The notes below the pieces were generated by a model. It saw nothing but the letters and a program-made list of their open reading frames with translations. It did not search any database and was not told where the DNA came from. Below, piece by piece: positions 1-64,000 of a stretch of DNA of 64,000 nucleotides. Position numbers and translations under genes: made by a program. Source of the stretch: Anaerohalosphaeraceae bacterium (GTDB taxonomy: Bacteria; Planctomycetota; Phycisphaerae; Sedimentisphaerales; Anaerohalosphaeraceae); NCBI GenBank assembly GCA_050309605.1, contig JBNRMN010000033.1, forward strand, positions 1 to 64,000. The letters run 5' to 3'. How positions within the stretch are numbered: position 1 is the first letter of the stretch; every line of letters begins with the position of its first letter.

Positions 1-197
1 ATTGTTCCGTGCGTTGTTTCATTACACGAAACAATACTCAAAATACAGGATGGCGCAAGTCTAAAATATGAATTTTTCAAAGAATTTTTAAAATTTTTGC
101 TTCAAACGGCTAAAATCTTACAAATATGTCAACAGTGAGATCAGGCGTACTGGTCTTGTGTCGTGCTTCGATACGTTTACTTTTAAGGAGAACAGAA

Positions 198-2357
198 ATG
201 AAAAGACTATCGTTAGTACTGATGTGTTTGTGTCTGGTGTCACCGCTGCGGGCTGAAAATTTGCTGGTCAATCCCGGATTTGAGACGGGAACAACAGAAG
301 GTTGGGGGGGGCGCTTCGGGATCGGGTCTGTCGAGATCATAACCAGCAATCCGTCGCCTCGAAGCGGTAATTACTGTATACGCAACTACAACAGACAGGA
401 GACCTGGCATGGCATCTGGCATTCGGAAAACCTGGTGGGCAAATTGACTCCGGGTGTGGATTATCCGGCCTCCGTCTGGGTCAGAACCAGCACCAATGAA
501 AAAGTAACGGTTGCATTGACGATGCAGGAAGACGGCGATTTCGATACAAGGTATCGTCAGGTTGGCACCGTTCAGGCAGACAATCTTCAGTGGTATTTAA
601 TTGAAGGGACCTACAACCCTAACGCGGATCCCACGACGATAACATTTTACGTTGAAGCGCCGGGGTCGGCGACATGCGACATTTTTTTAGACGACGCCTC
701 GTTGGGTCAGGACGATGAAGTGCTCGGTCTGCCTTATGATCCTCAGGTAAGTCCTGAGAATGTTGACCAGACGGTTGGAACTCCGGTTGAGATTAGCCCC
801 GGGGTGTACTCAATTGATGATATTGTGCTGAGCTTCAAAGCCGGGCGCGATCTCGATGAGGTGTATGAGGTTAATCCCGGAATTGACCACCACAATGTCT
901 ATCTCCAGTACGGCCTTCCGAGCGATGCGAATATGATTTGGGTGGATTATTCTCTTCCCCAGATCTCCCTGGAAGACCCCATCCAGTCTTTTGCTCTGGC
1001 TGATGTGGTACCTCCCATCAAACTCCAACAGGGTACGACGTATCAGTGGCAGGTCGAAATGGTGATGAAGGACCCGAATGGCCTTCCGTACCCCGCGAAC
1101 AGTCCCGAAAACATTTGGGGGGCTGTCTGGTCGTTTACAACCGCAAACGCGGTTCCCAAAATTACCGCCATTTCGGATCATATGCTGCTGGTTGACGGGA
1201 ATGCCTCATTTACCGTCACAGCCACGAATATTGCAAACAACTACCGCTGGTTTAAGGTCGTCGGCAATCAGGATACACCTGAAAACGGCGAGACCGACGA
1301 CATTATGCTGACGGATGACGGCATCTATTCCGGAACGACGACAAAGACGCTGGTCATCACCGGTGCCGCGGCGGATGGTTCTGATGATGCCCGGATTTAT
1401 GCGAAGGCCTACAATGGGGTTCCGGATGCGCCCGAATCGCAGGTGTCGGCGCCTTCAGCGGCACGCTGGTTCTGGGCCCCGCGTTTAATGAACTTCTATG
1501 CCTTTGAGACGGTCTATGAGGATGACGGCGTCAACGTGACTCCGGATGCGATCAGCGGCTATGATATGAGGCTGCTGAGCAATGATACCGGCGACGATGT
1601 GCCGACTCTGGTTGCAGAGATCCCGCCGGCTTCGGGGATAGCAGGCAATACGTCTTCATTGAAGTTTGATAATCCGCGCACCACGCCGGCGGATCCGAAC
1701 ACGAACGATGCTCAATATGCCGCCGTGGAGCAGGGATGGGCCGGGGCGTATAAGGACATTACCGTTTCCGTATGGGTTTACAACAGCGGCGGTTCCAACT
1801 GGAACAGAATCCTTGACTACGGTAACGACACGAACAACTATATGATGCTCTGTGTCAATCCCGGCAGTGTCAATAACGCCGTGCGGTTTGCGGTCAAGGT
1901 CGGCGGGAACGAGCAAACCGTTACGACGGCTGCCGAAGCGCTTCCAGTGGATCAGTGGACCCATGTCGCTGCAACCCTGACCGGCACCACGGCTCGTATC
2001 TATATCAACGGCGAATTGTCTGCCACGAACCCGTCTATGACCAATGATCCTGTTGCCTATGGCCCGTCCGTGAACAATTGGATCGGGCGCAGCCAATGGG
2101 GAGCCGGCGACGGATACTTCAACGGCAAGATCGATCAACTGAAGATTTACAACTACGCTCGTTCGACCGTTGAGATCGGACAGGATTACCTTGCCGACTC
2201 ATTGAAAGAATGGGTCTGCAACTGGCAGATCTATGATATGGGCGACTATGACGTCAACGGCAACTGCGTGATCGATTTGGAAGACTTTGCAGCTTTCGCG
2301 GCAAGATGGCTGGAAGATGACCGTATCTATCCGGCTCATTTAATTCTCATCAAGTAG
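198..2357 (+). CDS. Secreted modular protein: CBM4/9-like carbohydrate-binding domain, Ig-like domain, LamG-like jellyroll, C-terminal dockerin-like motif
   Basis: AAGGAG RBS before ATG 198 (MKRLSLVL... signal peptide); ENLLVNPGFE CBM start; WTHVAAT..IYING..FNGKIDQLKIYNYA LamG; DVNGNCVIDLEDFAAFAARWL tail. Confidence 0.8.
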   Translation: MKRLSLVLMCLCLVSPLRAENLLVNPGFETGTTEGWGGRFGIGSVEIITSNPSPRSGNYCIRNYNRQETWHGIWHSENLVGKLTPGVDYPASVWVRTSTNEKVTVALTMQEDGDFDTRYRQVGTVQADNLQWYLIEGTYNPNADPTTITFYVEAPGSATCDIFLDDASLGQDDEVLGLPYDPQVSPENVDQTVGTPVEISPGVYSIDDIVLSFKAGRDLDEVYEVNPGIDHHNVYLQYGLPSDANMIWVDYSLPQISLEDPIQSFALADVVPPIKLQQGTTYQWQVEMVMKDPNGLPYPANSPENIWGAVWSFTTANAVPKITAISDHMLLVDGNASFTVTATNIANNYRWFKVVGNQDTPENGETDDIMLTDDGIYSGTTTKTLVITGAAADGSDDARIYAKAYNGVPDAPESQVSAPSAARWFWAPRLMNFYAFETVYEDDGVNVTPDAISGYDMRLLSNDTGDDVPTLVAEIPPASGIAGNTSSLKFDNPRTTPADPNTNDAQYAAVEQGWAGAYKDITVSVWVYNSGGSNWNRILDYGNDTNNYMMLCVNPGSVNNAVRFAVKVGGNEQTVTTAAEALPVDQWTHVAATLTGTTARIYINGELSATNPSMTNDPVAYGPSVNNWIGRSQWGAGDGYFNGKIDQLKIYNYARSTVEIGQDYLADSLKEWVCNWQIYDMGDYDVNGNCVIDLEDFAAFAARWLEDDRIYPAHLILIK

Positions 2358-2374
2358 GCGGTCCAAGTAAAAAG

Positions 2375-2409
2375 TGGATTCCGGGCGCCCTGGGGGTGTC
2401 CGGAATCCA
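2375..2409. terminator. Intrinsic terminator hairpin between convergent genes
   Basis: tggattccgggcgccc-tgg-gggtgtccggaatcca 16-bp stem with G-U pairs, preceded by an A-run (U-tract on the minus strand). Confidence 0.6.
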
Positions 2410-2507
2410 TGAAATTTTCACGCGGTAAAAGGCACAAGTCAGAATGGCCGTCATCGGTCGCGGCTTATAATAGAATCGGCGACAGCCGTCCTTACGTTTT
2501 CCTTTTT

Positions 2508-3527
2508 TTACAGGTCGCGATCTACGGCCTGAGCGATGCGTTTGAGCCGCCCCATCAAGTCGGCAAAGGTTTGCGGTGTGATGGACTGGGCGCCGTCGGA
2601 GGCGGCGCGTTCCGGATTGGGGTGGCATTCAAGGATGACTCCGTCGGCCCCGGCGGCCACCGCCGCCAGCGACATCGCCGGAACCATCTGGGCATGGCCG
2701 GTGCCGTGCGACGGATCAATCACGATGGGCAAATGCGTCCGTTCACGCAGCGCGGGGATGATCGCCAGCGGAAGTGTGTTGCGGACATACGTTTCAAAGG
2801 TGCGGATGCCGCGTTCGCACAAGATCACATTCGGGTTGCCGGCGTTGATGATGTATTCGGCCGCCAGCAGAAACTCATCCAGCGACGCACTCATCCCGCG
2901 CTTGAGCAGAACGGGTGTGGTGACCTTGCCGACCGCCTCAAGCAGCGGATAATGCTGCATATTTCGCGCCCCGATCTGCAACACGTCGGCATAGTCGGCA
3001 CACAGTTTGACCTGCTCGGTGCCGATGACCTCGGTGACAATGGCCAGGCCGGTTTTGTCGCGCGCCTCGGCCAGCAGTTCCAATCCCTCGCGTCCCATTC
3101 CCTGAAAGGCATAGGGACTGGTGCGCGGCTTGAAGGCCCCGCCCCGCAGACCGATGCCGCCGGCGGCCTTGACGACCAGCGCGGTTTCCAATAACTGCTC
3201 TCGGCTTTCGACCGCACATGGCCCGGCGATCACGCCGACTTTCACATCGCCCATGCGAAATCCCTCAGGACCGATCGCGATCGTCGTCTTTTCGCGCTTG
3301 ACCTCCAGCGACGCCATCTTGTACGGCGCCAAAATCGGCACGATTTTCTCGACCATCGGGGCGTTTTCAATCGCATCCTTCTCGACCATCCGCTTGTCGC
3401 CCAGACACGCAATCACCGTGCGGTCCGTGCCGTAAATCACATGGTCTTTCAGCCCGAATTCATGCACCAGGTCCACCACATGCTGAATCTGTTCCGGCGC
3501 GGCGCCGGGTTTCATCACAACAATCAT
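2508..3527 (-). CDS. aroF: DAHP synthase, class I-beta with N-terminal ACT-like regulatory domain
   Basis: [47 protein letters not shown] motifs; GAGGTGAG RBS. Confidence 0.95.
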
Positions 3528-3577
3528 TGCTCACCTCGCTGAGGTTGACAGAAATTCGAATTTTCAGAGAACACAAA

Positions 3578-4627
3578 TTAAGAAACTAAGCTTTTAAGGT
3601 CATCGATAAAAGAACTCATCGGGCGAACATATTCTTTCATGCCGGGATGATTACCGGCCTTTTTGAGTTTGGGGCTGTCATCCGGAAGGTACAGTACCGC
3701 CCGATGGCTTCCAATTTCGGTAAGTTTTTCGTCGGATAAGTCTTTATCGTAGGTCAATACATGCCACAAGGCTTGAATTTTATGGCGATTCAGAAGATTA
3801 AGATCAGTTGTATAGGCCTGCTTCCATCGCTCCCGTAATGTTCGTTTGCATGAAATACCGATATACCAGCCTTCTTTCGTCCGCACCCAACGATCGATTT
3901 CAAGTCCGGTGGTAAAGTGTTCGGGCGCCTGAGATGCCTTAATGCCAAAATGTCTAAAGATTAAACTGGTGGCGCCTTCAACGCCCCGACCGGCACGCCC
4001 TTTTCTTTTTTGGCCTACTCGTCTCTCAAACTCTTGGCAAAAAGCCGTAAGTACACTGTCTAAATCAGCGCCGGACATCTCATTTTCTATGTTTTTTCGC
4101 AATTCGCCGAATGAAGCCACCAATTGTTTGCGCTCACATTCCAAACTTCCGTGCAGCCCTTTGTCATCCAGAATATTGATAATATTTGCCAATCCTTTGG
4201 CTCCTTCTTTTTTCAACAAAGTGTTGGCGTAGGTCTCAACAAATTCAGAGTCATTTGAGGGAATGTTGCCGAGACAAAAATTGATCGGAACAAGTACTTT
4301 TTCGCAGGTTAGACATAATATCTTGAAATCAGCAAGTGTAATCAGGTCATCCTGAAGATCCATATATAACTTTTCTAAAGAATGATATATAGAAGTTCCC
4401 GGTTTTCTGCCCTCTAACAGTATATTCTTCAGCTTTTGGTTTAGAAATTCTATCACAACATGTTCATCTTCATTGCTTTGTTCAATCGCCGTTTTGATTG
4501 CACTTGCCAAAGCATTCATTCGACGACTGTCGCCGCCGATACCTCCATATTGATCGCTGTTAATTAACATTCGCGCAAACCAATAGACTTTTTCCCAAGG
4601 ACTTGAAATTCCGTAGTTGGTCTCCAT
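3578..4627 (-). CDS. Type II restriction endonuclease (EcoRII-C/SsoII/PspGI-like fold)
   Basis: RKGRAGRGVE...EID...ISCKRTLRERWKQ motif; AT-rich; directly downstream of a DNA methyltransferase. Confidence 0.75.
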   Translation of the reverse strand: METNYGISSPWEKVYWFARMLINSDQYGGIGGDSRRMNALASAIKTAIEQSNEDEHVVIEFLNQKLKNILLEGRKPGTSIYHSLEKLYMDLQDDLITLADFKILCLTCEKVLVPINFCLGNIPSNDSEFVETYANTLLKKEGAKGLANIINILDDKGLHGSLECERKQLVASFGELRKNIENEMSGADLDSVLTAFCQEFERRVGQKRKGRAGRGVEGATSLIFRHFGIKASQAPEHFTTGLEIDRWVRTKEGWYIGISCKRTLRERWKQAYTTDLNLLNRHKIQALWHVLTYDKDLSDEKLTEIGSHRAVLYLPDDSPKLKKAGNHPGMKEYVRPMSSFIDDLKSLVS

Positions 4628-4641
4628 CTGCTTTTTTCCTT

Positions 4642-5535
4642 TTACGCCTTAATAAAATGCAGAATATACTCAAAAGTCGTTCCCATTGTAATGTAATTTG
4701 ACGGCCAACCGAATATGCCGACTTTATTTACGATGTTTGTCCTGTCCCAAATGATGGTATTGCGAAACTCATACCCGATTTCTGTGAGCGATTTGATGAT
4801 TTCCAAATGGATCGGTATTCGTTTGTTTTCCCACCACATATCGGCAACATTGATAATACAATGGCCTTCCGGCTTGAGCAACGGCAGCAAATCTTTGAAA
4901 ATTGTTGTAAATTCCGAAATAAACTCATCAAGCGAAAGTATTCCCAAGTCATTCGGATTTTGACTGTATTGTTCGATTTGATTGTATTGTCCGTTCTGAC
5001 GATCTTGTCCTCTTCGGCTTTTGTTTTTCCGTTTTCGATTTAGAAGATTGGCATAGGGAGGAGAAGTCAAAATGAGCTTGATCGTTTCATTTTCCAGGTA
5101 TTGATTGATATAGCGTGCGTCATCACATAGTGCAATCTGTTGATTTGAATTAAAAACGTTGTTCTGACTGAGCCGTTTTTTGGACAGTTCGATATAATTT
5201 TCGTTGAGATCAAATCCCACTGCATTTCGATTGCAGTCTTGTGCTGCGACCAAAGTTGTGCCGCTGCCGACAAAAGGATCCGAGACCAATTCACCCGTAT
5301 GTGTAAATAATTCGATACACCGTTTTGCAAGAGCAATAGGAAAAGCGGCAGGATGTTTTTTCTTGTCTCTTATATCTCTGCCTTCGTAAAAAAACTGCCA
5401 CACACCAATTTGGTTTTTTATCCACTCTTTAGCGGTCAGGCAATTTAACTTTTTTTCCGGACATTCGCATTGTCTTGAATGTGAAATAGACAATGATGAC
5501 CGCGATGTATTGGATTTTAATTTTGCAAGTCCCAT
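4642..5535 (-). CDS. DNA methyltransferase (probably N4-cytosine)
   Basis: HPAAFP, DPFVGSGTT (motif I), LILTSPPY (motif IV); AGGAG RBS; AT-rich. Confidence 0.9.
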   Translation of the reverse strand: MGLAKLKSNTSRSSLSISHSRQCECPEKKLNCLTAKEWIKNQIGVWQFFYEGRDIRDKKKHPAAFPIALAKRCIELFTHTGELVSDPFVGSGTTLVAAQDCNRNAVGFDLNENYIELSKKRLSQNNVFNSNQQIALCDDARYINQYLENETIKLILTSPPYANLLNRKRKNKSRRGQDRQNGQYNQIEQYSQNPNDLGILSLDEFISEFTTIFKDLLPLLKPEGHCIINVADMWWENKRIPIHLEIIKSLTEIGYEFRNTIIWDRTNIVNKVGIFGWPSNYITMGTTFEYILHFIKA

Positions 5536-5697
5536 TAAAGATTTCTCCTGTACTTTTTTTGGGGTTGATTATGTTTGACTTTTGGTTACATTATTATTGT
5601 TTTGAAGTTTATTTCCACTATTTTATTTCATTTTTGGATATTTGTCGGAGTCAGGTAACTCAAAATTTCATCTTGTGTTTAATAATGGAGTCGCATC

Positions 5698-6351
5698 GTG
5701 AAAATAGTCGTCTTGGCGGACATTCACGGAAAGATCGGGGCCGTAGAGCGGCTTGATGAACCGCTTTCCCAGGCGGATGTGGTACTGGTAGCCGGGGACA
5801 TCACTAACTTCGGCGACGCCGAACAGGCCGCCGGCGTCATTGACCGTATTCGCCGCCATGCCGGTCGGGTGTTGGCGGTGGCGGGCAATTGCGACCCGCC
5901 GGCGGTGGAGGCGTGGCTGACCCAAACGGGCATCAATCTGCACGGGCAGGCCGTCAACGTCGATTCATGGTGGTTCGTCGGCGCCGCCGGCGCGCTGTCC
6001 AACTATGGCTCATTGCCGAACGAAACGGGCGAACTGCTGTTTACCGAGGCGCTGGATCGCGCCTCGATGCAATGCGGTTCGACAGGTCGGCTCGTCCTTG
6101 TCACGCATCAGCCGGCCTGGAATACGGCCCTGGATGCGGTCGCTCCGGGGCACTGCGCCGGCAATCGGGCCATTCGAGCGTTCATCGACCGCGTCCAGCC
6201 CCGGCTTGCCGTCAGCGGTCATATCCATGAACTGATCGGAACCGACCGGCTCGGCCCGACCACTCTGGTCAATCCCGGCCCGGCCAAACAGGGCCGCTGG
6301 GCGGTCATTGACTTGAACGAAGACCACGTTGATGTTCGGCTGTATCCCTGA
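5698..6351 (+). CDS. Calcineurin-like metallophosphoesterase
   Basis: DIHG, AGD, GNCD, THQP, GHIHE motifs; GTG start with GGAG RBS. Confidence 0.9.
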   Translation: MKIVVLADIHGKIGAVERLDEPLSQADVVLVAGDITNFGDAEQAAGVIDRIRRHAGRVLAVAGNCDPPAVEAWLTQTGINLHGQAVNVDSWWFVGAAGALSNYGSLPNETGELLFTEALDRASMQCGSTGRLVLVTHQPAWNTALDAVAPGHCAGNRAIRAFIDRVQPRLAVSGHIHELIGTDRLGPTTLVNPGPAKQGRWAVIDLNEDHVDVRLYP

Positions 6352-6384
6352 AAGTTGTCCAGCGTGCGAACAGACGCCGATGCT

Positions 6385-7533
6385 TCAGATGTTCAGATAA
6401 TACAGGATCACCGAAAAGACGCCTTCGAGCGCCACCAGCAAAACGATGGACGTGACCACCGCCCGGGTGGTGGCGATGCCCACGGCGCCGGGGCCGCTTT
6501 CAGCCTGTAAGCCGCGAAGACAGCCTACCGCCCCGATCATTCCGCCGAAAACCACCGATTTGACCAATCCGACGGCAATGTCGGTACCGACTAAAATAGT
6601 CTGCACATGGGTCGTATAGGTAATCAGCGGATAGCCCAGCGACAAAATCACCAGCCCCGAACCGATCAGGCCCAGTACATTGGTTGCCACCGCCAGCAGC
6701 GGCGTCATCAGCAGCGTTGCGGCCACCCGCGGAAGCACCAAAAACACCGTCGGCTCCAGATTCATCACTTCCAGGGCGTCCAGCTCATTGTTGATTTTCA
6801 TCGTGCCGATCTCAGCGGCATAGGCCGAGCCGGTGCGTCCGGCCACGATAATCGCTGTAATAAACGGCCCCAGTACGCGGACCAGCGCAATCGCCACCAA
6901 ATCAGACACATACACTTCCACACCAAATTGCCGCAGCGGCATCGCCGAACTGAATGCCATAATCAGTCCGAACAAAAATCCCAGCAAGGCCGTGATGCCG
7001 ATGGCGTCGGCCCCGGCCAACTCGCACATCCGAAAAAAATCCCGCACACGAAATCGACCGGGGTGACATGCGATTTTGAGGATCGACAGGGCCAATTGAC
7101 CCAAAAAAGCGATTTGCGTATAGACATCGCCGATAAGGTCATCCGTCAGTTTTCCGATGCGTTCGATCAGATTCAGCGCAACCGGCGGGGTCGGCATGTC
7201 GGCGTCATCCTGCTGCATATACCGTTGCAGCAGCCGTTCCAACGGCTCGGCCAGATGCTCGATTTCAACCGAAACGCCGTGCGTCTGACTGTAATGCTTA
7301 AAGTAGGACAGCAGCGCAATGCCGCTGCCGTCGGCATACTCCAGTGCGGAGGCATCAATGCGGATGGGCTTGCGTAAGCGCCGCGACAGCAGCCGCAGCG
7401 TCTTGCGCCAGGCCGGCCTGGCGCTGTGTCGGTCAAGCCGCCCGCTCAGACGGACTTGAATGTCCTGTGTGCCGCGAACGATCTGCACCGACGCGGCCGA
7501 ACGGTTATTTTTTGTAGGCTTGGCTGGGGTCAT
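6385..7533 (-). CDS. mlaE: MlaE-family ABC transporter permease with N-terminal STAS domain
   Basis: [12 protein letters not shown]-like segment; [33 protein letters not shown]; start uncertain. Confidence 0.85.
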
Positions 7534-7918
7534 AGACCTTCTCAGCGATCCGCTCAAGGTCTTTGGATGTGCCGGGTTTGACCGCCCGATAGAAGCACGA
7601 CTGATACCCGACGTGGCATTGGCCCTCGTCCACGGCCACCTTCAAAACCAGGCAATCCTGGTCGCAATCCACAAGAACCTGTTTGACCTTCTGAACATGG
7701 CCGGACTGTTCGCCTTTTTTCCATAGTTTCCGGCGCGACCGGCTGTAAAAGACCGCATTGCCGGTCTCAAGCGTCAGCCGCAGGGCTTCTTCGTTCATAT
7801 AGGCCACCATCAGGATCTGGCCGGAATAGGCATCCTGTGAAATCGCCGTAATCAAACCGTTACTGTCAAATTTGGGCAGAAATTCCAAACCCTCTTCAAT
7901 ATGTGCATGTGCGGCCAC
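7505..7918 (-). CDS. hisI: Phosphoribosyl-AMP cyclohydrolase
   Basis: [42 protein letters not shown] start after AGGAG. Confidence 0.93.
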
Positions 7919-8043
7919 GATGCGAACTCCTGTTAACCAATGGATTTCAGAATACTTTGCAAAAATAAAAACGTCCGTCTTGAACTGCTTCTTTTTACAC
8001 GCTATGCTCTTGCAAAACAAGTGTTTAATGAGAAAAGGTCGCC

Positions 8044-9060
8044 GTGAAGCACAACAAACACCAAGCCGGTTGGAAAAAATGGTCTCTGCCTATGCGCATC
8101 GTCATTGCGCTCGGGGCCTGCTGGCTGGTGGCCAAAGATCTGAAATGGGCCGAGCTGAAAGCGGCGTTTGCCGATCTTCAGCTTTGGGTATTGTTGGTCG
8201 GGACACTCGTTTATGCCTTCAGTCAGGGCCTTGTGGGCTTTCGCTGGTGGCTGTTTTTGCGTGCGCAGCGGATCGTCGTTTCGCCGGTGCTGGCCGTCAA
8301 ACTCAATTTTCTGGGGCTTTTTTTCAGTAATTTTCTGCCCAGCTCGGTCGGCGGCGACCTCGTGCGGGCCTGGTACGTATCGCGGCACAGCCGTCGGAAG
8401 CTGCAAGCTGCCTTTGGCGTGCTGGTGGATCGCGTGATGGGATTGATTTCGACACTCATTGTCGCGTTTACGGCATGGCTGCTGTTTATGCGTCACGAGC
8501 ACCTGCTGCGAATTCGCCGCGTGGAGGGTATCGCCGATCGCTTAAGAGAGATTTCCGCTGCGCATTGGATCATTGGCGTCGTCATCGGCCTCGGCTTGCT
8601 GCTGGTACTGTACGCTCCCCTGCGATCCGTCTTTGATCGCGTGTACAGACACCTCGTGGATATGGTTCATCAGCTTCGCGAGGTCGTGGCGGTGTATTAT
8701 CGCCGTCCGTTTGTGCTGATTGGGGCCGTCGGGCTGACGATTTTTCTACAAAGTCTGGTCATCGCGGCCTATTGGCTGATCGGGCTGGATTTGAACATCG
8801 ATACGCCGCTGAGTTATTATTTTGTGTTTTTCCCGCTGGTCTGGGTGGTCGGTTCTATTCCCGTCAGCATCGCCGGCATCGGCATCCTTGAAGGGGGATT
8901 GGTGTTTTTGTTTGTTCGATATGGCGGGGCAAGCCCCGAAGCGGCTGCGGCGTTGGCCCTGTGCCAGCGGCTGACCTGGCTGGGCGCCTCGCTGCCGGGA
9001 TTGTATGTCCATCTGACCGGCGCCCATCGCCGCGCCGCAGGCGAACCGCTCAAACACTGA
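8044..9060 (+). CDS. Lysylphosphatidylglycerol-synthase transmembrane (flippase-like) protein
   Basis: [38 protein letters not shown] motifs; multi-TM. Confidence 0.85.
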
Positions 9061-9134
9061 AAAAGATTGCCTGACGAGGCCGTATCGGATAGACTGCCCC
9101 ACATTGAAAACAGCATTACCCCGTATAGGTACAA

Positions 9135-9899
9135 ATGACGGAAAGACGACACAACGAAGAAGACGAACTGGTCAGTATGAGCCTGGGCGACCATTTGGAG
9201 GAATTGCGCTCACGGCTGATTTTGGGCTTGACCGGCCTGGTCGTGGCCTTTCTTGGTTCGCTGGCGGTCGGCAAGTGGTTTCTGGCCATTGTGCTGTCGC
9301 CTTATCAATCTGCGATGAAGGAGATGGGCATCGACGTCAAGCTTCAGGCGATTGAAGTGACCGAGCCGTTTTTGGTCTATCTGAAGGCCTCGCTGGTGTT
9401 GGCGGCGCTGGTCAGCTCACCGTGGCTGTTTTATCAGGCCTGGGCGTTTGTCTCGGCGGGGTTGTACAAACACGAACGGCGGTTTGTTTATTCGGCCGCT
9501 CCGTTGAGTGCGATTCTCTTTATAACGGGGGTCTTGTTTTTTCTGCTGGGTATTGCGCCGATGGTCTTTAAGTTTTTCGCGCGATTCAATCTGGGCATCG
9601 AACATATTTACCAGCCGCAGATCACCAAGGCCGTGAACTTCGTTCTGCTGCTGTCACTGGTGTTCGGTGCGGCCTTCCAGACGCCGATTGCGATTGTCTT
9701 TGCCGAGCGAATGGGGCTGGTCTCGGTTCAGACGCTCTGTCGGATCAGAAAATATGTGTTTCTGGCCGCGTTTGTTCTGGCCGCCATAGCCACGCCCCCG
9801 GATGTTATCTCTCAGGTTTCTTTGGCCATCCCGCTATACATATTGTATGAAGGCAGTATCATCGTCTGCCGACTGTGGCGCAAACAAAGAAAGACCTAA
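9135..9899 (+). CDS. tatC: Twin-arginine translocase subunit TatC
   Basis: MSLGDHLEELRSRL, AGLYKHERR, FQTP, ATPPDVISQ, LYEGS. Confidence 0.95.
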   Translation: MTERRHNEEDELVSMSLGDHLEELRSRLILGLTGLVVAFLGSLAVGKWFLAIVLSPYQSAMKEMGIDVKLQAIEVTEPFLVYLKASLVLAALVSSPWLFYQAWAFVSAGLYKHERRFVYSAAPLSAILFITGVLFFLLGIAPMVFKFFARFNLGIEHIYQPQITKAVNFVLLLSLVFGAAFQTPIAIVFAERMGLVSVQTLCRIRKYVFLAAFVLAAIATPPDVISQVSLAIPLYILYEGSIIVCRLWRKQRKT

Positions 9900-9934
9900 G
9901 AGCGTACTCGTTTTAGAAGGGTCAGCGATGGGAA

Positions 9935-10195
9935 CTAATCCGTCGGCTCGCTTTTTTCGGAGGCGTTTTGGCGCTTGCTGTTGGCGTGCTCATCGGCGAT
10001 CTTATCGGACTCGTCAATGGCCTTATGGAGGTCATCTTCGGTGTCCTTGATGCCTTTTTTGAACTCGGTGATGCTCTTGCCCAGTCCGCGTGCAATTTCG
10101 GGCAGTCTGCGTCCAAAAATCAGCACTGCAATAATCAATATAACAATCAGCTCGGTCGGGCCGGGCGTCCACATGGCCAGTAGTGTGCTGCTCAT
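9935..10195 (-). CDS. tatA: Twin-arginine translocase TatA/TatE subunit
   Basis: GPTELIVILIIAVLIFGRRLPEIARGLGKSITEFKKG. Confidence 0.93.
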   Translation of the reverse strand: MSSTLLAMWTPGPTELIVILIIAVLIFGRRLPEIARGLGKSITEFKKGIKDTEDDLHKAIDESDKIADEHANSKRQNASEKSEPTD

Positions 10196-10384
10196 ATTGT
10201 CTTATATCCTTTCTGTATTTTCAGTTTAAGCTATTTTACGAAAAAGACCTTTCTCCGTCAAACACAAAAACGCCCCCCTTCTGGACAGGAAGTTTTTTCT
10301 ATTATCCAGCGAACAAAACCAGCGCAACCAGAGAATAAAAATTGTTATATGTGGACAACTGAGAACCTGAATTGGAGAACCGCT

Positions 10385-10918
10385 ATGAAAATTCGAGTTA
10401 AGATGCTGACAGCGTTGATTGCAGCGATAACCGTTACAGGCTGTCATGAAAAAGACAATCCCGCTCCGGAGAGTACAGAGACTTCCTCTTCTGCGCAGAA
10501 TCCGGCTGCAAGGCCGTCGTCGGCCTCCACAACGGAGTCTGTCTGGATGACCGACTTTGAGGCCGCCAAAGCCCGCGCCGCCGAGGAAGACAAGGATTTG
10601 CTGATGGATTTTTCCGGCTCGGACTGGTGTTATTGGTGCAAAAAGCTGGACGGTGAGGTCTTTTCCAAGCCGGGATTTGTCGAAGAGGCCGGCAAACAGT
10701 TTGTGTTTGTCAAGATTGATTTTCCGTCCGATAAATCCGGCCAATCCAGGCAATTGCAGGCTCAAAACCAGCGGCTTGCGACAATCTACGGCATTCAGGG
10801 CTACCCAACGGTCATTTTGGCCGATCCCGACGGCACGCCGTACGCCCGTACCGGCTACCAGGAAGGCGGCCCCGACGCCTATCTGGACCACCTTGAGCAA
10901 TTGCGCAGTCAGCGCTGA
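10385..10918 (+). CDS. Thioredoxin-family lipoprotein
   Basis: Lipobox VTGC; FSGSDWCYWCKKL; YGIQGYPT. Confidence 0.88.
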   Translation: MKIRVKMLTALIAAITVTGCHEKDNPAPESTETSSSAQNPAARPSSASTTESVWMTDFEAAKARAAEEDKDLLMDFSGSDWCYWCKKLDGEVFSKPGFVEEAGKQFVFVKIDFPSDKSGQSRQLQAQNQRLATIYGIQGYPTVILADPDGTPYARTGYQEGGPDAYLDHLEQLRSQR

Positions 10919-11021
10919 TTTCGACCGTCTGCGATCTGTTGAAAACAGTATCGTTTTCAGGTAGAATCGGTCGTACATTGATTGTGAAGATTTGGAAACT
11001 GATCTTGTGTGGGGTGCTCAA

Positions 11022-12116
11022 ATGAGACGTTGTGCCGTGATGGGTATTATCGGGGTCGTGGCGCTGTCGATGACGGGTGTTGCGGATGTTCGTACCTTTA
11101 CCGGTTCGAGTGATGCCTCGGCGGCGGTGATGCTCGATGCACGGCATTTCGTCGTGGCGGACGATGAAAACAATACGTTGCGGATTTATGCGATAGACGG
11201 CCCCTCCGGGCCGGTCGGTCAGGTCGAATTGGATTTGTGTATAGAGCCGGATCATCCCGAAGCGGACATCGAAGGCGCCGCGCGGGTGGCGGATCGGATT
11301 TACTGGATCACCTCCCACGGACGAAACAAAAACGGCAAAGAACGCCCGAACCGCTATGCGTTTTTCGCCACGGATATTGTCAGCGACGGCCGCGGCGTTC
11401 CCACGATCAAACCGGTGGGCAGGCCATACCGCCGTCTGGCGTATGACGTGATGCTCAATCAACGGCTGCGGTTTTTGGGGCTGGATAAAACCATCCGTCT
11501 GGCCGAACCGCTGACAAAATCCCAACGAGAGGCACTTGCACCCAAGGAAAACGGCCTGAATATCGAAGGGCTGGCGGCCGGGCCGAATGGCTCGCTGCTG
11601 GTTGGCCTTCGCAATCCGCATTATCTTGATCCGGTTCGCGAAAAAGAGATGGCCATTTTACTCGTCCTGGAAAATCCCGACGAGATGGTCACCCGCAGTA
11701 CACCGGCGCGGTTCGGCGAGCCGATTTTACTGGATGCCGACGGGCTGGGTATCCGCAGCATTGAAGAGATGGTCTCGGAGTCGGGGCAGCGGCGGTATCT
11801 GATCGCGGCCGGCACCATCAACGGCACGAATCGATTTGCGTTTTATACCTGGGATGGCGGTGACGGGCCGCTGCACGCCTGGGGGATTGAGTTGCCCGAC
11901 GCGTTTACCCCGGAAGCCATGTTTCAGGTGTACGGGACAAATGCAGTCTGGATTCTCAGCGACGACGGCACGATTGAAAAGGAAGTTTCCAGCGCCGATG
12001 AGTGTGTGGAGGGCGAACTGCTCAAAAACGGCCGGTGTCCGAATAAATTCCTGCTGGACGCTGAACAACGCACTTTCCGCGCGATCACCGTAACCCGGCA
12101 AACGATCGAACCATAA
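11022..12116 (+). CDS. DUF3616-like secreted beta-propeller protein
   Basis: DASA..VADDENN, DIEG, WITSHGRNK, NIEGLA, GLRNP, PEA, LSDDG motifs; start uncertain. Confidence 0.7.
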   Translation: MRRCAVMGIIGVVALSMTGVADVRTFTGSSDASAAVMLDARHFVVADDENNTLRIYAIDGPSGPVGQVELDLCIEPDHPEADIEGAARVADRIYWITSHGRNKNGKERPNRYAFFATDIVSDGRGVPTIKPVGRPYRRLAYDVMLNQRLRFLGLDKTIRLAEPLTKSQREALAPKENGLNIEGLAAGPNGSLLVGLRNPHYLDPVREKEMAILLVLENPDEMVTRSTPARFGEPILLDADGLGIRSIEEMVSESGQRRYLIAAGTINGTNRFAFYTWDGGDGPLHAWGIELPDAFTPEAMFQVYGTNAVWILSDDGTIEKEVSSADECVEGELLKNGRCPNKFLLDAEQRTFRAITVTRQTIEP

Positions 12117-12300
12117 CATACAACAGCGATTCGGCCGTGCAGGTGTCCCGATTGATCCCTGCGGCAGGGCGGCCTATTGGATTGGATCGTTTGCATCCGG
12201 TGACTGCGAAAAGAGAAAATAGTGTCCCAAGCGGCGGTGTTGGGGTATAATGTCGCCATTAAAATTGATCATTTTCGATTAAATATCAGGGGAATACGAA

Positions 12301-13161
12301 TTGCCGGATGGTCGGATAACAATATGCGATCTGCTGGAGTATAAGCGCAGCGGGCGTCGGTTCGCGGCGGTAAGCTGCTATGACTATACCACGGCGCGGC
12401 TTGTGGCCGCGGCGGGCGTGGAGATGATTCTCGTCGGCGATTCGGCCGCTCAGGCCCTGCTCGGATACGAATCAACGCTGCCGGTAACAATGGATTTTAT
12501 GGTGACCTTGACCGAAGGCGTGCGCCGGGGCGCGCCGAAGGTGTGTCTGGTGGCGGATATGCCGTTTTTGTCGTATCAGACCTCAATTGCCGACGCGGTG
12601 CGCAACGCCGGGCGGTTTGTCCAGCAGGCCGGCGCCCAGGTCATCAAGATCGAGGCCGCCGCGGCGCATCTGGATGTGATTAAAGCGGTCAGCGATGCGG
12701 ACATGGCGGTGATGGCGCATATCGGCATTCGCCCGCAGAGCATCACCAAGCTCGGCCGCCTTCGGGCCGAGGGGACCACGGCCGATTTGGCCTGGGAGCT
12801 GGTGGATCTGGCCCGCAAGATGGTTCAGGCCGGCGCCTCGTCGCTGCTGCTGGAAGGCACTGCGCGGGAAGTGTCGCGAATCGTTACCGCCGAAAGCCCC
12901 GTACCGGTGGTCAGTTGCGGCTCAGGGCCGGACTGCGACGGACAGATTTTGATTATCAATGACATCCTCGGCCTGACCGAAGGCAAATTGCCGAAGTTTT
13001 CTCAGGTTTTTGGTCGGTTGGACGAGCCGATAACCGCCGCGATTTCGACCTATGCCCAGCAGGTGCGGGCCGGTACTTTTCCGGATGATGCGCATTGTTA
13101 TCATATCCGTCCCGGCGAACTGGAAAAACTGGAAGCAATTGTTAAGGCGACACAGAGGTAG
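12301..13161 (+). CDS. panB: 3-methyl-2-oxobutanoate hydroxymethyltransferase
   Basis: YD, ILVGDS, ADMPFLSY, KIE, HIGIRPQ, DGQIL; TTG start. Confidence 0.95.
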   Translation: MPDGRITICDLLEYKRSGRRFAAVSCYDYTTARLVAAAGVEMILVGDSAAQALLGYESTLPVTMDFMVTLTEGVRRGAPKVCLVADMPFLSYQTSIADAVRNAGRFVQQAGAQVIKIEAAAAHLDVIKAVSDADMAVMAHIGIRPQSITKLGRLRAEGTTADLAWELVDLARKMVQAGASSLLLEGTAREVSRIVTAESPVPVVSCGSGPDCDGQILIINDILGLTEGKLPKFSQVFGRLDEPITAAISTYAQQVRAGTFPDDAHCYHIRPGELEKLEAIVKATQR

Positions 13162-13165
13162 CACA

Positions 13166-14296
13166 ATGGCGGAAAACGGGTTTTCAAACGGAGCGGACAG
13201 TGCCGCTGCGATTCGTCCAGTCCTGTTGATTGATCCGGGTGTTTACAGCAATTACGCGGTGTACCTGCGGCGAATACTCATCGGCCTGGCCGATGCGGGG
13301 GACTCGGCGGCGGTTGTCTGTCCGGGCGACATCGACACCGCGTTGCTGGATTGTCCGATGGTTGAAAAGATTGACTATCCAGCGCTGCGTTTGGGGATTT
13401 TTTCAGCGACCAATCGGCGGATTCTTCTGGAACGGCTCAAACGATTCAAACCGACGGTCATCCATGCCTTTTGGCCGGGGCAGGCGGAGTTGGCGGCGTT
13501 TTTGTCCGAGTCGCTGGATGTGCCGTTTGTCATTATGTTTCACGGGCGGCCCAAACGTTGGGACCGCCATCGCAAGGCAATGTATCAGGCCGCTCGGCTG
13601 CTGGCCCCGTCGGACGTCCTGATCCGGCACGTTGCCGCAGCCCTGCCGGCGATGCGGCAGCGGATTGAGCATGTTCCCATCGGTTGCTATGTTGAAGACT
13701 CCTGCGCTTGTTTTGCGCGAATGGATCGACCGGCCAGCCTCATTGCGGTGCATCCGCTGGATGATGTGCGGCTGTTTGAGCCGCTGCTGGGGGCGATTCG
13801 TCATCTGCTGCTGGACGGGTTTGAGCTGATGCTTGTGTTGATGGGATCGGGCAAGGCCGAGCCTGCCATTCGCCGCCAGATTCGCTCGCTGGGGCTGACT
13901 CCGGCGGTTACGATTGTACCGCTGATGCGTCCGCTGCGCACGGTATTGGCCGGGGCGGATGTGTTTTTACATCTCCACGACCGCGGCCTGTTCAATGCCC
14001 AGATGCTGGAGGCGATGGGGGTGGGGCTGGCCATTGCCGGCGCCGAAGATGCCACCAGCGGCCTGCTGATTGACGGACAAACCGCCGCATTGTGGGACGG
14101 CAAAGATGAGATGAGCATTTATAGCTGCCTTAAACGTTTGCTCAGTCAGCGTGAATCGGCGCGGCGTCTGGCCCTGAACGCCCAGGCGTTTTTACAGCAG
14201 CAATGCGGCGTAAGCTGTATGATCGAAAACGTTCTGAACGCTTATGCAGCCGCCCGGCAAAGCGTCAAAAAACAATCGGCCCATGCCGCCGGTTAA
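13166..14296 (+). CDS. Glycosyltransferase family 4 (GT-B) protein
   Basis: FKPTVIHA, ADVFL..LEAMGVG, LIDGQT; GAGG RBS directly after panB. Confidence 0.75.
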   Translation: MAENGFSNGADSAAAIRPVLLIDPGVYSNYAVYLRRILIGLADAGDSAAVVCPGDIDTALLDCPMVEKIDYPALRLGIFSATNRRILLERLKRFKPTVIHAFWPGQAELAAFLSESLDVPFVIMFHGRPKRWDRHRKAMYQAARLLAPSDVLIRHVAAALPAMRQRIEHVPIGCYVEDSCACFARMDRPASLIAVHPLDDVRLFEPLLGAIRHLLLDGFELMLVLMGSGKAEPAIRRQIRSLGLTPAVTIVPLMRPLRTVLAGADVFLHLHDRGLFNAQMLEAMGVGLAIAGAEDATSGLLIDGQTAALWDGKDEMSIYSCLKRLLSQRESARRLALNAQAFLQQQCGVSCMIENVLNAYAAARQSVKKQSAHAAG

Positions 14297-14305
14297 TCCG
14301 GCCGA

Positions 14306-15370
14306 TTAGCGCATACGACCGCCGGGACCCTGGCCGACGAATCGACCGATTGCGTGGATACGCCCGCGCAAACATCCCTGGCACGCTTGCGCGGTTTCAT
14401 TCAGGCAGGCTTTACCCGGATAGATTTCGTAACGGGTGCGGTATGCGACGGGGGTGACGTTGGGCATCACGACATTGGCCCCGCGCGACAGTCCCAGCTC
14501 GCGCCCCGCGTCGCGATTGATCGTTGCCAGTGCGGTGGTGCTGGGGATGTTGGCCTGGGGACAGACCAGCCGCGTCAGTGCAATGACCTTATAGGTCATC
14601 TGTTCCTCGTTGGGAACCTGATCGTCCGGATCGACGGCGAAAACATCCTCTCCGCGTCCCAGCGGCGTCAGCGGGTTGGGAATATACGGCCCGACGCCGA
14701 CCATATCCAGATCAAATGTTTCAAATTTCAGAATATCTCGCGCCAGCGTGCGATAGGTCTGGCCGGGGATGCCGATCATCACGCCGCTGCCGACTTCGTA
14801 CCCCAGCTCACGCAGGCGGCGCAGCAGGTCAAAGCGGTCGTAAGTCTGTCCCGGTCGCGGGGGATGGATGCGGGCGTACAGCTGCGGATCGGAAGTTTCA
14901 AACCGCAGCAGATAGCGGTCGGCGCCGGCGGTGCGCCACGCGGCCAGCTCTTTTGGCTCACGCTCACCCAGACTCAGCGTCACGGCCAGCGGCAGCTCGG
15001 ATTTGATCTTTCGGATCAGTCCGGCGATGCGGTCGGTTTCGAGGCCGTAATCCTCTCCGCCCTGTATCACCACCGTGCCGTAGCCGAACTGATGGGCTTG
15101 CCGGGCGCAGTCGAGCACTTCCTTGTCGCTCATTCGATAACGCTCCAGATACGGGTTGGTCACTGCCAGTCCGCAATAGGCGCACTGCCGAATGCAGTAA
15201 TTGGAAATTTCAATCAGGCCGCGCAGATGCACCGCGTCGCCGACGTGCTCACGCCGCACCGCGTCGGCCGCCGCCCAGAGCGGTTCCAGTGCTTCCGGGT
15301 CGTCCTGACGCAGCCATTGCTCGACCGCATCGAGGGTCAGATTTTCGGTTAGGTTATGCATACGACTCAT
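14306..15370 (-). CDS. hydE: [FeFe]-hydrogenase H-cluster maturase, radical SAM
   Basis: RGLIEISNYCIRQCAYC, LLRFET, GSGVMIGIPGQ, PSTTAL, GANVVMPN, YEIYPGK, C-terminal Cys cluster. Confidence 0.88.
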   Translation of the reverse strand: MSRMHNLTENLTLDAVEQWLRQDDPEALEPLWAAADAVRREHVGDAVHLRGLIEISNYCIRQCAYCGLAVTNPYLERYRMSDKEVLDCARQAHQFGYGTVVIQGGEDYGLETDRIAGLIRKIKSELPLAVTLSLGEREPKELAAWRTAGADRYLLRFETSDPQLYARIHPPRPGQTYDRFDLLRRLRELGYEVGSGVMIGIPGQTYRTLARDILKFETFDLDMVGVGPYIPNPLTPLGRGEDVFAVDPDDQVPNEEQMTYKVIALTRLVCPQANIPSTTALATINRDAGRELGLSRGANVVMPNVTPVAYRTRYEIYPGKACLNETAQACQGCLRGRIHAIGRFVGQGPGGRMR

Positions 15371-15599
15371 ACGAAAGAGAGGGCCGGTCGGTTTTCGAAA
15401 GAATTCGCGGTATTATACTGCAAACGTCGGATTTGACAACGGCAATTTACGTTCGGCGCCTGTGGTCTCGATGGCGGGCTGTTTTTCATAGGGAAACGGT
15501 CGAAAAATACTTTATTCGCAGGCCGGTTTTGGCTATAGTATCGCCGACGTATCGCCACGAACAATAGAATGGATTTTTGTTGACAAACGGAGATGGTCT

Positions 15600-16502
15600 A
15601 TGGCTAATGTGGTACTCAAAACCGACATTCCCGATGTACCGGTCAAGCACGGCAAGGTGCGGGACATTTACGATCTCGGCCAGACGCTGCTGATTGTCGC
15701 TTCCGACCGCATCAGTGCGTTTGATGTGATTATGAAAACCGGCATCCCGTATAAAGGTCAGGTGCTGACTCAGATTTCCAAATTCTGGTTTGATTTTTTG
15801 TCCGGCACAGTCGAAAATCATCTGATCTCGGACCGCGTTGCGGAGTTTCCCTCGCCGTTTTGCGATCATCCGGAACAACTGGCCGGGCGGAGTATGCTGG
15901 TCAAAAAGACCCGCGTGCTGCCGGTCGAGTGCATTGTTCGCGGTTATATAACCGGCTCCGGCTGGAAGGAGTACCAGAAACAGGGGACGGTCTGCGGCAT
16001 TGAGCTGCCGGCGGGTCTGAAGCAATGTCAGAAGCTGCCCGAGCCGATTTTTACTCCCTCAACCAAGGCCGAGCAGGGCGCCCACGACGAGAATATCGAC
16101 TATGAAGCCTGCGTGGGACTGATCGGCAGGGACAAGGCCGACTACGTCCGCGATAAAAGTGTAGAGATTTTCAAAAAAGCCCAGGCCTATGCCGAGTCCA
16201 AGGGCATTTTGCTGGCCGATACCAAGTTCGAATGGGGCGAGATTGACGGGCGAATCATTTTAATTGATGAGGTGCTCACGCCGGATTCGTCGCGGTTCTG
16301 GCCGGCGGACAAATACGAACCCGGACGCGATCAGGAAAGTTTCGACAAGCAATTTGTCCGCAACTATCTGGAGGAAATCAATTTTGACAAATCCGGCCCG
16401 GGCGTGGAACTGCCGACGGATATCGTGGAAAAAACCAGCGCCAAATACATCGAAGCCTACGAACGGCTGACCGGTCAGGCATTTCAACAGGGCGCCGGTT
16501 AA
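15600..16502 (+). CDS. purC: SAICAR synthetase
   Basis: GKVRDIY, SDRISAFD, ECIVRGY, FTPSTKA, ADTKFE, DEVLTPDSSRFW, DKQFVR. Confidence 0.97.
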   Translation: MANVVLKTDIPDVPVKHGKVRDIYDLGQTLLIVASDRISAFDVIMKTGIPYKGQVLTQISKFWFDFLSGTVENHLISDRVAEFPSPFCDHPEQLAGRSMLVKKTRVLPVECIVRGYITGSGWKEYQKQGTVCGIELPAGLKQCQKLPEPIFTPSTKAEQGAHDENIDYEACVGLIGRDKADYVRDKSVEIFKKAQAYAESKGILLADTKFEWGEIDGRIILIDEVLTPDSSRFWPADKYEPGRDQESFDKQFVRNYLEEINFDKSGPGVELPTDIVEKTSAKYIEAYERLTGQAFQQGAG

Positions 16503-16508
16503 CCACAC

Positions 16509-16739
16509 CGCAGCGCAACGGCGCGGCGCAATAGCGCGGCCGCGCAAGCGGCCCGATGGGGGATGTAACGCCGTGGGTGTCGCAATCCGGCCGCTTGCGC
16601 GGCTCGGCTGTTGTATGGTAACGCAGCGCAACGGCGCGGCGCAATAGCGCGGCCGCGCAAGCGGCCCGATCAGCGATGCGGATGCGTCCGGCGTTGTTCG
16701 AGTTGTGGTATTATCCGGCTTACTCGCGCGGCTCGGCTG
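16509..16739. repeat. Tandem REPIN-like element (two units, each an inverted pair of GC-rich REP-like arms)
   Basis: Identical 49-mer at 16509-16557 and 16622-16670; arm gccgcgcaagcggcccgat pairs with atccggccgcttgcgcggc (16585-16603); homologue at 31269-31440. Confidence 0.8.
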
Positions 16740-17532
16740 CGGGCTGATGGTCCAAACGCTCGGCGACGCATTTTTGAATATGGCGCCACGCGCGCTGCGC
16801 CGGCGCGACATCGGGCAGCCAGTGCGCAATGGCGTCCAGACATCCACGATCGCGTATCTGCCGCAGCGTCCAGTCAAAATAAACGTCAAACACCCAGCCA
16901 AGCTGCATCACTTTGGCGTCGGTCAGCGTCTTGACGTGCCGATAATCAATGAGCCGGTTGTTCATGACGGCATCGAGAATAGAAGGCGAGATGTCCGGAC
17001 GGTCCGGAAATTCTACTTCAAGGACGAACGCCGCCTTGTTTTCGTGAAACAGCCGATAGTTTTCCGCGCACAGACAGTAGATATCCAGCTTGTCCGCATC
17101 GCGTATCATTTGGGCGAACCGGGCGGTTCGCGCGTCCATCGCAGGCAATTCTTTTGCGCCGTGAAACTCCACGGCCTGTCGAACGATGGCCTGTTCGTCA
17201 GCCGGCAGCTCGTGTATCAATCCGTATTCATCAATGATCCGCAGCCCCAGCAGGCAATGATTTTCACTGTTGACATCTTTGTAGGTGCGGTATTTTTTGA
17301 ATTGGTCAAAACGGCCGACATCGTGCAGCAGGGCAATCGACTCGGCCAGCACGGCCTCATCGTCGTTCATCGCCAGCGCCGCGGCCAGTGCTCGCATCTC
17401 GGCACAGACCCGCCGAGTGTGGCACTCCTTCAAGTGCAGGTTGCTGTTGAGGTACTCATCCCCCGGCACATAGCAGGTGCGTACATAATCGTAAAACCAG
17501 TGTTGGAGCTGTTCAAATTGCGATTGCTGCAT
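16720..17532 (-). CDS. HD-domain phosphohydrolase
   Basis: HT..V, LLHDVGRFDQ, NH, FH, IRDADKLD. Confidence 0.88.
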   Translation of the reverse strand: MQQSQFEQLQHWFYDYVRTCYVPGDEYLNSNLHLKECHTRRVCAEMRALAAALAMNDDEAVLAESIALLHDVGRFDQFKKYRTYKDVNSENHCLLGLRIIDEYGLIHELPADEQAIVRQAVEFHGAKELPAMDARTARFAQMIRDADKLDIYCLCAENYRLFHENKAAFVLEVEFPDRPDISPSILDAVMNNRLIDYRHVKTLTDAKVMQLGWVFDVYFDWTLRQIRDRGCLDAIAHWLPDVAPAQRAWRHIQKCVAERLDHQPAAEPRE

Positions 17533-17725
17533 ACCATATAACCTTTATCTCTAAGTTCATTCGAGATAGTTGGGGGTATCCCGAAGATGAATGAAAACGC
17601 CTTCGTCCCGCTTACACAAAACGGTTATCGACACCAGTATAACATCCGCCGCACCGGATACAAGAGGTCGTTATACTGATGTCCGACCACCGCAGAAAAC
17701 GCCTTATTCCTTGTCGATGGCTGGG

Positions 17726-17819
17726 TAAAAAAAACGAGCCGGCACCCCAGTCCGGCTCTAAGCATCACCCTCGTCCGCTCTCGGACGATTATTGTCGCGT
17801 TGGCTGTATGATTGACGAG
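17726..17819 (-). ncRNA. Candidate ~95-nt sigma54-dependent small RNA
   Basis: Lies between a -24/-12 promoter and an intrinsic terminator; internal 7-bp hairpin at 17771-17788; no credible ORF. Confidence 0.45.
17727..17758 (-). terminator. Intrinsic terminator
   Basis: Minus strand: gagccgg-actggggtg-ccggctc-g-tttttttt. Confidence 0.75.
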
Positions 17820-17829
17820 GAGAGGAAAT

Positions 17830-17846
17830 TGCAAACAGTATGCCAG
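17830..17846 (-). promoter_or_regulatory. Sigma54 (RpoN) -24/-12 promoter
   Basis: Minus strand CTGGCATACTGTTTGCA matches YTGGCA-N6-TTGCW with exact spacing. Confidence 0.6.
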
Positions 17847-18385
17847 AAGTCCAAAAAGACGGTCCGTTGGGGAGATTGATTTTTATCCATTTTGTTTGTA
17901 AATACTTAGCTGTATTATGAGAGGGTTTCGAACGGTTGCGGAATGTAAAAATCATGCAGGCGCGTTGAAAAAACAAAACACTTGAACAGAAAAAGATCGA
18001 GCAAATCACGCCCGATAATCGTATATAAATTTGCAGAGGGATAGATTGGCGGGATGTTGAAAAAAAACAACACGAAATGGGTGATTGAAAATAAAAATCA
18101 ACGCCGCCTTCTGCCGCCGGGGGTTTAGCCCCCGTTTCACCGCAAGGCGTGTCCGAGCCGGCAATGGGCCGGCGCCGGCCCGGACGTGGCGAAACGAGAT
18201 ATGGAATCGGCATTCACCTGCGTAAACCTTAAAATACAAAAGACACTGCGACAAATCGAAAAAATAGTTTTTTTTTCGTATTTTTTCAAAAAAGTTATTA
18301 AATTGCGACCGCTTATGATATATGTTGATAGGGGGATGAGCAGTTGAAAGATATGATTGTAAACTTACTAAACAGGAGTTAAAAT

Positions 18386-19198
18386 ATGCTTAAATCGAGA
18401 CGCAAACGCGGCTTTACGTTGATTGAACTGCTGGTGGTCATTGCCATTATTGCGCTGTTGCTCAGCATTGTGGTACCCTCCCTTAAAAAGGCCAAAGAAC
18501 ACGCTCAGCGCGTTATTGGATACACCAATTTGCGAAGTTTGAGTACGGCCTTACACATCTACTTAAATACCAATGATGACCGGTTTTTTGGTTACGACGG
18601 CTCAGTGTTGTGGATGGATTATATCGGGGACATTGTTGATAACATTGATGAAGTGCGTTATTGCCCAAGAACAACGCGGAATCTTCAGGTTGCTGAAGAG
18701 AGATATCAAAACAACCCGGGTTCACATTGGGGCGAAGCGGAGGTTCCGTGGGTTTGGGGTGCTTCAAGTGATACAACCAAAAAATATGAACTGGGCAGTT
18801 ATGGCTTGAATGGCTGGATGTATGCAGAGACTGCTTATGCCGGTTCGTATCAGAACAATCTTTTTGGGCGTCGTACGGCGGTTCGAAGTCCCAGTCAGAC
18901 ACCGTTTGTGCTGGATGCGGTTTGGCCGGACGGTTGGCCGAGAAGCACCAATACATTGCCGGCAAATTATAATTACGACCTTGGTGCTCAAGACATTACC
19001 CATGGTAATGCGGACAACAACTATATGATGGGCCGCTATGTGACTAACCGCCATGGCAGTGTTACAAACGTAATCTTTGTGGATGGTCAGGTCAAATCGG
19101 TACCTCTTCAGGAATTATGGGCGTTGTCGTGGCATAAAGGTTATCAGCCGCGATATGATGTAGAACTTCCCAAACCGGTGCCAACCGGACAACGGTAA
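18386..19198 (+). CDS. Prepilin-type N-terminal cleavage/methylation protein with C-terminal H-X9-DG motif (DUF1559-like)
   Basis: GFTLIELLVVIAIIALL; YCP; SYGLN; RHGSVTNVIFVDGQV; AGGAG RBS. Confidence 0.9.
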   Translation: MLKSRRKRGFTLIELLVVIAIIALLLSIVVPSLKKAKEHAQRVIGYTNLRSLSTALHIYLNTNDDRFFGYDGSVLWMDYIGDIVDNIDEVRYCPRTTRNLQVAEERYQNNPGSHWGEAEVPWVWGASSDTTKKYELGSYGLNGWMYAETAYAGSYQNNLFGRRTAVRSPSQTPFVLDAVWPDGWPRSTNTLPANYNYDLGAQDITHGNADNNYMMGRYVTNRHGSVTNVIFVDGQVKSVPLQELWALSWHKGYQPRYDVELPKPVPTGQR

Positions 19199-19217
19199 AA
19201 ATGATAAAAAATAATCG

Positions 19218-19254
19218 AAACCGTCGCAAATCGCATTTTCGCGGCGGTTTTTTT
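19218..19254. terminator. Probable bidirectional terminator
   Basis: aaaccgtcgc...gcggcggttttttt between convergent genes. Confidence 0.6.
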
Positions 19255-19266
19255 ATGCGCCGACAA

Positions 19267-20976
19267 TCAGGACTGCTTCAGTTTTTTTTGGATTTTGGCC
19301 CAGGTGTCTTTGAGTGTGGCGGTGCGGTTGAAGACCAGGCGTCCGTCGCTGGTGTCCGGGTCGGTGCAGACATAGCCGATGCGCTCAAACTGCCACCGGT
19401 CCAGCGGTCGGGTGTCTTTGAGCGACGGCTCGACTTTGCAGCCGGTTAGCACCGTCAGTGAGTCGGGGTTGATATTGGCGGTGAAATCCTGGCCCTCCTG
19501 GGTGTCATCGGGGTCTTCTTTGGTAAACAGGTGTTCGTAGAGCCGCACCTCGGCCTCACGTGCCTGTTCGGCGGCCACCCAATGCAGCGTGGCCTTGACC
19601 TTCCGTCCGTCGGGGGCGTCGCCGCCGCGTGTGGCCGGGTCGTAGGTGCAGCGCAGCTCGACGATGCTGCCGTCGGCGTCTTTGACGACGTCTTCGCAGC
19701 GGATGAAGTAGGCATAGCGCAGCCGCACTTCGCGCCCCGGCGCCAGGCGGAAGAACTTTTTGGGCGGATCTTCCATAAAATCGTCCTGCTCGATATATAA
19801 CACCTTTGAAAACGGCACCTTGCGCGTTCCGGCGGACGGGTCTTCGGGATTGTTGACCGCGTCCATCCATTCGACCTGTCCTTCCGGATAGTTGGTCAAT
19901 ACGACCTTCAGCGGACGCAGAACCGCCATCACGCGTGGCGAAGTACGATTCAGATCCTCGCGAAGGCAGTGTTCGAGCAGGGCATAGTCCACGGTGCTGT
20001 TGAATTTGTTGACGCCGATGATTTTGCAGAAGTTTCGGATGGATTCGGGCGAAAACCCGCGCCGGCGCAGTCCGCCGAGGGTGGGCATCCGCGGGTCATC
20101 CCAACCGCGAACAAATTTTTCCTGCACCAGGCGGAGCAGCTTTCGCTTGCTCATTACGGTATAGGTCAGGTTCAGACGGGCAAACTCAATCTGCTGCGGA
20201 TGGTGGATACCCAATTCATCGAGAAACCAGTCATACAGCGGGCGGTGGTTTTCAAACTCAAGCGTGCAGATTGAGTGGGTGATGCCTTCGATGGCATCTT
20301 CCAGGCCGTGCGCCCAGTCGTACATCGGATAAATGCACCAGGTATCGCCGGTGCGGTGATGCGCCGCGTGCAGGATGCGATACATCACCGGATCGCGCAT
20401 ATTGATATTAGGATGGGACATGTCTATTTTTGCCCGCAGCGTCCGTGAGCCGTCGGGAAACTCGCCGGCCCGCATTCGCGTAAATAAATCAAGGTTTTCC
20501 TCGATGCTGCGGTTTCGGTACGGGCTTTCTTTGCCCGGCTCGGTCAGGGTACCGCGATACTGTCGCGTTTGTTCGGCGGTCAGGTCGCAGACATACGCCT
20601 TGCCTTTTTTGATCAGGTCAATGGCCCACTGATACATCTGTTCGAAATAGTCCGACCCGAAAAAGAGCCGATCCTGCCAGTCCCAGCCGAGCCAGCGGAC
20701 ATCGTTGATGATTGAATCCACATATTCTTGCTCTTCTTTGCAGGGATTGGTGTCGTCAAAGCGCAGATTGCATTGTCCGCCGAACTCGGCGGCGATGCCG
20801 AAGTTCAGGCAGATGCTTTTGGCATGGCCGATGTGCAGATAGCCGTTCGGCTCCGGCGGAAACCGCGTATGGACGCGATGGTCCCATTTGCCCGTTTTAC
20901 AGTCGTCGGCAACGATTTGCCGTATAAAGTCCAGCCGTTCCGGGCCGGCGTTTGTCCCGTTTTTCTGTTCTGTCAT
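19267..20976 (-). CDS. glnS: Glutamine--tRNA ligase
   Basis: [43 protein letters not shown] before ATG 20976. Confidence 0.97.
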
Positions 20977-21249
20977 ATTGCTGTCCTCAATAAAAATCAG
21001 CGTAAAACTATAAATCACATCCGCGACAATAGCAAGCCGGTTCTTGCAGGATTTGCCGGTAAGTTGGGGCGGTTGTTGTGCGCCGCGAAAAAAATTTCCA
21101 AAAAATCCAAAATTTGCACCTGATTTTTTTGGTTCCAATACATTTCATTGCAGATTGGCCGGAGTTGGGTTCGTTCGTCCGTGAGCCATATGATATACTA
21201 AATCCGGTGATAACAGGAAATCGGCCGGCGTGATGCCTGCATATGAACG

Positions 21250-21786
21250 ATGACAGCAGAGTCAAACAACCAAAAACACGACCTTTATATTCGGCTTTTA
21301 ATGTCGAATCAAGGTAAGATCTATACCTATATTCATCTGTTTGTGCCCAACGATCAGGACGCTGATGATCTGATGCAGGAAACGGCTTCGACGCTGTGGG
21401 AAAAGTTTGACACATTTGAGCAGGGCACTGATTTTGCTTCGTGGGCGGTGACCATTGCCCGATTCAAGATTCTCAACTATCGTCGTCGGAACAAGAATGC
21501 ATTGATTCAGTATTCGAGCCAGACGGTGGAGGCGATCGGGGCCTATGCCGCTGAGCAGGTTCGTCAGGAATTGCCGGCCAAAGATTACCTCAGAGAGTGC
21601 CTTGAGAAGCTGTCGGCCCAAGACCGTTCCCTGATTCAGATGCGATATGCACAATCGGTGACCGTCAAGGCCCTGGCCAAACGGCTGGGCCGCTCGCCGC
21701 ACGGCTTATACAGCTCGCTGAGTCGTATTTTGCTGGTGCTGATGGACTGCATGAAACAAAGATACATCGCCGAGGAACGCCAGTGA
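21250..21786 (+). CDS. ECF sigma-70 factor (Planctomycetes/Verrucomicrobia type)
   Basis: DADDLMQET..LWEKF..GTDFASWAVTIAR (region 2); LRECLEKL..LIQMRY (region 4). Confidence 0.9.
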   Translation: MTAESNNQKHDLYIRLLMSNQGKIYTYIHLFVPNDQDADDLMQETASTLWEKFDTFEQGTDFASWAVTIARFKILNYRRRNKNALIQYSSQTVEAIGAYAAEQVRQELPAKDYLRECLEKLSAQDRSLIQMRYAQSVTVKALAKRLGRSPHGLYSSLSRILLVLMDCMKQRYIAEERQ

Positions 21787-23498
21787 AAGATAAAACAAAA
21801 CAATACCGACTGCTGCGGCTGATCCTTGGTGCGATGGACGGGTCGCTGACGACCGAGCAATTCGCTGAATTGGACTGCCTTTTGTGCAGCGACCCGGAAG
21901 CGCTGGATTTTTACGGGCAGGTGATGCGTGTGCAGACGCTTTTGTCCCAATCACGGGAGCTTTTTGTGTCCCGTTCCGATGACGCCATTTTGAATGATGC
22001 GTTTTGGAATCTGCTGCTGGACGACCAGTATAAAGCCGAACCCGCTGAGATCAAGATTGAGCAGCAAAACGCTGCGGCCGTTCCGTTAAGCCCTGTGCCC
22101 AAGCCGTCTGAACCGGTCTCCAAGACGCCTCTGGCGGTCGCATTGAGTGCCCTGGCGGCGTTTTTGATTTTGGCGGCGTATGTCTATTTCAATCCGAAAA
22201 ATCCGGCGCCTCTGGTCGGTCGTTTGACGCGCGTGGTCGATGCGCACTGGGCCAACGCGACGGGTACTTTGAAAGCGGAAACCGATTTGTATGCCGGCCC
22301 GCTTCATCTGACCAAAGGCTATGCCGAGTTGTACACCGAAAACGGGTCTCAGGTTATCCTTCAGGCTCCTGTGGAGCTGTATTTGGAATCGCCGTCTCAG
22401 ATTCTGGTTCGGCAGGGGCGCATCACGGTCCATGTCAAACCCGGTGTATCCAGTTTTGTCGTTCGGACGCCGACGGCCAGTATCGTGGATTTCGGGACGG
22501 AATTCGGCGTGTATGTGGATGAACAGCTGAACACGATGACGTATGTGTATCAGGGCGCGGTGGAACTGCGCAGCGGCTCCAATCCCCTGAAGTTCGAGCG
22601 TCGTATGCCGCTTGGCGCAGGTCAGGGCGGGCTGGCCGACGTTCGGGGCGAATTGGCCCCCAAACCTAACGCCGCGGCCCAGTTTATGCGATCGGAGGAA
22701 TTTGGTTATGCGCATTTGGCCGTCAAGGGGTCGGGCTATTATCGCTGGAAGGCCTACAGCTTACGGCTGCGGCGCGATCCTGATGTGGCGGCGTATTACA
22801 CGTTCGAAAAGCAGCCGTTCGATCCGATGACGCTCTACAATGCGGCCTTGACAACCGAGGGCGAATTGGACGGCATTCTGGCCAGCCTCGATGACGACCC
22901 TCTTCCGCAGTGGCAGTCGGGCCGCTGGTCGGAAAAGAACGCCTTGGCCTTTGATCGTCAGAAACGGCACCATGTTGTGGTTTCAGCTCATGAGCAACTG
23001 ACGATTCACGGCCCGGTGACCATCGCGGCCTGGATCTATCGCTCGGCCGACAGCGACGGCGGACATATCCTGTCCAACCGCCTCTCCAAGGACGTTGTCT
23101 CGAGGTATTCCGATGATTCGATCTGCAATTACCAACTGGGCTATCGGGGCAGTTACGGCTCACGCTGGCATAAAAACATTCATCTGGCCCGTAAACGAGG
23201 CTCTGAGGATTATGCCAATCAGCCCCGCAGTTCGCCGCTGCCTGACGTGTTGGGCTGGACGCTGGTAGCGGCTACGCATGACAATCAGACGGTGAAATTC
23301 TATGTGAACGGGGATTTGGTTGGCTCCCAGCCCTGGCCGCACAAAAATGAAGGGGTCCTTGCGGAGCTGCTGATTGGTACGGACTTTATTGACAGTCGAG
23401 CGGACCGCTTTCATGGATTGATTGATGAAATTGTCATTGCCCGACGGATATTCAGTGAACAGGAAATCGCCGAGATGTATCAGGCCGGAAAACCGTAA
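21783..23498 (+). CDS. Transmembrane anti-sigma/sensor with FecR-like and LamG-like domains
   Basis: GTGA overlap with the sigma gene; single TM; FVVRTP..IVDFGTEFGV; C-terminal FHGLIDEI LamG. Confidence 0.85.
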   Translation: MKDKTKQYRLLRLILGAMDGSLTTEQFAELDCLLCSDPEALDFYGQVMRVQTLLSQSRELFVSRSDDAILNDAFWNLLLDDQYKAEPAEIKIEQQNAAAVPLSPVPKPSEPVSKTPLAVALSALAAFLILAAYVYFNPKNPAPLVGRLTRVVDAHWANATGTLKAETDLYAGPLHLTKGYAELYTENGSQVILQAPVELYLESPSQILVRQGRITVHVKPGVSSFVVRTPTASIVDFGTEFGVYVDEQLNTMTYVYQGAVELRSGSNPLKFERRMPLGAGQGGLADVRGELAPKPNAAAQFMRSEEFGYAHLAVKGSGYYRWKAYSLRLRRDPDVAAYYTFEKQPFDPMTLYNAALTTEGELDGILASLDDDPLPQWQSGRWSEKNALAFDRQKRHHVVVSAHEQLTIHGPVTIAAWIYRSADSDGGHILSNRLSKDVVSRYSDDSICNYQLGYRGSYGSRWHKNIHLARKRGSEDYANQPRSSPLPDVLGWTLVAATHDNQTVKFYVNGDLVGSQPWPHKNEGVLAELLIGTDFIDSRADRFHGLIDEIVIARRIFSEQEIAEMYQAGKP

Positions 23499-23609
23499 CA
23501 GAAACAGAGCGCCGATGGACTTATCGGTATCGTCTCTAACCGGCCCATGGTGACAATAGAATATCGTTAGTGTATTCACATTTTTAACTTAATTGGAAAG
23601 GGTCAAGCG

Positions 23610-25751
23610 ATGAAAAAGTGGATGATGGGAATGGTGGTGCTGCTGTGTGCAGCGGCAACGGCCTCGGCAGAGAATCCGCGCATCTTGTGGGTCTCGGATG
23701 GGTGGAACGCCGCCGAGCCGCGGGATTTTGGATTTGTCGATGTGCTGGTCGAGGAAGGGTATTCCGTGGATCGACTGGAAGAGCCGCGGATTATGGATGC
23801 GGATAAACGCGACCTGGCCAATACGTATGACCTGGTTATCGTGAGTCGTTGGACCGACAGCGGACAGTTTGCTTCAAATGAACAGGAAATTACATTCTGG
23901 AACTCGATCTCTGCGCCTCTGATCAATATGAATGCTTATCTGGCCCGCAGCAACCGCTGGCGCTGGATCAACGGCACCGACATTTTTGGTACTCAGGCGG
24001 CTTTGCGCCTCGTCGTTCCGGAGGATCCGATTTTCGGAGGCGTGGTTCCCGATGAGAACGGCGTCGTGAGCGTGATTTCCCAAGGGTCTGTCAACATCAT
24101 TACGGTCAATTCGGCGGGCAACGGGAACCTTCTGGGCGTACGGTCGGTCACTGGAGACGAAAGTGTCTGGATTGTCCGGTGGGAGACCGGGCAGGAATTT
24201 TACTCCGGCGCCAACCAGTTTGCCGGCGGTCCGCGGCTGTATTTTGTCGGCGGCGAGGCGGGCGGCTCAGGCGACGGGGTCTATAACTTCACCGAAACAG
24301 GCAAAATCATCTTTTTGAACGCTGTTTATGAAATGACCGGCGCCTCGTTCAATCGCAAACCGATTGTCCATGCCGGCAGCAACCGGATTGTCTATACCAA
24401 CGATGAGATCCAGTTGGGCGCTTCTGTGCATGAACCGGACGGCGATGAATTTTCGACAGAGTGGACTGTTCTGCAAGCTCCGGGTAACGTTTCGATTTCA
24501 GACGCTGCCGCCATCGATCCGGTTATCAGTTTTGATACCAAGGGAACCTACCGGCTCCGGCTTGCGGCTGATGACGGCGAATTGTCGGATGCCGCTGTGG
24601 TGACGGTGTATGTGCGTGATGCAGCCGACGACCGGCTGCTGTCGCATTGGGATTTTGAAGGGCTGCCCGATCCGAATGTTCTGGTGGATATCGTCGGCGG
24701 GTTCAACGGGGTGTTCTATCATGATGTTCCCGATACCGAACCGAATGTCGTTGCCGGCCATATCTCGCCGACGGCGGTGGATTTCGGCGGTCAGCAGTAT
24801 TGGGACGTGCCCGGCACAAAAGACAATGTGGATCCCAATTACACCACGACCCAAACGGGTTTGACGGTGGCTGTATGGGCCAAGATCGAATCATCTCCGG
24901 TTACGAGTGCTCCTATGCTTGTCGGTTATGATCTGGGCGGCTGGCGATTCCAGGTCAACACAGGTCGCTGGAATCTGGTTCAGACCGGTATTGACGGCGG
25001 TCCGCAGCGGGAAGTAAGCAGCCTCCGGGGGGCCTTCCGTCCGGAATGGCAGCATGTGGTCGGGGTCTTTGACGGCGTCAACTCACAGTTCAGGATTTAC
25101 ATTGACGGGCTGCTTGACAATGTCCAGAATCTTCCGTCCGGCTACCGTGTCGGAACCGGTGAAATGCCGCTTCAGATTGGTAACCGGGCCGACGCCGATC
25201 GCTACTGGCCGGGGATGGTGGACGACATTCGCGTGTACAACTATCCGCTCAGCGACGCCGAAGTCGCGGCCCTGGCCGCTGAAGGCGACAGAGCTCCCTT
25301 AATCACCGCCGGCGAAGACCAGACCATTTTCTATACCGGCGAACCGATTCAAATGGAAGGGATTCGTCTTATCGACGACGGCCTGCCCGGTCCGTTGGCA
25401 TTGGAATGGACCGTGGTCTCGGCGCCGCCCGATGTTGATCCCGAAGCGGTTATCTTCCACGATCCGACGGCTGAAGATACGCTGGTGACGTTCCCGACGG
25501 TCGGCGGCAACTATGTGCTGCGATTGGCCGGAACCGACGGTGCGGTCGAGGTCGAAGATGAAGTCGTCATTACGCTGTTGATTCCGACGTGCGAAGACGT
25601 GATTGCCGCCGGTCTGGCGATGCCCGGCGATCTGAGCGGTCCGGAAGGCGTGCCCGACTGCGTCATCGATCTGTATGACCTGGCGGTGATTGCATCGGGA
25701 TGGTTAAGCTGCAACAATCCGCAGGATGTGGATTGCCTCTGGCCATTCTAA
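23610..25751 (+). CDS. Secreted modular protein (unnamed N-domain, PKD/Ig-like repeats, LamG, dockerin-like tail)
   Basis: Signal peptide; GTYRLRLAADDG and GNYVLRLAGTDG repeats; WQHVVG..IYIDG..DDIRVYNY; GDLSGPEGVPDCVIDLYD. Confidence 0.8.
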   Translation: MKKWMMGMVVLLCAAATASAENPRILWVSDGWNAAEPRDFGFVDVLVEEGYSVDRLEEPRIMDADKRDLANTYDLVIVSRWTDSGQFASNEQEITFWNSISAPLINMNAYLARSNRWRWINGTDIFGTQAALRLVVPEDPIFGGVVPDENGVVSVISQGSVNIITVNSAGNGNLLGVRSVTGDESVWIVRWETGQEFYSGANQFAGGPRLYFVGGEAGGSGDGVYNFTETGKIIFLNAVYEMTGASFNRKPIVHAGSNRIVYTNDEIQLGASVHEPDGDEFSTEWTVLQAPGNVSISDAAAIDPVISFDTKGTYRLRLAADDGELSDAAVVTVYVRDAADDRLLSHWDFEGLPDPNVLVDIVGGFNGVFYHDVPDTEPNVVAGHISPTAVDFGGQQYWDVPGTKDNVDPNYTTTQTGLTVAVWAKIESSPVTSAPMLVGYDLGGWRFQVNTGRWNLVQTGIDGGPQREVSSLRGAFRPEWQHVVGVFDGVNSQFRIYIDGLLDNVQNLPSGYRVGTGEMPLQIGNRADADRYWPGMVDDIRVYNYPLSDAEVAALAAEGDRAPLITAGEDQTIFYTGEPIQMEGIRLIDDGLPGPLALEWTVVSAPPDVDPEAVIFHDPTAEDTLVTFPTVGGNYVLRLAGTDGAVEVEDEVVITLLIPTCEDVIAAGLAMPGDLSGPEGVPDCVIDLYDLAVIASGWLSCNNPQDVDCLWPF

Positions 25752-25854
25752 AAGCGTAAATCGGTATAACTCAGGATAACCGGGAGCGGCTTGGCACGAT
25801 CAAGCCCTCCTGGTTATCCGGTATTGATGTTTCAGCCGCGACGATGGGGGTGTT

Positions 25855-28800
25855 ATGCGAAGCTCCTTTCAAAATGAGACGAGAGGTGTTTTTCTGTGTC
25901 TGCTGTGCCTTTTGCTGATGGTCAGCGCAGCACCGAGTATGACGATTATTCTGGTCGCCACCTTGCCCGAACAAGAGGAGGCGTATATCGAGTTTCTGGA
26001 AGAGGTCTTTGGGCCGGAGACGGCGATCACCGCCGGCACTTATACCGAGCTGGACGGCAACGCCCAGATGCGTGCGGAGCTGGAAGCGGCGGACTTGATT
26101 GTCATTGTGCGGCGTACGACAAGCGGCAATTATGTTAACGGCACCGAGATTGAAGACTGGAACAGCCTGAGTACGCCGATCTTGTGCCACAGTGCTTATC
26201 TGACCCGTCAGAACCGATGGAACTGGATGGCCGGCGAACGTGCGGCTGAAGAGCTGACGCATATTCGCGTCGCTGATCCGGACGACCCCGTCTTTGAGGG
26301 GATGGACGTTCAGATGGGCGACGACATTCAGGTGTTTACTTTTCCCACGCCGATTGATGTTCAGGACGATGCCGGCAACGGCAGGACAGCGGCCGCTGCG
26401 CCGTCCACAGGGCGTGTGTTCATCAGCCGCTGGAGCGATACGGATGTGGTTTATCACGACGGCTCGGCCTATAAGCCCGGCGGGCCGCGTTTGTTTTTCG
26501 GGCTGTATGAATTTGATTCGCTGGTGCGTTTGACAGAGCAGGGTCGGATGCTGCTCAGGAATGCGCTGTTGTCATTGGTGCCGCCTTATAAGGGTCAGGT
26601 TGCGTATTCAGGGGCGGGTCTGTGGGTTCAGCACAGGCCGGCTCGCGCCGCAACGTTCAGTGTGGTACTCAATGAGCCGCCCTCAGCGCCGGTTCAGGTC
26701 GAGGCGGCGCCCGCAGTACAGGGCGACCGGCTTTGGCTTGACGGCGCGGCCGGGCCGGCAGAATCGGTGATGCTTGAGTTTTTGCCGTCAAATTGGGATG
26801 TTCCTCAGCCGCTGACCGTTCATGCCGCCGGCGGCGCAGGTCAGATCGACCGCGTAACGGCTGAGATACGATTTGAGCTGCACAGCACCGACCCATTGTT
26901 TAACGGTCCTTTGATTATGCCCCTGGAGGTTTCGGTTTTTGACGCCGCATCGAATGCCTGTCCGCCGACAGACTTAAACGGCGACTGCCGGGTGGATATC
27001 AATGACCTGCTGCTGGTTGCGTCCGAATGGCTTTCATTGCCGGTGCAGTCCGCGTTCATCGACGACAGTCAGGCCGTGAACTATCATCATTTGGCGGCCC
27101 TGTCCGAAGACTGGCTGGAACAGTCCGGGCCGGTGATCATAAGTGAATTCATGGCCTCCAACAGCGATACACTGGTCGATGGCGACGGCCAGGCGTCTGA
27201 CTGGATTGAATTGTATAATATGACCTCTGTTCCCATCGATCTGGGAGGGTGGTACCTGACCGACAAGGCCGATGACCTGACGCAATGGCAATTTCCCGCC
27301 GGCGTCGTCATTGACCCCTACGACTATTATCTTCTCTTTGCCTCGGCCGCAGATGACGCCCTTTATCCCTCCATCGACGGCGAGGGGTTTTTGCATACCA
27401 ATTTTGCGTTGAGCAAAGAAGGCGAGTATCTGGCCCTGGTTGCGCCGGACGGGCAAACGGTTGTCTGCGAATATGCGCCGCAGTTTCCGCCCCAGATACG
27501 GGATATGGCCTATGGCCTGGCTCAGATGCAGCCGGTGTATTTCGCCGAGGCGACGCCGGGGCTTCCCAACAGTCTTGAGATGTATGAAGGGATTGTCGCC
27601 GAACCGATTTTTTCGCATACACGCGGCGCTTACGAGACGCCGTTTGAAGTGTCTATCACCTGCCAGACGGAAGGGGCCAATGTGCATTACACCCTGGACG
27701 GAACAGCGCCGACGCCAACCAGCGCGGTCTATACCGCCCCGCTGACAATCAGCAGCACCGCCTGTTTGCGGGCGGCGGCATTCAAAGACGGGTGGTATCC
27801 CAGCGCTGTGGCGACGCAGACCTATGTGTTCTTTGCCGATGTTCCGTTCCAGTCGGCGCCGGACGACTATCCGACGTCCTGGAGCGGCTATCCGGCGCAT
27901 TATGCGATGACGGAACAAGTCTATGCCGACCCGACCTATGCCGACCGAATGACCGACGCGCTGGCGGCGCTGCCGGTCGTGTCCATTGTAACCGATAAGG
28001 ATCATCTGTTCGACGCGGCTACGGGCATTTATATGAATCCCATCCAGCGGACGGTTCTTTGGGAGCGTCCGGTATCGGTGGAGTTTTTTGACCCGTCCGG
28101 CCAAGAGACAGGATTTCAGGTCGATTGCGGCCTGCGTATTCAGGGCGGGGCCAGTCGGCAGCCGGCCAATTCGCCGAAGCATTCGTTTCGGCTTTTGTTT
28201 AAGCGAATTTACGGGCAGGGCAAATTGGATTATCCGCTGTTCGGCCAGGATGCCGCGGCGTCATTTGACACGCTCGTGCTCCGCGCCAACTACAACAATT
28301 CCTGGTATCATTGGGATCCGGCGCAGCGGCTTGCGACTCAGTATCTGCGGGATCAATGGGCGCGCGATACCCAACGGGCCATGGGGCAGGTTTCTTCGCA
28401 TGGCCGCTTTGTGCATTTGTACCTCAACGGATTGTACTGGGGCCTGTACAACATCAGTGAACGTCCCGATGCGTCCTTTTCGGCCGCTTATTTCGACGGG
28501 GATAAATCCGAATGGGATGCCTTGAAACATGGCGGGATTGTCACCGACGGTGATGCGGTGCGATGGACTCAGGCTCAGGCGATTGCCGAAGCCGGCGTCA
28601 GCGACAGCGCAGGCTACGCGGCGTTATCGGAATATGTTGATATCCCCAATCTGATCGATTATATGATTATCAATTTTTATGGAGGCAATCAAGACTGGGG
28701 TGCCAACAACTGGCGGGCGACGGCCAAGCGTGAGCCGGGATACGGTTTTCGATTTTTCTGCTGGGATACCGAACGTACCCTCGAAGATCCGCTTGGCCAT

Positions 28801-30069
28801 AATGTGACCGGCGTCAATCACCACAACAGCCCGGCCCGATTTTATGCAAAGCTGCGTGAGAATCCGGAATTTCGTATGCAGTTTGCCGATCATGCGCATC
28901 GATGGTTGTTTAACGGCGGCGTCCTGACGCCGCAGGCCTGCATCGACCGATGGATGAATCGTGCCGCACAGATCGATACGGCCGTGATTGCCGAATCGGC
29001 GCGATGGGGGATTTACCGTCGGGATATCCATGTGCGCGGCTCGGCGGTACTTTATACGCGGGATGAGCACTGGCTGGCCGAGCAGCAGCGGCTGCTGAAT
29101 GAGTATTTTCCGATTCGCTCCGGCGTGGTGATTGAACAATTCAAAGACGCCGGTCTGTATCCGACGACCGAGGCGCCGGTATGCTATATTAACGGCGTGT
29201 ATCAGCATGGCGGCGAAGTCTCCGTTGGCGACGCTCTGTCGCTGCTGAATCCAAACGCCTCGGGCACAATCTATTATACAACCGACGGCTCCGATCCGCG
29301 GCGGCCCGGCGGCGGCCTGAATTCTTTGGCGGTTGCTTATACAGGCCCGATTCACATCACGGAACCTTTACGGATCGCGTCGCGTATTTGGAGAAACGGC
29401 GTTTGGAGTGCTCTGAATGAGGCGACGTACACGCCGGGTCCGGTATCCCTGATGTATTACTGGTGTTTTACGGACGACCTGCCAAACAATACGCCGCTTG
29501 AAAGCGTGGAAGCGATATTCAGCGCCGCCGGTCAGGGACGGCTCCAGTTCCACTCCGCGATGGAAGGGTATCCGTTTGACCCCGACCATGAAAATTGGAG
29601 AAAAGCATCGATGGAACGCCGTAATCAGCCCACGTCGCTGAACTACCGTCCGGAAGGCAATGAAAACAGACTCTACGATGCCGACTGGATGCGCGGTCTG
29701 CAAGTTCGGCAGCCCTTCGCGCTGAACGGCTCAGAAAATACAATGATTGTTCATCTGCCTGCGACCGGATACCGGAACGTGTTGTTCAGCTTCGCTGTGA
29801 TGGATGAAGGCGCCGCAGAGAAGCTGGTGGTGGATTATTCTGTTGCTTCCGGCGACCCGATCTGGCAGACGACCGGGTTGAGTGCATCTGAAATTGAGCT
29901 AAAAGAGGCATATCAACTCTGTGAGATCGATTTTTCACAAATACCGGCAGTGAACAACAACTCTGATTTCAAGATACGGATCCGTTTTCAGGTCAGCGAC
30001 GGCTCTGCCGATGCGGGTAATCGGGTTACGTTTAACAACATTGCGCTTGAAGGATTGGCCGCAGAATGA
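25855..30069 (+). CDS. Large secreted protein with lamin-tail domain, chitobiase/FN3-like domains and CotH kinase-like domain
   Basis: IISEFMASN..DWIELYN..LGGWYLTD (LTD); HYTLDG and YYTTDGSDP; WERP, LYLNGLYWGLY, DWGANNW, WDTE (CotH). Confidence 0.85.
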   Translation: MRSSFQNETRGVFLCLLCLLLMVSAAPSMTIILVATLPEQEEAYIEFLEEVFGPETAITAGTYTELDGNAQMRAELEAADLIVIVRRTTSGNYVNGTEIEDWNSLSTPILCHSAYLTRQNRWNWMAGERAAEELTHIRVADPDDPVFEGMDVQMGDDIQVFTFPTPIDVQDDAGNGRTAAAAPSTGRVFISRWSDTDVVYHDGSAYKPGGPRLFFGLYEFDSLVRLTEQGRMLLRNALLSLVPPYKGQVAYSGAGLWVQHRPARAATFSVVLNEPPSAPVQVEAAPAVQGDRLWLDGAAGPAESVMLEFLPSNWDVPQPLTVHAAGGAGQIDRVTAEIRFELHSTDPLFNGPLIMPLEVSVFDAASNACPPTDLNGDCRVDINDLLLVASEWLSLPVQSAFIDDSQAVNYHHLAALSEDWLEQSGPVIISEFMASNSDTLVDGDGQASDWIELYNMTSVPIDLGGWYLTDKADDLTQWQFPAGVVIDPYDYYLLFASAADDALYPSIDGEGFLHTNFALSKEGEYLALVAPDGQTVVCEYAPQFPPQIRDMAYGLAQMQPVYFAEATPGLPNSLEMYEGIVAEPIFSHTRGAYETPFEVSITCQTEGANVHYTLDGTAPTPTSAVYTAPLTISSTACLRAAAFKDGWYPSAVATQTYVFFADVPFQSAPDDYPTSWSGYPAHYAMTEQVYADPTYADRMTDALAALPVVSIVTDKDHLFDAATGIYMNPIQRTVLWERPVSVEFFDPSGQETGFQVDCGLRIQGGASRQPANSPKHSFRLLFKRIYGQGKLDYPLFGQDAAASFDTLVLRANYNNSWYHWDPAQRLATQYLRDQWARDTQRAMGQVSSHGRFVHLYLNGLYWGLYNISERPDASFSAAYFDGDKSEWDALKHGGIVTDGDAVRWTQAQAIAEAGVSDSAGYAALSEYVDIPNLIDYMIINFYGGNQDWGANNWRATAKREPGYGFRFFCWDTERTLEDPLGHNVTGVNHHNSPARFYAKLRENPEFRMQFADHAHRWLFNGGVLTPQACIDRWMNRAAQIDTAVIAESARWGIYRRDIHVRGSAVLYTRDEHWLAEQQRLLNEYFPIRSGVVIEQFKDAGLYPTTEAPVCYINGVYQHGGEVSVGDALSLLNPNASGTIYYTTDGSDPRRPGGGLNSLAVAYTGPIHITEPLRIASRIWRNGVWSALNEATYTPGPVSLMYYWCFTDDLPNNTPLESVEAIFSAAGQGRLQFHSAMEGYPFDPDHENWRKASMERRNQPTSLNYRPEGNENRLYDADWMRGLQVRQPFALNGSENTMIVHLPATGYRNVLFSFAVMDEGAAEKLVVDYSVASGDPIWQTTGLSASEIELKEAYQLCEIDFSQIPAVNNNSDFKIRIRFQVSDGSADAGNRVTFNNIALEGLAAE

Positions 30070-30193
30070 ATCCGGCAATTCGTTGTTGCGGCATCGAAAC
30101 GGCAAGACAATCCTTTGCGTTTTGGGTGTAAGATCCGCCTGTCCGACCCGCCGCAGACGGCTTTGGCCTGTGTTGTTTTGCTCAATGAGGTGA

Positions 30194-31237
30194 TTATAGT
30201 GCGTGCTGCTTCACGGCCGGCGGCAGGGTCAGGGCGGCCTGTTGCGGCTCGGGCACACCGCAGCGGGCAAAGGCGCTGTCAAGAATCGCCTTGATCAGGT
30301 CGGCATACGTCATGCCCTGCTGCATGGCGATCATCGGCAAATCCGAGTGCGTCGGGTGCAGTCCGGCCAGCGGATTGATTTCGATGAAGCAGGCTCGCCC
30401 TGCCGCGTCGCAGCGAATATCCACCCGTCCGCCGTCGCGGCATTCGAGCACGCGATAGGCGGCCAGCGCCAGCGCCTCCACTTCGGCCTTTAACGGCCTG
30501 TCCTCTCGGATGGGGTGATACGTAATCTGTGTTTCGCATTCCTCCTTGTTCACAAACGAATAAATCGCCGGCTGATCCTTTCGCCGCAGCTCGATTTCCA
30601 TCGTACCGATGACCCGCGCCGCCTGTGCCGTACCAACGATGCCGACGGTAAACTCTCGTCCCGGCAGAAACTGCTCCACCAGTACCGGCTGATGATACCG
30701 CCAAAGCAAGTCCATACACACGCGCTTTAATTGTACCGGATCGTCAATCTTGGATTGTTGGTCGATGCCTTTTCCCGTGCCCTCGGCCAGCGGTTTGGCA
30801 AACAGCGGAAACCGCAGCGTTATGTTGTCAATCTCCGCTTCGGTTTGCACGACCACAAAGGCCGGTGTCGGCAAGCCCGCCTGGGCGATCCAGCGTTTGG
30901 CTACGGCCTTATCGAGCGTGGCCGCACAGACCAGCGGATCGGAAAACGTGTAGGCCTGGCCGTACAATTCAAGCAGCGCCGGTGCCTGGGCCTCGCGGCA
31001 GCGTCCGCCCAGCCCTTCGGCGATATTGAAGACCATGTCCCACCGATCGCCGGCGACCAGCCGCTCGGCCAGTCGTTTGGCGTTGCCGATGCGTTCGACG
31101 CGATAGCCCAGCGAGACGATGGTGTGTTCCAGGGCGTCGATGGTCTGTTCGGAGTCAAATTCCGCGGCTTGTTCCTCGCTGAATCCGGCGGCAAGGTAAT
31201 CGCTGCGAAGATCGTACACCAATCCAATGTGCTGCAT
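30194..31237 (-). CDS. D-Ala-D-Ala-ligase-like ATP-grasp enzyme
   Basis: VFNIAEG, LDKAVAK, FAKPLAEGTGKGI, LVEQFLPGREFTV, RVDIR, FIEINPLAG; AAGGA RBS. Confidence 0.85.
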   Translation of the reverse strand: MQHIGLVYDLRSDYLAAGFSEEQAAEFDSEQTIDALEHTIVSLGYRVERIGNAKRLAERLVAGDRWDMVFNIAEGLGGRCREAQAPALLELYGQAYTFSDPLVCAATLDKAVAKRWIAQAGLPTPAFVVVQTEAEIDNITLRFPLFAKPLAEGTGKGIDQQSKIDDPVQLKRVCMDLLWRYHQPVLVEQFLPGREFTVGIVGTAQAARVIGTMEIELRRKDQPAIYSFVNKEECETQITYHPIREDRPLKAEVEALALAAYRVLECRDGGRVDIRCDAAGRACFIEINPLAGLHPTHSDLPMIAMQQGMTYADLIKAILDSAFARCGVPEPQQAALTLPPAVKQHAL

Positions 31238-31268
31238 TGTATTTTTCCTTTCTTGTGGTTTATCCCAA

Positions 31269-31440
31269 CAGCCGAGCGGCGCTATTGTGCCGCGCCATTG
31301 CGTCATCGTACACCAGCCAAGCGGCGCAAGTGAGCCGGATAATACTACGCTCGAAAAGCGTTTGGCGTATCCGCATCGCTTATCGGGCCGCTCGCGCGGC
31401 CGCGCTGTTGTGCCGCGCTATTGTCTCGTGTCATTGCGCT
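31269..31440 (-). repeat. Diverged copy of the REPIN-like element at 16509-16739
   Basis: Reverse complement contains gcgcggccgcgcgagcggcccgataagcgatgcggat...gtattatccggctcacttgcgccgcttggctg, aligning with 16646-16739. Confidence 0.75.
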
Positions 31441-31441
31441 G

Positions 31442-33217
31442 TCACTCTTTTAGGACGTTGAGGTTTTCGTTTTTTTTCTTTGTTGCCGGTTTCAATGTCT
31501 CGGCGAACCCGCTAAACAGCGCCGTCGCACCCGTGCGCAGATTGCGCAGGCTGTAACCGCCTTCCTGCACGACCAGCGTCGGCAGATTCAAACCACCGAT
31601 AGCGCGGCCGATGTGTCTTTCCATTTGCCCGTTGAGGCCGAACGATCCGGTCGGGTCGCCTTTCATAATGTCAAATCCCACACACAGCACCAGAAACATC
31701 GGCGAAAATTTCCGCACACACGCCAGGGCCTTGTCCAGCGCCGCGGCGTACTCGGTCGGCCCGGCGTTTTCCGGCAGCGGATAGTTATGATTAAATCCCT
31801 TGCCTTCGCCGTCGCCTGTTTCGTCGGCAAACCCTGAAAAATAAGGATAGGCATAATTCGGATGTCCGTGAATCGACAGTGTCAGTACATCGCGGCGCGT
31901 GTAAAAAATATCCTGCGCTCCATTGCCGTGATGAAAGTCGATATCCAGAATCGCCACGGTTCCATGTCGGCTTAAAAACTGGGCGGCGATGGCGGCGTTA
32001 TTGAAATAGCAAAAACCGCCAAAGACCCGCCGCTCGGCGTGATGGCCCGGCGGCCGGCACAGCGCGTAGGCCAGGCGGCGTCCGCGCAGCACCTGTTCGG
32101 CGGCCGTCAGGGCCACGTCCACCGCCGCCTTGGCCGCATCAAAGGCGTTGCGATCCAGCGGGGTGAAGGTATCGATACAGTAATACCCCGCCCGAACCGC
32201 CAGGTCTTTGGGGCGTCGTTCGGGACGTCGAATCGGAAACACATACGGATACACCGGCCGTTTGCCGTGCAGTTTCTGGCAGACTGCTTTGAGATAATTG
32301 ACAAAATCCGTATCATGCACAGCGGCGATGTATTCCTGGCCGAAGTGCTTTACGCCGACCGCCTCAAACAGTCCCGTCGCTTCCAGCCCCTGACGAATCA
32401 CGCCCACCCGCGCCGGCCGTTCCACATAGCCGCGTTCGTGAACGTGATGAACCTGATGGGCGTCGCAACTGACCATCACAAACGCTTTTTCAAGCCGTTG
32501 GCTTTTATGATGGGCCGTCGCCGGCGTTTCGCTTTTGACATATTTCGGCGGTCGCAGCCGCACCGGATCGTCAATGACCGATTCGACGACGCGCTCAATA
32601 TAATCCGGCGAGACCAGATGACTGTATTTCTTGGTCAGGATCGTTCGCATGGCCGCTCGACATTGCGATCGGCTCAGCGGCGCATCACGATCCAGCCCGT
32701 CGTACAACAGATACGGCGCCGGCGACTCATCGATGGGCGTTTCATATTCGGTGCCGATAATCGGACGGGCGCCGTAACTTTCATAAAAGCGAAGACGCCG
32801 CTGATTTTCTTTGAGCAGGACCGGATCGCGGACGACCTTCGGATCATCCGGCAGGGCCTCCAGGTACAACCCGAGCGCCCCGGCCTGCCTGAGATAGTCG
32901 CGTGTGGCCTCATACAGTGCACTGCCGGCGCCGCCGCCGCGAATGTCCCGACGGACCGCCATAAAATCGAGCAGTCCGCTTCGAATCGTCGGAAAATACA
33001 GGGCCAGCGAAAATCCCGTTACATGTCCCAGCGAGGTTTCCGAGACCAGAAGTCCCGTTGTGTAACCGTACTGGATGGGATTGTCCAGCAGGCTGGGGAT
33101 TTTCTCGGCATAGTCGGCCACTGCCGCGAAATTCTGACGAAAGATCTCCTGCACCTGTGCGATGCGTTCCTTTTCAATCGGCAGTAAATGGCGATAGATG
33201 CGAACAATGCGAATCAT
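31442..33217 (-). CDS. Fusion of a GNAT acetyltransferase and a histone-deacetylase-family (acetylpolyamine amidohydrolase-like) domain
   Basis: N-term LDFMAV..RGGGAGSALY..RFYESYG; C-term ERPAR, RPPGHHA, GGFCYFNN, DIDFHHGNG, GFD..GDP, QEGGY. Confidence 0.85.
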   Translation of the reverse strand: MIRIVRIYRHLLPIEKERIAQVQEIFRQNFAAVADYAEKIPSLLDNPIQYGYTTGLLVSETSLGHVTGFSLALYFPTIRSGLLDFMAVRRDIRGGGAGSALYEATRDYLRQAGALGLYLEALPDDPKVVRDPVLLKENQRRLRFYESYGARPIIGTEYETPIDESPAPYLLYDGLDRDAPLSRSQCRAAMRTILTKKYSHLVSPDYIERVVESVIDDPVRLRPPKYVKSETPATAHHKSQRLEKAFVMVSCDAHQVHHVHERGYVERPARVGVIRQGLEATGLFEAVGVKHFGQEYIAAVHDTDFVNYLKAVCQKLHGKRPVYPYVFPIRRPERRPKDLAVRAGYYCIDTFTPLDRNAFDAAKAAVDVALTAAEQVLRGRRLAYALCRPPGHHAERRVFGGFCYFNNAAIAAQFLSRHGTVAILDIDFHHGNGAQDIFYTRRDVLTLSIHGHPNYAYPYFSGFADETGDGEGKGFNHNYPLPENAGPTEYAAALDKALACVRKFSPMFLVLCVGFDIMKGDPTGSFGLNGQMERHIGRAIGGLNLPTLVVQEGGYSLRNLRTGATALFSGFAETLKPATKKKNENLNVLKE

Positions 33218-33258
33218 CGTGCCCTCGTTTGGCTTCGGGTGGCCTTCAAAATCGGCAT

Positions 33259-34653
33259 TTATATATCGAACGGTAAACCGGTTCGTCCGCACGCGCCGTT
33301 GCGCGGGGCGATTTTTTCACGGCGTTTGATGCGGCCGTTGCGCGCCGGCAGTATGACGGATGCCTGACCGGCGGCCAATTCCCACACGCCCGGTTCGCCG
33401 GCGGGGGCGGCTGCGGACGGCTCGGCTTCAGCGCCGGGTTCGGGGTAATTGACCAGCAAGCCCTCATAATTGCGCAGCACCGTATGCGTACAACTGGACG
33501 AGACGACATACTGGGGCAATATCGGAATTTTGCCGCCGCCGTGCGGGGCATCGACCACGAACAGCGGAATCGCAATCCCGCTGACCCGACCGCGCAGATA
33601 TTCCATAATCTCCAACCCTTTGCGGATGGAGGTGCGGAAATGTTCCACGCCGCGCACCAGGTCGCATTGATACAGATAATACGGTCGTACGCGCATTTGA
33701 ATCAGGCCGCGGCATAACTGCTCAATGATCGGCGGGCTGTCGTTGACGCCGCGAAGCAATACAGTCTGATTGCCCAGCGGAATGCCCGCATCGGCCAGCG
33801 CGGCGCAGGCGGCTTTGGCCTGTTCGCTTAACTCGTTGGGATGATTAAAGTGCGTATTGATCCACAGCGGATGGTATTTTTTCAGCATGGCCGTCAGTGT
33901 CGGGGTAATCCGCATCGGCAGCACCACCGGCACGCGCGTCCCGATGCGAATGATCTGCACCGTCGGCACCGACCGCAAGGCACTGAGGACGGCCTCGAGA
34001 CCGGCGTCCGACATTGTCAGCGGGTCGCCGCCGGAGACAATCACATCGGAAATTTCCGGATGAGCGGTCAGGTATTCGACCACCTGCTGCAATCGACGCG
34101 ATGAAATCGAGCTTTCGCGTGTGCCGGCGATGCGCTTGCGCGTGCAGTGGCGGCAATACATCGAACACATCGTCGTGGCGATCAGCAGCGCCCGGTCGCG
34201 GTAACGGTGCACCAGCCCCGGCACAGGCATATCGTCGTGTTCTTCCAGCGGGTCGTCGCTCAGCGAGGGCGGATCGAACAACTCCTGCACATTCGGCACA
34301 CTCATCCGAAAGACCGGATCGGACATATCCGCCCGCTGAATCAGCGTCGCATAATACGGGGTAATCGCCATCGGATAGCGGGCGATGACCCTGGCCAATT
34401 CCGCTGAGGCGTTCAGCGACGGCACATAGGCGGCCAATTGCTCCAGCGTGCGGATGCGATGGCGCACCTGCCAGCGCCAATCGTTCCACGGGTGGGTGTG
34501 CAAGGTGTGTTGGTTCTCCCCCGACGGGCCGAATGTGCCCAGACGGCGGGTTGATTTGTCAGAGGGCGCACACGCGGCGACCCTCAACGTACTTGGAGGC
34601 TCGGAGGCCTGTTCTTCGGCGACGCCGTTCTCAACCCGTTCAAATTGCTGCAT
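33259..34653 (-). CDS. kamA: Lysine 2,3-aminomutase (KamA family radical SAM/PLP enzyme)
   Basis: HRYRDR, CSMYCRHCTR, SGGDPL, HFNHP, YYLYQCD, VDAPHGGGKIP; GAAAGGA RBS. Confidence 0.9.
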   Translation of the reverse strand: MQQFERVENGVAEEQASEPPSTLRVAACAPSDKSTRRLGTFGPSGENQHTLHTHPWNDWRWQVRHRIRTLEQLAAYVPSLNASAELARVIARYPMAITPYYATLIQRADMSDPVFRMSVPNVQELFDPPSLSDDPLEEHDDMPVPGLVHRYRDRALLIATTMCSMYCRHCTRKRIAGTRESSISSRRLQQVVEYLTAHPEISDVIVSGGDPLTMSDAGLEAVLSALRSVPTVQIIRIGTRVPVVLPMRITPTLTAMLKKYHPLWINTHFNHPNELSEQAKAACAALADAGIPLGNQTVLLRGVNDSPPIIEQLCRGLIQMRVRPYYLYQCDLVRGVEHFRTSIRKGLEIMEYLRGRVSGIAIPLFVVDAPHGGGKIPILPQYVVSSSCTHTVLRNYEGLLVNYPEPGAEAEPSAAAPAGEPGVWELAAGQASVILPARNGRIKRREKIAPRNGACGRTGLPFDI

Positions 34654-34718
34654 GGTCAGCATTCCTTTCAAAATGAAAAGAGGGTGTCCTTTCGTATCGT
34701 TTATTATTTTGGTCTGTC

Positions 34719-35396
34719 TTACTGCATTAAAAACATCGTCAGGCTTTTGACAAAACTCTGTCGCAGCGGCTTGATACTGTCGGCGATATCCTGCGGCTCC
34801 ATTCCGATCATGGCGAAGGAAAAGAATCCAAACACAAATCCGGCCACCGCACACGCCAGCCGGCGAATTCGCAGCCAATCCAGCTTCTTTTCGCCCAGAA
34901 ACGGCGTCAACTGACGTTCAATCTCTTCCAGATACCGCGAGAACGGCGCCTCGATCCGGTCGGTGGCCTGACGTTCGAGCTTGAGCAGCAAACGCCCCTG
35001 AAACAGCAGGATAAATTCATCCTGATGATGTCGAAAAAACGCATAATGGGCATTCAAAAAATGCTCCAGCACCTCTTGCAGCGTCGTGGTCGGCTGCGGG
35101 TCACATTCGCGCAGCGTCCCGATTAAATGGTCAATGGCCTGCTCAACCAGTACACCGGCAATATCGTATTTGTCGGTAAAATGCCGATAAAACGTCCCTT
35201 TTCCAAGATCCGCCCGTTCGGTAATCATATCAATTGTGGACGCATCGACGCCGCATTCGCTGAAGATCTCCAGTGCGGCGGTCAGCAGCTTCTTTCGGGT
35301 CTTTGCGGCCCGCTTTTCAGTACGACTGGGCGGGATTGCCGGATTATTGACCGGCACATCGGGACGTTCAATTCGCTTTTGGCCAGTGGTTTCCAT
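34719..35396 (-). CDS. TetR/AcrR-family transcriptional regulator
   Basis: LLTAALEIF..IDMITERADLGKGTFYRHFTDK. Confidence 0.92.
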   Translation of the reverse strand: METTGQKRIERPDVPVNNPAIPPSRTEKRAAKTRKKLLTAALEIFSECGVDASTIDMITERADLGKGTFYRHFTDKYDIAGVLVEQAIDHLIGTLRECDPQPTTTLQEVLEHFLNAHYAFFRHHQDEFILLFQGRLLLKLERQATDRIEAPFSRYLEEIERQLTPFLGEKKLDWLRIRRLACAVAGFVFGFFSFAMIGMEPQDIADSIKPLRQSFVKSLTMFLMQ

Positions 35397-35399
35397 AAC

Positions 35400-35431
35400 T
35401 GACTATTTAGTCATTTATGACCAATTAGTCA
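35400..35431. promoter_or_regulatory. Tandem palindromic operators, probably for the adjacent TetR
   Basis: TGACTATTTAGTCA (35400-35413) and TGACCAATTAGTCA (35418-35431) immediately upstream of the tetR ATG. Confidence 0.7.
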
Positions 35432-35515
35432 ATATATTTTCGGCAAATTTTTTCAAAAGTTCACAATAATTTTCAATTTTTGACGAATTTGTTGTGTTTT
35501 CGAGAAAATCCCGGC

Positions 35516-36514
35516 CTACCACTGTCCGGGCGAGAGGCTGTCTGACAGCGGGGCGTTCCACCAGTCCGGATCGCGGAGATAGTGTTTCATCCACATCGCC
35601 GCGTTGACGCCGTCGGCTACTGCGGTAACCAGCTGCATCGCCGCACCGATGCGGCAGTCGCCGGCTACGAACACGCCGGGCACGTTGGTACGCAAATAGG
35701 CCGTGTCGCACTTGATGAAGCCGGCCTCCGTTAAGTCGATAAACCCCTTCAGGAAATCGGTGTTGGGGACCATCCCCACAAAGATGAACACCCCGTCGCA
35801 GGAGATCGTTTCGGTTTGGTCGGCTTTGACGTTTTTGATGACGGCTCGTTCGACGTGGTCTTTGCCCTCGATGGCGGTCAGCGTCGCGTCCAGACGCAGC
35901 TCGATGTTGGAGCCTTCGGCGTTGACCTTTTGCATCAATTCTTCGACCAGGACCTGTGTGGCGCGAAATTGCTGACGCCGATGCACCATAATGACCTTTT
36001 TGGCGTATTTAGCCAGGTGCAGGGTGTCCTCGACGGCTGTATTGCCGCCGCCGACTGAGACGACCGTTTTGTCCTTGAAAAACGGCGCATCGCAGGTGCC
36101 GCAGTAGCTCACGCCCGCGCCGGCCTGGCGAAACTCTTGCTCTCCGGGCACACCCAAATGGCGGTATGAGCTGCCGGGGGCCAGGATCACCACCCGTCCG
36201 AGATAGATTTCATCGTCCGTGCGGACTTCGATGCGTCCGTCGTCGCGCCGCGTCAGGCCGGAAACCTCGGCGCTGGTTTTGACCTCGCCGCCGAAGGCCT
36301 GGACCTGTTCGAGCATCTTCATCACCAAATCCGGCCCGCCGATCTTGGCATAGCCGGGGTAATTCTCGATGCGGTCGGTGGTGTTGATTTGTCCGCCGGG
36401 GTAAAACTTTTCCAGCAGAATGGTTTTGGCTCGGTCGCGTGCGGCGTACAATCCGCCGCCCAGCCCGGCCGGGCCGGCCCCGACGATGATGCAGTCATAT
36501 TCTTTGTGTGCCAT
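35516..36514 (-). CDS. trxB: Thioredoxin reductase
   Basis: GAGPAG, IENYPG, GVSYCGTCD, GGGNTA, HRR, GVFVAGD. Confidence 0.9.
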   Translation of the reverse strand: MAHKEYDCIIVGAGPAGLGGGLYAARDRAKTILLEKFYPGGQINTTDRIENYPGYAKIGGPDLVMKMLEQVQAFGGEVKTSAEVSGLTRRDDGRIEVRTDDEIYLGRVVILAPGSSYRHLGVPGEQEFRQAGAGVSYCGTCDAPFFKDKTVVSVGGGNTAVEDTLHLAKYAKKVIMVHRRQQFRATQVLVEELMQKVNAEGSNIELRLDATLTAIEGKDHVERAVIKNVKADQTETISCDGVFIFVGMVPNTDFLKGFIDLTEAGFIKCDTAYLRTNVPGVFVAGDCRIGAAMQLVTAVADGVNAAMWMKHYLRDPDWWNAPLSDSLSPGQW

Positions 36515-36561
36515 TGGTGTCCCTTTCGGTTCATTCGCAAAGGCGTTGCGCCCGTGGTCGA

Positions 36562-37890
36562 TTATTGGAAATTTCGTCGCGATGACTGTTCGTAACGTTC
36601 CCCGAAAGTGTTTTTCAACTGTTCGGCCTCGGCCTGTTCCCACAGCCGGGCGGGCTGCTGGGGCACTTGTTCGAAGCGGCCGATATACCGGCCCTGCCGG
36701 TCAAAAATCAATTCATCAAACGACCCGTCCATATGCAGATAGTCAGCCCGGACGACCGTAATTTGATTCGAGGCGCGGACATGACTTTGTTCCGTATCGA
36801 TAACCGCCAGCCGTGTCGGCACGACAAATCCACTGCCGGTCAATACATCAATGATGATTTCAGCGGTGTCGGTGTGCACCACACCGGCGACAAAGGCCGG
36901 CAGCAGCGGCTCAGGCAGCATCATGGCAGTGCGCTGAAGCGCGCGCTCGCGCTCGGTGTTGGTCGTCAGCGTAATCCGCTGTCGGGTACTGGCTCGCAGT
37001 TCAGCCAGCCTCGGCCGTCGGGAACGCGGCGGCCAAGTCTGTGTCGTCCAGGTGAATGTATCCTCTTCGGCGTCCAGCCACAAATCCGACTCGCTGTATG
37101 CGCCGCCAGGCTCCAGATACCGCGTGGTGATGCGATAGTGTCCGTCGGTCTGCTCGTCGTCGTGGTGCGAAAAGAAGCGGTGCTCGATAAAACCCAGCGG
37201 CCTGTCGGCGGTGTCTTTGATCATCAGCCGCATTTCCTGCGGGGCGCTGGCATCGAACAGGTCGGCGGTGTGCCGGTCAAAGGCCTCGTTAAATCGTCCA
37301 ACGGCCTGGGCGCCCGCCTGCAAAGCTGCCGCGCGTTCATACTGCACGCCGGCTGCCAGAGTCCGAAAGACGTTTTCGGCGAACCATCCGTCGCTGCGAT
37401 AGGAGATCAGCAGTTCCAGTTGCCGTCCGAAGTCCAGCGGGGCCACCCCGACCAGATAATCCTGGCCTGTCGGGTCCGGCGTATAGATGCGTCCTGCGAC
37501 CATCGCAATCGGCCCTTCGATCCGGCCGAGCGGAATCAGTCTGCCGCCGGCGCTGTCGGCGCGCGACTGGAGAAGCTGCTCCGGATCGGTCGGTTCATCG
37601 CACAGGGCATAGCGCCAGCGGATATGCATGACCGGACGACCGCCGATGCGCATCAGACTCAACAGGACGAAGGCGTTGTCGCTTTCGAAGCGCCAGCCGC
37701 CGGCCGATTGCCATTGGTCGCCCTGCGGAATCGCCGCCGCCAGGCCGGCGCCCGGCAGCGAGACCGGGTCGCTCAGCGCCACTCGACCCCGCGCCTGAAC
37801 CACCAGCAGCGACAGCCCCAGCCCCAGCGCAAAAATCGCCAGCAGTACCACCTCCACCGCCGAATATCGTTTTAAGACGTCTGTGTCCAT
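36562..37890 (-). CDS. Hypothetical membrane-anchored protein
   Basis: Long ORF with host-like codon usage and one N-terminal TM; same strand as flanking genes. Confidence 0.7.
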   Translation of the reverse strand: MDTDVLKRYSAVEVVLLAIFALGLGLSLLVVQARGRVALSDPVSLPGAGLAAAIPQGDQWQSAGGWRFESDNAFVLLSLMRIGGRPVMHIRWRYALCDEPTDPEQLLQSRADSAGGRLIPLGRIEGPIAMVAGRIYTPDPTGQDYLVGVAPLDFGRQLELLISYRSDGWFAENVFRTLAAGVQYERAAALQAGAQAVGRFNEAFDRHTADLFDASAPQEMRLMIKDTADRPLGFIEHRFFSHHDDEQTDGHYRITTRYLEPGGAYSESDLWLDAEEDTFTWTTQTWPPRSRRPRLAELRASTRQRITLTTNTERERALQRTAMMLPEPLLPAFVAGVVHTDTAEIIIDVLTGSGFVVPTRLAVIDTEQSHVRASNQITVVRADYLHMDGSFDELIFDRQGRYIGRFEQVPQQPARLWEQAEAEQLKNTFGERYEQSSRRNFQ

Positions 37891-38029
37891 TCTCTCACCT
37901 TGGCCGCACAAAACCGACGGCCGGTCAATTTGTCAGAAAAATCCATACTCATACCTGTGAAACAATCAACTCATATAAGCCGACTGAATCAATGGCATCT
38001 ACTGTTTCGAAATAAGTTCAACGCTCAAA

Positions 38030-38158
38030 AGGTTGGTCAATCCAATAAAGGTATATTGTTTAAGAAACGACATCGACCCACTTTATTTGAATAATATCTG
38101 TTTTTTCAATTCACTGGCAACATTGTCACCTTATAATAAATATTTGATTTCTGGTCAT
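38030..38158 (-). pseudogene. Possible decayed N-terminus of a DNA methyltransferase
   Basis: ATG overlaps the upstream stop (ATGA); fragments MTRNQI / GDNVA..LKK / SNK..VDVV in different frames. Confidence 0.3.
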
Positions 38159-38889
38159 AGCAAGGCTTTGACTTTAACATAGCTCAGCAATTTTTGATAG
38201 TAATCACGAATAGACTCAAAAGATTTAAATTCACAGCGAGAAGCAATGTTTTCAAAAGTCCTCTTCCGAATTTCTCTTTCGTACTGTTGTTGTTTAATCT
38301 GTGGAGCTACTACAATAAATTTAGCATGAAAATCTTGTAATTCAGAAAATTTAATAAAGGCATTTCTAAAATTTGTTGAACTCTCAACTTCAAATAATCT
38401 CGCAGGGAAAGCCCTTTGATTGAACCAAATCACATCAATATATCTTGCTGTTTCATTAATGATGTGCTTGTATGTAAAGGCAGGGCAGATCTTTATGCTT
38501 GATATAGAACCAAGAGGCTTTCCATTGAATGTTTTCGTTTTGTCAGGGGTGTAAGTACCATACTCTTTGGCTTCTCCAATCTCCAATAAAATACTTTGTA
38601 TTTCGGTATGTACGTATTCTTTGGTTTCTTTTTGGGGTTCTCTTTGGCTGGCCCTGTCAATTTTGTCTAAATAGGTGGTTAAGGCGTATAAACCTAACCC
38701 TATTCTTGAAAATGTCGGGTCTCTTTGTACCCTTTCCTGTATGGTCTTGAAAGGTGTTTTGCCGGTTAATTTGCGATATTTTGATATTTCTTTGTATATA
38801 TATTGCAGCGAAGCCATATAGTTATTATTCAACATGACTTTCTCGATCGCTTTACTGTATGTAATCTTTTTATCTTTGCTGGATGTCAT
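38155..38889 (-). CDS. Winged-helix (HARE-HTH-like) + PD-(D/E)XK nuclease-like protein
   Basis: GKTPFKTIQERVQ..FSRIGLGLYAL; HTEIQ, IDVIW, FEVESST; AT-rich. Confidence 0.65.
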   Translation of the reverse strand: MTSSKDKKITYSKAIEKVMLNNNYMASLQYIYKEISKYRKLTGKTPFKTIQERVQRDPTFSRIGLGLYALTTYLDKIDRASQREPQKETKEYVHTEIQSILLEIGEAKEYGTYTPDKTKTFNGKPLGSISSIKICPAFTYKHIINETARYIDVIWFNQRAFPARLFEVESSTNFRNAFIKFSELQDFHAKFIVVAPQIKQQQYEREIRKRTFENIASRCEFKSFESIRDYYQKLLSYVKVKALL

Positions 38890-39064
38890 TTGATCTCGCT
38901 TCTGTAACATGGTAATCTATAACTTCTAAATAAGGAGATTGCCCATCAGTAATTGCAATCTCGTTTTCCATATCAAACAAAGAAATTACCAATCTTTTTT
39001 CCAGCTCGGTTTCTGATAAAGCAGATCGAACTTCTGCAAATATTGTAACTTGATATTCAGCCAT
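38870..39064 (-). CDS. Small hypothetical protein
   Basis: 64-aa AT-rich ORF downstream of guaB, overlapping the start of the next gene. Confidence 0.5.
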   Translation of the reverse strand: MAEYQVTIFAEVRSALSETELEKRLVISLFDMENEIAITDGQSPYLEVIDYHVTEARSNDIQQR

Positions 39065-39110
39065 ATATACTGCCCTGCGTCATCATCAACTATACTAATA
39101 AACTCATATT

Positions 39111-40583
39111 TTACTCAATCGTTTCGGGTCCGGTGTAGTTTGGCGATTCTTTTGTGATGAGGATGTCGTGTGGGTGGGATTCGCTGACGCCTGCGGGGCT
39201 GACGCGGACGAATCGCGCATTTTTTCGCAGTTCGTCGATGGTGCGTGTGCCGCAGTATCCCATTCCCGCTCGGAGGCCGCCGACCAGTTGATAGACGTAC
39301 TGGCTAAGTGTGCCGCGATAGGGCACTCGGCCTTCGACGCCTTCGGGCACGAGTTTGTCGCGCTGGGCGGCGGAGTCCTGTCCGTAGCGGTCGGCCGATC
39401 CCTGGATCATCGCGCCGATGGATCCCATGCCGCGGTATTCCTTGAACTGCCGTCCGCGGTAGATGACAAGCTGTCCGGGACTTTCGGCCAGTCCGGCAAA
39501 CAATGAACCGAGCATGACCGAGGACGCCCCGGCGGCAATCGCCTTGGTCATATCGCCGCTCATCCGCACGCCTCCGTCGGCGATGACCGGTACGCCGTGC
39601 TTGTCGCCGACGGCGGCACACTCCATAATCGCGGAAATCTGCGGCACGCCCACGCCCGAAATGACGCGGGTCGTGCAGATGGCGCCCGGGCCGATGCCGA
39701 TCTTGATTGCATCGGCGCCGGCGGCGATGAGGTCTTCGGCCGCGTCGGCGGTGGCGATATTGCCTGCGATAACGTCAATGTCAAAATTCTCTTTGATCCA
39801 CGCGGCCATCTCCAGCACGTTTTTCGAGTGGCCGTGGGCGGTATCGACGACGATCACATCCACTTCCGCGTCGATCAGTGCCCTGACGCGGTCGCGGTCT
39901 TTGACGCCGACGGCCGCACCGACCCGCAATCGTCCGCGATGATCGCGCACCGCATAGGGAAACTGCTGCACGCGGTCGATGTCCCGCATCGTGATCAGCC
40001 CGGCCAGTTCGCCTTTGTCGTTGACCAGCAGCAGTTTTTCGACGCGGTGTTTTTGCAGGATGTCCTTGGCCTGTTCGAGTGTCGTGCCGGCCGGGCCGGT
40101 AACGAGATTGGTTTGGGTCATTACCTCTCGGATTTGAACGGATTCATCGGTCAGAAACTTCAGATCCCGCCGGGTCAGAATGCCGACCAATTGGGAGCCT
40201 TCGACGATGGGGATGCCGGAGACGTTCTGCTCGTTCATTAACTGAAGGGCGGCTGAGACCGGCAATTCCGGATGTAGTGTGACCGGATCCAGGATCACCC
40301 CGTTCTCGGAGCGTTTGACCTTGGTTACCTCTCGCTGTTGGGCCTCGATGGTCAGGTTCTTGTGGATGATGCCGATGCCGCCTTCCTGAGCGAGGGCGAT
40401 CGCCAGGGCCGCTTCGGTAACGGTATCCATCGCCGCCGAGACCAGCGGGATGTTAATCGTTACGTTGCGGGTCAGTCGGGTTCGGGTATCGGCCTGAGCC
40501 GGCACAAAATCGCTTCGCGCCGGCAGCAGCAGCACATCATCAAAGGTGATTCCTTCGCCGATTATTTTGAGGCTATTGAGCAT
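39111..40583 (-). CDS. guaB: IMP dehydrogenase
   Basis: [18 protein letters not shown] pair, [30 protein letters not shown]. Confidence 0.98.
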
Positions 40584-40705
40584 AGGGTTTCTCCAACAAA
40601 CGGTCGTCAAATCCAGTAAAACTCGAAGTATATTGAGCCACCGCCGCTGCGTCAAAGAAAATCCGCATCCGCAGCCGTCACTGAAGCCGCGGCGCAACAA
40701 TTGAC

Positions 40706-40734
40706 TTGACAGATGCGAGTATCTGCCTTTTAAT
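40706..40734 (+). promoter_or_regulatory. Sigma70-type promoter for the GT9 gene
   Basis: TTGACA-17 nt-TTTAAT; a short inverted repeat (cagat..atctg) overlaps the spacer. Confidence 0.5.
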
Positions 40735-40829
40735 GGGGCAAACGGATGTGCAATGTTGAATTATCGGAAACCCATGTTTAGGATCTGTGTTTTGTCTTTT
40801 TGTTCCAAACGTAACAATCGACCCTTGCT

Positions 40830-41882
40830 ATGGGCTATCAGAATATTTTGATCATCAAACCGTCGTCGCTGGGCGATGTGGTGCACGCGCTGCCGGTGTT
40901 GGGGGTGTTGCGTAAGCGCTTTCCGGACGCCGAAATAACGTGGATGATCCGTCGTGAATTGGCGCCGCTGCTGTCTTGTGTTCAGGGGCTGGATGCGACG
41001 CTTTTGTTTGAGCGTCAACTGCTGGGACAGTGGTACAAGCCGTCCGGTTGTGCCGCGCTGCGCGAGCTGATTGGTCGGCTTCGCCGCGGGCACTTCGATT
41101 TGGTGCTGGACTTACAGGGGCTGTTGCGAACGGCGCTGCTGGGCTGGTTGTCGGGCTGTCCGGTGCGTGTCGGGTCGGCTTCGGCTCGCGAGGGGGCGCC
41201 GCTGTTTTACACCCACCGGGTGCGTCGTCCGGATGATTCACTGCATATGGTGGATGTGTATCGGGCGATGCTGCAGGCGGTGGGGGTGGACGACTTTGAG
41301 CCGTATATTCGACTTGAACCGCCCGCGGGCGCAACCGATGCGGTGCGTGCGCTGATGGAGGATTCGGGGCTTGAGCCGGGGCGTTTTGCCGTGCTGATTG
41401 CCGGGGCCGCTCATGAGACCAAACGCTGGCCGATTGACCGATTTGCCGCGGTGGCCGAGCATATCGTCAATCAATACGGCCTGGCGGTGGCCGCGGTCGG
41501 TTCGCCCGGTGAGAAGAAGATCGTTGCGGCGTTGCAGCAGGCCGGAGTCGTCCCGATTGCCGACTTATGCGGTCGGACAACGATTCCGCAGTTGGTCGCG
41601 CTGCTGGCTCAGGCGGCGCTGGTCGTGTCCAATGATACCGGCCCGGGGCATATCGCCGCGGCCTTGCGTCGTCCGACGGTGCTGATCTTCGGGCCGACAA
41701 ACCCGGCCTGGGTCGGGCCGTATCAGCAGCCCGAAGCGGTCGTGGCCGTCGAACCGCAGCAGCGCGGCTCGGCCATCCGCAGCCGCCATCCGGCTCATCG
41801 GATTGATCAGGTTGGTCTCCGGATGGTACTTGGCGCCGTTGACCGTCAAATGACAGCTCACCGCGGAGAACCGCATCGATGA
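40830..41882 (+). CDS. LPS heptosyltransferase, glycosyltransferase family 9
   Basis: IIKPSSLGDVVH, DLQGL, KRWP, SNDTGPGHIAAA, IFGPT. Confidence 0.9.
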   Translation: MGYQNILIIKPSSLGDVVHALPVLGVLRKRFPDAEITWMIRRELAPLLSCVQGLDATLLFERQLLGQWYKPSGCAALRELIGRLRRGHFDLVLDLQGLLRTALLGWLSGCPVRVGSASAREGAPLFYTHRVRRPDDSLHMVDVYRAMLQAVGVDDFEPYIRLEPPAGATDAVRALMEDSGLEPGRFAVLIAGAAHETKRWPIDRFAAVAEHIVNQYGLAVAAVGSPGEKKIVAALQQAGVVPIADLCGRTTIPQLVALLAQAALVVSNDTGPGHIAAALRRPTVLIFGPTNPAWVGPYQQPEAVVAVEPQQRGSAIRSRHPAHRIDQVGLRMVLGAVDRQMTAHRGEPHR

Positions 41883-42457
41883 AGGTTTCGCGGGGGCTGA
41901 AAATACTGCTGCGGCTGCGTCCGGTGCTGCGCTTTATCAAGTACCGTATTCTGCACATTGATGATTCGCCCGAACGCATCGCACGGGGCCTGGCGGCGGG
42001 GGTGTTTATCGCCTATCTGCCGCTGATGGGACTTCAGATGGCAACTGCGTGGCTTGCGGCAACGGTCCTCAAGGCCAACAGGGTGATGGCGGTGCTGGGT
42101 GTGTGGGTGAGCAATCCGGCCACGGCGGTGTTTGTGTATTATCCGTCGTATCGGCTGGGTCGATGGCTGCTGGGGATTCGGGCGCAAAAACCGGAGATTG
42201 ATCCGGAGCAGTTAGAGGATTTATTTGAAGGAACGCTGTCGCTTTATCGCCTGTTGACCGAGTTTCACACCTCGTCCTTTTGGAAAGAAGTCTCTGCGGC
42301 AGCGATGAACATCGGGCTTGAAATCCTGATCGGGGGCATTATTATCGGCGCTGTTATGTCCCGTCTGACCTACTGGGGAGCTTTTCGATTAGTCCTCTAT
42401 TATCGCCGACGCAAACACGCCAAAAAACAAAGACGCCTTGGCCGGTGTTCAACCTGA
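41879..42457 (+). CDS. DUF2062 membrane protein
   Basis: DDSPERIARGLAAGVFIAYLP, WVSNPAT; ATGA overlap with the upstream gene. Confidence 0.85.
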   Translation: MKVSRGLKILLRLRPVLRFIKYRILHIDDSPERIARGLAAGVFIAYLPLMGLQMATAWLAATVLKANRVMAVLGVWVSNPATAVFVYYPSYRLGRWLLGIRAQKPEIDPEQLEDLFEGTLSLYRLLTEFHTSSFWKEVSAAAMNIGLEILIGGIIIGAVMSRLTYWGAFRLVLYYRRRKHAKKQRRLGRCST

Positions 42458-42488
42458 CCAAAGCGTCTGTTCTGTGTTGTATGGGCGT

Positions 42489-43817
42489 TTAGTTGTCTTC
42501 GGCGATGGAGTAGAGGAAGTTCTTTCCTTTCAAATACAGGGTATCGCCGATGACGACCGGCGAGGCGTCGATATTGTCGTCCAGTGGATTGACAGCCAGC
42601 GTCTTAAAGCTGTCTTCGGTATTGTCCAGGACATACGTTACGCCGTTGCGTCCGACGAAATAGACGCGCCCGGCCGCCCCGACCGGCGAGGCATAGACGC
42701 CGCGAATTTGATCCATATTCTGGCGGGTATAGTAGGCATTTCCGGTATGGGCATTGTAACAGGACACCACGCCGTTATTGCCGGACAGGACATACACCTT
42801 TTCGTCATACAGCAGCGGCGAGGGCACATAGGGCGTGTGTTCATTGACTTCCCAGACGACCGCGTCCGTGCCGGTCAGTTCGCCGCTGCGTCCGAGTTGG
42901 ATCGCCGAGAGTTTGGCCCCGCGAAAGCCGCTGGTGCAATAGACCCTGCCGTGGCCGAGGACGGGGGTGGGGACGACATTTTCGGTCTGTCCGCCGCACT
43001 GCCAGATGACCTGTCCCGTTTCGAGGTCGTAGCTGCGAATGCGGTTGCGTCCGTTGACGATGATTTGGGTTTTGCCGTCCACCTCGGCGGCAATGGGTGA
43101 AGTCCAGGCGGACGCCTCGTCGCGCTCGTGGTGCCAGCGGATGTCGCCGGTGTCTTTGTCAAAGGCGATGATGTAGGACTGGTCTTCCTGATCGCCGACG
43201 ACCAGGAGCGTATCGCCGACCAGCAGCGGGGAATTGCCCTCGCCGAAGGTGCCGCGCATTCGCATCCTCGGCAGGTCTTTTTGCCATTTGATGTCCCCGT
43301 CCAGTGTCAGACAATAAACGCCGCGCGATCCGAAATTGGCCCAGACTCCGGTGCCGTCGGTGACAGGCGAATAAGAGGCAAAGCCGTGGTCGCCGTGATG
43401 GCCTTCGTGGGGCAGCGCCTCGCGGACCTGCGTGGTCCAGAGGGTTTTTCCGGTGTGTCGATCCAGACAGACGACCTTGAATTGATACAGTGTGTCGGGG
43501 GCGCGTCCGCGTCCGCGTCGCGCGGCCGGTGCGGCCTGCGGGGTCTCGGCGGGCTGCTTTTCGGTGTCCACGGCGATCTGGAAAATCAGCTTGTCGCCCC
43601 AGACGACCGGCGTCGAATTGGAGCCGTCGCCTTCGAGCGGCACTTTCCACCGGATATTTTGTTCTTCGCTCCAGGTCAGCGGAGGATTGCCCTCGGCAAT
43701 TCCCATCATATTCGGCCCGCGCCACGTCGGCCAATTCGGCGTCGCGACAGCGGAAACGCCAAAAAGAAATAAAAAGATGACAGTGCACATCGGCTTCAAG
43801 GGGCTTGTTGTCTTCAT
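42489..43817 (-). CDS. PQQ-binding-like beta-propeller protein
   Basis: Signal peptide; NWPTWRGP, WSEEQNIRWK, SPVTDG, YVPSP, YASPV. Confidence 0.88.
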   Translation of the reverse strand: MKTTSPLKPMCTVIFLFLFGVSAVATPNWPTWRGPNMMGIAEGNPPLTWSEEQNIRWKVPLEGDGSNSTPVVWGDKLIFQIAVDTEKQPAETPQAAPAARRGRGRAPDTLYQFKVVCLDRHTGKTLWTTQVREALPHEGHHGDHGFASYSPVTDGTGVWANFGSRGVYCLTLDGDIKWQKDLPRMRMRGTFGEGNSPLLVGDTLLVVGDQEDQSYIIAFDKDTGDIRWHHERDEASAWTSPIAAEVDGKTQIIVNGRNRIRSYDLETGQVIWQCGGQTENVVPTPVLGHGRVYCTSGFRGAKLSAIQLGRSGELTGTDAVVWEVNEHTPYVPSPLLYDEKVYVLSGNNGVVSCYNAHTGNAYYTRQNMDQIRGVYASPVGAAGRVYFVGRNGVTYVLDNTEDSFKTLAVNPLDDNIDASPVVIGDTLYLKGKNFLYSIAEDN

Positions 43818-43991
43818 TGTGATTCCTTTAGCAATTTGAGTTTACATCCCAATTTCAAGTTCAGTGGATAAAGACCACCGCGAACAATCAATTTGACGAC
43901 AACGGTTCTCCAGATAAGACGCAGCGCGGACAAAAAACTTTCAAAAAAATCTAAAAAACTGTTACCTGAAATTCGCAAAATCAAAAAACGT

Positions 43992-44022
43992 TTGACAGTT
44001 TGCTCCGTTTACCTTTTATAAT
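43992..44022 (+). promoter_or_regulatory. Sigma70-type promoter upstream of GH127
   Basis: Perfect TTGACA and TATAAT, but with a long 19-nt spacer. Confidence 0.45.
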
Positions 44023-44064
44023 CAGAGGCGCATCCTACCCGAACAAAATGAAAGGAAACGAATC

Positions 44065-46512
44065 ATGTACAGAAACGACAAATCAGCATTGACGGTTTTG
44101 ATTTTTTTTCTGGTGGGTTTTTTCGCCGTGTGTGCCGCGGTCGATTCGGCTTTTCAGGATTACCCCTACCAGCCCGCGGCGTTTACACAGGTGCATTTCG
44201 AGGACGCTTTTTGGGCGCCGCGGATTGAGACCAACCGCACGGCGACGATTCCGTTCGCGTTTAAGCAGTCAGAGGATACGGGGCGTATTGAAAACTTCAA
44301 GGTTGCCGCCAAACTGTCGGACAAGCCTTGGCAGGGCGATTTCGGTTTCAATGACAGCGATGTGTTCAAGATTATCGAGGGGGCCTCGTACAGCCTGATG
44401 GTGCATCCGGATCCGGAACTGGACGCCTATCTGGATCAACTGATCGCATGGATCGGGGCCGCCCAGGAGCCGGACGGCTATCTTTATACTGCCTGGACGG
44501 CGCAGGCCCGCAAGGACGGTCGCGCCATTGCCTGCTGCTACGAAAAAGAGCGCTGGGATAACATCCGCGACGCTCACGAACTGTATAATGTCGGGCATAT
44601 GTACGAAGCGGCCGTGGCGCACTATCTGGCGACGGGCAAACGCAGTTTTTTGGATATTGCCGTCAAAAACGCGGATTTGGTCTGTTCGGTATTTAATCCG
44701 GGCGGTCGGCTCGATCCGCCGGGCCATCAGGAAATCGAGATTGGCCTGGTTAAGCTGTATCGCGTTACCGGGGATGAGAAATACCTCAATCAGGCCAAAT
44801 TTTTCCTGGATATGCGCGGGCGCAACGCCGACAAACGGCGTCTGTACGGGCCTTACAGTCAGGATCACAAGCCGGTGGTCGAGCAGACCGAGGCGGTCGG
44901 GCACGCGGTGCGGGCGGCGTATATGTACGCGGCGATGGCGGATGTGGCGTCGCTGACCGGCGATGCGTCGTATTTGAAGGCCATTGACACGATTTGGGAC
45001 AATGTCGTCTCGAAAAAGCTTTATCTTACCGGCGGCATCGGCGCTCGCCACGCCGGCGAGGCGTTCGGGGACAATTATGAACTGCCCAACCGCACGGCGT
45101 ATTGCGAAACCTGTGCGGCGATTGCCAATGTGTTCTGGAATCATCGGATGTTTTTGCTGCATGGCAAGGCTGATTACATCGATGTGATGGAATTGGCGCT
45201 GTATAACAATGTGCTCAGCGGGGTGTCGCTGGACGGGATGCTGTTTTTCTATCCGAATCCGCTGGAAAGTGCGGCCGGACACGACCGTCAGCCGTGGTTC
45301 GGCTGCGCGTGCTGTCCGAGCAATATCTGCCGTTTTATGGCCTCGGTGCCCGGGTATGTCTATGCGGTGCGTAACGGGGCGGTTTATGTCAATCTTTACG
45401 TCAGCGGAAAAAGCGAGCTGGCCGCAGGCGACGGAACCGTCACATTGACTCAATCGACCGATTATCCCCATCACGGCAAGGTGGTGCTGACGATGGAGTC
45501 GGATACGCCGGGGCCGCTGGCGCTGCATCTGCGGATTCCCGGCTGGGCGCGGAACAAACCCGTCCCGAGCACGCTGTATTCAGTGCTCAAGCCGTCCGAA
45601 CAGGCGGTCGGACTGACCGTCAATGGTCAAGCCGTTCCGGTCGATCTTCACAACGGCTTTGCGGTCATTGATCGCACGTGGAAGGCCGGCGATACCGTTT
45701 TGCTGGAGCTGCCGATGACGGTGCGGCGGGTGGTCTGTGATGAGCGTGTGCGGGACAATGTCGGCAAGGTTGCCCTGCAGCGCGGGCCGCTGGTGTATTG
45801 TCTGGAAGGCGTCGATGTGGACCAGGGCCGAGTATTGAATCTGATGCTGCCCGATGAGACGGAGTTCAAGACCGAATACAAACCCGATTTGCTGGGCGGG
45901 GTTACTGTCATTCAGGGCGCGGCGGTGGAACTGAGCCGCACCCTGGAAGGCGGACTGGAACGCAGCGAACGCGCGTTTTCGGCTATTCCTTATTATGCCT
46001 GGGCACATCGCGGACGAACGCCGATGGCTGTGTGGCTGCCGCGGACCGAACAGGCCGCCGTGCCGCTGCCGGCGCCGACGATTGCATCCCAAAGCAAGGT
46101 CAGCGCCTCGTACCAAACGACGGTCGGCAATGCGCGGCTTGAGTTTGTGCAGGATCAGCTTGTGCCGAAATCTTCGGGCGATCAGGAACAGGGCTTTTAT
46201 CACTGGTGGCCGCGAAAAGGCACGACCGAATGGATTCAGTATGATTTTAAGGCGCCGACGACGGTGTCTTCGGTCGCGGTCTATTGGTTTGACGATACGG
46301 GTCGGGGCGAGTGCCGCATTCCCAAGTCCTGGCGGGTGCTTTATCGGGACGCAGAGGCATGGAAACCCGTCGAGCCTGCCGGCGAGTACACCACCACACG
46401 CGACGCCTTTGACCGCGTTCGTTTCAAACCGGTCACCACCGACGCGCTGCGTCTGGAGATGATCTTTCAAGACAATTATTCATCAGGCATTCAGGAATGG
46501 GTTGTTGAGTAA
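44065..46512 (+). CDS. Glycoside hydrolase family 127 (beta-L-arabinofuranosidase-like) with C-terminal discoidin-like domain
   Basis: FNDSDV, HELYNVGH, GHQEIE, GHAVRA, YCETCA, FFYPNPL, CACCPSN. Confidence 0.92.
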   Translation: MYRNDKSALTVLIFFLVGFFAVCAAVDSAFQDYPYQPAAFTQVHFEDAFWAPRIETNRTATIPFAFKQSEDTGRIENFKVAAKLSDKPWQGDFGFNDSDVFKIIEGASYSLMVHPDPELDAYLDQLIAWIGAAQEPDGYLYTAWTAQARKDGRAIACCYEKERWDNIRDAHELYNVGHMYEAAVAHYLATGKRSFLDIAVKNADLVCSVFNPGGRLDPPGHQEIEIGLVKLYRVTGDEKYLNQAKFFLDMRGRNADKRRLYGPYSQDHKPVVEQTEAVGHAVRAAYMYAAMADVASLTGDASYLKAIDTIWDNVVSKKLYLTGGIGARHAGEAFGDNYELPNRTAYCETCAAIANVFWNHRMFLLHGKADYIDVMELALYNNVLSGVSLDGMLFFYPNPLESAAGHDRQPWFGCACCPSNICRFMASVPGYVYAVRNGAVYVNLYVSGKSELAAGDGTVTLTQSTDYPHHGKVVLTMESDTPGPLALHLRIPGWARNKPVPSTLYSVLKPSEQAVGLTVNGQAVPVDLHNGFAVIDRTWKAGDTVLLELPMTVRRVVCDERVRDNVGKVALQRGPLVYCLEGVDVDQGRVLNLMLPDETEFKTEYKPDLLGGVTVIQGAAVELSRTLEGGLERSERAFSAIPYYAWAHRGRTPMAVWLPRTEQAAVPLPAPTIASQSKVSASYQTTVGNARLEFVQDQLVPKSSGDQEQGFYHWWPRKGTTEWIQYDFKAPTTVSSVAVYWFDDTGRGECRIPKSWRVLYRDAEAWKPVEPAGEYTTTRDAFDRVRFKPVTTDALRLEMIFQDNYSSGIQEWVVE

Positions 46513-46524
46513 GCGTAATTTTCT

Positions 46525-46553
46525 TTGACCTGCCGGCAACGAAACGGTATCCT
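46525..46553 (+). promoter_or_regulatory. Sigma70-type promoter directly upstream of the dispersed repeat
   Basis: TTGACC-17 nt-TATCCT. Confidence 0.5.
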
Positions 46554-46554
46554 A

Positions 46555-46720
46555 ACTCAAACTGATCGATGGCCAGTTTGAGAGATCAAAAATCAAAAAT
46601 CATAAATTAAAGAGAAAAATTGGGGATTCGCCCTTTTGGGCGAGCCATTTCATTGCCTTTTTTAGAACACTGTAACATGTTTTATGGACTGTGTTTATGT
46701 CAAAATAGATCCGGTTTTCG
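46555..46720 (+). repeat. ~160-bp structured dispersed repeat, copy 1
   Basis: Aligns along its length with 60393-60551 (e.g. cgatggccagtttgagagatcaaaaatcaaa; ggattcgccc; cactgtaacat; ttatgtcaaaa.agatccg.ttttcg). Confidence 0.85.
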
Positions 46721-46803
46721 TTTAGTTTGAGATACTCAATAGTTTATGGTATCTTTTTTTTGGGTAATCAATAGCAGGTTTTGGATTTGCGTCTGTCTCC
46801 AAA

Positions 46804-48687
46804 ATGGCTGAGAAAACAACGTCAAGCGCCACCAAGTCGTCCTCGACGCCGCTGAAGTCGTTTATGGCCGTCGGCCCGACGCTTCATTACAGCCATCCGT
46901 TTGTCCATCGGTTCTGGGGGCTGACGGTGGTGGTGTATATTCTGGCGTGCTTTTTTTGGAATCGAATCGTCATTGGCGGGTTGATTTCGCTGGTGGCCAC
47001 CGATGTTATTGATCCGGGGCTGTGGAGTTTGGGGCGATTCGCGGCGTTTCCCCTGAGCATTTATGAATATCCGTGGCAGATTGTGGTACTGGGGACGGTG
47101 ATGGGGATTCTGGCGGCTGTGCCGGTGCTTGTGTCGCAATTGTACAGTTTTCGGTACAGCATTCCCTTGATTTTGTCGGTGATGTTTATCGCCAAGCTGT
47201 ACTTTTTCGGTCTATTTGTGGGTCTTAGCTGTATTGCGGCGGCGTGTCGGCCTCTGCGGTTTCGGTCGCGGTTTATCGCCATTGCGTTGTGTATGGCCCC
47301 GCAGGTGATTTATTGGGCAATCTGGGGCGGCTATACGACCGCCGATCCGCTGCGCTGGGGGTTTTCGTATGCACCGTGGATTTACGCCTGGTTGACGGGG
47401 CTGTTTCTGGCGGGGGTCGTGTTGGGTGTGGGGCACTATACGCGGTATCGGCCGGGGTTGATTTTTGCGCTGTCGCTGGTGTTGCTGGTCTCGGCCTACG
47501 GCGTCTTCCAGACACGTATCGGTTTTGCAGAGCTGGATTATCAGCTTTATGTCGCCGGCAACAACCCCGAAGAGGTGGTGGAGTTTCACAGTTATTCGCT
47601 TTCTGAGGTGATTGATGCGGTGATTGCCGATGACGCGATGCGCAGCTATTTGTTCGGACGTTATTATCCAACCGAGCCGACGGTCCTTCGAGAACGGCTC
47701 AAAGAAGAAATTGAACAGTCGATGATGACGATGCAGTGGCCGCACTGGTTTGAAAAGAAAATGCCCGATCGTCTGTATTACCGAGGCCGACGGACCGAGC
47801 TGCGCAATGATTATCGCCTGTTTATGGAGCGCTGGCCGCAGAGCAAACGGATGCCGACAGCGCTGTATTTCAGCGCACTGCTGAATGAATATCATCCCGA
47901 TATTCGTCATTTCCGTCATACCGAGACACTGCGTTTTTACAACGATTATCCGTTCAAAAGTAACATTTTGATCTGGCAGGAGTTGTTTAATCGCTTTTCG
48001 CAGAGTCCCGAATCGCTGGAGGCGCGCTGGCGTCTGGCCTGGCATGATGCTTCCGAGGGGCGATTTGAGCGGGCGATGGAACTTTGCCAGGTGGCTCGTT
48101 CCATGATTCGCGAACAGCTCCAGAAGGCCCAGCAGCGGGCCGAACGTCAGATCAGCGAATCGATATTTTCGGCCTTTGAGCCGCCTTTGCCGACAGTGAT
48201 GACACCGCGCAAACTGCGCGATCTGGATCTGCGGCTGCGTAAACTTATGCGTCTGATCGACCGTGAAAACCAGGGACCGGATGAGGCGTCGCGCCGCCGG
48301 CTGGCGACTTTTGTGGGGCTGAATCCGTATGCGCTCGATTATGAGTCGCGTCTGAACGCCCTGCTTTCGGAGATGCCGGATGACGATCCGCTGCGCGATA
48401 ATATTCTGCTGGCCAGGGCGCTGCTCACTGTCGATGCGCGTGAGCGTGCGGCGGTATTGAGAGAACTGGCGCAAACCTACGAGGGCACGGAGGCGGGGAT
48501 TCGTGCCCTATACGAACAGGCGATGTCGCTGCTGACGGTATGGAAGGATTCCCGGCTCGATGCACAGGCCCGGCGCATGCTGCAGGAGGATATTCGCAGC
48601 ATACTGACCGGTTTTCTTGAATCCTATCCTGACAGCATTTACGCCGATCCGGCGCGGTCGCTTTTACAATCGCTGCCGTCGTCCTGA
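46804..48687 (+). CDS. Hypothetical multi-TM protein with helical (TPR-like) C-terminal domain
   Basis: About 7 hydrophobic segments, then an amphipathic helical region ending FLESYPDSIYA. Confidence 0.7.
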   Translation: MAEKTTSSATKSSSTPLKSFMAVGPTLHYSHPFVHRFWGLTVVVYILACFFWNRIVIGGLISLVATDVIDPGLWSLGRFAAFPLSIYEYPWQIVVLGTVMGILAAVPVLVSQLYSFRYSIPLILSVMFIAKLYFFGLFVGLSCIAAACRPLRFRSRFIAIALCMAPQVIYWAIWGGYTTADPLRWGFSYAPWIYAWLTGLFLAGVVLGVGHYTRYRPGLIFALSLVLLVSAYGVFQTRIGFAELDYQLYVAGNNPEEVVEFHSYSLSEVIDAVIADDAMRSYLFGRYYPTEPTVLRERLKEEIEQSMMTMQWPHWFEKKMPDRLYYRGRRTELRNDYRLFMERWPQSKRMPTALYFSALLNEYHPDIRHFRHTETLRFYNDYPFKSNILIWQELFNRFSQSPESLEARWRLAWHDASEGRFERAMELCQVARSMIREQLQKAQQRAERQISESIFSAFEPPLPTVMTPRKLRDLDLRLRKLMRLIDRENQGPDEASRRRLATFVGLNPYALDYESRLNALLSEMPDDDPLRDNILLARALLTVDARERAAVLRELAQTYEGTEAGIRALYEQAMSLLTVWKDSRLDAQARRMLQEDIRSILTGFLESYPDSIYADPARSLLQSLPSS

Positions 48688-48709
48688 AAAAGGCGATGTT
48701 TTTTACTTT

Positions 48710-50620
48710 TCACTTTGGGCTTTTTGGCCACGCCGAGAGCGGTTTTAAGGGGAGGATGTCGTGTTTCTTGTCCGTGCTGCCGGGCGTCAGCGTTACCGCC
48801 AGGCGGATTGTTTCGTGCGGCTTAAGCTCTACTTCAAACCCGATTAAACAGGTGTTGGGGTTGGGTTCATCCCATTCTTCGGGCGGGTCGGTGGGTAAGC
48901 GTTTCAACTGTATCGGTTTGGGGCAATGCACGTCAAACAACAGCGTCTTGCCTTTTTCAGTCAGCCGAGCGCGGGCAGACGAGAGCATCTCGACCTTGCC
49001 GGGGGCGACCATCGCCCAGCGCACCACAGCAGCTTTATCGCCGGCGGTCCATTCGTCCTGAATCAGTGCCTGACGGTCGGGCAGCAGGGCCGCGCCGCGG
49101 TGAGCCTTGACAAGCTGGTCGTCAAAGATCTCACTCATATCAATTACGGCGTGCGGCATCGGCTCGGCATCGGAAAAGTCGGTCAGGTGCGCCACGCCGC
49201 GCACGTTGTGCAGCCGGTTGTTGACGGTCAGTGTATTGTGGGCAAAGTTGGTGTAGCGGAAAATCTTCCAGCGGTCGGAGTTTTGGCTGCGATTCCAGAT
49301 ATTCAGCCCGCGGCTTTCCATGCGGTGGTAATTTTGCATTCCCAAATCCAGCGCCCAGCGGACGCCGTCGGCCTCAAAGATGAACGAGCCGGCGTCCATA
49401 TGGGCGTGATTGGACGAGGCGGTACCGGCTTTGACGGCCAGATAGGCGGCGTCCGGATCCGTCCAGCTGCTGCGAAAAACGGCAACCGGTGTTCGGCCGC
49501 GTGCGTGCCAGTGCCGCTGCGGCGGTGTTTGCGCCTCAGGGCGTCCCCACAGCAGCAGCATTGGATACAGCCACGTCGGGCGAGCGGTGATTGTATCCGC
49601 CCCGTCCGGCCAAAGCCGGGCCAGTTGACGATACAGCAGATACGGCTTGTTGTATCGATGGGCAAACCAGAATACCGTCGGGTCAACGCCGCCGCCGCGT
49701 CCGCAGTCGGCGTAATTGAAGTACAATCCGCTGGGTCCGCTGATGTGTAAATAGTAATCGCCGCTGTCGGCAAAGCCGCGCCGTTCGGCCAGGCCGAAGT
49801 CCGTGCCCAGCACCGACTCCAGCGCTGCGATCATTGCGACATTGTACGAGGTTCCATACGCCCAGTAGCCCGGCCCTTCCGGATAGGCGCCGTCCGGCTC
49901 GTATTCTTCCATGGCTCGCGGAATATGGGTCACGGCGCGATGGATCACGCGCGCCGCCAGGTCGGGCGCATCCCGGCGTATCGCCAACGCGCCGATGGTC
50001 AGGCCGCCATGGCAGACCTGATTCCAGTTGTTTTCCGTCGTAACCCACCAGTGGTTCGACTCAAAGGAGGGCTTGATGCCTTTTTCGATGATGGCAGTGC
50101 GGATGCGCGAGCGGCTGTCTTCGGACAGAACCTCATAGAGCCGATCATAGCCAATGCCCAACGCTGCGGTCATCTCGGCGGTGTCGAGAAAGTGGCTGGG
50201 GTTCCAGTCGGTAAAATCCGCCGCCGCGAGCATCTCGGCCTGCGCCTGATCGCGGAAGCGCCAATCGCCGGTCAGTTCAAACGCCGCCGCCAGCAGGCTG
50301 ACGCGATTCAGACACTCGCGTGAGACGCTCAGCAGGCGCCGGCCTGTCAGTATCCGCTGGACGGGTTGGCCGCCGAGATAACGCCGGGCTTGCCGGGTGA
50401 TTGCCTCGGCCAGCGCTTCAAAGAAAGGATCGGATTCAAGGTTCGCCTGAACGATTCGTGCCTGGTGGTTGTTGATCAACAGGTTTGATCGTGAAGGAGG
50501 CGCGTTTTTCAGGGCATCGGCAATCTGCTCAGGGGAAACCTCCGAAGCGGCGCCATTGCCTGAACAGAGCAGGCCGATGAGGATACTGCTGAGTGTGATG
50601 AGGATTTTTTGTAAGTTCAT
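48710..50620 (-). CDS. Heparinase II/III-family polysaccharide lyase-like protein
   Basis: WNPSHFLD, NNWNQVC, DGAYPEGPGYW, NHAHMDAGSF, HNTL; signal peptide. Confidence 0.88.
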   Translation of the reverse strand: MNLQKILITLSSILIGLLCSGNGAASEVSPEQIADALKNAPPSRSNLLINNHQARIVQANLESDPFFEALAEAITRQARRYLGGQPVQRILTGRRLLSVSRECLNRVSLLAAAFELTGDWRFRDQAQAEMLAAADFTDWNPSHFLDTAEMTAALGIGYDRLYEVLSEDSRSRIRTAIIEKGIKPSFESNHWWVTTENNWNQVCHGGLTIGALAIRRDAPDLAARVIHRAVTHIPRAMEEYEPDGAYPEGPGYWAYGTSYNVAMIAALESVLGTDFGLAERRGFADSGDYYLHISGPSGLYFNYADCGRGGGVDPTVFWFAHRYNKPYLLYRQLARLWPDGADTITARPTWLYPMLLLWGRPEAQTPPQRHWHARGRTPVAVFRSSWTDPDAAYLAVKAGTASSNHAHMDAGSFIFEADGVRWALDLGMQNYHRMESRGLNIWNRSQNSDRWKIFRYTNFAHNTLTVNNRLHNVRGVAHLTDFSDAEPMPHAVIDMSEIFDDQLVKAHRGAALLPDRQALIQDEWTAGDKAAVVRWAMVAPGKVEMLSSARARLTEKGKTLLFDVHCPKPIQLKRLPTDPPEEWDEPNPNTCLIGFEVELKPHETIRLAVTLTPGSTDKKHDILPLKPLSAWPKSPK

Positions 50621-50644
50621 TGCGATCCCCTTAGTTGAACTGGA

Positions 50645-52579
50645 TTATCGTACATAGACTTGTCCGGCGTCGGTTACGAGCGTTTGGCCGGTGATGCGTC
50701 GGGCCTGGTCAGAGGCCAGAAAGACCACCGAGTCGGCGATGTCCTGCCCTTTGATTTCACGATTCAGCGCGGTCTTGCTGACATAATAGGGAATCACCTC
50801 GTCGGGCTTGATGCCGTATTTTTTGGCGCAGACTTTGATGTAGTCGGGGTTCCAGATTTTTGAGCCTTCAAAGACGTTGCCGGGACAGACGCTGTTGACG
50901 CGGATGTTGTGCGGTCCCAGCTCCAGCGCCCAGCCGCGGGCCATGTGGATTTCGCCGGCCTTGGTGGCGTTGTAGGGGGTGTTGTTTTTGCTTGGTTCCA
51001 GGCCGGATTTGGAACTGATGTTGATGATGGCTCCGCCGATGTTCTGGATGATCATCAGTCGGGCCGCCGCCTGTGCCATCAAGAAGTAACCGGTCAGATT
51101 GACCTCGAGGGCAAACCGCCATTTGTCCACGGGCAGATCCACCATGGAAAAGGCCGGCGCAACCCCGGCGGCGTTAACCAGAATATCCAGTCCGCCCCAG
51201 GCGTCCATCAGGGTTTGAAATGTTGTCTGGACGGCTTGCTCATCGGTGACGTTGCACGGCAGCGGGAGGGTCGAGATGTCGGGACGTTCGGCGGCGATGA
51301 GCTGAGCCGTTTGGCCGATGGCCTCGGCGTCAATATCAGCCAGACCGACGCTGGCCCCGGCACGAGCCAGGCCGATGGCGATGCTGCGTCCCAGTCCGCT
51401 GCCGGCGCCGGTGACCACCGCCAGGCGACCGCTCAGGACGCCGTCGGGCGCGGGGATCGCTTTGGATTCGGCATAACAAGCCGCCAGGGCGGCGGGGACG
51501 CTTCGCAATCCGCCCCCGCGCAGGGCGTTGCGGCGAACCTGTATATACGAGCGGGCGCATCGGCCGATGAAGGGCATTTGATTGGCCGGCGCGGCCGTAA
51601 ACAACCCCAGCCCCTTGACGGCAAAAGCGACCGGCAGGGGTTTGTCGGCCTGCTTGATTTTTGCCAGCTTTCGGGTCAGTGCCGCCGCATCGAGTGTTTC
51701 AAGCCAGATCGGGCCGCCGTGGAGTACCGCCGCTTCATCGGGTGTGATGGCGCCGCCGCGACAGAGGGATTTGGCGTTGGGGCCGGACAGTAACGCGCGA
51801 GTCTTGCCGTCCAGCCAGCCGCGAACGGCGACATATCCGCCGCCGGCATAGAAGACGGCCTGACGAATGGCCGCGCGAACGGCATTGAGTGAATCGGTAT
51901 CAATGGAGGCGGGCTTAAGCGGTTTGAGCACGGTTTGCCGCTCGGCGAAAACGGCGACGGTTTTTTTGACCCGCCGCAGCGCCGCGGCCGGTGTGGCGGC
52001 ACTGACCAACAGGCCGTGATTCTGCATGATCATCACCTCAGGCCGGCGACCGTGTTCGGCTTCGTAGCGAGCCGCAAGCGTTTGTATCGTTCGAGCACAA
52101 GGGCGGCCCAAATCCTTGTACGGAATCCATAGGGGAGGATATTTGTCTTTGGCAAACAGTTTGTCAACGATGCGTTGGCCGTCTTTGGCACAGGCCGCGG
52201 CCAGCACCGCCTCCGGATGCAGATGAATGACCGCCTTATCGAGCAGGGCATGGAAGAATGTTTCCACCGACGGCTTGATGTGGGCGGGCTGATCGTCGTC
52301 GCAGGCCAGCAGCAGGGCCGCGTTAATCCGGGCGGCGCGCTGAGCAGGATCCAATTGGTTCAGGTGTTTGTCGTTGAGCAGTGTCAGGACATCGGCCACG
52401 CGCACCCGACGCCAGCCGTTTTTGTCGCTGACTTCAGACAGCGGCATACCGCTGGCTTTAATGATCATCCACTGTCCATCCTCAGTCTTGACGGATGTAT
52501 TGCCGAAATTGCCCAGCACCAGCGATGGGTCGCTGCCGACGGCGGTGGACATTCGAATCAGTTCATTCAGTGCGTCCAT
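50645..52579 (-). CDS. Bifunctional class II aldolase-like / short-chain dehydrogenase (RhaD-SDR-type fusion)
   Basis: GNTSVK, IKASG, PSVETFFH..HLHP, NHGL; TGAGSGLG, NAAG, YNATK. Confidence 0.85.
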   Translation of the reverse strand: MDALNELIRMSTAVGSDPSLVLGNFGNTSVKTEDGQWMIIKASGMPLSEVSDKNGWRRVRVADVLTLLNDKHLNQLDPAQRAARINAALLLACDDDQPAHIKPSVETFFHALLDKAVIHLHPEAVLAAACAKDGQRIVDKLFAKDKYPPLWIPYKDLGRPCARTIQTLAARYEAEHGRRPEVMIMQNHGLLVSAATPAAALRRVKKTVAVFAERQTVLKPLKPASIDTDSLNAVRAAIRQAVFYAGGGYVAVRGWLDGKTRALLSGPNAKSLCRGGAITPDEAAVLHGGPIWLETLDAAALTRKLAKIKQADKPLPVAFAVKGLGLFTAAPANQMPFIGRCARSYIQVRRNALRGGGLRSVPAALAACYAESKAIPAPDGVLSGRLAVVTGAGSGLGRSIAIGLARAGASVGLADIDAEAIGQTAQLIAAERPDISTLPLPCNVTDEQAVQTTFQTLMDAWGGLDILVNAAGVAPAFSMVDLPVDKWRFALEVNLTGYFLMAQAAARLMIIQNIGGAIINISSKSGLEPSKNNTPYNATKAGEIHMARGWALELGPHNIRVNSVCPGNVFEGSKIWNPDYIKVCAKKYGIKPDEVIPYYVSKTALNREIKGQDIADSVVFLASDQARRITGQTLVTDAGQVYVR

Positions 52580-52789
52580 AGTGCCTCTCATAAATAAAGA
52601 ATTCATACAAACACGCAGTATAACAGATCGATGCGAAAAGAAAAGATCGCTCCGGTCGAACTTCGTCGATAAAATCGTGCCCAACTGCGTCTGGACAGTC
52701 GGCGGCTGCGGGGTATAATAACATCATAAGCATGACGCGAAGCGAACCAAAATATTCTGAAATCTCCCCTCAAGGGATGGGCCGGGTTT

Positions 52790-53851
52790 ATGGATGAACA
52801 ACATCTGACTGTCGCGGCCGTCGGTTTGACGGGCTGTGCGGAAGTTCTGTTGGAAATTGCGTGGGAACTGCCGAGCCTGAAGATTGTTGCCGTCGGCGAT
52901 ACCGATCCGACCTGCGCCGAGGCGGCGGGGCGGAAATACGAGTGCGACAGTTATACCGACTATCGACAATTGATTGTCCGAAATAATGCCGACCTGCTGT
53001 TTATCGGCGCCCCGCCCCATCAAAGCACTGATCCTATCCGACAGGCCCTCCAGAAAAAGATGAATGTGCTGGCGGCCTGGCCGTGGGCGCTGAATTTTGA
53101 GCAAGGTGCTGAATTTATCAATCTGGCCAAACGGGAAGGGGTTTTGTTCACGGTGGCACAAAATGGTCGGTTTGGCCGGCCATTTGACCACATTATGAAG
53201 TTTTTACATACCAGTGTGGAACAATCCAATACGATTCACTTGGTTTCTGCGGTCTGTCATCTGCCGACAGGGCCGTTGGAGCCGTCGCAGCGCTGGCGGC
53301 TGGATCCGCAGTTGTCCGGCGGCGGAGTGCTTATGCAAAATTGCTATAACCTAATTGATGAGCTTGTGTTATGTTTCGGCCTGCCGCAGCGGGTCTATGC
53401 CCTGACGCAAAGCCAGGCACCCGACCGGCAGCAGCGGCTGAGCCTGACCGAGGATACGGCGGTGATGTCGATGCAGTTTTCTGATACGCTGATCGCTCAG
53501 CTTTGTGCCAGCCGCACGCTCGGCCCGGCCCGTCAGCATCTGCGAATTCACGGCAAAGATCAGCACTTAACCGCGACAGTGGACGAGGTCGTTATCTGCG
53601 ACAATGCCGGTCAGGAGCTGGATCGTGCGACCTATGCAAACGACCGACGCCCTTCCCTTGAACGGCTGCTGAACAACCTGGCCTCGCATATCGCCGACCC
53701 AAAAGAGAACTTGCTCTATCCTGAACATGGGATGGATTTGAATACGATAGCGGTCGTTGAATCGGCGTATCTGTCGGCACGCACCGGCATGGCCGAGGAG
53801 CCGGCGCGGATTTTGCGTTTGGCCGGGGCCGAAACGTCTGCTTTGCTGTGA
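52790..53851 (+). CDS. Gfo/Idh/MocA-family oxidoreductase-like protein (divergent)
   Basis: IVAVGD, YTDYRQL, WRLDPQLSGGGVL, EDTA, AYLSARTG. Confidence 0.75.
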   Translation: MDEQHLTVAAVGLTGCAEVLLEIAWELPSLKIVAVGDTDPTCAEAAGRKYECDSYTDYRQLIVRNNADLLFIGAPPHQSTDPIRQALQKKMNVLAAWPWALNFEQGAEFINLAKREGVLFTVAQNGRFGRPFDHIMKFLHTSVEQSNTIHLVSAVCHLPTGPLEPSQRWRLDPQLSGGGVLMQNCYNLIDELVLCFGLPQRVYALTQSQAPDRQQRLSLTEDTAVMSMQFSDTLIAQLCASRTLGPARQHLRIHGKDQHLTATVDEVVICDNAGQELDRATYANDRRPSLERLLNNLASHIADPKENLLYPEHGMDLNTIAVVESAYLSARTGMAEEPARILRLAGAETSALL

Positions 53852-53931
53852 TGGCGAAACCGGCAATCAAACGGGATTTTTACTTGAAAACCCTGTTTTT
53901 GTTGACTATAAGAAATACTTTTAATGCATTG

Positions 53932-54264
53932 ATGGGAATAAAAAGCAGCGATTATTGTTCTCAATGCCCGCAAAAAGACGGCTGCAAAGAGGTTTACCAG
54001 CGACTGGGCCAAAGCGATGCGCCGCCGGTAACGGGCAAGGTGTTTTGGGCGTTTGTGGCGCCGATCGGGCTTTTTACGGGCTTGCTGGTCGGGTTTGATC
54101 GATGGCTGCCTCGCGCATGGGCTGACCCGCTTCGTGTTTTGGTGGTGTTTGGATTCAGTGCGGTATTCACCGTTGCGGCGGTGTGGCTGGGCAAGGTCTT
54201 GCGCAATCGTCGGACAAAGACCGCGCCCCGCCGGCCGCGGCGTCGCGATTGGCCGTCTCATTAA
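53932..54264 (+). CDS. RseC-like small membrane protein
   Basis: CSQC...C motif followed by two TM helices; immediately upstream of rnfC. Confidence 0.6.
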   Translation: MGIKSSDYCSQCPQKDGCKEVYQRLGQSDAPPVTGKVFWAFVAPIGLFTGLLVGFDRWLPRAWADPLRVLVVFGFSAVFTVAAVWLGKVLRNRRTKTAPRRPRRRDWPSH

Positions 54265-54329
54265 CAGAATGATTCAGTTCGGCAGCGCGTGCTGTTGGGC
54301 TGTGAGCACATAATAAAACGGGATTATCT

Positions 54330-55703
54330 ATGGCGATACAAAGCAGCAAGGCGACTTTTCCGGGTGGTGTGCATCCGCCTGAAAACAAACAACTCAGCGA
54401 ACACTGCGCGATAGAGCCGGTTTCGCCGCCCAAACAAGCGGCTATCCTGCTCAGCCAGCATCTGGGCGCACCGTGTCAGCCTGTGGTGGCCAAGCGCGAC
54501 ACCGTCCAGGCCGGGCAGATGATCGGCAAAAGCGACGCCTTTGTCTCAGCGCCGGTGCATTCGCCGGTCAGCGGCACGGTCAAGGACATCGCGCTGCAGT
54601 CGCATCCGGTCGTCGGGCGAACGACGGCGATCTTGATTGAAACCGATCCGGACAGCGTTGCCGAGTCAAAGCCGCCGTTTGACCGGTTCGATTCAGGCTT
54701 CAGCACCGAGCCGTATTCGGTCGAGCAGATCTGCAAGGCAGTCCATGACGGCGGTTTGGTCGGTATGGGCGGGGCGGGCTTTCCGACGCGGGTCAAGATC
54801 GAGCCGAATCCGGCGATGCCCAAGGAGATTTTGCTGATCAACGGCTGTGAGTGTGAGCCGTTTATTACGTGCGATTATCGGCTGATGCTGGAGGGAACGT
54901 GGCACGTGCTGGCGGGGATTCGTCTGGCGGCCAAGGCCTGCGGCGTCGAAAAGGTGCGGATTGGTATCGAGGACAACAAGCCGCAGGCTGTCGGTGTGAT
55001 GACCGAGGCGGCTGCGTCGGTCAAAGATTTGGATATTCAGGTTGTCGCCATCAAGACCAAGTACCCGCAGGGCGGGGAACGGCAGTTGATTCGATCCCTG
55101 CTGAGCAAGACCGTTCCGACCGGCAAGATTCCGCCGACCATCGGCGTGTGCGTGCTGAATGTTGCCACCTGCGCGGCCATTGCCGAGGCGGTCGTACTGA
55201 ACACGCCGCTGACCCATCGCGTTACGACTGTTACGGGTCAGGCGATTGCCAAACCCGGCAATTATTATGTGCCCGTCGGAATGACGGTGGGCGATCTGAT
55301 TGAACAGTGCGGCGGACTGACCGAACAGGCGGCCAAAGTCGTGTTGGGCGGGCCGATGATGGGCTTTGCCGTTGCGGATTTGACGACGCCGCTGACCAAG
55401 ACCAGCGGGGCGGTCACGGTACTGACGCAGGAGGATGTCACTCGGGCCAAACACTACAAACAGCAAACGCCGTGCATTCGCTGCGGCCGCTGTCTGACGG
55501 CCTGTCCGGAAGGGCTGAACCCGACCAAGATTGCCCATGCGGTCAAACATAATCGGATGGACCTTGCCGAGCGGTATTATATGTCCGCCTGTATTGAGTG
55601 CGGCTGCTGCAGCTATGTCTGTCCGGCCAATATCGAGATCACCGGTTATATCAAGACCGGCAAAATTCTGGTCGCACGGGCCAAGAAGAGGATGCAGGCG
55701 TAA
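54330..55703 (+). CDS. rnfC: Rnf electron transport complex subunit C
   Basis: FPGGVHP, HSPVSG, GMGGAGFPT, NGCECEP, KYPQGGE, CIRCGRC, CIECGCCSYVCP. Confidence 0.96.
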   Translation: MAIQSSKATFPGGVHPPENKQLSEHCAIEPVSPPKQAAILLSQHLGAPCQPVVAKRDTVQAGQMIGKSDAFVSAPVHSPVSGTVKDIALQSHPVVGRTTAILIETDPDSVAESKPPFDRFDSGFSTEPYSVEQICKAVHDGGLVGMGGAGFPTRVKIEPNPAMPKEILLINGCECEPFITCDYRLMLEGTWHVLAGIRLAAKACGVEKVRIGIEDNKPQAVGVMTEAAASVKDLDIQVVAIKTKYPQGGERQLIRSLLSKTVPTGKIPPTIGVCVLNVATCAAIAEAVVLNTPLTHRVTTVTGQAIAKPGNYYVPVGMTVGDLIEQCGGLTEQAAKVVLGGPMMGFAVADLTTPLTKTSGAVTVLTQEDVTRAKHYKQQTPCIRCGRCLTACPEGLNPTKIAHAVKHNRMDLAERYYMSACIECGCCSYVCPANIEITGYIKTGKILVARAKKRMQA

Positions 55704-55835
55704 TAAAACTATAAGTCAAAAAGAAAAAATCAAAATGACAATGCAGAAAGTTAAGTAAAAAAGCACGCGATGCTCTGCGGTTTGACCTTTTTGAATTTTG
55801 AATTGTCATTTTGTATTTAACAGTGTGCTTTTTGG
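55704..55835. repeat. AT-rich fold-back element between rnfC and rnfD
   Basis: caaaatgacaat (55731-55742) / attgtcattttg (55802-55813) within A-rich and T-rich arms. Confidence 0.55.
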
Positions 55836-55882
55836 TATCGTCGAGTTGTCATTGGTTTTACAGTTGAAGATAGGGATGATTG

Positions 55883-56893
55883 ATGCTTAGCAAAATAACC
55901 GTATCGCCGGCGCCGCATATCAGTCAGAAGCTTTCGACGCGTCGTGTGATGGCTGATGTGTTGATCGGGCTGCTGCCGGCGGTGATCGCTGCCGGGGTGT
56001 TCTTTCGGCTGCGGGCGCTGCTGGTCATTGCCGTCTGTGTGATTGCGTGTGTGGTCAGTGAGTGGCTGTGCAATGTCATTCGCAAACGATCCGCATCTAT
56101 TGGCGATTTGAGTGCGGTGGTGACCGGCGTGATTTTGGCGCTGTCGCTGCCGCCGCGCGTGCCGTATTCGGCGGTGATTGTCGGCAGTGTGTTTGCGATT
56201 GTGATTGCCAAGATGGTTTTCGGGGGGCTGGGGTCCAATGTGTTCAATCCGGCTATGGCGGCGCGGGCGTTTATGGCCGCTTCGTTCGGCGCGGCGATGA
56301 CCACCTGGACGGTTCCGGCTACGGTGGATGCGTCGCTGCCGACCATTGCCGCGGCCAACACCAGCGCTACGACCCAGGCGACCCCGCTGGCCTGGAGCAA
56401 GGCCGTTCAGAAAGGCCAGGTCAAAGCCAACTATATCAATGAGCAAACCACGTGGGCGTTCTGGGGTGAAGTGGGCGGCTGTCTGGGCGAGACCAGCGGG
56501 CTGGCGCTGCTGATCGGCGGGGCGTATCTGCTGATTCGCCGGACGATTACGTGGCATATTCCCGCAGCGGTGCTGCTGTCGGCCGGGGCGATTGCGCTGG
56601 CGGCTTGGCTGATCAAACCGGAGGCCTATGTCAATCCGCTGCTGCATCTGTTTGGCGGCGGGCTGCTGATTTGTGCGTTTTTCATCGCCACGGATCCGGT
56701 TACCGCGCCGCTGAGCGTCAAGGGGATGTGGATTTTCGGCATCGGCGTCGGAGCGCTGATTATGCTGATTCGCGTCGTCGGCGAATATCCGGAGGGCGTG
56801 ATGTATGCGGTGCTGATTATGAACGCTTTTACGCCGCTGATAGATCGATTCTGCAAGTTGACTCCCGCAGGAGGTGTGCCTGATGTTAGCTAA
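55883..56893 (+). CDS. rnfD: Rnf complex subunit D
   Basis: SPAPHI, FGGLGSNVFNPA, TQATPL (FMN Thr), LGETS, FFIATDP, YPEG. Confidence 0.95.
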   Translation: MLSKITVSPAPHISQKLSTRRVMADVLIGLLPAVIAAGVFFRLRALLVIAVCVIACVVSEWLCNVIRKRSASIGDLSAVVTGVILALSLPPRVPYSAVIVGSVFAIVIAKMVFGGLGSNVFNPAMAARAFMAASFGAAMTTWTVPATVDASLPTIAAANTSATTQATPLAWSKAVQKGQVKANYINEQTTWAFWGEVGGCLGETSGLALLIGGAYLLIRRTITWHIPAAVLLSAGAIALAAWLIKPEAYVNPLLHLFGGGLLICAFFIATDPVTAPLSVKGMWIFGIGVGALIMLIRVVGEYPEGVMYAVLIMNAFTPLIDRFCKLTPAGGVPDVS

Positions 56894-57512
56894 AATCAAA
56901 TACTATGTTGAACAAAGCTGGGTGCTGATGATCGCGGCGATCGTCTTTGGCACACTGCTGGCCATCACGGACGCGGCCTGGAAGCCGCGCATCGAACAGA
57001 ATGCCGTCAACCGGTTTACTGAATTGGCCGGCCGGCTGCTGTCCGATGCGATCCGGTTTGAATCGGCAACTCCTGAACCGCTGACAATCGACATCGACGG
57101 CAAGTCCGTGTCGGTGGATGTCAAACGCGGGCTGAACGCGGCCGGTCAAACCGTTGGCTGGGCGTTTGTCTGTACCGGCTCGGGCTTTGCCGACAAGATT
57201 CAGTTGGTCGCGGCCGTGGATGCGGCGTTTGAAACCCTTGCCGGTTTTCGGGTGCTCAGCAGCAATGAGACGCCGGGCTTTGGCGATAAAATCAATATCA
57301 CGCCCGATGAAGGCGGCTTTTTTCAGCCGCAGTTTGTCGGCGCTCCGGTCGGTTCGCTGACACTGGTCAAGACCGGCGATCCGCAAGAAATAAACGACCA
57401 GATCATCGCCATCAGCGGCGCGACCGTTTCCAGTCAGGCCGTGGTGGATACGTTCAATGCCTATTTAGTTCCGCTCAGGGAAACGCTGGCTGCCGAAGGG
57501 CTGCTGCCGTGA
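56883..57512 (+). CDS. rnfG: Rnf complex subunit G (FMN-binding)
   Basis: N-terminal TM; GF, ETPGFG, AISGATVSS. Confidence 0.9.
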   Translation: MLAKIKYYVEQSWVLMIAAIVFGTLLAITDAAWKPRIEQNAVNRFTELAGRLLSDAIRFESATPEPLTIDIDGKSVSVDVKRGLNAAGQTVGWAFVCTGSGFADKIQLVAAVDAAFETLAGFRVLSSNETPGFGDKINITPDEGGFFQPQFVGAPVGSLTLVKTGDPQEINDQIIAISGATVSSQAVVDTFNAYLVPLRETLAAEGLLP

Positions 57513-57578
57513 ATCAAAATGTATGGTTTTCGATGGGCTGTAAAATGACCGTCGCTGACAAGAGAGGAATCGCTTAGA

Positions 57579-58178
57579 ATGGCCGAGCAACGTTTGCAAA
57601 AGACCTTTACCGCGGGGTTGTGGCACAATAATCCGGTGCTGCGGCTGCTGCTGGGGATGTGTCCGGTGCTGGCGGTGACCGCTGCGCTGAAGCCGGCACT
57701 GACGATGGGATTGAGTGTGATTTTCGTGCTGACCTGTTCGAATGTTGTTGTCAGTCTGATGAAGCATCTGCTCAAGCCGCATCTGCGGATTTTGATGTTT
57801 ACGCTGACCATTTCGACGTTTGTTACGATTGCGGACTTGTACCTCAGGGCGTTTCAGCCGGAAATGAGCGCGGCGCTGGGGCCGTATATCCCGCTGATCA
57901 TCGTCAACTGCATCATCATCGGGCGGGCCGAGGCCTGCGCCAGTAAAAGTCCGCTGACAGTCAGTCTGGTCGATGCGCTGGGGATGGGTGCGGGCTTCAC
58001 GTTGACGCTGTGCGCACTGGCGGCGGTACGGGAGCTGCTGTCCACCGGCAAGCTGTTTGAAATCACCATCATGCCGTCGTGGTTTATGCCGTGGGCGGCG
58101 ATGGGTATGCCCGTCGGGGCGTTCGTAACGCTTGGGCTGATGCTGGCGGGCGTGAATTTGATGACGCGAAAAACGTAA
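57579..58178 (+). CDS. rnfE: Rnf complex subunit E
   Basis: NPVL..LGMCPVLAVT, IPLIIVNCIIIGRAE, VRELL. Confidence 0.93.
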   Translation: MAEQRLQKTFTAGLWHNNPVLRLLLGMCPVLAVTAALKPALTMGLSVIFVLTCSNVVVSLMKHLLKPHLRILMFTLTISTFVTIADLYLRAFQPEMSAALGPYIPLIIVNCIIIGRAEACASKSPLTVSLVDALGMGAGFTLTLCALAAVRELLSTGKLFEITIMPSWFMPWAAMGMPVGAFVTLGLMLAGVNLMTRKT

Positions 58179-58335
58179 ATGTCTTATCAGAAAATAGAAA
58201 TCCGAAACCATGTCAAATGACTGAAATCCACATGTTCAAAACAAGATATTCGTTCGTGGACGGAGTGCTTTTGTTGTTTGTATTTTGTTTTTTTGTGTTT
58301 GTTTCGGATTTTGACATTCGTACTTCGAATTTAAA
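58179..58335. repeat. AT-rich fold-back element between rnfE and rnfA
   Basis: aaatccgaaac (58198-58208) / gtttcggattt (58301-58311) with degenerate short repeats. Confidence 0.55.
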
Positions 58336-58349
58336 CGGGACGATGTAAT

Positions 58350-58937
58350 ATGGATACTTTACAAACCCTGCTGCTGGCGTTTATCGGCATTGTGATTGTC
58401 AACAATCTGGTGCTGACGAAGTTTTTGGGCATCTGTCCCTATCTGGGCGTGTCGGGTCGTATCGATATGGCCTTCGGGATGGGCTGTGCGGTAACGTTTG
58501 TCGTGACGCTGGCCGGGACGCTGACGTGGATCATCGACCATACGTTTCTGATTCCGTATTCGCTGGAGGTGATGCGGTATCTGTGCTTTATTATGGTCAT
58601 CGCCGGCGCGGTGCAGCTTGTGGAAATGTACGTGCGCAAGTTTTTCCCGCCGCTGTATGAGAGCTTCGGCATCTTTCTGCCGCTGATTACGACCAACTGT
58701 GCGATCCTTGGGCTGTGTCTGTTTTTGAATTTGTGGGAGATTGACAGCCTGATCCATGCGGTGGTGCTCAGCATCGGGGCGGGCGCGGGCTTTACGCTGG
58801 CGATCTGCATCATGGCCGGCATCCGTGAAAATCTGGAACTGGCCGATGTGCCTGAGGTGATGCAGGGCGCGCCGATCACACTGGTGACGGCCGGTCTGCT
58901 GACGCTGGCGTTTATGGGGTTTGCGGGGATGATCTGA
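58350..58937 (+). CDS. rnfA: Rnf complex subunit A
   Basis: NNLVLTKFLGICPYLGVS, LPLITTNCAILG, GIRE, AFMGFAG. Confidence 0.95.
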   Translation: MDTLQTLLLAFIGIVIVNNLVLTKFLGICPYLGVSGRIDMAFGMGCAVTFVVTLAGTLTWIIDHTFLIPYSLEVMRYLCFIMVIAGAVQLVEMYVRKFFPPLYESFGIFLPLITTNCAILGLCLFLNLWEIDSLIHAVVLSIGAGAGFTLAICIMAGIRENLELADVPEVMQGAPITLVTAGLLTLAFMGFAGMI

Positions 58938-59011
58938 TGGCGTCTGCGGTTTTCAATTTCAACATGTCAAATTTTTGGGTGAGATCGACAGCCGAAAACA
59001 GGATATAGAAA

Positions 59012-59875
59012 ATGATGGATTTGATTCAAAACGTCTGGCCGGCGGCGCTGCTGGCGGTGGGATTGGCGTCGTTGTTTGCGTTGATATTACTGATCGCCAG
59101 TATCAAGCTGCGGGTCGAGGTGGATCCGAAAGTCGAAGAAGTTCACAAAGCCCTGCCCGGCATTGATTGCGGAGCGTGCGGTTTTGCCGGGTGTGCGGCC
59201 TACGCCAAGGCGGTCGCGGCTGATCCGGAGCTGATCGGACGCTGTGCGCCGGGCGGAGCGGAGGTGTGCGACGCGATCGGGCGCATCCTCAATCTTCAGA
59301 TCTCCGGCGGCGGCGCGCCGATGCGGCCGATTGTGCATTGCCGCGCCCATCGCGAGGACAAGCTGTTTTACGCCGAGTACCGCGGCATCGAAAGCTGCAC
59401 CAGCGCCAACGCCCAGCCGGACGTGCAGGCGTGCCATTTCGGGTGTCTGGGGTTTGGCGATTGCGTGCGGGCGTGCAAGTTCGACGCCCTGCACATTGTG
59501 GACGGGCTGTCCACGGTCAATTATCACAACTGCACCGGCTGCGGCGCCTGCGCCAAGGCCTGTCCGCGAAATCTCATCCGGATGGTTCCGTTTACGCAGG
59601 ATAATATGATGACTGTGGCGTGCAGCAGCCGCGAGAACGGCAAGACCACGCGCACGTTCTGCACGGTCGGCTGCATTGGCTGCGGCATCTGCGCCAAACA
59701 GAGCGATCTGTTTTCCGTGGCCGACAATCTGGCGACGCTGAACTACGCCGAATACGCCCCGTCCGAGGCGACGCAAAAGGCGATGGACAAATGCCCCACC
59801 GGCGTGATCGTCTATCGCGGCAAGACGGCCCCCGCGCCGCGCCAGCCAAAGCAAAAGACCGCCGCGGCGAGATAA
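59012..59875 (+). CDS. rnfB: Rnf complex subunit B (polyferredoxin)
   Basis: LPGIDCGACGFAGC, CLGFGDC..C, CTGCGACAKACP, CIGCGIC. Confidence 0.93.
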   Translation: MMDLIQNVWPAALLAVGLASLFALILLIASIKLRVEVDPKVEEVHKALPGIDCGACGFAGCAAYAKAVAADPELIGRCAPGGAEVCDAIGRILNLQISGGGAPMRPIVHCRAHREDKLFYAEYRGIESCTSANAQPDVQACHFGCLGFGDCVRACKFDALHIVDGLSTVNYHNCTGCGACAKACPRNLIRMVPFTQDNMMTVACSSRENGKTTRTFCTVGCIGCGICAKQSDLFSVADNLATLNYAEYAPSEATQKAMDKCPTGVIVYRGKTAPAPRQPKQKTAAAR

Positions 59876-59882
59876 CGGATCT

Positions 59883-60173
59883 CTAACTTGCCTGCGCGGA
59901 AGTTTCGGTGCGGCTTTTGCGTTGACAGGCGTCGGTCAGGGCGTTATAGACCCACGCGAAGATCAATCCGCCGATCCAGCCGTCGATTGCGCCCCAGACC
60001 AGCCCAACCAGACTGCCGACCGGTGTGATGGTGTAGCCGCGATAGACGCGCGACAGAAACGTCGCGCTCGAATCGCTGCCTTCAAACGCGATGATCCACC
60101 ACGTCAGAAAAAACAGCCCCAGCCCCCACACGATCCCGCAGGCTAACCCGAACGCTTTGATATTCAGCTTCAT
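59883..60173 (-). CDS. Small membrane protein of the 'bacteriophage holin'-annotated family
   Basis: MKLNIKAFGLACGIVWG..YRGY..GSLVGLVWGAIDG..FAWVYN. Confidence 0.7.
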   Translation of the reverse strand: MKLNIKAFGLACGIVWGLGLFFLTWWIIAFEGSDSSATFLSRVYRGYTITPVGSLVGLVWGAIDGWIGGLIFAWVYNALTDACQRKSRTETSAQAS

Positions 60174-60392
60174 CGCAGACCCCTTTCAAAAAAAGCCAAA
60201 GGTCAAAAAGCATAAATCAATAACCGAAATCGCCGGTTTGACTGCACCAATGCTTAAATTCCCATCAGGTTAATCAGAAGCGAGGTCGTTTCTCATTTGG
60301 TCATTGCGTCTTTTTTCCGATTTTAACCCTTCGATTGCCTGTAAACCGAGTGTATTCTATCTGAAACATCAGGACGGGGCAACGGTTTTGTT

Positions 60393-60551
60393 ACTCAAAT
60401 TGACCGATGGCCAGTTTGAGAGATCAAAAATCAAAGATTAAAGAGCAAAATTGAGGATTCGCCCTTTCGGGCAAGCTTTTTTACGGCCTTTTTGTGGTCA
60501 CTGTAACATCTTTTATAGAATGTACTTATGTCAAAACAGATCCGCTTTTCG
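60393..60551 (+). repeat. ~160-bp structured dispersed repeat, copy 2
   Basis: Aligns with 46555-46720. Confidence 0.85.
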
Positions 60552-60565
60552 GTCAGCTTGAGTTG

Positions 60566-61318
60566 TTATTGGTTTTTTGGGGTCAGTCGTTTTTGGCGCT
60601 GGTCGAGAAGGTGGTTCAGGTGCGTGATGCGCTGCCGGGCTTCGGGGTGGGTGGCGAAGTATTTCAGCGTGCCGTTGGGGCGTTCCAGGGCGGCCAGTTT
60701 TTCAAAGACGCCAATGGCGGCCTGTCCGCTGAAGCCCGCGGCCATGGCCAAACGCAAACCGAGGGCGTCGGCGGCGCGTTCCTGCTCTCGAGAGTAAGCT
60801 TTGTTGAGAAACTCGATGCCCAGTGTCCGCATTGTGCCGGTCGCGGCGGCATACTTGACCGCACCGACGCGCCCGACGGCGCGAAGGACGGCGCCGCCGA
60901 TCATCCGCTGCATTGCGTGACCTTCAAGGATGTGGGCGATCTCGTGGCTCAGCACAAAGGCCAGCGCATCGGCGCTGCGGTCGCACAGGTCAATCATCGA
61001 CCGACTGACGAAGACAAACCCGCCCGGCAGACAAAACGCCTCCGGCTCATCACCGGCCAGACAGATAAACTCAAACGTCCGCCGTTTGTCCCGCACGCGC
61101 TCGGTCAGGGCGGCGCCGGTGGAGTTGAGCAGTTCGACGATCTCGGTATCGGCGCACAAACGCCGCTGCTGCCGCACCACCTGCGCCAAATCGGCGCCGG
61201 CGGCCTGCTCAGCGGCGATGGATTCCGCTTCCGGTGCGGTGGCGGCCGAGAAGACCCATTTGGCCCGGCGCAGCTTGGGGCCGACTGTTTTGCCGAGTTG
61301 ATAAAAGAAACCTGCCAT
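60566..61318 (-). CDS. M48-family metallopeptidase
   Basis: AFCLPGG, HEIAH, YSREQERAAD, THP. Confidence 0.9.
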   Translation of the reverse strand: MAGFFYQLGKTVGPKLRRAKWVFSAATAPEAESIAAEQAAGADLAQVVRQQRRLCADTEIVELLNSTGAALTERVRDKRRTFEFICLAGDEPEAFCLPGGFVFVSRSMIDLCDRSADALAFVLSHEIAHILEGHAMQRMIGGAVLRAVGRVGAVKYAAATGTMRTLGIEFLNKAYSREQERAADALGLRLAMAAGFSGQAAIGVFEKLAALERPNGTLKYFATHPEARQRITHLNHLLDQRQKRLTPKNQ

Positions 61319-61374
61319 TGTTTGCTTGTTTTCACCGATTGCCGAATCGAAACATTACCATTCGAAGCCGGTGT

Positions 61375-62130
61375 TTACTCCGACGGTGGTCTTCGATGGC
61401 TCAGCAGCCAATCGTAGATGTCGGGATTGTTATAGGTCTCGGTCCAGGCGTCATGGCCGGCGTCGGGATAAACGGTCAGCTTGACGCGTGAGTTTCCGGC
61501 CTGCCTCAGGGCGTTGACCATCTCTTCGGATTTACGCAGCGGAACAATCGGATCTTTGGCGCCGTGAAAGGCCCAGACGGGCATCGACCCCAGCCGGAAT
61601 CGCGCCAGCACATCGTCGCCCCCGCCGCAGATAGGCACGGCCGCGGCAAACTTGTCGGGGTACTGCGTAATCAGGCTCCACGTGCCGTAGCCGCCCATGC
61701 TCAGGCCGGTGACATACACCCGCGCCGTATCGACCCGATGGGTTTGAATCAGATGATCGACCAGCGCTGCCAGGTCGTCTGTATGGGTTGTCCACCAACT
61801 GTCCTGCGGGCACTGCGGCGCAACCAGAATGAACGGAAACGGCTTGCCCTCGACAATCCGCTTTGGCGGGCCGTGGAGTTTGAGTTTTTCCAGGTCGCTG
61901 CCGCGTTCGCCGGCGCCGTGCAAAAACAGCACCAGCGGCCAGGTTTGCTCGCGGTCGTGATACGCCGCGGGACGATAGAGCAGATAATCCAGGTTCACCT
62001 CGCGGCACAGCGTGGTCTCATAAGTACGGGGTAGAAGTTCGGCCGGTTCATTGGTCTGCATGGCGGCACATCCTGTCAATCCAATCATGATTCCTGCAAT
62101 CGTTCGGGTACAAATTTGCTGCATTTTCAT
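61375..62130 (-). CDS. Alpha/beta-hydrolase (phospholipase/carboxylesterase-like) lipoprotein
   Basis: Lipobox LTGC; LFLHGAGE, GLSMGG, FHGAKD, GHDAW; AAGGAG RBS. Confidence 0.88.
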   Translation of the reverse strand: MKMQQICTRTIAGIMIGLTGCAAMQTNEPAELLPRTYETTLCREVNLDYLLYRPAAYHDREQTWPLVLFLHGAGERGSDLEKLKLHGPPKRIVEGKPFPFILVAPQCPQDSWWTTHTDDLAALVDHLIQTHRVDTARVYVTGLSMGGYGTWSLITQYPDKFAAAVPICGGGDDVLARFRLGSMPVWAFHGAKDPIVPLRKSEEMVNALRQAGNSRVKLTVYPDAGHDAWTETYNNPDIYDWLLSHRRPPSE

Positions 62131-62714
62131 TCTCCTTTCGCCGTATCGTTTCCCCATTGATCGCAGCAGATGCGGTCGTCTTTGAGTTGGCTGCGCGGTA
62201 TGGGTTCGGGCTGCCGGGCCGGATAGCCGACGGCGATGATCGATTCGACGTGCAGGTGCGACGGCAGTTGGAGTACGGTGCGGATGTAGTCTTCGGCAGG
62301 CGTGCCGTCGGGGCGCTGCCGCCGGCGGATTTGAATCCAGCAGCTTCCCAGACCAAGAGACTGAGCGGCAAGCTGTGTCAGAATAGACGCAATAGAGCAA
62401 TCTTCAATCCAGACATCCGAGACCGATTCATCGCCGCAGATGACCACGCCCAGCGCGGCGTCTTTCAAGAACGCCGCACCGTGCGGCTTGGCCTCGGACA
62501 ACGCCTTGAGCAATGCCTTGTCCTGCACGAACACAAACGCCCACGGGTCCAGATTTCGAGAGGACGGACTGCGCAGTACGGCTTCTTTCAACAAGTCCAC
62601 CTTGTCCGGCTCAATCGGCCGCGGCTCGAATTGCCGCACACTGCGGCGCTGCCGAAGCAGTTCCATAAACGCCTTGGGTTCACTGAAAAGGATCTTTTTC
62701 CTATCTTCGGACAC
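62127..62714 (-). CDS. Nitroreductase-family protein
   Basis: RRSVRQF, SPSSRN..PW, GLGSCW, VGYP. Confidence 0.92.
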   Translation of the reverse strand: MSEDRKKILFSEPKAFMELLRQRRSVRQFEPRPIEPDKVDLLKEAVLRSPSSRNLDPWAFVFVQDKALLKALSEAKPHGAAFLKDAALGVVICGDESVSDVWIEDCSIASILTQLAAQSLGLGSCWIQIRRRQRPDGTPAEDYIRTVLQLPSHLHVESIIAVGYPARQPEPIPRSQLKDDRICCDQWGNDTAKGE

Positions 62715-62717
62715 GGG

Positions 62718-63692
62718 TCAGCCTCCCAGATAGTCCTCTTTCATCAGGTAGTTTTGGACATAATCGGCCACGGCCTCTTCCAGCGTCATCGTCGGGGCGG
62801 TATAGCCGACCGCGCGGAGCTTTCGCATATCGGCCTGCGTAAAGTACTGATAGGTGTCGCGCAGCGATTCGGGCATATCGATGTAATCGATGGCCGGTTC
62901 TTTGCCCATTGCGGCAAAGACCGCACCGGCCAGGTCATTCCACGACCGCGCAGCGCCGGTGCCGATATTATACAGTCCGCCCAGTTCGGGATGATCGAGG
63001 AAAAACAGCGTCATCTCCACGGCGTCTTTGACGTAGATAAAATCGCGCACCTGCTGGCCGTGTTCGTAATCGGGTCGATGCGATTTGAACAGGCGCACTC
63101 GTCCGTCGGCGTTGATCTGTTCGTATGCCTTCAGGACAAAACTTCGCATGGCGCCTTTGTGGTACTCGTTCGGGCCGAAGACATTGAAGTATTTCAGCCC
63201 GGCAAACCGCTCCAGCAGTCCCTTGCGCAGGCACCACAAATCAAACATCTGCTTGCTGTAGCCGTACATATTCAGCGGCAAAAGGGTATGGATTTGCGAT
63301 TCGTCGTCGGCAAATCCCTGCGCCCCGTCGCCGTAGGTCGCGGCGCTGGAGGCATAGACAAACCGCGCGCCCAATTCCAGCGCCCAGCCGGCCAGCAGTT
63401 TGGAAAACTCAAAATTGTTTTTCACCAGATAGGTGCAGTCCGTCTCGGTGGTGTCCGAGCATGCCCCCAGATGCACGATGGCCTCGATGTCCCAGTCGAG
63501 TGAGGCGTCGGCGACCATTTCCGAAAAATCGTCGGCCTCCATATAATCGGCGAACCGCAGGCGCCGCAGGTTTTTCCATCGCCGGTCGCTGCCGAGGATG
63601 TCCACGATAAAAATCTCATCGATGCCGCGCGCATTCAGGGCCGCCACAAGTGCCGAGCCGATAAAGCCCGCTCCGCCGGTTACCACAATCAT
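62718..63692 (-). CDS. hldD: ADP-L-glycero-D-manno-heptose 6-epimerase
   Basis: VTGGAGFIGS, HLGACSDT, YASSAATYG, PLNMYGYSK, YFNVFGPNEYHKG, YQYFTQAD. Confidence 0.96.
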   Translation of the reverse strand: MIVVTGGAGFIGSALVAALNARGIDEIFIVDILGSDRRWKNLRRLRFADYMEADDFSEMVADASLDWDIEAIVHLGACSDTTETDCTYLVKNNFEFSKLLAGWALELGARFVYASSAATYGDGAQGFADDESQIHTLLPLNMYGYSKQMFDLWCLRKGLLERFAGLKYFNVFGPNEYHKGAMRSFVLKAYEQINADGRVRLFKSHRPDYEHGQQVRDFIYVKDAVEMTLFFLDHPELGGLYNIGTGAARSWNDLAGAVFAAMGKEPAIDYIDMPESLRDTYQYFTQADMRKLRAVGYTAPTMTLEEAVADYVQNYLMKEDYLGG

Positions 63693-64000
63693 CTGTATTC
63701 TCCGGATTTATGGCTGTCTTGTTGTTTTAACGTGATTGGGTCTGTATTGGGTATCACTGGTGACAACGTAGCCGATAGGGCGGATTTTGTCAAAAATAAT
63801 TTATCGCCGCATCCGCATATAACGTCCCAAGTCGATTTTTATAGGACGTTTATTTGGGGCGGGTCGTCTGTGGGGAAATATATCGTATCTTTTCTTATAG
63901 CGACGGCCTCAAACGCCGATATGGAGTTTGCAGAGAAGGCAGAGGAGTATTGCGTTGATTAAAACAGCCAAGGAGGTATCCGAAACAGGGCTTTTTATGA

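Follow-up and report, generated by a model that had tools for sequence, protein, structure and literature searches.

What a lysine 2,3-aminomutase makes when it is encoded beside a ligase of the D-alanine-D-alanine ligase (Ddl) fold and a fused acetyltransferase-deacetylase is the question raised by a run of four genes at positions 30194..35431 of the window, that is, the whole stretch of 64,000 nucleotides analysed here. On the minus strand and in this order, the run comprises tetR (34719..35396), encoding a TetR-family regulator of 225 aa (TetR_N, PF00440, 44.9 bits); kamA (33259..34653), encoding a radical SAM/PLP lysine 2,3-aminomutase of the KamA family (464 aa); a GNAT::APAH (GNAT::HDAC) fusion gene (31442..33217; 591 aa; Hist_deacetyl 243 bits, Acetyltransf_1 22.3 bits); and LIG1 (30194..31237), encoding a 347-aa ATP-grasp amide ligase of the Ddl fold (Dala_Dala_lig_C 97.5 bits). 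The four gene identities given in the initial annotation hold when assessed by Pfam and NCBIfam profile scores and structural relatives, as does their common orientation, while the description of the genes as closely spaced is accurate for tetR-kamA (65 nt) and kamA-fusion (41 nt) but not for the 204 nt that separate the fusion gene from LIG1 (31238..31441), in which one copy of a dispersed repeat was detected by blastn against the genome. The reading that we favour, and consider reasonably probable, is that this locus represents one half, controlled by TetR, of a cassette for beta-lysine ligation and acetylation that is widespread and as yet uncharacterised, and no description of such a cassette or of its product was found in the literature searched, a prior characterisation being one of the outcomes against which the initial annotation had cautioned.

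The KamA protein, whose ATG start lies behind a GAAAGGA Shine-Dalgarno sequence, is recognised by LAM_C (86.3 bits), Radical_SAM (44.3) and the subfamily model TIGR00238 (318; cut-off 199.2), its best-scoring model being that of AblA (TIGR03820; 499.6, just below the cut-off of 525.4). Alignment to PDB 2A5H (458 bits) revealed retention of C125, C129 and C132 of the CxxxCxxC motif, R134, D293, D330 and K337, and the Asp residues of YQCD and VDAPHGGGK, which had been singled out at the outset as lysine-type, correspond to D293 and D330. R134, D293, D330 and K337 are retained in every cassette KamA ORF that covers those positions, and Asp occupies both the D293 and the D330 position in 68 of 69 aligned rows, only the genome's own unlinked C21 paralogue deviating. 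In lysine 2,3-aminomutases these two Asp residues bind lysine. Based on this strong homology and the retained substrate residues, KamA is predicted to convert L-lysine to beta-lysine. The known settings of beta-lysine are absent from the locus, as had been claimed. Searches of the whole genome for KamD and for Kce family members gave no match, and none for EpmA reached its cut-off; a canonical ablA (773 vs 525) and ablB (350 vs 205) operon is located on another contig, where a MarR gene and a symporter gene accompany it.

LIG1, which is identical over its full length (100% identity and coverage) to a database protein of 347 aa, scores below every Ddl cut-off (156.4 vs 243), has no Pfam match to Dala_Dala_lig_N, shares 26% identity with the Ddl of the same genome and cannot be aligned to Ddl by profile over residues 1-65. 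Its predicted structure (pLDDT 85.6) finds its best structural matches exclusively among Ddl enzymes (TM 0.7-0.8; 17-27% identity), and the ATP-grasp catalytic set K110, K148, E188, R271, D273, E286 and N288 is retained in 81 of 81 LIG1 sequences. The substrate pocket, read through the residue roles described for Ddl, appears to have been remodelled: the K-Y position of the Ddl omega-loop becomes K231-E232 (E in 70 of 81, and so not invariant) and the S-L position becomes S298-D299 (D in 81 of 81), such that Tyr216 and Leu282 of Ddl are replaced by Glu232 and Asp299. Together with the further invariant acidic residues E26, D28, E74 and E82, these substitutions would fit a cationic substrate, while the Ser of the Ddl HS(L)LP stretch, which in Ddl binds the carboxylate of the second substrate, is retained. 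Many family members are labelled 'D-alanine-D-alanine ligase' in source annotations; the proposal that LIG1 is a plain cell-wall Ddl was rejected on the basis of its model score and the presence elsewhere in the genome of a canonical ddl (314 vs cut-off 243) within a murC-murB-ddl cluster. Judged by its sequences, the LIG1 family is very conserved and distinct from D-Ala-D-Ala ligase.

Orthologues of LIG1 occur in at least 593 species genomes, mostly of anaerobic bacteria and from many phyla, with 51-87% identity across phyla, and LIG1 is the most conserved of the cassette genes. In the best 80 LIG1 loci of these (at least 593) genomes, 71 have KamA immediately upstream in the same orientation, 68 have a second ligase resembling Ddl (LIG2) downstream and 60 have a small GNAT, LIG2 and the small GNAT directly following LIG1 in most genomes. 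The GNAT::APAH fusion is present in 21 loci and absent from 59, with LIG1, LIG2 and the small GNAT persisting. Catalytic residues are also retained in LIG2, sequences of which give weak TTL and RimK Pfam matches, and in-frame fusions were encountered as LIG2::GNAT (18 loci), GNAT::APAH::GNAT (four) and KamA::LIG1 (one). The clustering is thus far beyond chance, and the gene-neighbourhood survey proposed in the initial annotation was strongly positive; the conserved set is wider than the four-gene unit, its core being KamA, LIG1, LIG2 and the small GNAT, of which the four window genes represent half.

The missing half is encoded in the same genome. Gene C74:3340-4368 is the best match of all 57 LIG2 sequences and C74:2732-3220, just downstream, the sole match of all 27 small GNATs, both being situated on a separate contig after aroK. 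The cassette is also split in the congener G238, whereas LIG1 and LIG2 lie side by side in two further genera of the family. In this genus, the genes for LIG2 and the small GNAT have been relocated to another contig. It is from orthology alone that we infer a partnership between LIG1 and the unlinked LIG2. Traits specific to this window are the split cassette, the conserved TetR operator class, the dispersed repeat in the gap and the invariant Asp299 (Leu in Ddl).

Directly 5' of the tetR ATG lie two tandem 14-nt palindromes of the TGAC-N6-GTCA class (35400..35431), which read TGACTATTTAGTCA (35400-35413) and TGACCAATTAGTCA (35418-35431) on the plus strand, have centres 18 nt apart, abut the ATG and overlap a TTGACT box. 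They are the only two strict matches to TGAC[TC]A[AT][AT]T[AG]GTCA in the 3.4-Mb genome, and the pattern search of the whole genome found no such motif upstream of the LIG2/small-GNAT locus. The same palindrome class precedes tetR in eight of 13 related cassettes under the strict pattern, variants being recognisable by eye in three more, so the tandem operators noted initially are confirmed as a feature, and the palindromes are predicted to be TetR operators of a class conserved in related cassettes. No NCBIfam model reaches its cut-off on the TetR protein, a homologue of which is encoded upstream of the cassette in 14 of the best 80 loci, all within the PVC clade of the KamA tree.

The fusion protein begins with MIRIV in all 25 aligned homologues, behind a GAGGG Shine-Dalgarno sequence, and is composed of an N-terminal GNAT acetyltransferase domain of approximately 230 aa and a C-terminal HDAC-fold deacetylase resembling acetylpolyamine amidohydrolases (APAHs). 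The best solved relatives of the latter are the APAHs 9gkz, 6phr, 3men and 3q9b (E 1.5e-73 to 9.3e-62), which it matches through the HH, D-x-H, D and GGY motifs that we take to be catalytic. The N-domain is modelled as a generic GNAT fold (pLDDT 91.8) and is conserved in the 25 aligned sequences with an intact R-x-x-G-x-G-type loop, the customary GNAT role of which we assume; it matches neither the AblB model TIGR03827 nor any other NCBIfam model. Among 401 Planctomycetota genomes, 14 full-length fusions were identified, seven beside LIG1 and seven apart; six stand-alone fusions have no cassette gene within approximately 9 kb, in L101 the contig ends just after the fusion gene, and no KamA-family gene was found in two of five stand-alone-fusion genomes (93% and 90% completeness). 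The fusion is an accessory that is not tied to the cassette, and because it also stands alone, the reversible acetylation of beta-lysine is something that we infer. The repeat in the 204-nt gap preceding LIG1 (approximately 125-150 bp) has 94 further blastn matches, spread over 23 of the genome's contigs; 66 of these measure at least 100 bp, and the copies frequently form tandem arrays and lie at the ends of contigs. Metagenome contigs display raised depth and contig breaks at the gap, which gave no significant RNA fold (z -0.8) and no Rfam match; this gap could represent a break in the transcript.

Taken together, the cassette genes probably serve to convert lysine to a small, acetylated compound derived from beta-lysine. 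Beta-lysine supplied by KamA would be joined by LIG1, through its remodelled pocket and at the expense of ATP, to a second small carboxylate or amine in amide linkage, while LIG2 and the small GNAT may extend the molecule by a further amide bond and cap it by N-acetylation. The fusion would act as an accessory switch that acetylates and deacetylates a free amino group, either in beta-lysine itself or in the product, the tail of which may resemble a polyamine, and TetR, bound to the two palindromes over its own promoter, may free the operon once a small ligand has built up, which could be an intermediate or the product itself. A small N-acetylated peptide or amide that incorporates beta-lysine and stays in the cytoplasm, e.g. 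a solute or a polyamine-like compound, is the most likely end product.

An unlikely alternative is a variant of the AblA/AblB osmolyte route, in which the fusion's GNAT makes N-epsilon-acetyl-beta-lysine, its APAH half deacetylates it when the solute is no longer required, and the ligase contributes only a side activity or has no part in the route. The high score of KamA on the AblA model and the pairing of an intact GNAT loop with an APAH-type deacetylase are consistent with this, and acetylcadaverine, on which APAHs act, is similar to an epsilon-acetamido tail. However, the N-domain lacks an AblB match, the genome already possesses a canonical ablA/ablB operon, and the fusion is missing from most of the cassette loci surveyed. 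AblB and the cassette are moreover statistically unlinked, occurring together in two of 401 Planctomycetota genomes where approximately two would be expected by chance, and no other gene of the set is as conserved as LIG1, which would not be expected if the ligase had a side role.

It is likewise improbable that the locus makes a secreted bioactive metabolite, antibiotic-like or a signal, from beta-lysine, with acetylation and deacetylation as self-protection or pro-drug chemistry. Several antibiotics contain beta-lysine, a GNAT with a deacetylase is known pro-drug logic, TetR regulators often lie beside export and antibiotic genes, and an MFS transporter family recurs in four of the 80 loci; those four are its only occurrences, however, no transporter is conserved with the cassette among the 80 loci, and none is encoded at the window locus. 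The breadth and identity of the LIG1 orthologues are also unlike the patchy, fast-evolving distribution of secondary-metabolite clusters.

We regard as still less probable that LIG1 and LIG2 modify proteins, attaching residues such as beta-lysine to a side chain or to the C-terminus, in the manner of RimK and tubulin-tyrosine ligase, with the GNAT and deacetylase editing the mark. The ATP-grasp family includes protein-modifying ligases, among them those weakly matched by LIG2, and EF-P modification uses beta-lysine in other bacteria, no EpmA above cut-off being present here; but no conserved gene for a candidate substrate protein was seen across the 80 loci, the whole fold and nearest solved relatives of LIG1 are dipeptide-forming Ddl enzymes whose HS(L)LP Ser it retains, and the affinities of the deacetylase are with small-molecule APAHs and not with protein deacetylases. 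That the genes are chance neighbours, the ligase being an ordinary second D-Ala-D-Ala ligase, is scarcely credible, for although the source labels and the gap 5' of the ligase gene might suggest it, all Ddl models fall far below cut-off, the canonical ddl sits in a cell-wall gene cluster, and KamA-LIG1 linkage spans many phyla and extends to an in-frame fusion.

Compared with known systems, the proposed beta-lysine ligase and acetylation cassette resembles the AblA/AblB pathway to N-epsilon-acetyl-beta-lysine (methanogens and some bacteria; KamA/YodP in B. subtilis) in its first enzyme, a lysine 2,3-aminomutase from the same subfamily that retains the lysine-binding Asp residues, and, as proposed here, in GNAT acetylation of a beta-lysine-derived amine. 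It differs in having no AblB-type GNAT, in its two ATP-grasp ligases of the Ddl fold and, at this locus, in an APAH-type deacetylase, and in being separate from the true ablA/ablB operon, with which it does not co-vary. LIG1 shares with Ddl and its VanA/B/C relatives the three-domain ATP-grasp fold, the Mg/ATP and transition-state residues and the HS(L)LP Ser, and departs from them in its low identity and model scores, its N-terminal region, its Glu232/Asp299 pair and its linkage to KamA instead of mur genes. The C-terminal domain of the fusion aligns with bacterial APAHs over the whole chain with motifs retained but, unlike them, is preceded by a GNAT domain with a conserved extension of approximately 70 aa and is often embedded in a beta-lysine cassette. 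In the Ngg/AsnO pathway to N-acetylglutaminylglutamine amide (NAGGN), a small N-acetylated dipeptide solute is assembled by a GNAT joined in one protein, Ngg, to an ATP-grasp ligase; the LIG2::GNAT fusions recall this as a resemblance of design only and not as a claim of homology, the cassette ligases being two in number, of a Ddl-like clade and without an amidotransferase, and their beta-amino acid being supplied by a radical SAM mutase.

The Ddl-like ATP-grasp ligase encoded in the window (LIG1; 30194-31237, minus strand; identified with Pfam) belongs to a gene cassette with a core composed of KamA (lysine 2,3-aminomutase family), LIG1, a second Ddl-like ligase (LIG2) and a separate small GNAT acetyltransferase. 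Relatives of LIG1 were confirmed in at least 593 genomes (593 of 600 pattern-matched stretches), and the 80 best-scoring relatives, which are not phylogenetically independent, were examined using tblastn and ORF maps, counts from draft genomes being lower bounds. Judging by titles and tree labels, these loci derive from Planctomycetota, Verrucomicrobiota, Lentisphaerota, Bacteroidota, Spirochaetota and Thermodesulfobacteriota, with further loci from Pseudomonadota, Myxococcota, Thermoanaerobaculia, Eisenbacteria, Krumholzibacteriia and Goldiibacteriota. The association of KamA with a Ddl-like ligase gene proposed in the initial annotation recurs in this survey: a KamA-family gene is located directly upstream of LIG1 and on the same strand in 71 of the 80 loci (two of the nine misses being contig ends), LIG2 lies downstream of LIG1 in 68 (only four loci are without it despite at least 9.7 kb of sequence), the small GNAT is present in 60 and TetR in 14. 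A fusion of a GNAT acetyltransferase to an acetylpolyamine amidohydrolase (APAH)-like deacetylase, GNAT::APAH, occurs in 21 of the 80, following LIG2 in 15 and located upstream of LIG1 in six, five of which have KamA before it; the GNAT::APAH locus L019 is cut at the contig start. Flanking genes vary, with sigma-54 activators in seven loci and MFS transporters in four.

The genes of the cassette are also joined to one another in frame. LIG2::GNAT fusions, checked on ORF translations, were found in 18 of the 80 loci, GNAT::APAH::GNAT fusions in four and a KamA::LIG1 fusion in one (L025), and no in-frame LIG1::LIG2 fusion was seen among the 80. Two further candidates for KamA::LIG1 (L031 and L059) and one for LIG1::LIG2::GNAT (L058) were rejected as the upstream gene is in another frame.

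In the window, LIG1 is preceded on the same strand by tetR (34719-35396; TetR_N, from Pfam and NCBIfam searches), kamA (33259-34653; Pfam and NCBIfam) and the gene for the GNAT::APAH fusion (31442-33217; HDAC domain, Pfam). The true starts of these genes fall short of the longest ORFs: KamA starts at an ATG preceded by the Shine-Dalgarno sequence GAAAGGA, the fusion at MIRIV after GAGGG (the same start being found in 25 of 25 aligned homologues), and LIG1 at MQHIGL, in agreement with a 347-aa protein in the database (100% identity and coverage). The successive gaps from tetR to LIG1 measure 65, 41 and 204 nt, and a scan of all three for minus-strand promoters or terminators revealed none (counts not above those of shuffled sequence). 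The RNA fold of the 204-nt spacer was not significant (z -0.8), and no Rfam match was obtained within 29900-35800. The unit would end at LIG1, since the next gene, encoding a 1404-aa CotH/LTD protein (25855-30069), is convergent; the domains of this protein are Lamin-tail, CHB_HEX_C/Fn3-associated and CotH kinase.

A dispersed repeat of approximately 125-150 bp occupies the fusion-LIG1 gap (31238-31441); it is also present at 16521-16739 and has 94 further matches on 23 contigs of the same genome, 66 of them of at least 100 bp, often in tandem arrays (e.g. C92:48253-48852 and C1:40374-40954) and often at contig ends. DNA near-identical to 30100-35600 (mostly 95-100%) is present in contigs of the metagenome runs X3 (soil), X9 (biogas fermenter), X12 (soil) and X18 (compost), X3 covering the entire region; metagenome contigs end in the repeat gap, where depth is raised 7-10-fold, and a variant with a 1-base insertion occurs behind 31349. 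Directly upstream of tetR (35516-37911) are a thioredoxin-reductase-like gene (324.6 bits, slightly below the TrxB cut-off of 343.45) and a gene for a 449-aa protein without a Pfam match, an order that is kept only in the closest relative, locus L017 (89% and 64% identity, respectively).

No LIG2 gene is present downstream of LIG1 in the window, and the closest locus, L017, is also without one. Elsewhere in this 3.4-Mb genome, the best match of 57 of 57 LIG2 sequences is C74:3340-4368, on contig C74, and 27 of 27 stand-alone small GNATs match only C74:2732-3220, directly 3' of that LIG2 gene. The core is complete but not contiguous, with KamA and LIG1 in the window and LIG2 and the small GNAT at C74:2693-4368. 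In this region of C74 (L014:2693-6694), a shikimate kinase gene directly precedes the LIG2/GNAT pair, its stop overlapping the LIG2 start, and a Na+/H+ exchanger::PTS EIIA gene is likewise located upstream of the pair. This split recurs in the congener G238 (LIG1 on its contig C1, LIG2 on its C15), and LIG1-LIG2 adjacency is kept in two other genera of the family. As both halves are well conserved between the congeners (86% identity for LIG1 and 74% for LIG2), both are probably still in use.

Concerning the first enzyme, the window KamA scores 318 bits on the KamA subfamily model TIGR00238 (cut-off 199.2) and aligns with the Clostridium lysine 2,3-aminomutase structure 2A5H at 458 bits, with the three cluster cysteines (CxxxCxxC), R134, D293, D330 and K337 all kept. 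In 2A5H numbering, we take K337 to be the PLP lysine, R134 to bind the carboxylate, and D293 and D330 to bind the epsilon-ammonium group. The lysine-type Asp pair claimed in the initial annotation was recovered in this alignment, and it is kept in every cassette KamA ORF spanning those positions; on such sequence grounds the window KamA is a predicted lysine enzyme. Its best model is that of AblA, the aminomutase of the N-epsilon-acetyl-beta-lysine pathway, yet at 499.6 it narrowly misses the cut-off of 525.4, and in a quick tree, with SH-aLRT support only, it falls in a well-supported clade of 23 KamAs from PVC-group cassettes, including all 13 that are linked to TetR.

A canonical MarR-ablA-symporter-ablB operon is encoded on contig C73 of the same genome, its KamA (ablA) scoring 773.4 on the AblA model and its AblB 350.1 against a cut-off of 205.1. 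At the window locus itself, the absence of the known beta-lysine partners, also claimed initially, was substantiated: no AblB-type GNAT (TIGR03827) adjoins kamA, the fusion and its N-terminal domain being without an NCBIfam match, and neither lysine 5,6-aminomutase nor 3-keto-5-aminohexanoate cleavage enzyme is encoded within 10 kb. Across the genome, the Kce family (PF05853) gave no match, with a control that was positive in one genome, and the KamD family (PF09043) gave no match either, a weak blank as its control gave no match anywhere. On the EpmB model the window KamA scores 252 against a cut-off of 369.3, and no EpmA was found above cut-off in this genome, the best genX match (a 510-aa frame) reaching 247.6 against 286.9. 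A third gene of the KamA family (376 aa; L016:6897-8027; C21:77896-79026) probably does not encode a lysine aminomutase, since it falls below all equivalog cut-offs and lacks the Asp residues, with Arg in place of D293 and a gap where D330 would be; it adjoins genes for an HpiC1-like protein and a prepilin-type N-methylation protein.

For LIG1, one explanation to consider is that of a plain D-Ala-D-Ala ligase. Its AF2 model (pLDDT 85.6) presents the full Ddl fold, and its top structural matches are all of Ddl or VanA type (TM 0.7-0.8, 17-27% identity). On the curated Ddl models, the best score is 156.4 against a cut-off of 243, there is no match to the N-terminal Ddl domain PF01820, and residues 1-65 cannot be aligned to Ddl by profile. 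A separate, canonical Ddl of the same genome (314.1, PF01820 present) is encoded in a murC-murB-ddl cluster on contig C66 and shares 26% identity with LIG1. LIG1 is distinct from the cell-wall D-Ala-D-Ala ligase, so that this possible objection to the initial annotation falls away. The ATP-grasp residues K110, K148, E188, R271, D273, E286 and N288, presumably the ATP-binding lysines, the Mg-binding Asp/Glu/Asn residues and the transition-state Arg, are present in 81 of 81 LIG1 sequences, and their equivalents are invariant across 30 LIG2 sequences. At the positions of the Lys-Tyr pair of Ddl, which we take to belong to the omega-loop, LIG1 has K231-E232 (Glu at 232 in 70 of 81), and the Ser-Leu pair, presumably of the second-substrate (D-Ala2) site, is replaced by S298-D299 (Asp at 299 in 81 of 81), both Ddl pairs being intact in the genome's own Ddl; E26, D28, E74 and E82 are moreover invariant in the family. 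These acidic changes would suggest that the pocket has been remodelled to accommodate a positively charged substrate, for example beta-lysine. This genome also encodes a fourth Ddl-like paralogue of the ATP-grasp type (339 aa; L013:6678-7697, C67:44677-45696), distinct from Ddl, LIG1 and LIG2, its gene lying behind those for an ATP:guanido phosphotransferase and a Peptidase_Mx-like protein.

The HDAC domain of the fusion scores 243 bits in Pfam (cut-off 27.9), and alignments of the C-terminal domain with the solved APAHs 9gkz, 6phr, 3men and 3q9b (E 1.5e-73 to 9.3e-62) span the entire chain. Its His-His, Asp/His/Asp and GGY motifs, which we assume to supply the catalytic histidines, the zinc ligands and the GGY tyrosine, are identical to those of 9gkz. 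A conserved domain with a generic GNAT fold (pLDDT 91.8) makes up the N-terminal 230 aa; a fold search with it returned generic GNAT matches only (GCN5/PCAF, AAC(6') and PaiA) and no hint of a substrate, and its profile recovered 175 cluster representatives at E <=1e-30. Full-length homologues among the 150 listed are approximately 570-600 aa long, or reach 738-762 aa where an additional GNAT is present. Among 401 Planctomycetota genomes sampled, LIG1 (E <=1e-70) was detected in 46 and the full-length fusion in 14, with seven of the 14 copies adjoining LIG1, four in genomes that carry LIG1 elsewhere and three where the genome gave no LIG1 match. No cassette gene lies within approximately 9 kb of six stand-alone copies, which share no common neighbourhood; the contig of one of them (L101) ends right past the fusion gene. 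A KamA-family search of five genomes (four with a stand-alone fusion, and G276 with a partial fusion match) found none in G319 and G276, which are 93% and 90% complete. The fusion is an accessory of the cassette, and its substrate need not be beta-lysine, a polyamine-like acetylated amine being the safest statement. The notion that N-epsilon-acetyl-beta-lysine from the AblAB pathway is recycled by the APAH half is unsupported, as no AblB match was found in 12 of the 14 genomes with a full-length fusion.

The TetR protein (TetR_N, 44.9 bits in Pfam) is associated with a pair of 14-nt palindromes (TGAC-N6-GTCA; 35400-35413 and 35418-35431), which are 18 nt apart and abut the tetR ATG, and the strict pattern derived from both has no other match in the genome. 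Palindromes of the same class are located upstream of tetR in 8 of 13 related cassettes (strict pattern; callable tetR ORF), in tandem at the identical 18-nt spacing in several relatives (L017, L027), and near-variants were recognised by eye in L028, L030 and L070. The predicted sites therefore have good comparative support as an autoregulated TetR operator. A motif search upstream of the LIG2/GNAT locus on C74 revealed no such operator. A relative of the operator with two mismatches, TGACTTAACGGTCA, is situated where marR and ablA meet, a short distance upstream of the canonical ablA ORF (L015:7909-7922; C73:19908-19921). It is one of 21 two-mismatch near-matches in this genome, and it could be a chance occurrence, a site for MarR or a sign of cross-talk between both beta-lysine systems.

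By homology, both ATP-grasp amide ligases of the cassette should be competent, as should the APAH-type zinc deacetylase, and one or two GNATs accompany them. We consider it rather probable that it constitutes a pathway for ligation and acetylation of beta-lysine, the product of which would be a small N-acetylated beta-lysine peptide or amide. In such a pathway KamA would convert lysine to beta-lysine, a step supported by homology, and LIG1 may act on free beta-lysine, as suggested by gene adjacency, the acidic changes in its pocket and the one fusion of KamA to LIG1. The next step would be performed jointly by LIG2 and the small GNAT, in view of their 18 fusions, while the four fusions of GNAT::APAH with the small GNAT point to a role for the former in adding an acetyl group to, and removing it from, a free amine on either the intermediate or the product. 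A more far-reaching proposal, which we advance tentatively and regard as unlikely to hold in full, is that many anaerobic bacteria employ new small N-acetylated beta-lysine peptides as a cytoplasmic solute that can be tuned, or in place of polyamines, the fusion switching them between a neutral acetylated and a cationic free-amine state. The pathway would have been cut in two in this genus, such that control of the TetR half (beta-lysine supply, first ligation and acetyl switch) is separate from that of LIG2 and the GNAT responsible for capping.

Since hundreds of species of more than ten phyla keep this four-enzyme module together, one of the enzymes at 51-87% identity, the cassette should make something of physiological importance. 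Full-text searching, covering listings and the beginnings of abstracts, retrieved no paper on it. Naming the product would add a new class of beta-amino-acid metabolite to anaerobe physiology, assign functions to two large families mislabelled as 'D-alanine--D-alanine ligase' and provide a substrate for a widespread acetyltransferase-deacetylase fusion, while the TetR/operator pair would represent a ready biosensor for the TetR ligand. What is new at the present locus is the split arrangement, the conservation of the operator, the D299 and E232 changes, the repeat inside the operon, and both the coexistence with AblAB and its statistical independence. AblB was detected in 18 of the 401 Planctomycetota genomes, two of which also belong to the LIG1 set, an overlap at about chance level. 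With a split cassette and a coexisting canonical N-epsilon-acetyl-beta-lysine operon, this genome represents a useful natural experiment.
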